A stretch of DNA of 64,000 nucleotides, taken from Marsupella aquatica. Its lineage: Eukaryota > Plantae > Marchantiophyta. Of this stretch, positions 1-64,000 are shown one piece after another. The position numbers were made by a program, and so were the translations under genes. The stretch is from the NCBI GenBank assembly GCA_973895155.1, contig OZ316895.1, forward strand, positions 2,343,659-2,407,658, in the 5' to 3' direction. Position 1 is the first letter of the stretch; each line of letters begins with the position of its first letter. The notes under the pieces were generated by a model, which was not told the origin of the DNA, searched no databases, and worked only from the letters and a program-made list of their open reading frames with translations.

Positions 1-3000
1 ATTGTCAAAAAAGTCCTCCTCTCCTCCCAAACTGGGAGTGTTCGTCTCCAAAGGACTCAGTTGAGGTACACTACTTTCAGGGATTCCCTCCACCGAAGAC
101 TGAGCTGGCTCTGCTTCTTCACTTTCGACTCTCTCTTCACTCTCTTGTGTCTCACTCTCTGTGGGTAAGACGTCAAAATTTAGGTGTGTCAGAAGCTTCC
201 GTCTAGCATCGTCATCAAACATCACCTTCAGGAAACTCCAAGTCTCTTTGTCCTCCTCACTCCTGAAACATCCCACAGGATTTGGCAAATTCACAGGTAA
301 GGGACATGATACGAGGCAACGAAACGATTCGGAGAGTGTCTATCTTCCTCAGACCTCATGTGGACTAAAGTAGATGTTCGTGATGGCCATATTCTTGAAA
401 TTATAAACACCATGGAAACATTCAGAGGAGAATGTTCTTACCCAGCCTTTTCAGCTTTGCTTTCACAGAAACCCCGCAAAACTGGCTTCTCACCGCCTGC
501 TATTGAAGTTTCGAATTCAGTGGATTTCTCCACAAGCTCTTCCTCAGTCACAAGGCTATGCAAAGTAATCTGTATCAACCAGCCCATCACATTATATGTT
601 AGAACTTAAACAAGACCTAAAGCTAAAGAAAGGTGCACAATCAAATGACTGAGACTTCTTGCAGTGTCTCATAGACTACTACCTCCGATAACGAGACGCC
701 AGCCACTCCAGGACCCCCCTTCTTGGTTCCAAACGTCACGAGTTTTCCGCCGAATCCAAAACTTACACCAACCGGTCTCTTCAACCACTTTGGAGCCCTT
801 TTCAAATCTGCAATGCACGCGGACGGTGAATACCCCTCTAATAACTTACAAAGAGTAACGCCCGGTATCAACGAATTATTCCTTTCTTTCAGTTCATCCA
901 CAGAACTGCTTTTGAATTCTCTTTAAACACAAGAAAGTAGGCCTGTCCAGGAGACGCTTCTATCCCACATTATGCGATGCTGAAAGCTGTCCATGAGAGA
1001 TTTCACCCTTGTCAAGCTTGGTTTGGTTTTCCCAGTCATTCAGTGAGTTCCTTGCAGCTGTTAAGGTGAAACGTGGTAACTGAATTCTCCCTCCCATTGT
1101 GAACCCTCTATTTTGTATTCCAGTAGACTCGAAGGTGTGCAAGCCCTCAACTAGTGCGTCATCTCCTCCAAAGGATGCAGGTAGTTATTTGATAAAGGCC
1201 TAAGGAGAGATGTTTGTGACTCAGATTCAGCCTGTCCTTTCAAGAATTCTTGCAGTCACTTGATCATCTCTAACCGTGTACTACGAGTCAGGGAGCGAGT
1301 AAAGAGGGATTAAAATGATCCGTGCTTTCCCGGAATTTCCTATAAAGTTCTAGCATAAAGATTGAAATCGTAGCAACCTTCCTGTGTAATGTGCCTTCTA
1401 CATTACAGTTTCCCATCTGCAATACATTAAATTCCTTGAGCTGAGTTAAGTCATGGTAAAGAAAGACTGCTTATCTAGGGTGCTTCAGTTAATGTTCCTA
1501 GGAATATATTCCAGTTTTTAGTTTATCATCACAAATATGGTGCAATGCTCCAGAATTAGAACTCACCTGAATCCATCCCTTTCAGCTCTCGGCCAAAGCT
1601 CATCTCATTTGATGGCGTCCGGCTACAGGCCTGAACTGGGGCCAGACCATAACAAAGGATGACAGTGTGTGTTAAACATTTGGTGAGACAAGCAAAGCAA
1701 CTGACAACCGAATGCAAGGCTTGCTTTCCCAGTAAAGAAGAGCCTGACAGATAGAACTAATAACCATGACTGGAGTTTCATACTTGACTTCATACCTCAA
1801 TATTATAAATTGAGATATTTCCATCAAATGACGACGTTGACAAGACACCAGGTGTGCGAGGCGACCATTGGACATCAAAATTCCAATTATTGCTCGCCGG
1901 AAGCTCATAAAGAACCTGCAGCCAGCATAATTATTAGTTTTGTTTGGCGGTACCACAACTATACGACCTCAGTCAATACACGCCACTCACATCACAAGGA
2001 GAGAGGTATAGTATGAAACCCTACCTCCCCAGAGAAAGTATCCCAGCAGAGTGTTAAGTTATCTTTTGCACAGGTCAACAGGAGGGAACTATCCATAGGG
2101 CACCACGCCATAGCTAAGACACCTGCACGCACAGATAAAATTCTCAAACACAACATTCCTCTAGACCCCGAAAATACCAACAAAGCAAGCCACCAAAGCA
2201 TGGAATTCAGTCCCCATTCATTATAAGATAAGAGTGACTACGACAACTTTCCAATAAATTGCAAATACCCCAGCGAATGAGTAGGTCCTAGAAGGCAAGC
2301 ATTGCGACCCTCAGACCAGGCAGCAGCTTCTCGAAGGCATTATTCGGAACCCAAATCTCTATCGATATTTGTCAGAGTCGATGATAATATTATATGTAAC
2401 CTGAATTTTTGCATCATTCTCATCACAAGCCTCCCGTCTCTAGGGTAGCTCCACATAAAGACCTAAGAGAAATATTTGTACCTTTTGAGTGTCCAACGAA
2501 CTCCCTCAGCGGTGAAACGGAATTCCGCAAATCCCAAACCTAGACACAGTGACGAGAAAAAATGATTATTGCCTGATATGTCGCAGACCATTATTTGCAA
2601 AAGATATCGTCAAATTGTAAGTGTTCCTGGCAGTAAGCGAAACAGAGGACAGCTGCAACTCAAGCATTCTAGACAAATGAAACACATTCACCTGCAGGGA
2701 AGGTGACCTATCGTCATCTGAGGCCACGACAAGCTGAGTAGCATTCTCGGGATTCCACTGCAACGTTGAGCAACGCCGCTGAGTATTCGGATCAGTGAAG
2801 CTGAAGGTAATATATGCAGGGGAAAACACAGGACGATCGGTCAGAGTGACCTGAAGACTTGTGTGGTCTACTACGCTCCTTGTCTTATTATCCCGAATTT
2901 GTCTCTTCAGGGCGGAGGCAAGCCGTGCTTTTTCCAAACACAAAAATAGTTACTTTTGAATTTACCAGGCTTTCCAGTCATGTACAGGAGAGTCGAATCT

Positions 3001-4841
3001 AAAAATTTCCACGTCTTGAGGATTTCAATAAACTTAAGAGAGTCAAAGCACACCTTAGCACCGGCTTTTGCTTTCTCAAATCCCAAACCACTGCCACGTT
3101 ACAGCCAGTACAAACGTTAGAGGTGAGATGAGATCGAGTGGCCCCAAATCGGCATCTCTCGACTTATAAACGAGCAAAGCCTGGGTTGCGTAGCCCACAG
3201 ATCGTCATCGACGACAAAGAGTTCGACAAAGAGTTCACCACAAAACGCCTTGTTCATGATGGGCAGGAGCAATTTACGCCATGAAAGGTCAGGCAGGGTT
3301 TTTTGAAACCAACACTGCTTACCAGTCGTCCCACTGTACGAAGTTGCTGCAAGGATGGGTTGCACCTTACGATTCCACGATAGATATGATATCTCTCCTC
3401 CCTTGGCGCCTCCAGCCTAAGAAGAGCAACAACGTATCATCAAGTGCACCTAGAAAAGCCTTCGTTACGAGACTTCAAATCAGAAGTCAAAACACAAAGG
3501 TTCGTCGATCTTACTCTCAGGGGTCTCAGCGGGGGATAATGAGTTGGCGTCGTTGGGACTTTTAGATCCCAAATATACAAATCTCCATCGGCCCCTCCGG
3601 AAGCGAGTAGATTCGGTGCCAGTGGACTAAACTCCAGTCCATTAACCTGCAATACGAGGGGGGGTGATAAGCGTAAAACCTTACTCTGAATACAGCCAAT
3701 CCTGAAAAGCGAAGATGGATCATGACTCCCTAACGCCATTCGATGCCCACGTAGACGTGAAAGGAGTAAGTAGTGTAACTTTGCATGCGCAGTTAGGACC
3801 CGCAAACCTCGTCGCAGACTGATCATGGACTTGCTTATCTGAATAGGGATTTTCAGCATGGAGATTCTACGCAGGATAAAGTTTCAGATTGCCCCTCGCA
3901 AAGTCCCAAATGTTGATCATAGTGTTTGCGGGGTTTAAGATTCTTCAAGGTAATGGAAAAGTAGAGAAAACAAAAATAGTGCTCGTTCCGTATCCTTGCT
4001 AACTCCCCCCCTCTCCACGCCCCCACCCAACCTTTCCAACCTCCTCCAAAAAGGCATTTCTTACAACCACCAACGCGGACGATCCATGGAATATGAACTC
4101 GTTATAGCCAATTCAATAGACCAAATGAAGTGAAAGAACAGTGCATTTCTGGCACACCCTATGCGACATCTGATCAACCACGACGACGTCAATTCCTTGG
4201 CCAGAAATGGGAGGGTAGAGACAGAAAGGTAGGTCAATCACTCACAGCTCCCGAATGCTTCTCTGGCCTCGCGATAATAGAGTCTGTCGCGTCAGCACCA
4301 TCTCCACTGCGATCGGAAGCGTAAACCAAATGAAAGCATAAGACACTTACATATTTCCCAGGTTCACCACATGCCGAGCAAGTAATCGCATGCGCATAAG
4401 AATGAGAAAAGGGACAGTCCCAAGTCCCGGGAAGACGACCACTTAAACTCAGCAGAAGCCAACCCTATGAAACTCAAAGAACAATGCACGCTGCTATGAT
4501 TAATAAGAAATCTAGGTCACATACCTCACGAGTTTTGCTGGATTCCACAGATTGATGCTACCATCCGAAAGCCCGCCGGCAATAATTCCCAGCGAGTAAT
4601 CCTCGCTTCCGCCAGCATTATTTGCCCACGAAAGCCGATTAAACCTCTCCGTTGTCGGACAAGAATTCAGCACCGGCAGCTCCTGCTCTGTATTCGCGAA
4701 GTCCAGCTCCAAGATCTCCAGCGACGCCGAGGAGCTGAACGACGGATCGATTGCTCCCGCCATTGTTCCCACTGCCATCATCGACGCAGTCGGCGCGAAC
4801 GCCACTGTCGCCGACCTCTCTATCGCCTTCAACGTCGCCAT
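1..4841 (-). CDS. SEC31: Protein transport protein SEC31 (COPII outer coat), 5' portion; gene continues beyond the left edge
   Basis: Spliced exons approx. 4841-4525, 4306-4246, 3646-3515, 3416-3322, 3090-3054, 2800-2692, 2539-2482, 2142-2025, 1915-1796, 1631-1567, 807-683, 569-443, 263-<1, all with GT..AG introns. They give [17 protein letters not shown]...[21 protein letters not shown]40 repeats ([77 protein letters not shown]), [22 protein letters not shown] and [10 protein letters not shown], characteristic of plant SEC31. Confidence 0.96.
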
Positions 4842-4844
4842 TTT

Positions 4845-5200
4845 CCTCCTCCGTCGTTCGTCCTTCCCTCGATCTCCTCTCTTCTCGTCTCTCCTCTCTT
4901 CTCTCCTCCCTTCTCCCTGCCTCTCCTTCCTCGCCTTTCTCGATGCTGCTCCACTGCAACCTCGATGCAGGGTTCCTCTTTGATCAGCTCAACTCTCGAT
5001 CTCGATCTGCCGATCCACCGACACCTTTTCCTCTCGATCTACAGAGTCAAGTATCTACACACGGAGAGCTCGATCGGCTCCCCCTTGTCTCTCTCCCTCT
5101 CTCTCTGTGTCAAACGAGTCGAATCGAGTCGACTCTCGGAGCTCTACTCATAGAGCTCTCTCTCTCCCCTCTTCTATTTCCTTCCCTTTCTTTTCTCGTC
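4845..5200 (-). promoter_or_regulatory. GA/CT-rich 5' UTR and proximal promoter of SEC31
   Basis: Long CT-rich tracts on the + strand (GA-rich on the sense strand) immediately upstream of the ATG at 4841, typical of plant 5' UTRs and GAGA elements. Confidence 0.5.
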
Positions 5201-5347
5201 GCTCATATCGTAGAATATCGTAGACGTTGCTTCTCAAGCTTCTGAGGCTCGGGACCACTGCAATGTAATGTACAGTCGGCCAGGGCTCTGCTGTAGTCTC
5301 GGACTCGAGACATTTGACTCTCGGGGCACTCCTTTGTTCACCTACTT

Positions 5348-5970
5348 GGGCGTCTCAAAGCTTCTTATTACAGCCCTTTGCTATTTTTCCATTTTTTCAG
5401 GGCATTATGCAGCATAATGTCTTTGGTCAAGATCTGTATCATCGCTTTAGAAAGCTTCTTATTCAAGCCCTTTGCTATTTTCTCGTTTGTATATTTCAGG
5501 GCATTCTGGAGCATAGTGTCTTTGGTCAACATCTGTATCATCTCTTTAGAAAGCTTCTTATTATAGCCGGTTGCTAATTTCCCGTTTATATATGTCAAGG
5601 CATTCTGGAGCATAATGTCTTTTGGTCAGGATATGTATCATCTCTTTAGAAAGCTTCTTTAGACTAGACTTGAGACATTTGACTCAAGGGGCACCTCTTG
5701 GGCCTCTCAAAGCTTCTTATTATTAAAGCCCTTCGCTATTTTGTCCGTTTGTATATTTCAGGGCATTGTGGAGCATAATGTCTTTGGTCAAGATCTGTAG
5801 CATCTCTTTAGAGAGCTTCTTATTAAAGCCCTTTGCTATTTTTCCATTTGTATATTTCAGGGCCTTCTGGAGCATAATGCCTTTGGTCAAAGATATGTAT
5901 CACCTCCTTAGAAAGATTCTCCTCAATTTTTACTTAAGTTAGAAAGAAGCAAAATCTTTGAAGCCATTGA
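5348..5970. repeat. Tandem array of about 100-bp units (about 5 copies); probable subterminal region of a non-autonomous DNA element
   Basis: Unit AAAGCTTCTTATT..AGCCCTTTGCTATTTT..CAGGGCATT.TGGAGCATAATGTCTTTGGTCAA.ATCTGTATCATCTCTTTAG repeats from about 5357. The array starts with GGGCGTCTCAAA (5348; variant at 5700), the same motif as the MITE TIRs at 48764 and 60864. The last unit aligns with 20040-20185. Confidence 0.8.
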
Positions 5971-8489
5971 ACCACACCAGCCCACATAAAAGCCCCATTG
6001 CCTCCCTCACTACGTACTCCTCATTCCTGTCCTGTGGTGGCTCAGCATAAAAGGTGGAGCACTTGGAATTCAATCTCATTCCTGAACATGTGCAAATTAT
6101 AATGAGAACATAGAGGCAGTTGTGTACTAAGGTCATGCTTTTGGAGCATTATGGGCAATAATAGCCCTCAAGACTTGACCTAAACCTTTTGTTTTTCTGG
6201 GCATTATATCTCATAATGGCCCTCCAAATAGGACTTTGGCGTATACATAAAGTTATTTTTTATTTTTCTCTTTGTATTGTATAGGGCATCAATTTTCCAC
6301 AATGCCTCCCTTCTTTTGAGGAGGGGATTATCGGAAGTACCACAAATCTAAGAAACTATGAAAGAGAAAAATTAGTTTAGCATTTAAAGATAAATAAAGA
6401 TTGTCTTGAGAGTATAGAGATTGTATCCAAAATCTAATATATTGCACGGCTGAATGTTTATTACGGACCCCATTAGAGGTCCCTTCCAAAATTTGAGACT
6501 CCACAGTGCGCCATGTCATCATGGCGTGCTACAAACAAGAACAGATTTGTTTCCAAATTAAAATAACTACTCAATTAGTGTTTGTGGCAAGTTCTTGGTA
6601 AGATTTAGGGCGTCATGCCATAAAACATAATGTAATTTTATTTGACATAGCCGTTTTAGTTACCATAACCAACTCTGGCCGTCCTGATTCGCCATTGAAA
6701 TAGTGCATAGGGACTTAGAACCTGGAGAGTCAAACACAGGAGCATTATATGTATTACATAACTGTTGCGCAACGCTAGCTAGTCATGTGGTAGTGCTGTT
6801 GCATTGCCAATTTATGATCAGCATGCATTTTAGTCTATCGATCAGCGACTGAATCAGGAATGAATAGAATTGTGCTCACAGTAACTAGCCTGGATTTACC
6901 CTAAATTGTGAACGAGAGTACTAATCCAGACTGTAAAACTTATCCATGGAAGGATAATTGCTTTGTTTGAGGTTTACATGGAAAGGCTTCACGAATCTAG
7001 AAACTCAAAAATTGTGCTCGGTCACTTTAGAATATTGGTCATGACCAAATCCCCTACCTTCACAAATTTGGAGGGAAGATTTGAAGGGCTCAGTCGATCT
7101 GTTAATGAGCTTTGGCCTCGATCGAATAGCAACTGCAATTCATGCATGTGATGTGTGCACTGGCTACAGGTACTATCATGCGTTAGAACCCTCAACATCA
7201 TTGAGTTATGCTTATCGAATGTTGCATGTGTGAGTTACAGCTTAGCATTCTAATTATATTATGAATTTAAGCTTCCATGGAAGGGGAAACTAAGGGATCA
7301 CAGAGCGTCAAGTTGATTTTAATTAGTAGGTACTTATTTCAAATGACAATCTTTCAAAGGACACATGCAGGCCTATATATGTCCGGCTCCAACAATCTGA
7401 TCAAACAAACATTTTTGAGGCATGCATAAAACCATATTATCTGAAACCATAATTGTCTGGTTACCAGTCGACTGATCGAGATGGTCATCATTAAGTTTAG
7501 GTCACCAACTTTTCACATTTCACAACTCTGCCTTCAATTTGTGATCTAATATTAATGGACCAGTTTGATGTCAATAGTCTTTGAGACGTTCTTTGATCAA
7601 AGCTGGCATAATTTATGAGCTTTGGTAGACAGCAAGGCAGAGACAAGCGGGAAGACGAGGGTGTCATGAAATTAATGGGGATGCACAAACTACATTTGGG
7701 TCTAGATGGCTTGATTGGGGGCTCTTTACAATTTCTACTTCTAAACTTTAAAACCCTTGAGATTTTCTTGTGCGCATAGCAAGTATTGAATACTTTTGTC
7801 TTGCCCTAGCGTGGTTTTTGATTCATAACCAAATCCTGTCAAATCAGATTGATTCATGTCATTCCAGTGGGACTTTTGGGGAGGCAAATTTGAGTTTGGT
7901 CATTCAGCATCACACATTGTCTAACACATATATCGACATCACACATTGTCCAACACATGTATCACTACTTTTCAATCTTAACATCTATTAAAACTACAAA
8001 CACAAAGGAGATAGGCACCCACAAACTAATTTTCATTTTAAACTTCTTCCAGGTTTTACCAATTATGTGCCATCTAATTGTTGCATGGCCCTTTAATTTT
8101 TCCATCCATTCAATAAATTTATTTTTCTTGTTTATCCCCAAAAGTCACCCAAGCTCTTTACGTATGTTAATGTTCTTGTTATCGGAATTGTGAGAATAAA
8201 CCCCTCAAAACTTAGGTTGTTGCTCTCATTTTGGGGGGCACTATATCTCACAATGCCCTCTAACCCAGACAGTATCCTATTCATACTTATATATGATGGC
8301 TTTTGACCATTATACTCTACAAAGGGTTTCATAGATTGAAGTTTTTTTCATATCCCCTACAGTGATTTATGGTCATGGGATATGACCAATCTTTATGGCC
8401 AAAAGCTATGGATTATTTTGCCATTGTTGTCCATCACATTTGAGATTTGATATTCCCTAGTGTATCTATCTAGTAAAGCCTAATGGAAA

Positions 8490-8890
8490 GCTAACATAAA
8501 GGCCCACAATCTAGCGTGAAGCTTCATCCTAGAGACTGGTTTTGGGAGTCCTAGAGAATGATTTTGGGAGCACAAATGTGGTTGGGGGTGGAACTGAAAT
8601 TAGCAAGCTGGTACTTGTCTCTTTATGAGAATAGTTAAGGCATTTGAACTAGTTCAGTATATAATCGCGGTCAAATATTAACATAAGGGCCTACTATATG
8701 GAGTGAAAGTCTCTATGAAGTGATACTGGGAGCATAGTTATGGTTGGGATGGAACTATAAATTGGCACTTTGGTACTCACCTATTTATGAGAACAGTTTG
8801 GGCATTCAAACTAGTTGACTCTATATTCACAATCTAAAGCTACTCTTGAGGGCCTACAGTCTAGGGTGAAGTCTCTACACAATGACTCTA
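8490..8890. repeat. Degenerate tandem repeat with units of about 160-190 bp
   Basis: Recurrent GGCC(C/T)AC..TCTAG.GTGAAG blocks (about 8501, 8687, 8850) and TTTATGAGAA.AGTT..GGCATT..AACTAGTT blocks (about 8622, 8785). Confidence 0.55.
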
Positions 8891-9607
8891 GGGGTTTTAG
8901 TGAAGTTTGGGGGTGTGACTGGAAAATGGGGATTGGGGGCATGATGTGTCAAAGAAGACTTGAATTTCTTTACCCCAATTTGTGTTCAAAGAATGGGTAC
9001 ACGGGCTAGTTTCAAAAGCTAGAGAGGGACCGCTATTATTGTCTAAACACGGGTTGGTGTGTGGTAATCTGCAATTTTTAGTCTTTTCCTATTTGAGGAG
9101 TGTTAGGGAAAGAATTTTGAGGCAATAAGTGGCCACTCAGTAGGCACTCGGCCAATCAGATGGAGACTGCAAGCGCAACTAAGAGCAAGACCTCATGCAT
9201 TTACGATCTTGATCTCAAGAACTTCCAACTCCTTGGTCTCTACTTGGTAATTTGCATATCTTAATACGTTCTTGTTTGAGGGGAAGAGTTTTGACAGGGC
9301 ACTCTCTAGTCACTCAGCCAATGGGATGGAGACCACAAGCACAAGAAGTACAAGATCTGATGCATTTACAACCCTGTTCTCAAGGACTTCCAACTCAATC
9401 CATTGGTCTTGTATCAATGATACTTTAAATGATAAATATTTTCAGCACTCATTGGGATTTTGGGAGAAAATGTCAATATATGTGGTCATTTATATTTGTG
9501 GCGCCCTCTTTTCCCGGCAAGCGCGACGGGGGAGCCACCGATAATTTTCGAAGAGCGAGTATATTCGCTTTGTTCCACCATCGCAATTTGAAAGATTGGA
9601 ACATTAC

Positions 9608-9680
9608 ATATATATATATATATACGTGGCGATTCATATAGAATAGTTGCTTACGGGCCAAATAGATATATATATATATT
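9608..9680. repeat. (TA)n microsatellites
   Basis: TATATA runs at about 9608-9624 and 9666-9679. Confidence 0.7.
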
Positions 9681-12280
9681 TCTTTATTTCATTTATTTAT
9701 TTATCTCTCTCTATATGGTCCAGAAACGAACTTCGATCCCCTTTCTTTTATACATAAGATGAAATTACTATTATTAGACAAGATATTAAGGATAGTAATA
9801 ATTATTAGGTTCAGAATGAGAACTGATACTACTAAATACTGAGAATTTTTGAATGACTAATTTTTTCCAAGTCGGGAAACTCGACTTCAACTTTTTGTAA
9901 ATAAAACTAAGAAGGGACCTTGACATCCTAGTAAATAATCCCGTTGGAAACCTTTGTAATTACGATGGGACCCTTCTCCCATATTGGGTCGAGCATTATG
10001 TGGCTAAAATAGTTTTTTTTAACTACGCTTTTATCTTCCACATTTTCTTATCATTCGAGGCCTAGTGATTGATTGCATAACTTCAGGTATTAATACACAT
10101 ACATATACTAGCCTGGCTGCACACTCTTTGATGTTTAAGTGTTAGTCCCAGCAAGGCTGGATAAAGGGGGCCCTAGTTTGTTACTTCGTTGAGCATGAAC
10201 ACACTAGTAGCACTTCTTCACTGACCAATTAGGGAAAACAAAATAAAATTGACCAAATAAGTTCCTTGAGAACAACTGTAAAGCAACTGATTGATAGACT
10301 AATTAAGATGGAAAGGTGATGTGGTGGGGCCAATGTACAACCAAACAGGAGTGATTTGGTATGGTGACCCTTCTACTCTCTAACATTAACCTTCTAAGCC
10401 AAAAATTCTAATCCCTACTTTCCCCTTTACTCTTCAATGAGAACTATTTAAACCTTATGAACATGACCCCAGAAATATCATTACATCATGTGCATCCTTG
10501 GGTTCCTGATAGAGTGCATGAGCATCTTGTACAGTCAGAGATGGAGGCTTGCCTGTTTGTCCGTCGAATGCCACACTCTTCCATGGAATTTTCTAATGTG
10601 TATATATATGTATGTAGTTTTATGTTGTTCTGACTCATGAATACTTTTGCACAAGTTTTGAGTGAGCCATGTAGAGTAGGTTGGCTTTAACCTTGAATGT
10701 GTGTGAATCCATACTAGACCAACCATGTCATTCTATGTACATGGTTAACATGTTTGGAGATCTAGAGCCCTTCTTTTTGGATCTTGTTGGCCAACTCTCG
10801 ATCTCTTATATCTTTCCATGGGTCTTCAAATAGATTGGGTTAATTAAATTCTTTAAGCTCAGAACTCTTTGTTATATTCAAGTTAAATCCACCCTGAGGG
10901 TATCCTATTTAGATACAAACTAGGTGGTGGATTTGAAAAGTTTGGAAATGTCTAGCTGCCAATGCTGTTGGCATGGATGTAGTTGGCCAACACACTCATT
11001 CCACTAAATTACTGTTTGCTTTCTCCAAAAGTTTTAAGAGGGTCCAATACTATCCAAACCCTTGAAACAATCAATCATGACTTAAGACACTAAATGGATA
11101 CTTCTCTAAAGAAATAGTTTACCCAAGTGTCACGATCGTAGGGGGGTTCACTAATTTTACTTGGACTGAGGGCCCAGGGCTTCTACCACCCAATCATGAT
11201 TTGAGCCAACATATACTCACTTCCTCCAAAAGTTTCCTTGGGGTTTTCCCAATTTTTTTTGAATATCATGTGTCCATTACACACTTGATACACTGCCCCA
11301 AACCACAACCCACCACTTAGAAGGTCTGGATCCAAACCAAGATGGTTTCTCCCATCAGAATGGTCCAATATATTAGAAATGAGTCAAGTTCCTGCGAGAG
11401 TTTCTGGCTTTGGTTAGTTTGGTCTTAATGGGGGCCTTATGAGGGTTAGTTAACCATTAATCACATTAGGATAAGATCCACTCAAATTAGGCCCACACAT
11501 CTCAGCCCCTTAGGGGGTATAGGTTGGAGGGAGAATATTCTCTCCCTCATTTGTTACATGTACTTTCTCATGAACTATGGATGCTTCAAGAATTTCTCCA
11601 TCATGGTGTCTTGTTGGTGTAGAGTGAGATTGGGTGCTCTCATGTTCCACGTATGCTGTCTAGTCTAAACCGATGGTTTTTTACACATCCTAGCCCAAAC
11701 TTCTGTTTGATTATATAAATACATCCCATGGCAAGCGTAGGCACTGATGTGACTAGTTGATAAGCCCTTAGATTTTGACACCTTACCAAATTGGGGTGGT
11801 TTTAATAATTTGGCAAGATATAGTAAAACTTTGGGGTCAGTTTAAGATCCCTCCACCTGCCCCCCTCACCCCCCCAAAAAACAAAAAAAACAAACCTATT
11901 TTATTTACAAAGTTGCCCTTGCTCCCCGTTTCATAGATTAGTTTAACCTTTCCATGCTAATGGGAAGCCTTCCCATTGGTCACTTGGCTCTCAATAGCAC
12001 CAACCTCTTCCCACCATTGACCAAGCCTCCTCCATTGTCCCAATTTTACAAGTGGCAGGGACAACCTTTGGGCCCATTACTTTATCCAGTCCATGGGAGG
12101 GACAAGCACTAGGGTCCAATTGGCTCTGGTTGCACCTGTGACACATACCACGTGTAACCCACCCAAGAGGGTTTCAAATAGAACCCATGCCACCATTGAG
12201 GATCAAACTCTGGAGCTAAGTTGTTTGAGAAGGGATAGTTCAAATTCTCACCTGATATGCAATAACATCAATTTGCAACC

Positions 12281-12625
12281 AACCAGCACTGATCAGTTGA
12301 CCCGGGGACGAGCCTATAACCAAGAGGTCCCAAGTTCAATCCCCCCCTCCACATTTAAAGGTTGTGGAGGGTGTGTGTCTGGATGAAATTTAGTGGTGGG
12401 AGTCCTGATTTTTCCTGAGCCCCACCCTCCTCAACCCCTAGCTGGTTGGCTTTGGGCTCTGTCCAACCCTCCTCCCTCCTGGTACTGGGTATGATGACCC
12501 CCCTTGTGGGCTACCCTACATAGGTGCTTTGGAGTTGATAACGTATCCTATGCATGCTCAGGAGTTCATAATGTATCCTCTCTGTTGGATGGGTTAGCGT
12601 TGGTATTAAGGCAAAAAACATAAAT
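12281..12625 (+). mobile_element. tRNA-derived SINE-like element (about 345 bp)
   Basis: 5' head with a B-box-like GGTCCCAAGTTCAATCCC (about 12326-12343) and a weak A-box. A-rich 3' tail (GGCAAAAAAACATAAA). Flanked by an imperfect 14-bp direct repeat ATCAATTTGCAACC (12267-12280) / ATCAATTCGCACCC (12626-12639). Confidence 0.6.
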
Positions 12626-13473
12626 ATCAATTCGCACCCCCATCTATCAAATCTTGTGTGTGTGGGGAACATGTCCCCCTGGATTTTTTAATAGGAGGAA
12701 ATTCCAAGCTCGGGAGTCTCTATCGATGAACGTGTTTCAACGCATGAATGTGACTAAGGTAGGCGGAATCAATGACTCTGAATCGTGCAGTAGCTACGAC
12801 ATTACGATTCACAAGAGCAGCACGCATTTGCCATCGGATGGCCATTGTGTAAGTAGTGGAATCTACACTTTCGTTGATGCAGGGTGGGCGTTCTGTTGGA
12901 GTGTCCCATGCACCCGGCTCCGGCAAGTTACGAGCTTCGAATGAGCACACTTGTTTCCCAGTTTACGCCGGACCGTCGAGACCCGTGTGCTCGAAAATGA
13001 GAAACATTGCTGCGAAATCTCCAGAAACTTCAGAAATGTTCTTTTGGGTGAACTTCCAGGGGAGACGAAGTCTCCACCGTCAGGGATTCCAAGTCCAATC
13101 TACAATTCACAGCACGAGGACAGCTTAGGAGAATTCTTTACGTGAATTATTATTTTTTGCCTTGAATACCGAAAGCTGACCCATCCAACAGAGGGTAGAC
13201 GTGAAGTTTTTCCTGCAATCCCAGCCTCAATCGGCATTTCACGAGCTTCATATAAGTGCTCATCTTTGCCTCAGTTTGGACCGCACCCGACCCAGAGGCT
13301 TGTAACCGAAGCTCAAGAGACCGCTGTAAGATCTCAAGAAAGTTGTTGTTCGGTGATTGTTCGGTGATTGTTCGGTGATTCTTCCAAGGGGGACGAATCT
13401 GAGTCCAATACACTATCGGCAGCGTCAAGAAAGCTAAGGAGAAATTGTTACATCAAGTTCGTCAGGCGAAGTC

Positions 13474-14031
13474 ATGCCAAGGAATACGAAGCCCCCTCCA
13501 AAGGGACCGAGTCCAGGTGGGAAGAAGGTGACGACTGACGTGCAGGAGTTCACTGCCCGCGCTATTGTTCTTGATAGAGAGATCCTCGAAGGCTTTTCAG
13601 CAGGAAGCAACGGATCCCGACTAGAGGAACGAAGTGAACAGGAGATTCGCTGCAATGATTCACTCAACACCGCTCTTGAGACAAAGAACGACGGCAAGAA
13701 CGATGGTCATCACAGTGACGCTCCTGTGTCGAACAAGGCGTTTATTGGCGCAATCGCTGGACGTGAACTAACTGATACTGGAGTTGGCGCTGGCCCATGC
13801 CTAAAATCTTTCGAAGCGACAAGCCACTTTGTGTTAAATTCGAACATTGATACTGTCCCCGGGAAACGAGAAGCTGCCTGTATCAACGATTCGTCAGGAA
13901 AGATTGAGGCTCCGAAAGAGGGAAGTCCTGGTTCGAAGCAAACTGACCACGCCAAAGATGTATCAGCACAAACTGAAGTCCCTGTGGGGGAAAGTTCTGG
14001 TACCACGCAAACTGCCTACGCCAAACCATGA
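13474..14031 (+). CDS. Hypothetical 185-aa hydrophilic ORF with no recognisable domain
   Basis: ATG-initiated 558-bp ORF, charged and Ser/Gly-rich. There is an in-frame stop just upstream (13434-13436). No homology recognised. Confidence 0.25.
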   Translation: MPRNTKPPPKGPSPGGKKVTTDVQEFTARAIVLDREILEGFSAGSNGSRLEERSEQEIRCNDSLNTALETKNDGKNDGHHSDAPVSNKAFIGAIAGRELTDTGVGAGPCLKSFEATSHFVLNSNIDTVPGKREAACINDSSGKIEAPKEGSPGSKQTDHAKDVSAQTEVPVGESSGTTQTAYAKP

Positions 14032-16096
14032 TAGTCCTCACTTTGTTGCAGAGCCCAAAGGACCTGGTTATGCAATCTTTTGACGTGAGCTAGTGCATAT
14101 TCTGTGATCGTTTTTGAGATCGTGTTGTGTAACAAGCACAATGCTGGACGAAACAATAAAGCTCTGAAGAGCCCATTCATGGCTCCTAACCCAGCCCATT
14201 GGTATTGTGTAATTGCATCAAGTATCTAAGTTTTCTGTGTATCCGAGACGGGCTTGCTGAAGAAAGAGTTCGGAAAAATACAATATCCGGATCGTGACCT
14301 GCCACGGGAGGCTACAACAATCTATATCACTGGCTCATGCCTGTACTGTACTGTACTCGTTCATGACTATTGCCCTACTCCTTACTCTGAACCTGGTAGT
14401 ATCACGACAGGTGGGCTTGTGCACCAATCCAACAACATCGTACCGGGAACTCTACAGTATATGATGATGGTGCAATCGAAACCAAAATGCTGGACTACGT
14501 AGTCCAATTGTCTTTCGTCCAAATGTCTTCAGTCGTTGAACGCGGTATGCACTAGCACTCGGTATTCTAAACAAGGAAGAAGAGCTGCTATCCCCAAATG
14601 ACACACGCGACTATCAATTTCTACAAAGAAATGTCGTAAGGCTGAGATTTAGTGCATTTGATGTCCTCGGAATTCCAATTCCAGGACACCAGAACAGGTA
14701 TGTCCACCCCAGGTTTGGCAGATGAAAGACTATTTCGATATGCACTTATATCGAAATATGACTTACACAAATAACAATAAATCAGGAAGTGATACACACT
14801 CGTCTGCAATTCGTCAGCTACAATACACAAGAATGCTAGACCGCTTATTTTGCTAGTGATGTTAGGCAGCACTGTCCTACACAGCATTTGAGATGGTCAC
14901 TGAGATGAATTTGAACTACCCATCTGCAAATCTGTCATCCTTAAAATACATGGGCATGGAGGAGCTTACGATGCACCTCCCATTCGCCTTGGGTTGAAGC
15001 ACAATGCAACAATGGGCCCAAGAGCCATCTTTCCAACCCATCTGTCCCTTTGGGGATATAGTCACCTTATTGCATTGTTGCTGACAAACGGCCTAATCAA
15101 TTCCATAGGAAACAAAACAAACTTGCTTTGAACTAGTAACGACAAGAGTGTCAAGTGAGGGAAGTACACTTACTCGGGAAATTTCGGAGCCGGAAGAATG
15201 TGACCAAGTTTGTCAAGCCCAGACGGGTCCTTCAATTAATTTAGGACTGCGGTTATTCAAGCAAAAAATTGTGAATTTAAATGCACAGATGGAACGAGAC
15301 ATTAGGCTCCAAGAGACCGTAGCCACGACTAATAATTACCACTCGTGGTGCGAGGGGACTTGAATTCCATCAGTGGAAGAAGTCAGAGAAAACTAATAAG
15401 TTAAAGCTCTTCGGGATGACTCATGGGAAGATTTTCTTTCCTGCACGGCCATCCCTATGATATCTTAATCTTTCCAGAAAACAATTTGAATATACAAATC
15501 CGTTCAGGCCCTCATGTTATGTTCATTGTTCAAACTTTTGTCTATGAATAAAATCAGAAACTTGTTGAGGTCGGCAATAGACTAGTCCCGCCAAAGACCA
15601 CTGTGCCCCTGTCAAAATTAAAGGTTCAACATTGTCAGAAATTCGATTCACACAAGTCATCTCCAGAACACTGTGAAAACTACAAGCTAAAGTAGCTTCA
15701 CCAACATGGGCATCGCTGCCATATTCCAAAAATTCAGAAAGTTCCGTCCAGGCGGCTCATTAGCCTCCGTCAATTGGACTCACTAGCAGACTGGGTCCAG
15801 TTCACTCATGAAGAAGGCCTCAATCTCAAACATTGGATTAGATCTAGAATACCATCCTAATTTCAAGAGTTTCACTCAAAGCACCAGGCACTTCCCAGTT
15901 TCTCGAATTATGGCTCAGTTCAGTTCACTGTCTAAATGCTGGTCCGAAAGCTTTCATTCTAGGTTTCATTCTAGGTTAGCCTGCATGTACAGCTTATTCG
16001 CTGGTTCAGAAGCTAGGATTTAGACAAACTGCAGCAACAAGATGAAAAAAGAAAGCATAAAACAGGAGTCAAGCATTAGAAGGAGAATACACCTTG

Positions 16097-18079
16097 TCAC
16101 CTCAAAAAGGGCATCCCCGATGGCGTTCGATTCCAGTATTCCTCATAATCTGGTCCAAAAAACTCGTGCAAAAAGTATTCCTCGTATCTATTTCGTAAGT
16201 TAAGGATTCCAGCTTCGAATGCCGGAGCTTACGCCCCGCATATAAATAACGATGTGCCATCCGTCCACAACCCCAATCTCCTACCCCCACCAAACTGATA
16301 AAGCGCGCGATTGATTTGCAACAATTTTTTTATTTTAAGAAAGGTGCAATCACGGATCCAATCATGAAACAATACAACTTAAAGCCAACTCTGGCAAACT
16401 AATAACCACCATTACTGCTGGCATTGAAATGGTAAGCGACGGACATGACGTGCACAAACGCGTACAATCGTGAAGTAAGAAACCCAAATGAGGATACTCA
16501 ATGCGGTCTGCAAAGAATCTCCACAGAACTATTGCATATGCAATTGTCATCAAAGGATTACACAGCATGACTTGAGTGCCAATGGCGAAGATGAAGAAGC
16601 CCAAATAACTTGGATGCCTGACGAATCTGCAGGATTCAAAAATAATTAATTCCATGAAGAAGTGATATTCATTTCACTTACTTGGCATTGCTGTTGTGTA
16701 TATCTCGTTGGATGAATGGCGTTTTAAAGACTAGCACACATGGTTTCAATGGATCATACTCTTAGCCCTAATCTATGAAAGAGAAACGAAATCTAGTATG
16801 CTAAAAATTTGCATCCGCTACAGATATAGCAATTTTGAGTTAGTGAGAGTCCTCGCCATTTCTTTGGGTGGAAGCTGATGCGATAATAATCTTTGGAGAT
16901 TTCCTTAGTGTGCTATGGAAGCAGAATGAAACATGGAGATATTCCAGAATCCCTTAGCGTATCCGAGGCAAAGTCCCATTTCTCTACGTCACGAGGAATG
17001 GCCACAAGTTAAAAGCTCCAGAACCTTGCCTGTAGATGCCATGAGTCACAAGCTTGTGACCTTCATCGTGAGAGATTTTGATATCATGCGTGAAGTTACT
17101 CTGGGCTGTCACAATCGCCAGTTTGCGGGTGACTTCCCCCATCACCATGAGTACCAGGCCCAAGTAGGCAATGGACGTCGATGCCTTAAATTGTGGCACC
17201 AACCAGCTCTCCGAGGCATACTCTGCTAGCCCCGCAGTGAGTGCCACCAGGTAAGGGACGGTGAGCAGTAGCGCTGCGCAACACACCAACAACCTGTCTC
17301 AATCAGTTTCGATAACAACCAAGAAGGTAGATAGTGGGACCCAAACTGTGCATTGACATCTCTTGACCGTGTTGCTATTTTGTTAAAGAGTAGGTTACCA
17401 TCGTCCCCCTCTTCAACTTTAAGTCAGACTTGCCAGACAACGGCAACAATCACATCTTCCAGAACTGTTCCTGGTCCAGTAAGAGTCCCGCTCATGGGGA
17501 TTTTCTTCCTATATGTCAGACGGATACAAATACTGAGGAAGTGCTCAAAAAATGTCTCCTTGCTATGCGAAAAGTCAATCAGGGCACAGACGAAATATTC
17601 GCCAATACCGACGAACGTACAGCACCAGTGTAGCATCTACAAATCTTACGACAGTCCAGTATTTCGTAAAAGTTCTAACACTTATTTCCCCGTTTTTTTT
17701 GCTATCTAGTGACCTTCCCGTACATGAAGCCGAATAATGGATTCGTATGAACAAAAAACAACGACCTTGCGGGGTAGGCAAGTTTGATCGTGGAGGACAG
17801 TCGTGTTTGAGTGGATAGGTTCAGGGAAACAAGTTGGGTATTTTTTCCATCGGAACTAGGCGATAGTTAGCAGACTAAATCTACAAAATCTATAACCCGT
17901 CGTCTCAAAAAAGTCCACAAAGCCCCTTGGAGCAAAGCAGGATTCAACTCACATTGTACTCCGGCACATCGACCGTAGAACATGGCCAGCATGAACTCGG
18001 AGGAATGAAAGAGGACCAATGCCACGATTAAGCACCGCAACTGCCATCCAGCCGTATCCGGTACCATCATGTCCCCCAT
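16097..18079 (-). CDS. ICMT: Protein-S-isoprenylcysteine O-methyltransferase (ICMT/STE14)
   Basis: Exons 18079-17953, 17273-17030, 16626-16498, 16187-16097 join in frame: ...FHSSEFMLA...GVQSLLLTVPY...GEVTRKLAIVTAQSNFTHDIK..HKLVTHGIYRFVRHPSYLGFFIFAIGTQVMLCNP..WRFFADRIEYEEYFLHEFFGPDYEEYWNRTPSGMPFLR*. Contains the ICMT signatures RHPxY and RIxxEE. Intron 2 is GC-AG and intron 3 is U12-type. Confidence 0.95.
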
Positions 18080-19976
18080 CTACTCAACTCTATTTCATCT
18101 CACCGAAGCACTCCGCTAGATGAGCACTCCTCAGCTAAGACTTTTCTTTTCTTTCATCGTTTTCTTCTCCTCCCTCCCCAAAACAAAACAGTTAGTTCCT
18201 AAACCCCCTCCTCCTCGCCGCCCACGTTTGATCTATGTGCCTCCACCTCCGGGCAGATTCTTTTATCTATCATAAATAAATCACGCATTTAAAAATATTT
18301 CTCCCGCCGGTCGAAACTTCACGAGAAACACACTCTTTGCGAGCCCTGTCCGGCAGCAGCAGCAGATCTTCTCCCACTGCTGCCACATAATCGTACTAAC
18401 TAAACTTGAAGAACATTACAGTCCTCAATGCAAGCTCTGTCCTCTCCTCCTCCTCCTCCACCTCCCAAACGAACATGCCTATGCACGACGAAGCTTTCTC
18501 CGGGAGAACTTTCGACATCATTCGGACGGAACTCGCCATGAAGCAAAACCCTCAGGACGCCAATTCAACTGCAGCAGGCGCGGAAAAGTCTAGTCTCTTC
18601 TCCGAATCGTGTCGGAGCACATGTATTCCTCAAAACCCGCCCCTCCTTTCTTCCGGAATGTTTTCCTCCTAACACTGAGTGACAAGCCAGCCAAGGGCGA
18701 CATTTGCGAGCAACGCCCTGTTCTGAAATCTTGGGCTCCTAGTCGAAAAACCTCAACCAATTCGCACACATGGCCATTCCCTGGCCTGACTATCGCCTTC
18801 CAAACAATTTTCCTCGACCGCCAATCCAACACTGCAGCCGGATATCTATCCTTTCTTCTCTGGCTTGGATCCTTTCTTCTCTTGGCTCCCATCAAAGGTT
18901 GGAGAATTTACTGTCCCTGGTGGCAGTTCCTGACATCTCTACAATCATTCCTTCATCCCTTGGAAAACATGTGCACCGATTTTGTACCGAGCACAGCATC
19001 AGCCTCGTTCGACGACCTGAACTGCGTTTCTACACTACACTCGTTGGGAATCTCAAAACGATCGAGGAAAAGGCGTCCTTGGAGGTGCGGGGTATCGATC
19101 CCCGTGCCTATCGCATGCAAAGCGATCGCTCTACCATGTGAGCTACACCCCCATCAATGGAAGGTGATTGAAGTTTTATATACTTAATTAAGTAAAACCG
19201 TTCTCCCCACTACTGTACTTCACGAGTTTAAACAATGAGATGGAAAGTGTCTGTCGATTGCAGGAAAAGTTACTTACGGTTGAGGGAAATAAGGAAAAGA
19301 CGAAAAACCCAAGTGAATTTTTGTGGGTTCTCTCTCCACAAGTGGCAGACTCTCTTCATGCACGAGAACACGAAACAAACATAGAAATGAGGCAAACAGA
19401 AATGATTTCCCCTCTTGTTTCAATAACAACAGATAGTCGTTGAAGCAAAAGTTAAGGCCATCATAGATAGCAAGGTGCGTTGATTGATCAGCAAAACTAT
19501 GCGCAGCCCACAGTTTACTAAGATAGAGTCTTTTCTTTATAATTCTGGATACTCACATGCTTGCGTCAAAATGTTTGCTCCAATCTGGTAGCTAAATATC
19601 AAAGGAAAGTAGTTAAGAGAATTGAGTTTTGGTGCATTTGCAAGATATGATGAACAAAATCCATACCATCAATTTCGGATCATTAAATTCTAAAAAATCA
19701 TGCCCAATGGACTTCCAAGTTTGCTTGTGTAGACTGCATCCAAACAGTGAAAATTTCTTGGATAACACTTTATACACTAAGCTCAAAAGCACTGTGTAAA
19801 CTGAAATTAGTACTGTAGTGAATGTGGGGTGATCACCTTCTGAATTTGATTGATTGGTCCACAATCACTGAACATTCAAGCCCTACTTTAGTTGTCAAAA
19901 AGTTGGTGAACCCCACTTCATGCAAAAGCCCGGTAGAATTATGAATCTCACTTGTTGTAATGAAGACTCTTCCAGT

Positions 19977-20413
19977 TGGGCCGTTGTTAGTATACAGTAA
20001 AGTTCTATTTAAAGGGCATTATGGGATGTGATACTTAGTGCCCTTTGTGAATTTTCCCTTTGTTATTTTTCAGGGTATTTTGGAAGCATAATGTCCCCGT
20101 TAAGATGTGGATCACCTCTTTGGTAAGATTCTTCTTTACTTTTTACTAAAGTTAAAAAAAAGCAAAAATCTATTGGGCCTTTAAGTGTACAAAGGTCCTA
20201 TTTTTGGAGCATTACATCCCATAATGCCCTCTGAAGAGAACTTTATGGTATACTAACAAAGGCCCAAGAAAAATTTCTCAGTCCTTAAGTGTACTAAGGT
20301 ACTATTTTTGGAGCATTACATCCCATAAGGCCCTCTAAAGAGAACTTTTACTGTACACAAAATGCCCTGAAAAATAACAAAGGGAAAATTCACAAAGGGC
20401 ATTAAGGATCACA
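19977..20413. mobile_element. Fold-back/MITE-like element with two sets of inverted repeats
   Basis: 19977-20032 (TGGGCCGTTGTTAGTATACAGTAAAGTTCTATTTAAAGGGCATTATGGGATGTGAT) is the near reverse complement of about 20211-20266. About 20026-20080 is the near reverse complement of about 20359-20413. There is an internal tandem copy at about 20180-20250 / 20283-20350. Same family as 5348-6260. Confidence 0.7.
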
Positions 20414-22267
20414 ACTGTACACCAAACTCTCCATTGTGCAAATTCACAACAGTCAGTAGCATTTGGAAATAGTCACTAGCATCTCAAAATGTGAATAAGG
20501 AGTCTCAAAGCTGGGTCATTAGTGAAAGCTACGGATTTATAATATATTACATAACTCTGGTTATGAAACCCGATTATGGAATTTCAAAAATGGGGGGCAG
20601 TAGCATTGACCCACCCTGGCACGAGTTACGGTCTCATTTGTCTCATAGCATAGTATATTCATTTTCCCTCCATACTTGATCAGGCATCGGCTCAAATGCA
20701 GTGGCCATCACCACGTTGGGAGCAAATCCCATGTGCTTTCAGTTGTGACTTTCCAGAGTCTTGGATTGTCGGATTTCCAAATTTGCACCTAAAGTTGCAA
20801 AAAAATTACAGGTAAATGTTGAGCCCATGGGCTTTTCTTATGATAACCAAAGATAAGCTCTCATAATTTTGATAGAAGTTCAAATTACGGGAGTTTCAAG
20901 TATTTTTGACAGGAGTTCAAATTACGGGAGTTTACAATACTTGAGTTATGGGAGTGGCTCATCTCCAGACCCTACTCATCTTGTTAAAGCAAGGCCCTAA
21001 TAAATACAACCCGAGTGGAAAAAACGCTAAAAACAGAGAATATTGAATGGTGGGACCCAGAAAATTATTTACAAGTACAGCCTCGTATGTTTTCCGAATT
21101 AAACCTCTATGTTCGGTTCATGACGAAAGAGGCGGAATGCAGAATTGCGGAATTGACGCGTTGCGGTATCTAAATCGGACGACGTGGAGACATACTTCAT
21201 CACTGCGATGCGGATCGTGAATTGAAAGACAACCGCTCAATCAACTATGTAACCAAAGGTGTCGAGACCAGTCTACTCCAGCAAATCGATTACAAGCATT
21301 CGGTCGGAGTCCCGACTGGAAAGAAGTTTGCTTGGCGCAATCCTGAGCTTGCGTCGCCATAGCGCTGAGCGGCCGTTGAGGAATTTGTCCGAGCTTTCTC
21401 CGTAGTCCTGGAAACTGACTTCGTTAATCTGGATTGTCTGTGAAATGCCAGGCCACGGCTAAATTGTGCGGTAGGAGTTTTCGAGGCTGTTCCGGCTGAC
21501 TGATCAATTTTAGCGATAGATGTCAGCAGGCTCTGGTCTTGTTGCCGTCGCCGTCTGGAGGCGATCCTGCGTTTCTAGGAGATCTCGTTCCTTTTGCAGT
21601 TCGTTACCGCCAATCACCTTTCGATTTTTCTTCAGGTGATTTGAATCTTTCTATCACGAGATCCGCTTACTGCTGAAATTTCTGACGCATAAGTTTGGAA
21701 GCAAGGCAGAGTTCAATCTGTCTTTTACTGTCACTAAAGGCATCTTCAGTTGCAATTGAAGTGCACCGCAAAATCGCGGAGGACATTTCGGATGATTTTT
21801 CGCCTTCACTACACGGAGTTTCATTTAATTGTTTTTCCCACGCATTTCAAGGTCTCTGTCGCGATGACCTCTTGTGTGCGGATTATACTTCATGAAGTAT
21901 AGTATTCCGTATCTATCTTTGCCAGCAAAATGATTCATTCTCTGAATCTCTACTTCAGCTATGTGCGTTTCTGTAAACTCAATTTTCTTTCCGATTTCCA
22001 AAGCGGTTGTTGAAATGTGAGTTCATTCGCAATGTCGGTCTCTCCCCGTACTTAGCGGCCCAGCATCGCCTCACATAATTATAGTGGAGCCTGCTTCGTG
22101 AGAGTTGTTGGTAGTAGTTCGCGATTCTTTATGGCATCTCTGTAGCACTGTGCATGCTGCCGTCAGGTCTGTCTTGCACTGCGGCTTTACTGCCGCTGGC
22201 TTAGTCAGTCAGTAGTAGAAAGAGCGTCGGCTCCTGTCCTTTTCTAATTACCTTTTGCTTTTGTAAA

Positions 22268-25200
22268 ATGTCGACACCTGTTGCTCTGCGGGGCTACTCT
22301 GTCCTAGTAAATCAGCCATTACAAGGGAAAACAGAGAAGGTACACGCAAACGTCTCAACCATTCGTGGAGCGTCCTATTTCTCGAGCTCTTCTCGAACTC
22401 TTGATTCTGTCAACTCATTCTCAACATTAGAAAATTGCCGAGCTAGTTTTGTGCCTCACGGAAGAAATCCAGCACGGCCGTCCTGGCAACTTTATCATTC
22501 TCCTGTCAGAACTAATTCGAAATCAATTACTACGGCGGAATTATTCACATTACCGGGTCGGCAAAGAACTGTTAATTTATTTTCCAGGAGAATTCTACCG
22601 AGGTCGTCCTCCATCGGTTCAAAGTTTGGAAGCCAACGAATCTTCATGGGAGCCGCTCTTTCCAGGTCCGTGTTCTTCACTTCTTTCCGTGTGCATGATA
22701 TCTCTTCTGCACATTGTAGGCATAGTCAGGGTAAGGAGTCGGTAATTTTACTCACCTTGCCATTTTCGTCACTCGCTCAGGTTCAAATAGAGCCTGTTTG
22801 TTGTAAACTTCAGTGGATTCTCATTGAATGACGTATTTAGTCCAGGGCTAAATGTCCGGTGCCTCCACTTACACGCACACTCCTTTTCATCCGTTTGTAG
22901 TGTAGTACATGTGTGAATCGATTCACCAGGCGGAGCTATTTTATGCATGGCGGGCCGTTTTTCTGGATTCATTTTTTCTCATTGATTCAGCATTTTGCCT
23001 CTTATGCCTCTCGGCCTCAATGCTGACGGCAAGACCAGTCATTGTGGGTTTCTCTAATGCTTAGGGGGTTCCACAACCCCTTATTCGTCATTACTGGACG
23101 TACGGTAGTGACTTTCAAGATGAGTTTCGTGAGAATTATGCAGTTCACAGTACAATACACGACTTTCTGGAGGTGATTGTTATGTCAACACTGACTATGA
23201 AACTTGTACGATGACTCAAGCAGGTCGCCGGTAGCGAGTTCTCTCGAGATCTTGGTCAATCCCGACAGTTTCAACAAAGAGCTCTTATCGAAAATAAGCA
23301 TTCTAAAAGAGCCCTACAAGAGGCCGTTTTTTCTCAGCAATCGTCATGTGGAGACAATTTTCGCTGCATTTTACCGTTCTCTTCCCAAGCTGACGTACGA
23401 AAGGGAACTCTTAAAAATGGCGGACGGTGGCACAGTAGCGGTAGATTGGCCAATTGGTGGAAAGGACGAAGAAGTATGGAAAGGCCAATTGGAACAAGAT
23501 GTACCAGTGCTTATCCTTTTGGTTCGTGCATTCTTCATCCCCTACCCGCTCTCCTGTCGATGGAAAGGCAAGGCTTGAGGGATTTGACTCTTTGCTGTAA
23601 CTCTCAACTCCTTAACGAATGTCGAAAAAGAGATTGCTCGAAGGTCGAGAAAGAAAAAGCATTCTCTCCATGAACCTAACCATGGATAGTGGGCCAGACC
23701 AGAGTACTTCTTCTGATTTGCTAACTCTCTACCCAGCGAATATCCTTGAAGTGCTCATGAGGAAATAAAAATCGTTTCCCGTCAAAAGTAGAAACCTTGA
23801 GGCATGCGTAGGTTCTCAGGACTCAGTTATGAGGAGAGACGAAAAGAAGGATGGCCACTGCTTTTGTAACAGTTCAGCTATTACCACATCTGTCTCCAGT
23901 AAGGTTGCATGCATCATAGTCGACCAGACATATGTTGGAGAACCGCCTGGTTCGTTGAGCAGCGGACCATGCGGTAGCTCTCAACCCCGAAATTCCCAAA
24001 CAACCACTGCAAATTGATTGAGTCGCTCCCTCGTCCTAATACGGGCACCCGTGATCCGGTTTATGTACTTGTCCGCAATTATGATGACTGTGTTAAGCAA
24101 ATGTCGATGGATTTAGTTAGTGGATGGATTCCACCTTGAAGTTAGTGGCCTCAGCTTCTTTTACCGGCTTCTTTTACCGATGAAGCATGTCGAAGTTGAT
24201 TCATTGGGTGTCCTGACTTGAATGTATTGTCAGCAATGGGCACAGTTCGGTTTCTTTTCTGAGATGAGTTGGTATCATGTTCTATGGCTCAGCCGGGTCT
24301 CACAGGAGGCAGTGCTGACACCTATGTGAGACATATGGTACTCGAAGCAAGGAGAGCTGGCTGGAGAGTTAGCGTCTTCAACAGTCGTGGATGTGCAGAC
24401 AGCCCCGTAACTACACCTCAGGTAAGGATAGTGGCTACCGTGTCCATCAATCTTGCTTAGAGCACCCTAAAGGATTTTGTCAGAGAGGTTTTGGTTTGCA
24501 TGAACTTCAGCTCATAAAGGATTTCAGTTTAGTGAGCCTTCGGGTTTCATTCTATCATAACTTCAGTGTACCGGCTATGGTGTCGACAATAATATTATCT
24601 TCAGTCCAGGAAATCAGGTTTGGTCATCTACGAAAAAAATTCAATCTTTCCATTACTTGTCTTCATGTGCTCAATATGAGAGTTTTGAGCTAAGTTAGAA
24701 GTGGGCCTGCATGCCTCAGTTCTATTCTGCGTCATTCACAGAGGATCTTCGTCAAGTCGTGAAGCATGTGGGCTCCCTCTATCCAAACTCGAAGGTTTAT
24801 GCAGTTGGCTGGTCGTTGGGAGCCAATATCCTGGTCCGGTACATTGGTCAGGTACTAGCCAATGCAATTCTCTTACGGCCTGTCCTTTATCTATACCAGT
24901 TCAAATTGATTAATAAGAACTTAACACAGGCAGTTAAATAGCCAGAGATAATCTGGAGGATATACACTGAAACAAAAGCATGCTCGAAAATAACATTTCA
25001 AACACTCTTTATGCAGGAGGGCGATAACTGTCCTCTAGCCGGTGCAGTCTCCCTTTGCAATCCTTTCGACTTGGTTGTTGCTGACATTGAGTTCCACAAG
25101 GGATTCAATAACACTTACGACAAAAATCTTGCAAGCGGTCTGACAAAGATATTTGCAAAGTGAGTTTTTAACAGCCTGAAGTCTGAAGTGGCTATAAGAT

Positions 25201-26476
25201 CTCTTATTGCTCTGACTGAAGCATTTGATCTCCTGAATTCGGGCTTTCCACACCTTTTGTAGTATTATTAGAGGCTTTTTGCCTGTTGGGATGAGTTGAT
25301 CTTACACGTGTGTCTATACTTGTGAACAGGCATGCTTCACTCTTCGAAGGAATAGGCGGAGATTATAATATCCCGCTAGCTGCAAACGCTAAGACAGTTA
25401 GAGATTTCGATGATGGACTCACCAGAGGTATTAAATCTGCAAGAATGATTGGCAGATTTTGCTCAACGGCCTGTAGAGTTCTGAATAGCTCTACATCGGA
25501 AAATCTGTGGAACGTTATTTTGTTTGCAGACAGTGGATTATTCTGAGAGATTGATGGAAAATGATGCCGGCGAAGAACACGACGGCCTAAATTGTCTCCC
25601 GAATCAAATATGTACAGCTAGTGCTCAATTTTATTTTGTTCAACGTTATGAGTGTTACAGTGTCTAAATGTCCTTCAGTTTTATACCCCTTCCTTTAATG
25701 CAAGTTGTTTCTTTCGCTATGGACAGTATCATTCGGTTTCGGGTCAGTTGATGAGTATTACTCTTACTCGAGTAGTTCGCGAAATATTAAGGATGTCAAA
25801 ATACCACTTCTTTGCATCCAGGTAGGATACAGTGTTTGTCTATCTCCAGTAATCAGAATTCTACTTTCACTATATCGCTGATATCGATGGCCTCAGCAGT
25901 ACAGTAGGAGGCAATGATTGTATGTTGTACGATTAGTTCATTTCAGTCAATTTGTCATTGCACAGACGAGTACTTTGGATGACAGCTGACAAGAGTGACT
26001 GAGACTGACTTACGCAGGCTGAGGATGACCCGATAGCTCCCTCTGCTGGTATTCCAAGGACTGATATTCAGGTGAAGCACTCAACATTCCTTTGCTGTCC
26101 TCCTGCACACTTGTTGCTTTAACGCTCATGTCATACTAAGAGATGATATACTTGCAGCTTGTGGAATGGCGATTGCCACAATGCTGTTCTATACCCTCCA
26201 GTGCATTTTTGTGTGCAGGCCAATCTGAACTGTGCCCTTGTGGTTACTCCAGCTGGAGGGCATTTAGGATGGGTTGCTGGGCGAGGAGGTGTGTCCGGTG
26301 CCCCCTGGACAAACGCCCCGGTGATGGAATATCTGAGGTTGCTTAACATGTCTGTGGTGGATGGACCGGCCTTTGCAAAGTCGAGAGGACAGGCAGGAGA
26401 GGTACAGTTCGTTGGTGTAGAGACTAAAGAGACAAGCGGCAAAGACTCAACAATCTCAGAACCTATGATAAGATAA
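22268..26476 (+). CDS. Alpha/beta hydrolase, embryogenesis-associated EMB8 / ABHD1-3 / YheT family
   Basis: Exons 22268-22665, 23224-23521, 24293-24421, 24720-24851, 25017-25159, 25330-25427, 25727-25821, 26018-26071, 26219-26476 join in frame. Motifs: NRHVETIFAAFYRS, DGGTVAVDW, LLPGLTGGS, FNSRGCADSPVTTPQFYSASF, nucleophile GWSLG, acid EDDPI and GGHLGW. The Ser/Arg-rich N-terminus resembles a transit peptide. The first exon is the least certain. Confidence 0.93.
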
Positions 26477-27171
26477 TCGAAATATTCAGGCTCGCGTGCG
26501 TTTGTGGCGACTGTCAAAAACTTTTTCCCTTGGGGAAGAGGAACTAATTGTCTTGTCACCGCAAAGAGGCTCGACTTTGTGCTAAGTAGCAAGTAATCCG
26601 AACAGATGCAGCCGGGTCACTTTCATTGTCAGGACAGGACTGCTGTGGAACGGCCGGCTGTTCAGAAGGTAATAAAACTGTCCAGAGTTTCACGTGTTAT
26701 TATGTGTGACGCTGGTGGTGGTCTCTTCCTTAAAACTTCCTTTGAATCATGGAGAGTCAACTTTACTAAGAAACGACATGTAAAGCCATTTGCTCAACGT
26801 TACAAATTTTGCTGTGGAGAAGTCTACAAGCTGTAGTTCCTTTTCCTGTCATTCTATTGCTTTGATTGTATCGTAATGTAAGAATTGTAGCTAATTGCTG
26901 GTTATATCTTCATGAGACGAGCGACCACTGAAGGCGGAAAGGTTTGCAGCCATGCCTATCCCCATACTCAAAAACACAGTAGGAAATATTGTTGTCTCCC
27001 TTCCCCAATTTGAATTTTGCCGGGATAAAGGGTTCAACGTTTCGATTCTCCCATGGAACCCCTCGTCTGCGAAACACTAAGGTGATTTAGGCTGATGACC
27101 CATGACTGATAGTGGTGTACTCTATGTTCCAATTCATTCTGTCTCCCGTGGTCGCACAGAAGAGAAGCCAT

Positions 27172-27251
27172 GCTCTAGGCATTCGGCCTTTCGCAATTAG
27201 CTTGTAAAGAAGCTCTAGGCATTCGGCCTTTCGCAATTAGCTTGTAAAGAA
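27172..27251. repeat. Exact 40-bp tandem duplication
   Basis: GCTCTAGGCATTCGGCCTTTCGCAATTAGCTTGTAAAGAA occurs twice in tandem. Confidence 0.85.
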
Positions 27252-27839
27252 GAATAACGAGTTTAGAATTTCTACGATAGATCTATAGTAGTAGATAAAT
27301 GATGTGACAGTCCGATATGGAGAAAGCATCTATCCTGCTCAGAATGCCGTTTTTTCGAGTGATATTTGACTCCTGTTCTGGGAATACATCTAACCTGCTC
27401 AGAATGCTTTTTTCTACATTTTCCTCTTTGGTAATGGGGGTCTTCCAGAAAGTTAGACGCAACGCTTGAACCTGGCATCACCCTTCCATGCAAGAAGCCA
27501 AACCATTAGGCAAGACTTGAATTCTATGCCCATGTAAATAATTTTCATTGTCATTACAAATTTCACCTTTCTGTCATATGATCTTTCTCTAAACGGTACA
27601 TGCACTTATCATACTTCCTATTCATTATAAGGTATGTTTTTATTGTCAAAGAGATGAATTGATAAGTGAAGGTAGTCTGGTTTTCAATATGGTTCTCTCA
27701 TACTTGACACATCAACACATTTCTCAAGGATTCTGTCTCATCTCATTAGAAAGTAGTCTGGTCTTCAATTCAGGTTCAATTCAGGTTCTGGTTCACTCAT
27801 ACATGGGCACATTTTTCAAGGATTCTGTCTCATTAGAAA

Positions 27840-28395
27840 CAAACCCTGTGAATATATGGTCCACTAGGCTAATATGTTTGCAAGTACAGTAGCTACCCTG
27901 TGAATGCTACCCTGTGAATATATGGTCCGCTAGGCTGACATGTTTGCCAAGTACAGTAGCTGGTGTGAATTATGGTCTGCAAGGCGAATATGTTTGCCAA
28001 GCAAAGTAGCTGGTGTGAATATATGGTCTGCTAGGCTAATATGTTTGCCAAGTACAATAGCTGGATGTTCAGGATGTTGTCAGTAGACATGGCAAAATAT
28101 GTTAGACCACCATAACTGGAAAAATATGTTTCGTCAATGTAGCTGGATGTTGAGGATGTTGTCAGTACACATGGCAAAATATAACATATTTTATGGTGGT
28201 CAAACATATTTTATAAGCTCAAATATGTTATAAGGTCTCCCAACATTTGTGGGTTGACTATATGTTTGACTATATACCCCATGAAGGGATACTTCCCATC
28301 TTTAACGGTAGACATATTATGCAGGTCAACTGTACATGTTGGACTATATATCCCACAAGGGGATACTTCGCATCTTTAACCATAGACATAATCAT
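27840..28395. repeat. Composite degenerate tandem repeats
   Basis: Four copies of about 50-60 bp GTGAATATATGGTC..CTAGGCTAATATGTTTGCCAAGTACAGTAGCT, two copies of AGCTGGATGTT.AGGATGTTGTCAGTA.ACATGGCAAAATAT, and two copies of GACTATATA.CCCA..A.GGGATACTTC.CATCTTTAAC. Confidence 0.75.
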
Positions 28396-28872
28396 AATTC
28401 ACATTTAGACCCTTGGATTTTGTTTACACAAGAGATATAGCATTGTGCAACACAAGCGTTGCCTGCATGGCCATGGTTCATAAACCTCATTGCCTTACCG
28501 GCACAACTTTGTATGGCAACATCTTTGTAATGCATATTATATTAAGTTATTTGCCTAGAGTTATCTTGTTACTTCTGAAAAAGCTTTCCATCAAATGAAT
28601 TTGTTGCACTATATCCGTCTTGTCAGTGGTCTACCACATTGAAGCTTCGTTCGTTCGTTGTAATCAACAATCCGTGCTTCGTTCCGTGTCAACAATTCCG
28701 TGTCAACAATTCGCTTTGAATAAAGAACCTCAGGGGCACGGGCGCCAAAGCTCCCACAGAGCCATCATGCACAGCATCAAGGACGGGCAGCTTGACACTT
28801 GCGTGGGGGAACCAGCTTTTATGCTATGTAGATTTATCATGTGTTTGACATTCGAAGGGGAGAATTGAGGCC

Positions 28873-29056
28873 TTAGGGTTTAGGGTTTAGGGTTTACCCT
28901 AAACACTTGGAACACGCAAGCTAGAGGTTCTTTAGGGTTTAGGGTTTACCCTAAACCCTAAATCCTTGGAACACGCAAGCTAGAGGTTCCAGGTTTCTCA
29001 GACGACCCTAAATCCTTGGAACACGCAAGCTAGAGGTTCCAGGTTTCTCAGACGAC
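28873..29056. repeat. Interstitial telomeric repeats (TTTAGGG) with inverted junctions, interleaved with a triplicated 25-50 bp unit
   Basis: TTAGGGTTTAGGGTTTAGGGTTTACCCTAAA (from 28873), TTTAGGGTTTAGGGTTTACCCTAAACCCTAAA (28931-28962), and three copies of CTTGGAACACGCAAGCTAGAGGTTC. Confidence 0.85.
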
Positions 29057-30933
29057 GGCTAGGAATTTTTAATGGACGTAATGGACGTAGATTTCACATA
29101 CTACAAAACCGCAGAAGACTCGACCCTGAACTTATTCCTACCCATGGCATAAAAAAACAACTCTTAACGTTCTCAGCAACTGCATTTACTTTGCAAAATT
29201 TGTTCAAAATTTACACGCCTCGCATATACATTAACAGGAGCTCTAGTCATTCCATAGTGAGGTCGAGCGAGAGATTGTCCTATACAGGAACTCGCTTGAA
29301 CTGCACGCACGAGTTGCTTAGCTCAAGGATTTCTCCACGTAATAGCTGCTGCCTCCGTATCACAATGCGAACTCTATCTCACAGAAGACTCAGAAGTGCT
29401 AGGCTGTCCAATTCGAAGCTTCCTACAGTGAAGAGCGCCTTCCCTTGTAGAAGAATCCTGCAATTCATGTGAACGAACAATCTAGAGTGACGATTAAGCA
29501 AAATTTTCGTAATCTGAAGCAAGGCATTAGCCTCCATGCAAAACCCAGACCAGAGCGTACAAGCTCACTTTACATTTCAAAAGAGTACAAAGTTCACCTT
29601 CCTCAGTATTATCGTTACTATAGCGCGGCAAGGGATTACAGGCTCTATCAAAGTAGAGATCAAAACAACTGAAGACAACGACCAAAGGAGTCTGGATAAT
29701 TCAGCGGTGGATATTTCATAGAAAGGCCTCATATCTTGGTGGTAGAAATTCTCAAGTAGCTTGTGAGCTATCGACAGTAGCAAATATGATGAAATCATTG
29801 GCCGGGGGTAGGGGAAACTCATCAGACTACAACCACAACTTCGCTTTGAGGTAAGAGCAAAAATACTAGCAAGTAGGGGGAGAAATACAAAAATTAGCCT
29901 CAGAGATCTTGGTGATAATTCTTGTAATCATCTGGCAAAATACCATAAAGAGTAGCAAATATTTCTCCTCATCATCGGCTACAAGAGCGAAACAGGACTA
30001 GAACGCTCATCGGTCGTTACTTCAACGTCCTCTGGCTTAAGGAGAAATAATGCCCGTTCCAATCCTGGCTACAAGATCGAGAAAGGACTAAAACGGTCAT
30101 TACTTCTACATCCTCTGGCTTCAGGAGAAATAATGCCCGTTCTATTCCTTCAAACCACAACAAGATGAACACGCAAAGCTGAGTGACCCCAGTGACAGAT
30201 GTTCAAATGCTAAGCTACTGAACTCAGCCTCATCCAACAATCACTTTCTCGTCATGCAGCAAGTTGCTGTACGACTGACGTGCAAATCGTGATTTACTAA
30301 TCATTGGCGTGTAATACTCATCAGAACGATGCGCAAAATAGATATAGTAGGCAAAGGCGAAGACGTTTGAGAATCCTTGCAGTTCATAATAAAACTCAAC
30401 CAGACGAGCCTAATATCGATCTTACATCGAGCACCGCACATTTCAACTTACTGGAGAGGTTTCTGCTGAGTTTCTTAGTGAGGAAACTAGATTCTAAAAC
30501 CACCCTGCGACCAAGCCTCATTCTAAAATCACTTTCTCGTCATTAACCTGTAAAGGCTTACGACTGACGTGCAAATCGTGATTTACTAATCATAGGCATC
30601 CGGGTATAACCGGACTTCAGAATCAGTAGGCTCCAGCTCTACGAGAACTGTTGTGACCAACCATAGATGCAAAAGACTGGTGAAAGAGCAGCACCTCAAT
30701 ATTTACGGGCCTGGGCAGAATCCAAGTACGAATGACCGTTGTCATACTTAGAAATATCGTCAAATAATGAAGGGGGAGATGTCCCGCCGTTGAAGACACA
30801 GTCGAAGCTGGCATTGGAACGACAATAGAGTGAGATTTTCGCGCCTCAGAAGACAACAAACTGAAAAGGATAGTCTAAATCACCCCAGACGTTCAATACA
30901 GAATTTTGGTACATCTGGCATACCTTCGACGAC

Positions 30934-32516
30934 TCAGTTCTTCTTCGACACCACGGTGGAGATGTAGAAGTTCCAACATATGGCACATGTTGACATGAAG
31001 GCAACTCGTGCATCCAAAGGCACCACTCCAAAATTGAGAAAACTCACTGGAGTCCAAAACTTCCAGCCTGCAGAAAAAGAACTGAACACATTTAGATTGA
31101 TGGTACCTTAGACAGAATGACCGTACAGATCAGGGCTAGGGCTTCGGAGGGTTATCGACGGTGTTCAAAACTAGCGAGGTAGACATAGACTCGGGTCATA
31201 TCCAGCACAATGTGCTACTCAGGATGACAGAGAGGCCCAGGACTGACTTCCTTTGGGAAGTTGCAGAAGAAAACTAAGACAGGAGTGCCAAGACATTCCG
31301 ATTGAGCTGGAGTCCCAGCCCAAGAAAGCTTACCATCCACCAGGGTAGGGAAGGCCTTGTAACGGTACATGTCCGGGAGATAACTTAGTCGCCCTTGCCA
31401 GCCAGAATTCCAAGCGAAGACGATGGCAATAACTATGGGACCAAGCACCAGTTGGTTCAGTGCTACCTGCAATTTCCACCGAACTCAGTAAGTAGAATGA
31501 AGCACATCGCTCTAATGGAGCATCTCGATTGAGACTACCAAAGCTCATTTCTGTTGCACTGCTGTACGACGCAACCTGATTAGGGTCCTTTTTTGATAGA
31601 ACTACTCCAGACGCCACAGCCTCGCACGAGCCAATATGACCACATCGTACTATAACAAAACGTTAATAGCAAGAAATAAGCCTATCCACAACACCTTCCA
31701 CAACGTGGGGGCTCCCCTCACAGTACCTTAGCGGAAAAATTCGCGAGAGTTTTGGCTGGCATTTGGCTGTCCAGTAGCTTGTACCACCAGTCAGAAAGTG
31801 GCCCATACAGCAAGAATCCGTAGCTTGCCATTCGCAGGGATCTGACGAAGTCATGCCGCCAAAGGGTATCGTCCGTTAAAATCTGCACTAAGAGGGACCG
31901 TTTGAGTCGAACATCAGAATCCGAGCGGAAGCAATCTTACTCAATGACTCACATCTAGCGCGTACAAACATTCGCACAAAAGTGAAGAGCACTCAGAATG
32001 CAAAAATAAGACATTTGGTACAGAGAATGCTGGAAAATCGTTACACCTCAGACCGTAATTTTAAACTAATGAACCTCATAGATGGGGCTGGCAAGCGAAG
32101 AGTTAATATTTAATTGGAAAAAGCCCTATGTACAGCCGACAACGAAAAGCATGACAATCCACCCATCTGAAAGGTCATTCATCAAAAACAGGTATTCAGA
32201 GTCATTCATCAAAAACAAGTATTCAGAGTAGAAAATATGCAAAACTCACATCCTTCCGTGAAGAGAATTTCATCAGCGACTTTCGGCTTTCATAGCGACC
32301 ATAGAACTGCGCAGCGGTGTCCCCAACAAGCGCAAGACCACCAGACGTCAAGCCAGCCTTCAAAGGAAACTTCCACTTCTGCTTCGGAGCAGTCAGCTCA
32401 GGCTCCACTGAGCCCTCACCAATACCACCATCCACAGCCCTGGGCGGAGGGAGCCTGCCAGACCCGAATGGTAAATCGAATCCTCCAAGCCCGTGGACGA
32501 GACCTCGGCCCCACAT
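30934..32516 (-). CDS. Mpv17/PMP22 family membrane protein
   Basis: Exons 32516-32250, 31882-31727, about 31466-31334 and 31067-30934 give MWGRG..KFPLKAGLTSGGLALVGDTAAQ..HDFVRSLRMASYGFLLYGPLSDWWYKLLD..KVALNQLVLGPIVIAIVFAWN..PTLVDGWKFWTPVSFLNFGVVPLDARVAFMSTCAICWNFYISTVVSKKN*, with the Mpv17/PMP22 hallmark motifs. Confidence 0.93.
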
Positions 32517-32866
32517 TCTCGCCCCTTAGCTCCGACGCCTGTCTTGTCTTTTGAGACACACTCTAGAACATGCTTCACAATTCGCCTCCTTCCTTTCTCA
32601 CCACCGCAAAACAAAGGCTGGTACCTCGACCAGCTTCAGCCCAGCGGAGCTATGGAAAAGCTGAGTTCCTGAGTGAAAGACGGACCGTTTCACCAGTGAC
32701 AAACCCACAACGAGGACTTCCCCGACCATGATAGATGGACTGGAGGCGGCCTCCATGGTAGACTCTCAGCTTACCCACAAAAAGGTGTGGTGGGACTGCG
32801 GCTGTCGGATGATGTGTGGTGGCGGCCTCGCCTCTGAGCTTTATCCTGCGTACTCAGCTCAGCTAA

Positions 32867-32994
32867 CCTAAAAAACGGAAGAAAACTGGGAGGAGGTGTG
32901 CAACACTAAATAAGCTCGACGGTTCAGTTCGGGTTCCATCAAAATGCTACCCCTAAAAAACAGAAGAAAACTGGGAGGAGGCGTGCAATACTAA
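32867..32994. repeat. About 85-bp tandem duplication upstream of the Mpv17 gene; copy 2 is split by transposon insertions and resumes at 38391-38432
   Basis: Copy 1 (32867-32951): CCTAAAAAACGGAAGAAAACTGGGAGGAGGTGTGCAACACTAAATAAGCTCGACGGTTCAGTTCGGGTTCCATCAAAATGCTACC. Copy 2: CCTAAAAAACAGAAGAAAACTGGGAGGAGGCGTGCAATACTAA [TEs] GCTCGACGGTTCAGTTCGGGTTCGATCAAAATGCTACC. Confidence 0.9.
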
Positions 32995-33324
32995 GGTGTG
33001 TCTTCCATTAGCCCTCGAACGCAGGTGTTCAGGGTTTCCCTTTAATCTCCAAAAAACGGAGAGGCAATCTCAGCCGCTCATCATTTCAGGGTAACCCCCA
33101 AGTTGAAAAGCAGAGTGGAAGGGTTGCGGGGCCTTCCACTCTTCGTTGGCAGCCCTCAAGGTTACCGGCGCAACATGAATACCGGCACTTTTTACTTTCA
33201 ATAGCCGGTTTGGTGACGGTCACTTTTCAAAACACACTCATGCACTTTGAATGCAATGTTTGTGGCCCCGAAAGTGTTGTAGCGCTAGCGCCATTTTCCA
33301 TCAATTTTTGTAGTCGACGTCAAT

Positions 33325-34564
33325 ATGGGGGACAACTGCAGTGAAAGCGATCCTTGTTATTTCACGTTGCTCTATCAATTACGTCCTCTGTTGGAGTCAA
33401 TTGATCGCGGACATTGTGAATTGGCAGGTGAGTTTTCAAGAATTGGCTGGAGCATCGTGCATTGAGTTTATGACTTGATTGTTTCTTTTCTATGGTTTAC
33501 GTGTGTCATTTGTTCTTCAATTGCAATTTATCAATCTCGTTGTTAATTTTGATCTCTTGTAGCGCCGTTCACTGCAATAATGGAGACTCCAAATGCTGCT
33601 CCTCAACCTACAAATGTTTGCAATCTGTCACCTGTTGGTGGTGCAAACCAGAATTCATTCTCTCAAACTACAGCAAATGGTGAGCAGACTACGACGAGGC
33701 AGTGGAAGTTGCATGAGTTGGGGCTCTTGATTGCTGCAAAACGAATGGAACATGAGAAGTCGATAAACCTCTCAGCAAGAGACAGAATTAAGAGTGCAGA
33801 CCAGAAGTGGAGAGAAATTCTATCCTTCCTTGCCAAAGATGGGGTGGTGCGACAAGCTACGCAGGTAAAAAAACGGTGGGAGAAACTCATGACTGACTTC
33901 AAAAAAGTTTATGACTACCAGAGTGGTCAACCTAGTTACTATGAGATGGGAAGCGAAGACAGGAAATCAAGAAAGTTGTCGGTCAATCTTCCTCATGAAC
34001 TATTCGAAGGCATGGAATGTTGGTTGGGGAACAACAGAGTTATAATCCTTCACAAAACCAAGTTGTCGACACTGGCACTATGGAGCACACTCAGCAGGCT
34101 GCACAATCTGACAGAGAGCTTAGCACTCAATTTGCTAGCAGCACCCACATTGGAGCTAAAGGAAGACATTCCCGCTGAATTCAAAGCAGAAGTTGACTCC
34201 CCCCCTGAAAATATGGAACATTCCGCTGCAGAGGGACCGGGAGAGGCACAAAGAGGAAGGCCACCCCCAAAGGCAAGTCACTACACTGGTGTGAAGAAAA
34301 ACAGACAAGACAAGCTTGATGAACAATTCAAGAAGACCACCACTGCATTCCTTGACTTTCTCGGCAAGGATGGAAAAGTCTGCACGACACTTCCATCCTG
34401 GACTGGGAGAAGGATAAGCACGATAGACTTGTAGCTTTGGAGCTCAAGAAACATCAGGAAATTGTGGAACAGCAATCAAAGATGACAGCCGCAATGTCAA
34501 ATGCAATTGTTTGTGTCTCAAATTCTATCAGATTTTTTGCTACGGAGGTTGCACGTAAGAACTA
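33325..34564 (+). pseudogene. Myb/SANT-like (trihelix-type) DNA-binding protein of the Harbinger element, probably frameshifted toward the C-terminus
   Basis: ORF 33580-34434 contains WKLHELGLLIAAK...DQKWREILSFLAKDGVVRQATQVKKRWEKLMTDFKKVYDYQ..SYYEMGSEDRKSRKLSVNL, a trihelix Myb/SANT pattern. A candidate first exon 33325-33427 (G|GTGAG) splices in frame to the acceptor at 33563. A coiled-coil-like continuation lies in other frames after about 34400. Confidence 0.85.
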
Positions 34565-35776
34565 GGAAAGGTAGTTCAAGATCACATGACTATTATATGT
34601 GTTGAAGAGAAGGCAAACCTGTTTGCGGAGAGCTCTGAGCGGTTTATATAGGAATTTCATTTTTTATAGGACTTGCAATTTGTGAACCTATCACAAGCAG
34701 TTTTCTATAGTGGAATCTTTGTTTTAGAGGCGTAGGTTGAATCGTAAGTCATTGTGGAGAAATCGGTTGTGACTAGAGTAATCTAAGAAGCCTACAAGGC
34801 CAGATTGAAATGGATTTTCTATTGAGTATGATGAAGCTTGAATGCAACGTAGAGACCACTTTTTGATCATTTGTATATTTGGACTCTTTGTACATTTGAC
34901 TGGGCATTGTAAAGCTTTCAATTTTGTGTGGCCTACAATCTTCGAGACCCCCCTCTGAGAATCAGATCTTTCTTGCATACAATGCCATTTGTGCCCAAGA
35001 ATAATTCAGTTTGCATCAATACTCTTGTGTGTCCATTGTTCGTAATAATTATATGCTCCCATGCATTAAGAGTAAAAGTTCTCAAACAGATTGAGAGCAA
35101 AAAGCCATTCCATTTTTTGGTAAATTACTTCCCAATGCACATAAGCAACAACACACGATGATTCCTCACATTTTTTGGTAAACGAGTCTCCAACGCAAAT
35201 GAGCCAACAGTACACAGGAATGATTCAATGCAGATGTGCAACATGGCAATGAATGATTCCACACAAGGAGCACTTTGCATGTCTCAATATTTGTGCATCT
35301 GTAGAGTCCATGGGCTACTCTCGACAAGTCCCTCAGTACTTACCATTGAGCTCCTAATAGCTCATGCACTATAGATAATTCTGGGGCAACGTGAATGGCA
35401 TTATATAATTATTCAATGTAGGTTGGCTCTTTTCTAGATCCTGCTATAAGGTTCCCTGGATAGTACGATGGACTCCACAAAAAAAATCAGCAGTACCAAG
35501 GTGGACCCTGGTGAACAGTGGATGTGCTCCATCACTCCATCACGGTGGCAGAGGATGTAAAGTGTGCCATTAAAATTGAGAGAATTACAATAGTGCAATC
35601 TATCCAAGACCGACAATAAGGCAGTTATGTCCACGATCGCGGGTGGCAACAATTTGACATATAAATCCTCTAAAACAAAGTAGTATCTTGGGCTACCAAT
35701 TGTGAAATAGCAATCACTGCTAATCACTGACATCGTCATCATCTATATTCCCATTGATTTCATATTTACTTTTGTA

Positions 35777-37160
35777 TCACATATTCCTATGTCCTCTTCT
35801 GCCGTCCAAAGACCAAACCTTGTTTAAAAGATTATCTCTAGCCTCTAGGCCCCCTTCCATGTACTCCCTTCTTGGAACATGTACACCAAAGTATCCACCA
35901 GGGTGAGCTGAGATACCACGTAGCAGATCTGGCCTCATTGATTCCCCATGGTCAATCAACAAATTATGAAGGATGCAGCAACAGTAGATCATTGGACCAA
36001 CCCTATCCTTTTTGGGTTTCCACAAAATTCTGCTGAGAATTTGCCAAATCCCTTTCAATTGTCCAAATGCTCTTTCTACTGCCATGCGAGCTTGAGAGTG
36101 TCGATGATTAAACCAATCATGTTCGTCAGACAACCCTCTAGTGAAGGGTACCATTAGCCAAGGATAGAGTGGGTATCCAGCGTCACCCAAGACATATTCT
36201 CTCAAGATAGAGCTGTCATTGTTGCAAATATATTCTAGGCCATGCAATTTTGTCCTGCAATATTCTACATCTCTAAAGAATGTAGAAACCCTCAACGTAC
36301 AACCTGGTATCTTGGATACTTCCAGGCCAGCCAACAACCACGTTTAAAAATCGCAGCTTTAAATCCACTACGGCTTGCATTGAAACAAATAGCTTTTTTT
36401 TTAAGTCAAAATAGTCTTGGCTCCTTTCAGATGCAGGCAAATCAAGAGGAAAATGTGTGCCATCAATGGCCCCTAAACAATTAGGGAATCCCCACCATGC
36501 AAGAAACTCCAACTTCACCTCATCGAGTTCAGCTGCAACTGGCCATTTGATGAGCCCCTTTCCTTGTTTGTTGACTCCTTGGATAAATTTCCAAGTAACC
36601 TTGATAAATGTACTACAAGAAACTCCAAATAACTCTCCAATGCCAAGGAATTGATCGCCTATTGCTAGCCTCCTCAGTCCTATTGCAACTTGCCTCTCCA
36701 CACTGAGCTTTCGGTTAGGCAATGAGCAGAATTTCAGAGGCGGATTTGTCACCATGTCATCATGCACCATTTCACATATTGCATAGAAAGTAGGTGGGCT
36801 CACTCTGAAGAAATCCTTGAACCTTTCAGGATCCTCAAGTGGAACTCAATCTATGAATAGATAGAACCATTGGATGCTTCTTGGTTTGATATACCAATTA
36901 AGGGCAATCTATTTGACGTTTCCTTGCAAAATAACTCCTGAGAATTCGCAAATATAGCCAAATTTCCTTCCATTGCTCGTCACTGTCACGTTTCCTTTTA
37001 CGTGATGGCAGATTGATAGTCATGGAGGCTAGCTGAAATTGCACCTTCACTGGATAACAATTGTTTGTTCATCAATAGAGTGGAATCAAGAACTCCCATC
37101 ATCAATGTTGTCCAAGAAAATAACACTGCCAAGATTGAATTGAAGTGATTAGGCTCCATG
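35777..37160 (-). pseudogene. Harbinger/PIF DDE transposase (DDE_Tnp_4, HARBI1/ALP1-like), disrupted
   Basis: WYIKPRSIQWF..*..EDPERFKDFFRVSPPTFYAIC..LSVERQVAIGLRRLA..FGVS..WP..GFPNCLGAIDGTH..MQAVVD..RFLNVVVGWPGSIQDTR, then a frameshift at about 36300, then LRVSTFF..EYVLGDAGYPLYPWLMVPF..FNHRHSQARMAVERAFGQLKGIWQIL..CCILHNLL. The D-D-E triad is present. There is an in-frame stop at about 36846 and N-terminal frameshifts. Confidence 0.93.
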
Positions 37161-38066
37161 GTCTCTCTATAACGTGAATCCACCATCCACGAGATTGATA
37201 ATTCCTCTCTAGAATACTCCACACAAATTTCCACACAAATACTTGACAAGATCAGTTGAAGCTGAGAGAGGCAGAGAAGGGAAGAGTCGAAGGCACCAGT
37301 TCAATTCATGCCTTGTCAAAATGACTCTCTGTACAATACAAGATCAAGGAAAAGGGTAGTTGTCAACACAACAATTAACCCAACTGAGCTGTACTAAAGA
37401 GTTTCGCTTTTGTGTTCTAGTAAAATTTTGTTGTGTTTCCGATACGTGATGCAATTGATTGAACAAAATCAAAGAGCATGGACAACATTTAATCCCGTCC
37501 TGTGCATTCCAAAATGAACATCGTAAATTGACTACGTACTTTGCACTGTCAATCATTGCAGTTTGAGCAGGTGAATGACTACAATTGTGATGTGCTCCGT
37601 AAAATTTTAATGTGCTTTGCTGGTTGCTGCTTTGGATCACATTGTTTTGACTTACGTAAGCACTGAATTCTACTTCCCTCCGAAATTGTATATGCTATTA
37701 GAACTAGAGAGAAGCAAAATGGACTCACTTGTGAAACGCGCAACTGCTCCACCGCCTCTGAAATTGTGTACGCTACAGGGGAAGAACAAAGTGGCTCCCA
37801 CTTGTGAAAGGCACACCCACTCCACTGCCTCCAAAATTGTGTATGCTAAAGTGGAAAAACAATGTGACAATGTGGACTCCCAGTTATGAAACACGCAAAT
37901 GGGTCCACCGTCAGAAGTGCCAGTTCCATAGTTTAGGTCTCTCTCACACAATTTTCTGGGTTGCGGGCAAATGGAAATAAACTGGTGCTGCCCTCTATTC
38001 AAAACAGGGGTTGAGACAAGTTGAGGGTTGAGGGCCCGTTTGAGGACTAATGGAATACTCACCTAA

Positions 38067-38390
38067 GGGCCGTCTTGCATGTGCAAGGTCCTTTGATATT
38101 CGGCCTTCAAATGAACCCGTGGCATCTCTAAAGGAAGTGACAAGCCGACAGTCCTAATGGCATCTTTGCAGGATATGCAAGGGCAAGGGCTGGAAATTTT
38201 CCGGCCCGCCCTTGAGGTCCCGAACCCTGAACTTTGAATAAAACAAAATTGCAGTAGACTCGAGTGAATAAGCACTTCACACGTAAGTTGTTCTTTATTG
38301 TGTTTAGATCCTGGGTCCACACTTTTTCCCGACATCTGTGGGTTGCTAAGGGTCGCATTTTTCAGGACTTTTGCACATGCAAGACAGCCC
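38067..38390. mobile_element. Tourist-like MITE (324 bp), PIF/Harbinger superfamily
   Basis: TIR GGGCCGTCTTGCATGTGCAA (left) and TTGCACATGCAAGACAGCCC (right). Flanked by TAA (38064-38066 and 38391-38393). No coding capacity. Confidence 0.9.
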
Positions 38391-38479
38391 TAAGCTCGAC
38401 GGTTCAGTTCGGGTTCGATCAAAATGCTACCCTTGTCAATAATAAACCTTAACTCACTGGTTATGGACACAAAAAGTTA

Positions 38480-38680
38480 TGTACTGGAAAATTCAATACT
38501 AACTCCATAATTTTTTGCAGTTAGTATTGGTCTTATCCCGACAGATGCGCCAAATGGGGAGACAGAAATCCTACAGGCGAAAAGACTCAATAATGGGAGG
38601 GAGAAGAGGAAGGCCTTGAGAAGACCTATCGGCCCAACAAGCCAAGGAGTCCCCCACAACATCAAAAAGTCCACTAAGAA
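38480..38680. repeat. Dispersed repeat fragment related, in inverted orientation, to 53140-53330
   Basis: CAAGCCAAGGAGTCCCCCACAA and GCCAAATGGGGAGACAG here match the reverse complements CAAGCCAAGAGGTCCCCCACAA and GCCAAACGGGGAGACAG near 53158-53265. Confidence 0.55.
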
Positions 38681-39954
38681 GCTAAAATTTCATGGGATGG
38701 GTTTTGTGGGTAGTGAAATGGGAGTAGTGGATTATTTACTTGGCCCCTGGTTGTCCTTTGTGACCTTGCTTTAATCCTCTCTTTCTCATGAAATCCATGA
38801 GTGCTCACCCTGAAATGGGGTTCCCTACAATGAATGTATGTTACTATTGGGGTGGGGAGAGTCTACTAAATGTTCTTCCTCATTTCTATTCAAGATGGAA
38901 CCCTGTAGAGGAGAAAACTAAAAATCCTGGTATAATTTCAGAGTGAACTGGATGGGAGGGTCGCACAAGGGAAACTGTCTAGAGGTCCTAAAACCAATTG
39001 CCTTGGCTCTATGGAGAATGGTGAAAGCAAAGTGTTAGGTGAGTTGTGTATGCTAGCCGGTTCCTTGAACACAAATACAGATTACAAAAAAAATGAGAAA
39101 ACCTTGCATGTTATTTCCTGTTCATCTTTGCCCCATCCTTGTTTTTGGTTCGCACCCTCATTTTCAGTTATGCCCTCGCTCGATAGTCAGAGTCTAGAGG
39201 CTTTGACTTCACTCTAGACAGTAGTCACAAGGAGTAGCTTTTGATTGTGCTTTATCAGTTAGATATAAAGCTCATTGAAAACTAAAGCAAAGCGCCAAGA
39301 GGGAGACAAGATTGCAAAGGCATTAAACTCCATAAATAAGAGAAAACAAGAGGAATCCCAGGGAAACCAAAGAGGAGCAACTGCCAAAGAACTAAAGCCT
39401 TACAAGGCAATAATGTCACCTACATGAATTAACATGGAGGCACTAATGCCAAAAGCCTTAACCTACAAAGAATAGTGAATATATGAGCCCTCCTTAGTGC
39501 AACGCGCACCTATTCCTAAAGTACCTATTCCTAAAGTACTTGTCCTATATAAAGGCTTGACTGTTAAATTTTGGACATTTTCCAATAGAGAGAGACTTAA
39601 CTTACTTTGTTCTCTATCAAAACAATTTTACATTAATATAGTTGTCAAGACAAAGCAAGCAAAAATGCCTTGCCTGTGATGGAATATCCTCTGCCCGTGC
39701 CCTCATTGTGTGCTTCGGATAACGTGTCTCTATCTTCTAGAAATGTCTGACTTCTCTAATTTCTTGGTGGCACAGTTAGGACGCTTTTCAGCTGCACATT
39801 GGATGCCATAGTTAAAAGCTCTGCGAGTTTCCATTGGAGAGTGAAAAAACAATTGTATGAGGGGGAACTCCTGTATTGATATGATTGGCAAATAAATTAA
39901 TTCCGACAATGCTTACAATAATGTTTGACTTTGATTGACTGTCTATTGAGTTGT

Positions 39955-48136
<8,182 letters not shown>

Positions 48137-48763
48137 GATTCCCTCGACCGTCCTCCGACCTCCCAGTTCACACGCAGTTCAAATCACCGACTTCGCTCGA
48201 TCAGAAAACATCCTTCTCATTCTAATTCCCGCTCTGTGATTCACTGTGGCTTCCGGTGAGAACCACTACGTATCTAGACAGTTTCCCAACTCGATCTAAT
48301 CCGCCAGCCTGATTGGATTCCAGTGGAAACTACAGTACAACAACACAGAAGCAACAGGAACACTACAGTACTTTCCGGACTCGAATCCCTGGAACCCATT
48401 CTCGCACACATCGTCCAGACAACTGTGAGAGTGTGAGAACTGTGAGAGTGTGAGAACTGTGGCAGCGCAAAACGAGGCACCTCTCAATTAATTTCGCTCC
48501 GTTCCGCGTCGAATTTGTCAAAGTGTCAAACTTTGTAACAGTTCGACAGCTTTGTGATGATTATTAAGGGTGTCGCCTGTCGAGGAAGCAGGTCAGCAGC
48601 TTTTATAAACGTTCGTTTGCGTAGCAGGCGAAGTGATTGGAGAGAAGAGAGGGTGGTGGGTTCGCCATTATAGCTTCAATGATCCACGTGGGGACCAGGC
48701 AACCTGTCCCTCGTAGAGACGGAAGGAAAAGAAAGGAGTGGAGAGGAGTGAGACACAATATTA

Positions 48764-49320
48764 GGGCGTCTCAAACCTTGGAGTTGCCTGGAAAAAATGA
48801 AGCCTGGAACTATTAGTTTCAGTCATGGTTTAGGAGTGTGCAGACATGGATTTTTGCTCCCCCACCTTTTCCCGGGAATCCATTGTTGACTGTGACTGGA
48901 GGCAGCAATGTAGTGTTTGCAATGCCCTACTAGGGCGTGTCAAACTTTTAGGTCCGCAAAAAAATTCCTAGCCCCAAAATATCATTCTGTTTGCAGTCAC
49001 AGGTGTGTGGACAAGCTTTTTTGTGTCTGCCACTTTAGTCTTGGGAAGATTGTGGTGACCACGACCAGAGGCAAAATGTAGAGGTTTGAGGACTTTTATG
49101 TGTCCGCCACTTTTGGTTTGGGAAAACAACCTTGACCACGACGGGAGACAAGGAGAGGTTTGAGAACTTAAAGGACTGCAACAAATTTGAAGGCCAGAAA
49201 GGATCAGTTTAGGATATCAGTAGCAAGTTGTAAACTATCTCTTGCCAAGTCCGCCACATTACTTCTTGGAAATCCTGCATGACCTTGACTGGAGCCAAAA
49301 CCAAGAGGTTAGAGACACCC
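48764..49320. mobile_element. MITE-like element, GGGCGTCTCAA-TIR family (diverged)
   Basis: TA|GGGCGTCTCAAACC at 48764, an internal end-like TAGGGCGTGTCAAAC at 48931, and right end GGTTAGAGACACCC|TA at 49320. Confidence 0.65.
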
Positions 49321-49542
49321 TATTGTTTTCAGTGTGAGCCCAAATAAGAACAGCCCTGTTGGGTTTGGTTATTGCAAAGGGGTGCTGACCTAACCACTGT
49401 AAAATGCCAGCTATAATGATTTAGGCCAATGGGTCCCAGGAAAGTCATTTATGACTCTCCATAAGCGCTGCCCGCCTGCTACTCCCAAGCCCTGCACGAA
49501 ATAAGTATCTAAAGCAAAAACTGTCGAGCACTTTTGTGCAGC

Positions 49543-49605
49543 AGGCTTAAATGGTAGAGAGCATGAGTGGGGAGAGGTCCCCAGTTCAAATCCTCTTGCA
49601 TTCGA
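49543..49605 (+). repeat. Degenerate tRNA-like / SINE head
   Basis: A-box-like GGCTTAAATGGTAGAG followed about 25 bp later by B-box-like GGTCCCCAGTTCAAATCC. No intact cloverleaf. Confidence 0.4.
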
Positions 49606-50171
49606 AACTTCTTTTACACAAACCCCACTTTCCCCACCCAAAAGTACAGAAACCTCACTTTCCCCACCCAAAAGTGGGGTTCAGACAACTCTAGCAACAC
49701 TTAGAAAAATTGGCAATTTTCAGGTTCTATCGGCAGCTGGCAGACGAGTACAGGCAACACAAGGTTCAGAACTCATTAAGTACTTCCAGGGAATAGTCTC
49801 CCTGAATGTATAATGTAACGAGTGTTGACCTACCCAGTCAGGTCCAACCCACTACTCAATTGAATGGGGTTTTTTGTTAGTGTATTTGGATATGGAAGAC
49901 AATACATAGTATCTTGCAGTCTATGAGTTTGTTGTTAGGTTTTCAAGATTCTAAATCTAAGGTATGATATAATGGTTGAGGCTGACTTTCAATTGATAAT
50001 GATAGCTATCTAGAATACACCACAAAAAAGGTGTTGTCAGATTGGGTATTTATTCCTCACAGTAACCAAAACCCAGTGTGACCGGAGATTCTTTAAGGTT
50101 GGCTCACACTCAGACTAATTTTTGAAGGTGTTTCCTTTTTTGCCATTGTGGTGAATGTCATTGTGAGGAAT

Positions 50172-50331
50172 AAAGATCCCACTAAGCCAGAATCTAATGG
50201 TCAAGCTTAATCTTGGAAATTTAGATAAAAATTTAGTAACTACTGTGAGGAATAAATACTTGAGATGCTACGACTTATCTAAATTTCCAAGATTAAGCTT
50301 GACCATTAGATTCTGGCTTAGTGGGGTCTTT
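50172..50331. repeat. Near-perfect inverted repeat with 57-bp arms and a 46-bp loop
   Basis: AAAGATCCCACTAAGCCAGAATCTAATGGTCAAGCTTAATCTTGGAAATTTAGATAA (50172-50228) versus its reverse complement at 50275-50331, with one mismatch. Confidence 0.92.
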
Positions 50332-53300
50332 GGCTAGATGACAAACTGGCTAATGGGAGACAAAAACCTAGCAAATTTGGTACACTCGTGCTCAGCAATT
50401 TCAGCAGCGAACCCTTGTCAGTGACATATGCTTGGCTAATTACCATTGGTCTATCCTTGCCTTACTCTAGCATGCATCTATGCTTGTTGGGTCCATCTGT
50501 GGTAAAGTTTAGAGTGGGTCAATGGGTTGAAACCGGCTCACTGAGAACACAGAGCAACTGGTTCCTGCTCAAGTCAGAGGTTGTGAGCTAAATGTCAAAA
50601 ATGGGGATGCAAATCCTTCTTTCCATGTAATGTTAAGACCATATGAGCAGGTGTAATGTAAGTGAATGACTGCATAAGAATTGGCTTCTATTCACCTTCA
50701 ATTAGGAGCTTTACCCTTAGGCATGTGTCTTGCATTTGATCTAAGAGACTTTGTGTAGCCTGGTGACATAGTATATATCTTCACGCTAGAGAGTTTCAAC
50801 TTTGCGAGTGAAAGCCATGGTGATGTTATTGTTGGAACTACACTAGTAAAACCCCTTTGATTTCAAAAAGCCTTGGCAATTGCTAGGATTGGAGGTTTTC
50901 ATTAATTATTGCTAACTGAATTGTCATTAAAGACTTTGATTAATGGTTAAATCTTTGGGGTTTGCTTTGGCCCACTTTAAAAGACAGGTCTCCATCTTAT
51001 CCCTTGGAGAGCATTTCATCCTGATCTTATTAGCTACTGTTTGTGTGTGATTTTGTCCATCTAAATACAAATATTGGACCCTATCTAATTCCATCCATTG
51101 TCCAGGGCCCAATCTATTAATGACACTAAAGGATCTCTTCTGGGATGTTGATGCTCACAGAAATAGGGAGCAAGTGTGGTGTGTGATTTTTGGGTTTACG
51201 TCCGGATACAACACCCAAATCTTCCGTTTTATATCTCTTCTCAACTGCAGCATGTATTTTTACTAGCGGAGCAATTTCCTTGACCTCTTTACATTGATAG
51301 GCAAAAGTGAATAATAAGAAGTACTAGCAGGACTGCCCTTCACCATTGTTTGAGCTCAAAAAGAGGTGAGAACACTCTAGCCCCAGGCCAGTTCCCCCTC
51401 TTCAATCAATTGATTTCGAGTGACTCCTCGCACTAAACACCACCATTTATGAGAGACTCTGTTTGCCCCAATCCCCGTTTTTGGCCCACAACCCACCTTA
51501 AGTTACAATCCAGAGGTATCCCTCTAGACTCTAGGTCCTGAATATGAGGTCAATACAGCCATAGCATAATTAGATATTCTAGGGCTGGGGGACTGGAGAT
51601 GATGCTCTATGATGAAGAGAGACCCTCGAGATGAGACAATACTGTCGATCAACATGCGAATGCTGCGATTCTCATACTGCCACCTCATAGTTGTGTGAGA
51701 ATTATGTCCGAAAAGAAGTACAAGTCTTAAAGCTCCAGATCTGCAGCACCTGTGGTACAGACGGTACGTAAGTCGGTGCTGTTTCCACGAAACATAGATA
51801 GAAAGGCATTCAGGCAACTAACTCTGCAATTTGGCCGTCTCGATGAGTGCACTGCGGATTCCTAGAGAACTAAATCCCAGTCTCTGGTCAATATGATCTC
51901 CTTTACTGAGATCACAGTACTAAAACCTTCCCAAGGAGAATCGCAACTATGCAGTGTACGTTGCGAACATTCGTGGATCAGTTTTGTACAACGGTTTCGC
52001 AGTGGATTGTAAGATCGCCACTAGAGATCGATCGAACAGCAGAATCCAGGACTACGATGCAGTACATTCCTGTGAGAAGGTCGTTCCAATCTTTTGGCTA
52101 TTGAGTGCAATGACATCGGTAGCAGTCATGTCGATCCGACCAGATTCATCGATCACGTCCCGTTGATTTCATCAATCTTATATTCTTATGGTAACGATGA
52201 GCATTAATTACAGTTTCACTGGACTGGTCTAGATCCGTGTTTTCCAGTTTCGAACATCTCACGGATACTATTGACTTTTTGCTACCATGGGAAAGTGGGC
52301 CACATTCCCAAGGGCTACTCTGGTTCTAAAGAAAGACTCCAGATAAATTAAAAAACTATCCTCGTTCTAAAGAAAGACTCCAGACAAATTTAAAAACTTA
52401 CTCTGGCTCTAAACCAAAACTCCAGACAAAACAAAAAAATTGAATAAATGCGAAAAGCCAAAGCTTGGAAATAGTTGGACCACCTTTGGAGGTGGATAAG
52501 TACAGCCAAATTTTGGACCACCTTTGGAGGTGGATGGGTACTAGCATAGACATTAGCATTTACTTGGACCCACTGATTGCCATATAAGATGTGGTAGGAA
52601 ACCACTCTTGAATGACCCTACGTTCTTCTAAAGCCAACCACTTCCACTCATTCTTCCATTCTTTATATTATCCAGATTTGGTCTCAGAGAGAATGTAAAC
52701 AAAACCATGGGCCCTCCAGGCAACTGCACCAATTCCACTCATGATATGCAGATACGGGACCCAAACCTCACAATTTCCACTCATTACATGGGACCCAGTT
52801 CTTAACTACAACCGTAACTACAACCGTTACATTATAAGATCCAGATTTTTAAATTAATCTCACAAGGAATTAATTTTTAAAAACAATGGGCCCAACTTCA
52901 TGTAAAGTCACATATCCCTGGAGTGTCCTGGCGCCACCCTTATAGAATCATCCATGGAGTCCATCCAGGCAACGCTCTGGTTCCCCGAGACAAAATATCT
53001 GCACTTGAAAAATTCACGCCAGTCAGTATTGCTCTGTACGAGACATCAATGTGCTGTCAAAAGGTAGTCCTGCTCTACAGTTCTGGGAGGATCCGCCACT
53101 CTTGCACGGTCCAGTCATTCATTGCCCTAAAACCTCTTTTTGACCATTACTTTGCTCTTGTGGGGGACCTCTTGGCTTGGTGTACCTTTTGGTCTTTTCG
53201 TGCCTTTTTCTTTTCCCTTTTCCTTGGGCTCCTTTGCCATTGGGCCCTGTCTCCCCGTTTGGCATTTTTGCCCTGTGCGCAGTGGGATATATATGTTTTT

Positions 53301-53489
53301 GAGCACTAAGTTGGAACTCTTCACTTGGGACTGGTTCTTCAAGCAGCCTGTACCCACATGGAGATGTAAGAGTCCCCTGCACCATCAACTTGGCAATCCA
53401 ATGAGCTATCTCTATGAACAAATAGTGTTTGTGCTCTCAGTTTCTTGGGAAACCAGATTATCTTTTAGTACTAGCTCAATACCAACGTG

Positions 53490-53800
53490 ATGCACAAAAG
53501 ATGTTGTTGCATAAAAGATGACATAGGAAAAATTCTTACTCAAAAGATGTGGATGCATAAGAAATTTTCTCAAAAGATGTAGATGCGTAATCAATGTCAT
53601 TCCATTAAAGAGATCTTTTGGTAAAAGATGGCATTGTGGAAAAGTCATTGTTCATGTAAAAGCTTTAAGAGATGTTGTTGCATAAAAGAAATCATTCCAC
53701 AAAAGAATTTTTTGCGTTTAAATATCATTGTGTGTGAACTACATAGTTGCGCAAAAGATATTATGGAAGAAAAGATGTCTTTGTGTAGTATAAGTTCTTC
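53490..53800. repeat. Low-complexity degenerate AAAAGATGT tandem motif region
   Basis: Repeated AAAAGATG(T/A/G) motifs. A similar tract occurs at about 61610-62000. Confidence 0.55.
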
Positions 53801-56800
53801 TTTAAGTAAGGTAGTTTCTGTGCAAGGCGTGCATGCCCAAGAGAGAGCAAAAGATGGATAGTGGTCCCGGGCAGGGATTTGGGGCAGAAATCAAGCGCAG
53901 AGATGCAGGCAGCGGCTATTAATAGTCTCTCATCTTTAGCACATATATGATAGGATCAGGGCAGAAATCAAGGGCAGAGATTCAGGCAGAGGCTAATAAT
54001 AGTCGCTAATCTTTAGCCAATGTCTAGTATCATGATGGCACGAGGGGACTATGGTGGGATCATGGCCTGGGAGGTGGGGGGATCGAGGGGGACAAATCAT
54101 CCTTGATACCCCTCTTCCTTCTTCTCCTGGATCCCCTCCTATTATTTTCCAGTTTCTTCGTGCCTCCATTTTCCAGTTCCTTTGTGACTTCTTTATTTTG
54201 TTGCCTTCCCACTCTTTTCTGGCCTGCAAATTTGTAAGACGACCACTTTAAAATATGTGGGGAGTTTGTATTATAGTTTTTAATTTGGTCAGATGGTGCT
54301 TCTGGGTCTATCAGAAGGATTGGTTTTGCAGAAGTAGCTAACCTGTCAGTGGTTTGAGTTCTGCATTTTTTTCATCTTAATTGTCAAGTCTTGGTAGAGA
54401 GACTAGGAGATCTTGGCAAATAGTGTTCACATTGCTCCTGGTTGCATGAGGTGGAAGAATTACTATTTATGAGGCCATCTTTTGCATTTTATTTTTATTA
54501 GTTATTTATATAATTCAACTCAAGTCAGTAATAATTCAGGAAAGATGTCATCTGACTTTTTTGGAAAGTGAATTCAACCCAAGATGTGTACAGATGCCTA
54601 TGGCAGGGGTTTATGCTGACACAACATGTGAGTGATAATTTGAGCAGGAGTGCGTGTCTTACTCCTGCCCAGATATGAAACTCAAAGTTAAGTTGGATGA
54701 GATCTCCATACAAACTTTTGAACTGGGATAGGATCTAAAATTGTTCTTTGTACCCAAACTAAACATTTCTACTGGAAAAATCTCAGATCAAAAGAATGAG
54801 TCGTAGTAATGATGCTTAGAAATCTTATCCACAGAACAAGTTTAAGATAGAGATCTAGTCGGGGCTTATACCTCTCCAAACCCAAAACTTGTAAGAGTAT
54901 ACAAATCAACGAAATAATTACTTGGCTACTCTATAAATCAGTGTAAGTGGACCAGGGTTGACGGGTTAATCATTCCTTGAGGATTTCCAATCCATAATTG
55001 CGTTGGTGGACAGCTCACTCTTCCATGTGTTGGACAAACATAGACATATAATAGTGTAATTTTGCTCATTGTAGAACAAATGAAGAACACGAAGGCAACG
55101 TCCAACTTTGGAACTAGCCTAACGGTTCGCAGGCTCAGGCGAAGTGTGGCCTTTGCTCTAATCGGCATGCACAGTTACCGGGACGGGTAACCAGGCTTTA
55201 GTTAATTTATTCTATGGAGATTCTTATCTATTTCCTTTGAGTGATACATCATCGCCCAAAAACTTCGTAGCTGTCAGCTTGGGTGCGATCTGCATTTTCA
55301 AATTGCTCCGACAGGGTTTCGAAGACCACCACCATGGAACACCTTACACTTTCCCATTAGTCAATTGCCTAACTGGAGTACCAACTTCTTTACATTGCAG
55401 TGGACATAACCTCCAACATCACCTCCTTTATGCCATGTAAGCTCCGCAGGTAGCCCTCAGAAGCCAACCCAGTCAATCAGGTCCTTTAGATCTTCTACGA
55501 TTTGAGAGTTTATTTCGGAATTGGTAGTAGATCAATGAATCACTATGGGAGCATGGCAAGGGCAGTTCTCAAGAGGCCCCAGAAAGAAGAGTAGTCGGAA
55601 TTAATGGACGGCCCTTTAGAAGATGGCACAGCACTGGCATGGGCAGCTCTGTTCTACATGCACCGTCGAGCCTCCTCTCGCTTTCTCGTTGACATTCTAA
55701 AACGTCTTTTCACTGGATATTAATCAAGGTTACGGTTCAAATGTTCTCCAGATACATCTTTTGGATTAGAGTAGCGCAGGATGGCTCTACGTCATATGGC
55801 ACTCCAGGGAGTACCTTTCCCAAGGTAAAAAAACCTGCTTGCCCACAAATAGTTTGGAGCACCAACAGAGACAACTTTGTCCCAACTTGTTGAAGGGCCT
55901 TGCAAGTACTGTCAATATATATTAATATTAAATTAAATGACAACGACGGACAATATTAGAAGATTTTACAAAGTTCATCTTCCTCGTGTGGCACTACCAT
56001 TCACCAGGACGGTTGCAAAGTAAGGACTTCGCACACCAATGACCATTTCACACGCATGAGGCTCAATAGGTCGGATATTATCCACGACGTTAGAAACCTA
56101 GGTTTGGCGTAACCTTTAAACAGAGTACTGAATTCGCAAAAATCAGAAACGGGTTCAAGAGTCTTCGGCAAATATGAGTCGTAGCTCCCACCTTTCCAAA
56201 ATCAGTCAGACGCATCAGGGGTAGATTTGCAACCGTTGCTCCCTTGGCGTCACTTTCTCCACCTAAATAAAGCAAGCAAAGAAGTTGCGAACAAAAGTTG
56301 AATAACAGAGCCTCAACTACATGCGCAAACATACCTTCAGTTCTCCCCGGATAATTAGAGTCAGGCGTAGGGCCATGCAGCAAGAAGGAATGGGATTGGT
56401 CGAAATGTCAACCAGAGGATCTAATAATCAACCTTCTATCGAGGATGCATGCCATGCATCAACGCTGGAAACTTCAATCTGCATGAACTACAATGAAATC
56501 GTTGGCAACATGTGCAATCCCTCCCTATCCAGGACTTCTATCAGCGATCTAGACAGCCTGCCGGGTCTGCACCAGTCTGCAATGCGCTGCAGGTCGCACT
56601 TAGAGGGAAATCTCATATAAAATGGCCACTACTCTGACGTCTGTTTTCAAAAAGTATTTACCGAGGTTGCGCGAATGGCTAACATCTCATTGTGAATCAC
56701 GGTGCAGGAGAGATGCTGGAGACACAAGGCAAAATTTCTTCATAACAATTCGGTACCAGTATTTCAGGAGATAGGAAATAGCTCTGGCAGAAGTAGAAGG

Positions 56801-57980
56801 ACGACTCACGATGAGCAACAAAAATGTGAGAGTCCAGGATCCATCCGTATTCACACCACAGGATCACATTGCACGAGATAAAGCCATGAAGCTGAAATTT
56901 TGACATTTGTATAGAATTAGTACGAGTATTTGACACTCAAGTAAGCGGGAGGAAGACCAACACAAAAAACTGTACCTTTGACCCCGCTACTATTTAATAT
57001 TTAACTCTAGCCGAAATGAAGGCAGGGTCTACTCTTGCAGCAACAGGCACATCCAGTCAAACCCACAGCACGGAGAACTAGTTTCCATATTAGACAGCAT
57101 CACACCAAATCTGCATAAACGAAAAAGACAGACCTAAACTCTAATTGATCGTCCACGGCAAGCACACTTAGGCAAACCGGAAAGCGAAATGGAGACAGCA
57201 TACAGCCCAAAGGGTGTAGCTAAGGCCACATGAAAGCTGAAAGCTCTGCAATACTAGGTCTTGAAAAGAACCCTAAACTGTGCAAATTACTGCATCCTAA
57301 CTTCGGCCACATCAAAAGCGTCATAAGAGAACACTCTGATGAGAATAGCTCAGTACTACGCCCATTTGGGTGTGAAAGGCAGACTACGGTGACAGCACCA
57401 CTAGCGGGTGTGCGGGTATGCTTATCGTCAAAGATTAGCATAGGATTCCCCTTTTCTGTTAAAAAACAGAGCACGATCCATTCTTAGCAATGACCGTTCG
57501 GAACCCTTGCCGATCATATCACACAAAGTGTGATCCTATCAAACGCATTATACTAAAAATATATGGGGTCAACCAAAAGATTTGTAATGGACTCCTCACA
57601 TGTCACTCAGATGCACTACATGCAGACTACTCTAGGGACCGAGAATAAGCGAACGGCAACAACAAAGCAAACATAAGTTGTAAACGAAGTACCTCCATAG
57701 TGCAGGTAAAGACTGATTCTAACCAGCAAGAAAGCAAGAACACTTCTATCAACAATGCCGCAGACGCACCGCTTGACTGCTACCTCTAAACTACCAACCT
57801 AACCCAGCCCACCAATACCTTCGTTTCGTGTACCCTTTCGACTCACTTCTTCCGGTATCCAAAATTTGGGGCAATGCCTTGCCATGGCTCGGCTCCTCGT
57901 CAGAGAATAGAAAATCGCCTCGACATTTCAAACGAGAAGGTCTTCACAGTTGCAACAGCCTACTCACAACTCTTCATCCG

Positions 57981-59638
57981 TCAAGTTGCAACAGGCTGCT
58001 CAACTGCAACCTTGCTCTCTGGCTCAATATCTGGCTTTGCTTCTGTGGTCAATCCAAACCTGGTTCAATTCAAGAACATATCAGCCGCCTGGGTCTTAGG
58101 GAAATATTTAGGGCCATACATCCCATATCCATAAACAAAAGTAAACAAGAAGCCAAGACATGTAACTACGAGAATCTATGCATCTTCTAACATCAAACAT
58201 CTGATCATTTTCCATCCGGTAGAAAAACAAATAGCACCTTACGGCCTTCCTGTTTTGCCGTCCAACGATGAGACATTGTGATTGCAAATGATCTTGACAT
58301 ATCTAGTTGAAAGTGATGAAAGGAAGAAAATTACTGTACTACCTTGCTGCTCGAAGTTTCTTCTTCTCTTGTTCCTGAGGGTCTAACTTGATCTCAAGAC
58401 CAAATCTCGCAAGCCTGGCCTTTTTCTTGGCATCATCAGCTCCTGGGGGAGAGGGGGCTGCATGCTTTTCACCAACTTCTTCTATACCGAACCTGCGTAT
58501 TACACATTTGCGACAAATTTCACTTAACTATCCAATTCTAACACGAGTAGAGACAATCAACAAATTCAGTCCAAAGATAGCACTGCCCCACATTGCAAAT
58601 AAATCGGACGATAGTACCTTGCAGCCCGTGCCTTCCTCTTGACTGCTTCGGCATCTTTCAAGGTGGGGTTCATCTTACTGGAATCATCCTGGGATGCTCC
58701 GTTGGTCTTAGTGTCCACAGTATCACCGAATCTGCAACAGATATTTCAGCCCCATGTCAACCCTAAACCATGAAGCATACAGTCACTCACATGTTCATTC
58801 AATGACTGGCTTCTATAGGCAAGTGAGATGATGAAGACCATAGGAATAACTACGCTGTAATTGCACTTGTCTCGCAGCACTTAAAAGAAACAACCAGCAT
58901 GGCCTAAATTTGGAGCGAGTCTCTGCATGACGAACAGTTGGAACCGACAAATCCCTGCCTGCTTGATGGATAATTAGCATCGATGGTCACAAACTTCAAC
59001 GCAAAGTTTCTAGGTCCAAGACTATTTTCCAAATTATCACATAAGAATTTTGATGCCACCAAAAATGACAGGTTTCTGACATTAAGCACTATCGCAGATG
59101 CAAACAAAACTCACCTGGCGGCGCGCAATCGTCTCTTTTCACTCTCAGATACCATGAGTTCAAGCCCGAATCGTTCTGCACGGCGCTGCTTTTTTTCCAG
59201 GTCTGAGGAAGGTGGTGCCACTCCTGTGCCATTCGTTATCAGAGCAGGAGATTCCTCAGTGGCAGCTTTGACTTCCGCGTCCTTCTCAACGGATGGCTGA
59301 TCTTCTGTACTTGTAACGGGAATGGCTTCTGCTATCGCCTCTTCTGCAACTACTAGGGGCTCTATTGTGATTGGTTCACCTGCAGGATGCTTCTCATCCA
59401 CCTGATCTACCAGGGCACCTTCATTAATATCCAATTCCATATCCTCTCTCGCACCGGCGTCAGCAGTAACAGTTGCAATGTCGTCCTCAACCTTGGCGGC
59501 AGCCGTCTCAAGCCTCTCTATCAACGTCGACTTTACGCCAGCTGTGTCCAATCCTCTACTAGTGAGTTCATCACGTAATTCCTGCACCTTCATCTTCTTC
59601 CAGTCCGGCGCTGCTCCAGGAACTATCGGGGTCGCCAT
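57981..59638 (-). CDS. MOS11: SAP domain-containing ribonucleoprotein (MOS11/SARNP/CIP29/Tho1), TREX-associated mRNA export factor
   Basis: Exons 59638-59114, about 58732-58618, 58492-58343, 58059-57981. N-terminal SAP domain (WKKMKVQELRDELTSRGLDTAGVKSTLIERL) and five repeats of the RAxRFG motif (KKQRRAERFG, KRRLRAARFG, KRKARAARFG, KKKARLARFG, KKKLRAARFG), typical of Tho1/MOS11 C-termini. Confidence 0.92.
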
Positions 59639-60863
59639 GTCTCAAACCAAATCCCGCTCTGTTTGGCTCCAACAACCCTAAAATGGAAACCGATATAACC
59701 ACAGCCGAGAACGTAGCAACCACAATTTAATTTCGCAAGGACGATAAACGCCCAACGCAGCGCAACGTTAACCTTACGTGACGCAGATCCAGCCGGTCGA
59801 GTATTTCTCTGGCTCTTGAATTATTTTATCAGAATCTGGACGGGTAATGTTCTTTCCATGAACATGAACGGGCGAAATCGGGGATAAAAGAACGAGACGT
59901 CACAGAGGTCAGAAAGAACGCAGAAAAAGGCTTTCAAGAGGAAATAAGGACCCTCCCACAGTACTAGTCCAGTCCACTTCCCGCAGAAGAGACTTTCCCC
60001 TGAGAAAACAGTTAAGTCACTTAAAGGTTTGAACCAGGGCAATGAAAGGAAGAAAGGAACAGACTCAACAGATAGAGGACCAGGAAAAAAAACAGTTTAG
60101 AACCCGTCTACACGAATGTCCTGTACCTTGTAGGGAACAGACACACGAGGTGATGATGCGCCAGGTAAGACGTTGGAATTGAAGAGACTCACGACGCCGC
60201 GGCCCACAATTTTCTCAGATGTGCCCGCAGAGTGTCCAAGTGAGGCAAAGCGACGAACAACCTCCCAGAACACCTACCACACGCGGAGAACAGAGTCCAA
60301 GGGAGAAGAACAATCCACCCCGCAGCGAGGAATGAGACTGCGTGCGACCATAACAGGGCAAGTACAGGTACTGTATACCCAGCAGTCAAATTTTCCCACA
60401 AAAGGAAACTGCTACAACAGTAAAAGTATCCAACGAGGAGTCAATGGCGGCGAACGTCTTCGCAGGGGCAGAATGATGAGGGAGAGTCGGGTGCGAGTGA
60501 GCATGAGAAGAGCAAGTCAGAGACAAGGTCACAAACGGGAGATGGACATCGCGGCGGTTGGATAAAAAAGAGGTGGAGGCTCTGGAAATCAAACGATACG
60601 ACTTCCTCAGGATCAGGCGAGGAACTGGTGCGGATATGGAGGAACAATGTCGTCGAAGGGCTGGTCTGCAGAGTGCGGAGAGCTGTATCGGTGGAGAGAG
60701 GAGAGGAGGGGGCTGGCTTCCGCAGTAGTGTAAAGTTCGTGACACAATAATGCGTTCGGACTTCGGAGGGGAGAAAGAGTGCGGGTGACAAGAACGGAAA
60801 CGGGGTGTGTTTCTTCGAGAACGAAGAAACGGGCACGGTTTGATCGAGCATAATATAATAATA

Positions 60864-61172
60864 GGGCGTCTCAACCCTGCGCGTTCTAGGACTCCTTCCG
60901 GTCACCCGGATGTCTCTGGTCGCCGCCCGATATTGAACACCGGTACCCAAAATCGGGTCCCAAAAAACTGGGGTCTGAACTTTACCTCGCACCTAAAAGG
61001 AGTCCCGGCACGGGTTAGACCTGGGTTTTTCCAAAGCAAATTGTAGCCAAAAAAACCCGGTAAAAACTTTTCGGTCACCAAATCGGTGGGCTGACCACCT
61101 GATCCGGGCGGCCCGCGACTGTGAAATCCCGGGTGCCATTTGGAATTCCAAATGCTTAAGTTTGAGACGCCC
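60864..61172. mobile_element. MITE (309 bp) upstream of MOS11
   Basis: Perfect 11-bp TIR GGGCGTCTCAA...TTGAGACGCCC flanked by TAATA on both sides (a TA TSD at minimum). Confidence 0.85.
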
Positions 61173-61295
61173 TAATAGTTGATTATCCTCGTTGCGGTTG
61201 CGGAAGAGCCGAAGAGGGGATGCCAACCAGGAGCGAGGGAAGCGGGTGGTGGGACCCATACACCCCTTAGGCCGGATGTTTTTATGTATAGGACT

Positions 61296-61607
61296 AACCC
61301 ATGCCTTTGCCTTTGCACTAAATAAGAACCCATGTCTCTGCCTTTGAACTAAATATGACCCCATGCCTTTGCCTTTGCACTAAATATGAACCCATGTCTT
61401 TGCCTTTGAACTAAATATGACCCCCATGCCTTTGCCTTTGCACTAAATATGAACCCATGTCTCTGCCTTTGAACTAAATATGACCCCCATGCCTTTGCCT
61501 TTGCACTAAATATGAACCGATGTCTCTGCCTTTGAACTAAATATGAACCCATGTCTCTGCCTTTGAACTAAATATGAACCCATGTCTCTGCCTTTGCACT
61601 AAATATG
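61296..61607. repeat. Minisatellite with 31-32 bp units, about 10 copies
   Basis: Alternating variants ATGAACCCATGTCTCTGCCTTTGAACTAAAT and ATGACCCCCATGCCTTTGCCTTTGCACTAAAT, forming a roughly 63-bp higher-order dimer in the left part. Confidence 0.92.
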
Positions 61608-62589
61608 CTGAGGTGAGAAAAAAATGTTAAATTGGGTAACAAAATTCAAAGTAACAAAAGTATGCCAAGGAAATAATATATAGGGGTGAGGAAAAGATGT
61701 TAAGGAGATAAAAGATTTCTAGGGTGAATGAAAGATGTCATAGTGAAATAAAAACGTCAAAGGTGAAAAATGGCGAGATGAGAAAAAAATAAAATTCCAT
61801 GGTGAGAAAAAGGGTCTCAGGGAGAGAAAAAGTTGTCAAGAGAAAAGTTGTCAAGGGTGAGAAAAAAATGTAATGGACAGATAAAAATGTCAATATGAGA
61901 AAAAGATGAGAGGCAAGAGATGTTGAGGAGAGGTAAATATGTAAAAATTAGAAAAGATACGAAGGCAAGCAAAGATGTCAAGGCAATGAAAAAATATATA
62001 AACTTTGAGATGTACTTGTTGAGGCATGTTATGTGTGATCTCGGTCATACAGTTTTTATGATCATGTTCAATAATCTATTCGTTACAGATAGAAATTGGA
62101 GACACAAGATAGTGGTCACCCCATCATATAGTAGCAAAGCAAGGTAGCAAGTTGTTTTGGCAGCCAGATGTCAAGGCCAAGTCCTGGGCTACATGTAGGG
62201 GTTCCCCCCACTCAATGCTGCCTCTAATCAATGTGCACAGTCATTCGAGAGATGTTGCTTCTCAAATTTGAACTGTCTCGGCAGAGTGGTGAGTCGGGTG
62301 GTGAGTCTTGGTTGTCAGGGCAGCAGCCCTCTCCTCACTCCAAATGTGGCCCTACCTGAAGGAAATTTTGGTGGGCCAGGCCACCAGTCTTGTCCAGTGC
62401 AGTGACGTTTGAGAAATGCCTATACCCAGTCTAGCTCACCACAAATGCTTATGGCTGGTTGGTTTACCATGCCATGGGAATGCTCAAAAGCAGCAAGTTA
62501 AAAGTGGAATTGCTGCCAAACTTGGTGTTGGTAGCAGGCTTAAAAAACAGGCCACCTGGCCGAGGTCAACAGACAACAATTGTGGGATT

Positions 62590-62617
62590 TTTAGGGTAAA
62601 CCCTAAACCCTAAACCC
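62590..62617. repeat. Interstitial telomeric repeat with inverted junction
   Basis: TTTAGGGTAAACCCTAAACCCTAAACCC, the exact reverse complement of the junction at 28877-28904. Confidence 0.75.
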
Positions 62618-63843
62618 AACAGGCATGACTTATGACTCAAGTCCCTCTATTGCATGAAATTCAGCTAGTTTGTCAACTCTCCTAGTAAAAGTAAGTACAG
62701 GGAGCTGCATTAGGGGCATTGTACACAACATCATCAACAGCAGTTTACATTCTTTGTTTTGATAGAGACAATCTAGGCCATATTTGGCTTTACACAACCG
62801 TGGAAGCACATTGTGTATGCTTTACCAAACCTAATTGGCAGTGTAGTTCAATTTGGGCAAAACTCTAGACCATGGTGTAAAGTTTTGGACTCGTAGACAT
62901 CTCCCTCAGTTCTGTTGTTTGCATGAGAACAGGTCCCACAAAACCCAAAATTCGCGATCCACCATGACACTACGGTTTTATAACCCCCTTGTCAGTAGGT
63001 TCTCTGCTTCTATCATAGGGGAAACTGCCAACTTCATGTCCTTCACATCTTCTTTATTTTTCAGCTTATGGCTTAACAAGAGGCTGGAGGCAGAGTACAG
63101 GTCGAGTTAGCTTTTTTAAGCTAGGACTCTCCATGCTCCTGGCATTGTGGCTCAAACTACCTCTCCCATTAAGGATGTGCCTTTTTTTTCTTTTTTAATA
63201 ATTTTTAAAGCAATGGAGGGGCAGGCCCAATCGATTAAAAGAGGGGGCAAAAACCACCCAGTCAAAATGAGAGAGCACAAATTCACGGAGGGGAGGGTGC
63301 CTCTTACTACACGGGATGCACAATATCTTTTGTAAGCAAGATAGACTTGAAGATTCCGTTTACATTCATACCAACTCTCCTCCTTAGAAAGGTACACCCT
63401 TGTAGACAGAATGTTATAGTCTACTGACAAGCACAAAATCCAAACCAATCGAACAGTTAAGGAGAGACTTCTCAATATTGATACTACACAAATGCCTAGT
63501 ATTGACACTGTCAAGCCGTTTCAAATTACATTCAAATAGGGACAATACAGCTGTAATACAATGACCGATTCAAAACAAAGTTCCCAAACAAAGACCAGGT
63601 TACAAGTTCTGCAGGAAAACAAACTCGCAAGTTTATCTCACATAGCCGATCCCCACTTCAGGGGTCTAGGTACTCGATTACAAAACCCCCTCAAGCTGCC
63701 CGCCCTTGGGAATTACACATCCTATACCCCCCTCGTGAGTATTGGTTACCCTACAATCATCCCCAAAGTAGATTTCCCAGTGTTGCTCCACTATTTGTGT
63801 ATAGAGTAATGACAGTTTGGTCAGTCTATAACCTCGTGTCAAG

Positions 63844-63976
63844 AAAGTTTGGGGTTACTAGTTTGTAACCTTGTGACCAGAAAATGAGAAACTCCCAAAA
63901 TGAGAAACACCTACAGTAGTGGGGAAGTTTGGGGTTACTAGTTTGTAACATTATGACCAGAAAGTGCGAAACTCCT
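63844..63976. repeat. About 80-bp tandem duplication
   Basis: AAGTTT(T)GGGGTTACTAGTTTGTAAC..T.TGACCAGAAA.TG.GAAACTCC occurs twice. Confidence 0.7.
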
Positions 63977-64000
63977 AACTGGAAACTGCTAACTGACAGC

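What the first reader, a model, noticed from the sequence alone, without database searches (positions are those of the whole stretch)
32995..38063. A true Harbinger transposon whose transposase resembles the Polycomb antagonist ALP1 but keeps DDE, TIRs, TSD and a Myb partner
Seen: 27-bp imperfect TIRs, a TAA TSD, convergent Myb/SANT and transposase genes, and catalytic motifs GAIDGTH / LGDAGYP / AVERAFGQLK. Established: Arabidopsis ALP1 (transposase-derived, DDE degenerate) and ALP2 (Myb-derived) are domesticated PIF/Harbinger proteins that associate with and antagonise PRC2. From recall of ALP1, the similarity goes beyond generic HARBI1 motifs: FKDFFRVSPPTFYAICEMVHDDMVTNPP..RKLSVERQVAIGLRRLA.GD, VTWKFI, LREYVLG..YPLYPWL, QLKGIWQILSRILWKP, CCILHNLLIDHG..HPGGY. 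Inference: this may belong to the still-mobile lineage from which ALP1 (and perhaps ALP2) was domesticated, surviving in an early-diverging land plant. If so, intact copies would allow a test of whether PRC2 binding began as a transposon anti-silencing function. This copy has a stop and frameshifts and is probably inactive.
Basis: partly seen in the sequence, partly recalled or inferred. Interest (0 to 1): 0.8.

Follow-up and report, generated by a model that had tools for sequence, protein, structure and literature searches.

The report
Dead Harbinger transposon, cousin of ALP1
This 5-kb DNA transposon has both ends, its target-site duplication and both genes, now broken; its cutting enzyme groups near, but outside, the plant Polycomb regulator ALP1, so it is likely a once-mobile cousin of ALP1 rather than its direct source, and no link to Polycomb is shown.

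Summary
Window 32995-38063 is a PIF/Harbinger element with 27-bp TIRs (23/27 matching; best of 264,122 TAA/TTA-flanked pairs in the window), TAA on both sides, a Myb/SANT gene (+) and a convergent DD35E transposase (-). Both genes are broken. The ALP1 likeness is real: after unnamed relatives, the best hits are ALP1-family proteins (about 39% identity), and grouping with distant Harbingers is rejected (AU p=0.0006). But the element is not in the ALP1 orthogroup (p=1.5e-76), which has its own liverwort members. It sits in a separate clade whose only named members are from the liverwort Calypogeia. That clade was ALP1's sister in 0 of 400 bootstrap trees, although the AU test does not exclude it (p=0.16); fern/gymnosperm and other unnamed DDE lineages are better candidates. 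The Myb keeps three tryptophans, matches none of five ALP2 motifs, and looks trihelix/HDP2-like. In Arabidopsis it is ALP2, not ALP1, that binds MSI1, so the PRC2 anti-silencing idea (already proposed in 2015) gains a test subject but no evidence. I found no paper on TIR-bearing elements this close to ALP1; Repbase was not searchable.

The parts
32992..32994 (.). Left target-site duplication, TAA
   Evidence: sequence
32995..33021 (+). Left TIR, 27 bp
   Evidence: 23/27 match to the right TIR; best of 264,122 pairs; also pair I1
33580..34434 (+). Myb/SANT (trihelix-type) DNA-binding gene, main frame, three Trp kept
   Evidence: Pfam PF13837 E 1.6e-8; 3 homologues, best from Calypogeia fissa, 35% over 77% of the query; weak match to GT-1 trihelix 2JMW, E 0.083
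34407..34565 (+). C-terminal tail of the Myb protein, now in another frame; likely the nuclease-binding part
   Evidence: second tblastn segment of P0279, 37% over 51 aa, different frame; role inferred from Ping, HDP2 and ALP2
35777..36295 (-). Transposase C-terminal part with the second Asp (36182-36184) and Glu (36074-36076)
   Evidence: Pfam PF13359 E 4e-18; 59% to P0001; codon positions read
36296..36299 (-). Four extra bases that shift the transposase frame
   Evidence: gap between two tblastn segments; organism B contig 35987-36517 has no gap here, so it shares the lesion; diverged relatives break at 36296/36300
36300..36908 (-). Transposase core: HTH region and first Asp (36462-36464); in-frame TGA at 36846-36848
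   Evidence: 61% to P0001 over 203 aa; Pfam PF13359 E 4.1e-10; stop codon
36910..37159 (-). Transposase N-terminal fragments in other frames; putative start at 37159
   Evidence: 37005-36910 matches P0157 residues 88-119; the rest is inferred from six-frame translation
37726..37866 (.). Subterminal 68-bp direct repeat, 81% alike; possible Myb-binding sites (inferred)
   Evidence: family D1
38037..38063 (-). Right TIR, 27 bp
38064..38066 (.). Right target-site duplication, TAA, shared with the adjacent MITE
32867..32951 (+). Flanking 85-bp unit that matches the rejoined insertion site (empty-site copy, 4 bases longer at the TAA)
   Evidence: alignment to 32952-32994 plus 38394-38432: 3 mismatches and one 4-base gap; families D2 and D3

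Best explanation
This is a once-autonomous, now broken PIF/Harbinger cut-and-paste transposon, and its transposase belongs to a separate clade, likely of liverworts, that lies close to but outside the ALP1 gene family. Mechanism, inferred from Ping and the zebrafish Harbinger: the Myb protein binds near the ends, recruits the DD35E nuclease through its C-terminal tail, and the pair cut at the TIRs and insert into TAA, duplicating it. Shown here: the ends, the duplication, an empty-site copy, both genes and the triad. This copy can make neither full protein, but relatives might still move it in trans. The ALP1 likeness reflects shared descent from an old plant radiation of Harbinger nucleases. 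One branch was tamed into ALP1 and its sister gene, and this branch went on transposing. No Polycomb contact is implied.
For: TIR, TSD and empty-site unit. Pfam hits. Triad D-D-35-E in the element; D-D-E also in 7 of the 10 clade relatives shown, the other three being truncated or D-N-E. Eight hits at E<=1e-30 (50-87% identity), then a drop. With P0001 as query, named ALP1-family proteins follow the unnamed close relatives. IQ-TREE, 57 rows: element clade 98/98, with clade B and P0011 100/99; ALP1 group 99/98 with its own Marchantia, Riccia, Adiantum, conifer and angiosperm members; both lie in a 42-row group at 87/92, recovered in 343 of 400 bootstraps. AU tests: inside ALP1 rejected, p=1.5e-76; with six distant Harbinger rows rejected, p=0.00055. 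Diverged relatives about 85-88% identical appear in runs of both organisms, as expected of a TE family.
Against: The 42-row group is not starred (bootstrap 87), and a position just outside it is not rejected (p=0.055). No classical plant PIF transposase was in the tree and only one Pong-type row was fetched, so rooting rests on distant, mostly unnamed rows. Identity to ALP1 rows (39%) is only 6 points above distant Harbingers (33%) and no higher than to the H-H-D group. TIRs and a Myb partner are shown for this one copy only: the metagenome scan returned 4 distant loci and no clade member, and no second insertion with different flanks was displayed. Groups were defined after seeing the first tree, which weakens the AU tests formally. 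The host is not identified.
Confidence: 0.78

Rival explanations
1. The element's clade is the immediate sister of ALP1 and At3g55350, that is, the surviving donor lineage.
For: AU test does not reject it (lnL 9.2 lower, p=0.159). It shares the VTWKFI motif (71% to ALP1 rows, 39-50% to the other near groups) and a W-[KR]-P motif with ALP1 rows.
Against: Sister to ALP1 in 0 of 400 bootstrap trees; the fern/gymnosperm clade alone takes that place in 283 and P0014/P0090/P0282 in 72. It has H-P-x-Y where ALP1 rows, P0282, P0090 and P0054 have H-H-D, and keeps the general IDGTH first-Asp motif.
Confidence: 0.14
2. A TIR element captured host genes (an ALP1 paralogue and a trihelix gene), so the ALP1 likeness comes from a tamed gene and not from a transposase.
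For: The Myb resembles host trihelix/HDP2 proteins (by eye). A Calypogeia clade member, P0004, is a 1011-aa protein that may be a host gene.
Against: Placement inside the ALP1 group is rejected (p=1.5e-76). The triad is intact. A convergent Myb plus nuclease pair inside TIRs with a TAA duplication is the normal Harbinger layout. Several diverged copies exist.
Confidence: 0.04
3. An ordinary PIF or Pong element, far from ALP1, whose likeness is generic or convergent.
For: Several quoted motifs are generic. Classical plant PIF rows were absent from my tree, so that grouping was not tested directly.
Against: No protein with the PIF-type motif I tested (recalled) and one Pong-type protein among all proteins fetched. 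ALP1-family proteins outrank other named plant proteins. Grouping with six distant Harbinger rows is rejected (p=0.00055).
Confidence: 0.04

Closest known systems
PIF/Harbinger superfamily, autonomous two-gene elements (rice Ping/Pong, maize PIF, zebrafish Harbinger3_DR)
   Same: TIRs, 3-bp TAA duplication, a Myb/SANT gene and a DDE_Tnp_4 nuclease with D-D-35-E; gene-rich setting; a Tourist-like MITE alongside.
   Different: The nuclease lies in the ALP1-proximal group, not with the one Pong-type row fetched; the Myb is of the trihelix type (PF13837); this copy is broken in both genes.
ALP1 (At3g63270), rice PANDA and the At3g55350 sister clade (PMC4671723, PMC9129072; passages read)
   Same: About 39% mean identity to 16 ALP1-family rows; shared stretches around the HTH region; the triad is also intact in non-angiosperm ALP1, as Liang et al. 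reported and one search shows for Marchantia, Riccia, Adiantum and conifers.
   Different: ALP1 genes are described as single-copy, immobile and without a Myb neighbour. The element lies outside that orthogroup (AU p=1.5e-76), lacks its H-H-D tail motif, and has TIRs, a TSD and a Myb gene. An intact triad alone is therefore not what sets it apart.
ALP2 (PMC7282668; passages, section 17 and S1 Text read)
   Same: Both are or derive from the Myb partner of a Harbinger.
   Different: ALP2 lost the three tryptophans and binds MSI1 through its N-terminal part. The element's Myb keeps the tryptophans and shows none of five short ALP2 motifs.
HDP2 and trihelix (GT-1-type) Myb proteins (PMC5339849; passages read)
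   Same: Three-Trp Myb/trihelix domain followed by a similar stretch (by eye); weak hit to GT-1.
   Different: HDP2 is a tamed angiosperm gene paired with HDP1, which lies in another clade than ALP1. No alignment score or tree against HDP2 was made.

Membership tests
PIF/Harbinger transposon | Terminal inverted repeats | tested here: met
   23/27, best of 264,122 pairs
PIF/Harbinger transposon | 3-bp TAA/TTA target-site duplication | tested here: met
   TAA on both sides; empty-site copy in the flanking tandem unit
PIF/Harbinger transposon | DDE_Tnp_4 nuclease with D-D-35-E triad | tested here: met
PIF/Harbinger transposon | Second gene for a Myb/SANT protein | tested here: met
   PF13837 E 1.6e-8
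PIF/Harbinger transposon | Several copies with different flanks | tested here: inconclusive
   diverged relatives about 85-88% identical, and 6 contigs over 33030 in run X3, but no alternative flank displayed; no genome held; no other TIR pair in the window
Active autonomous element | Both reading frames intact | tested here: not met
   one stop and at least two frameshifts in the nuclease, one frameshift in the Myb
ALP1/At3g55350 orthogroup | Falls inside the land-plant ALP1 clade | tested here: not met
   AU p=1.5e-76; separate starred clades
ALP1/At3g55350 orthogroup | No TIRs and no neighbouring Myb gene | tested here: not met
   both are present
Immediate sister (donor lineage) of ALP1 | Sister-group position in the nuclease tree | tested here: inconclusive
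   0 of 400 bootstraps but AU p=0.159
ALP2 family | Loss of the three Trp; conserved blocks I-III | tested here: not met
   Trp kept; 0 of 5 short motifs found in six frames; motif test only, no profile comparison
ALP-PRC2 complex | Binds MSI1 or FIE | not testable with these tools

The most novel reading that the evidence does not exclude
A still-mobile liverwort Harbinger lineage is the living sister of ALP1, and its Myb or nuclease already binds PRC2 (MSI1 or FIE) to blunt H3K27me3 silencing. The ALP-PRC2 complex would then have begun as a transposon counter-defence.
Probability: 0.07. Interest if true: 0.85.

Novelty: new member of a known kind. Interest (0 to 1): 0.48.

Why it matters
Liang et al. 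2015 found land-plant ALP1 proteins set apart from PIF/Harbinger transposases, with one Chara sequence in between, and asked whether PRC2 binding began as a way for the transposon to evade silencing. The transposon proteins tested against ALP1/ALP2 in the passages I read were those of rice Ping, which did not interact. This element shows that bona fide TIR-, TSD- and Myb-bearing transposons exist in the group of nucleases around ALP1, so much closer test subjects are available. It also warns that DDE-intact 'ALP1-like' sequences in bryophytes and ferns can be transposons, not orthologues. The mechanism itself is ordinary, the copy is dead, the sister position is not favoured, and the ALP2 link fails.

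Tried and rejected
No whole genome was held, so no genome-wide TIR search. The homologue search with the C-terminal piece among longer proteins found nothing; this is weak evidence, as later searches showed. PDB search with the core piece: 0 hits. PDB search with the Myb: only weak hits, best GT-1 at E 0.083. The ESM Atlas gave only generic DDE_Tnp_4/Plant_tran and Myb_DNA-bind_4 clusters. Metagenome scan: 4 of 77 stretches confirmed, all distant (26-34%), no clade member with flanks. Viral contigs: 0 of 13. No RNA holder listed, which says nothing about expression. Read laying did not display loose ends at the TIRs; 1217 and 132 rows were not shown. Run X1 matches the window exactly and may be its source, so it is not independent. 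Earlier scan findings: 0 by words, 0 by sequence, 8 shown, all other genomes and none bearing on this. No structure or complex was predicted: the fold is not in doubt and no PRC2 subunit was at hand. No alignment or tree against ALP2 or HDP2 was made; that comparison is by eye and by five short motifs, so a remote ALP2 relationship remains open. Arabidopsis ALP1 itself was not among the fetched proteins.
Full report
Observation. The ends 32995-33021 and 38037-38063 match at 23 of 27 positions, the best score among 264,122 pairs of identical TAA/TTA sites 0.2-10 kb apart in the window; the chance background reaches 18. TAA flanks both ends. The site lies in the second unit of an 85-bp tandem duplication. 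Removing the element and the adjacent MITE rebuilds a sequence that matches the first unit with 3 mismatches and one 4-base gap at the TAA, which serves as an empty-site copy. The extra 4 bases in the first unit may be an excision footprint (inference). A Myb/SANT ORF (33580-34434, +) and two transposase pieces (-) pass Pfam cut-offs for PF13837 and PF13359. The triad is D-D-35-E.

Lesions. The transposase has TGA at 36846-36848, 4 extra bases at 36296-36299 and a frame change near 36910. A further one near 37006 is inferred from six-frame reading. The Myb gene has a frameshift between 34353 and 34407 that cuts off its C-terminal tail, the part that binds the nuclease in Ping, HDP2 and ALP2. 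The copy cannot make either full protein.

Other holders. No genome was held. Four of five listed runs hold the stretch, from two coded organisms and two studies. X1 matches exactly and may be the source. In organism B (X3), contigs cover 33139-36517 with 27 differences and 36497-37975 with 13; five flank pieces differ at 10 of about 2,150 bases. An X4 contig spans the 4-base lesion without a gap, so the lesion is shared. A shared insertion site is likely but no junction-spanning piece was displayed. Both organisms also carry diverged relatives (for example 147 differences over 36008-37270 in X3; 39 over 290 bases in X1), six X3 contigs cover position 33030, and some relatives break at 36296/36300. 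Depth sums are not copy numbers, and no alternative flank or intact copy was shown.

Relatives of the nuclease. phmmer with the C-terminal piece found 5,807 proteins at E<=0.001 and 8 at E<=1e-30; 150 were listed. Of the top ten, only P0004 is named (Calypogeia fissa, a liverwort); the rest are unnamed JGI or Logan records. With full-length P0001 as query, 231 of 7,994 scored candidates passed 1e-30 and 120 were listed: unnamed close relatives first, then proteins named ALP1 or ALP1-like from angiosperms, Riccia, Marchantia, Ginkgo, conifers and Adiantum. The Myb search gave 3 hits among 884 candidates, the best again from Calypogeia. A liverwort host is therefore likely but is an inference.

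Trees. The element's core, read through with X at the breaks, was aligned with the 190 of 278 hit proteins that covered at least 230 residues (FastTree). I picked 64 rows by hand, then dropped eight long branches (P0126, P0098, P0084, P0102, P0120, P0112, P0058, P0101) and added P0011 for a 57-row IQ-TREE run. The element lies in a 9-row clade (98/98), joined by P0160, P0009, P0030 and Calypogeia P0011 (100/99). The ALP1 group is separate (17 rows, 99/98) and already holds Marchantia and Riccia, Adiantum, conifer and two angiosperm subclades. Labels come from NCBI names; taking the second angiosperm subclade as At3g55350 is my inference from Liang's topology, and Arabidopsis ALP1 was not in the set. 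Both clades, a fern/gymnosperm clade and three small unnamed lineages form a 42-row group (87/92; 343 of 400 bootstraps). AU tests: element inside ALP1 rejected (p=1.5e-76); element clade with six distant Harbinger rows (one named, Branchiostoma) rejected (p=0.00055); sister to ALP1 not rejected (p=0.159); position just outside the group not rejected (p=0.055). In 400 bootstrap trees ALP1's sister was the fern/gymnosperm clade alone 283 times, P0014/P0090/P0282 72 times, and the element's clade never. Groups were named after the first tree, and no classical plant PIF was included.

Motifs. Mean identity of the element is 57% to its clade (8 rows), 39% to ALP1 rows (16), 39% to the H-H-D group (3), 36% to the fern/gymnosperm clade (9) and 33% to distant Harbinger rows (6). 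VTWKFI, DDMVTNPP and FKDFFRVSPPTF lean to ALP1; the first-Asp motif and the QLKGIW stretch are generic. The tail separates them: H-H-D in 12 of 16 ALP1 rows and in P0282, P0090 and P0054; H-P-x-Y in the element and in 6 of its 8 clade relatives.

The Myb and PRC2. The Myb keeps three tryptophans, which all ALP2 proteins lack. None of five short ALP2 motifs occurs in six frames of the element. By eye it resembles HDP2 and trihelix proteins, with a weak GT-1 hit. In Arabidopsis the ALP2 N-terminus, not ALP1, binds MSI1; rice PANDA was reported to bind OsMSI1 and OsFIE2 itself. Nothing in the sequence points to PRC2 binding, and I could not test it.

Literature. Read: PMC4671723, passages; PMC7282668, passages, section 17 and supplement S1 Text; PMC5339849, passages and a supplement search in which file 13 was not searched; PMC9129072, passages. 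Figures were not visible, including the tree of Duan et al. in which Repbase transposases are intermingled with host clades; it may show elements near ALP1. Liang et al. already report an intact triad in non-angiosperm ALP1 and propose the anti-silencing origin. Nine searches (listings only for the other papers) showed no paper on a TIR-bearing element close to ALP1. The library lacks most subscription journals, and Repbase could not be searched.

Verdict. A real, dead Harbinger element of a lineage near ALP1 that I could not find described: a cousin, not a shown donor, with no ALP2 or PRC2 link. Novelty: new member of a known kind. Interest 0.48, because it offers closer test subjects for an open question while its own mechanism is ordinary.

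Noticed in passing
window 38067-38390: A 324-bp Tourist-like MITE with 20-bp TIRs (21/27 match) and TAA on both sides abuts the element and shares its right TAA. Its TIR differs from the element's, and many contigs pile on it in all four runs.
   Followed up: partly
window 32867-32994 and 38391-38432: An 85-bp tandem duplication; the unoccupied unit has 4 extra bases at the TAA, possibly an excision footprint, which would make this TAA a repeatedly used target.
   Followed up: partly
window 38500-39300: Further high-copy repeats right of the MITE, with many contigs and loose ends in all four runs.
   Followed up: no
window 32223-32756 (-): A gene-like reading frame whose putative start lies about 240 bp left of the element, so the insertion may sit in its promoter. 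It recalls Mpv17/PMP22 proteins from memory; Pfam gave no hit.
   Followed up: partly
window 45889-47424 (-), 59111-59641 (-), 4512-4988 (-): Host gene exons: serine carboxypeptidase and SAP/Tho1-MOS11 (Pfam); a SEC31-like start (recalled, no Pfam hit). The region is gene-rich.
   Followed up: partly
proteins P0004 and P0154 (Calypogeia fissa, CAM6096199.1, CAM6090022.1): 1011-aa proteins with a long acidic N-terminal part joined to an element-clade nuclease with an intact triad: a possible second domestication within this clade, or a gene-model fusion.
   Followed up: no
proteins P0054 (Riccia sorocarpa), P0237/P0224/P0035 (fern clade), P0217 (Ginkgo): ALP1-proximal proteins with altered triads (G-S-D, D-D-A, D-D-D in my alignment): candidate further domesticated nucleases outside angiosperms.
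   Followed up: no
proteins P0282, P0090, P0046 (unnamed JGI records): DDE-intact nucleases that share ALP1's H-H-D tail motif; possibly nearer to the ALP1 donor than this element.
   Followed up: partly
L001 1995-5918: A distant Harbinger-like element in a metagenome contig with 42-bp, 98% TIRs, a split DDE gene and a convergent second ORF; about 30% identical to the query.
   Followed up: partly
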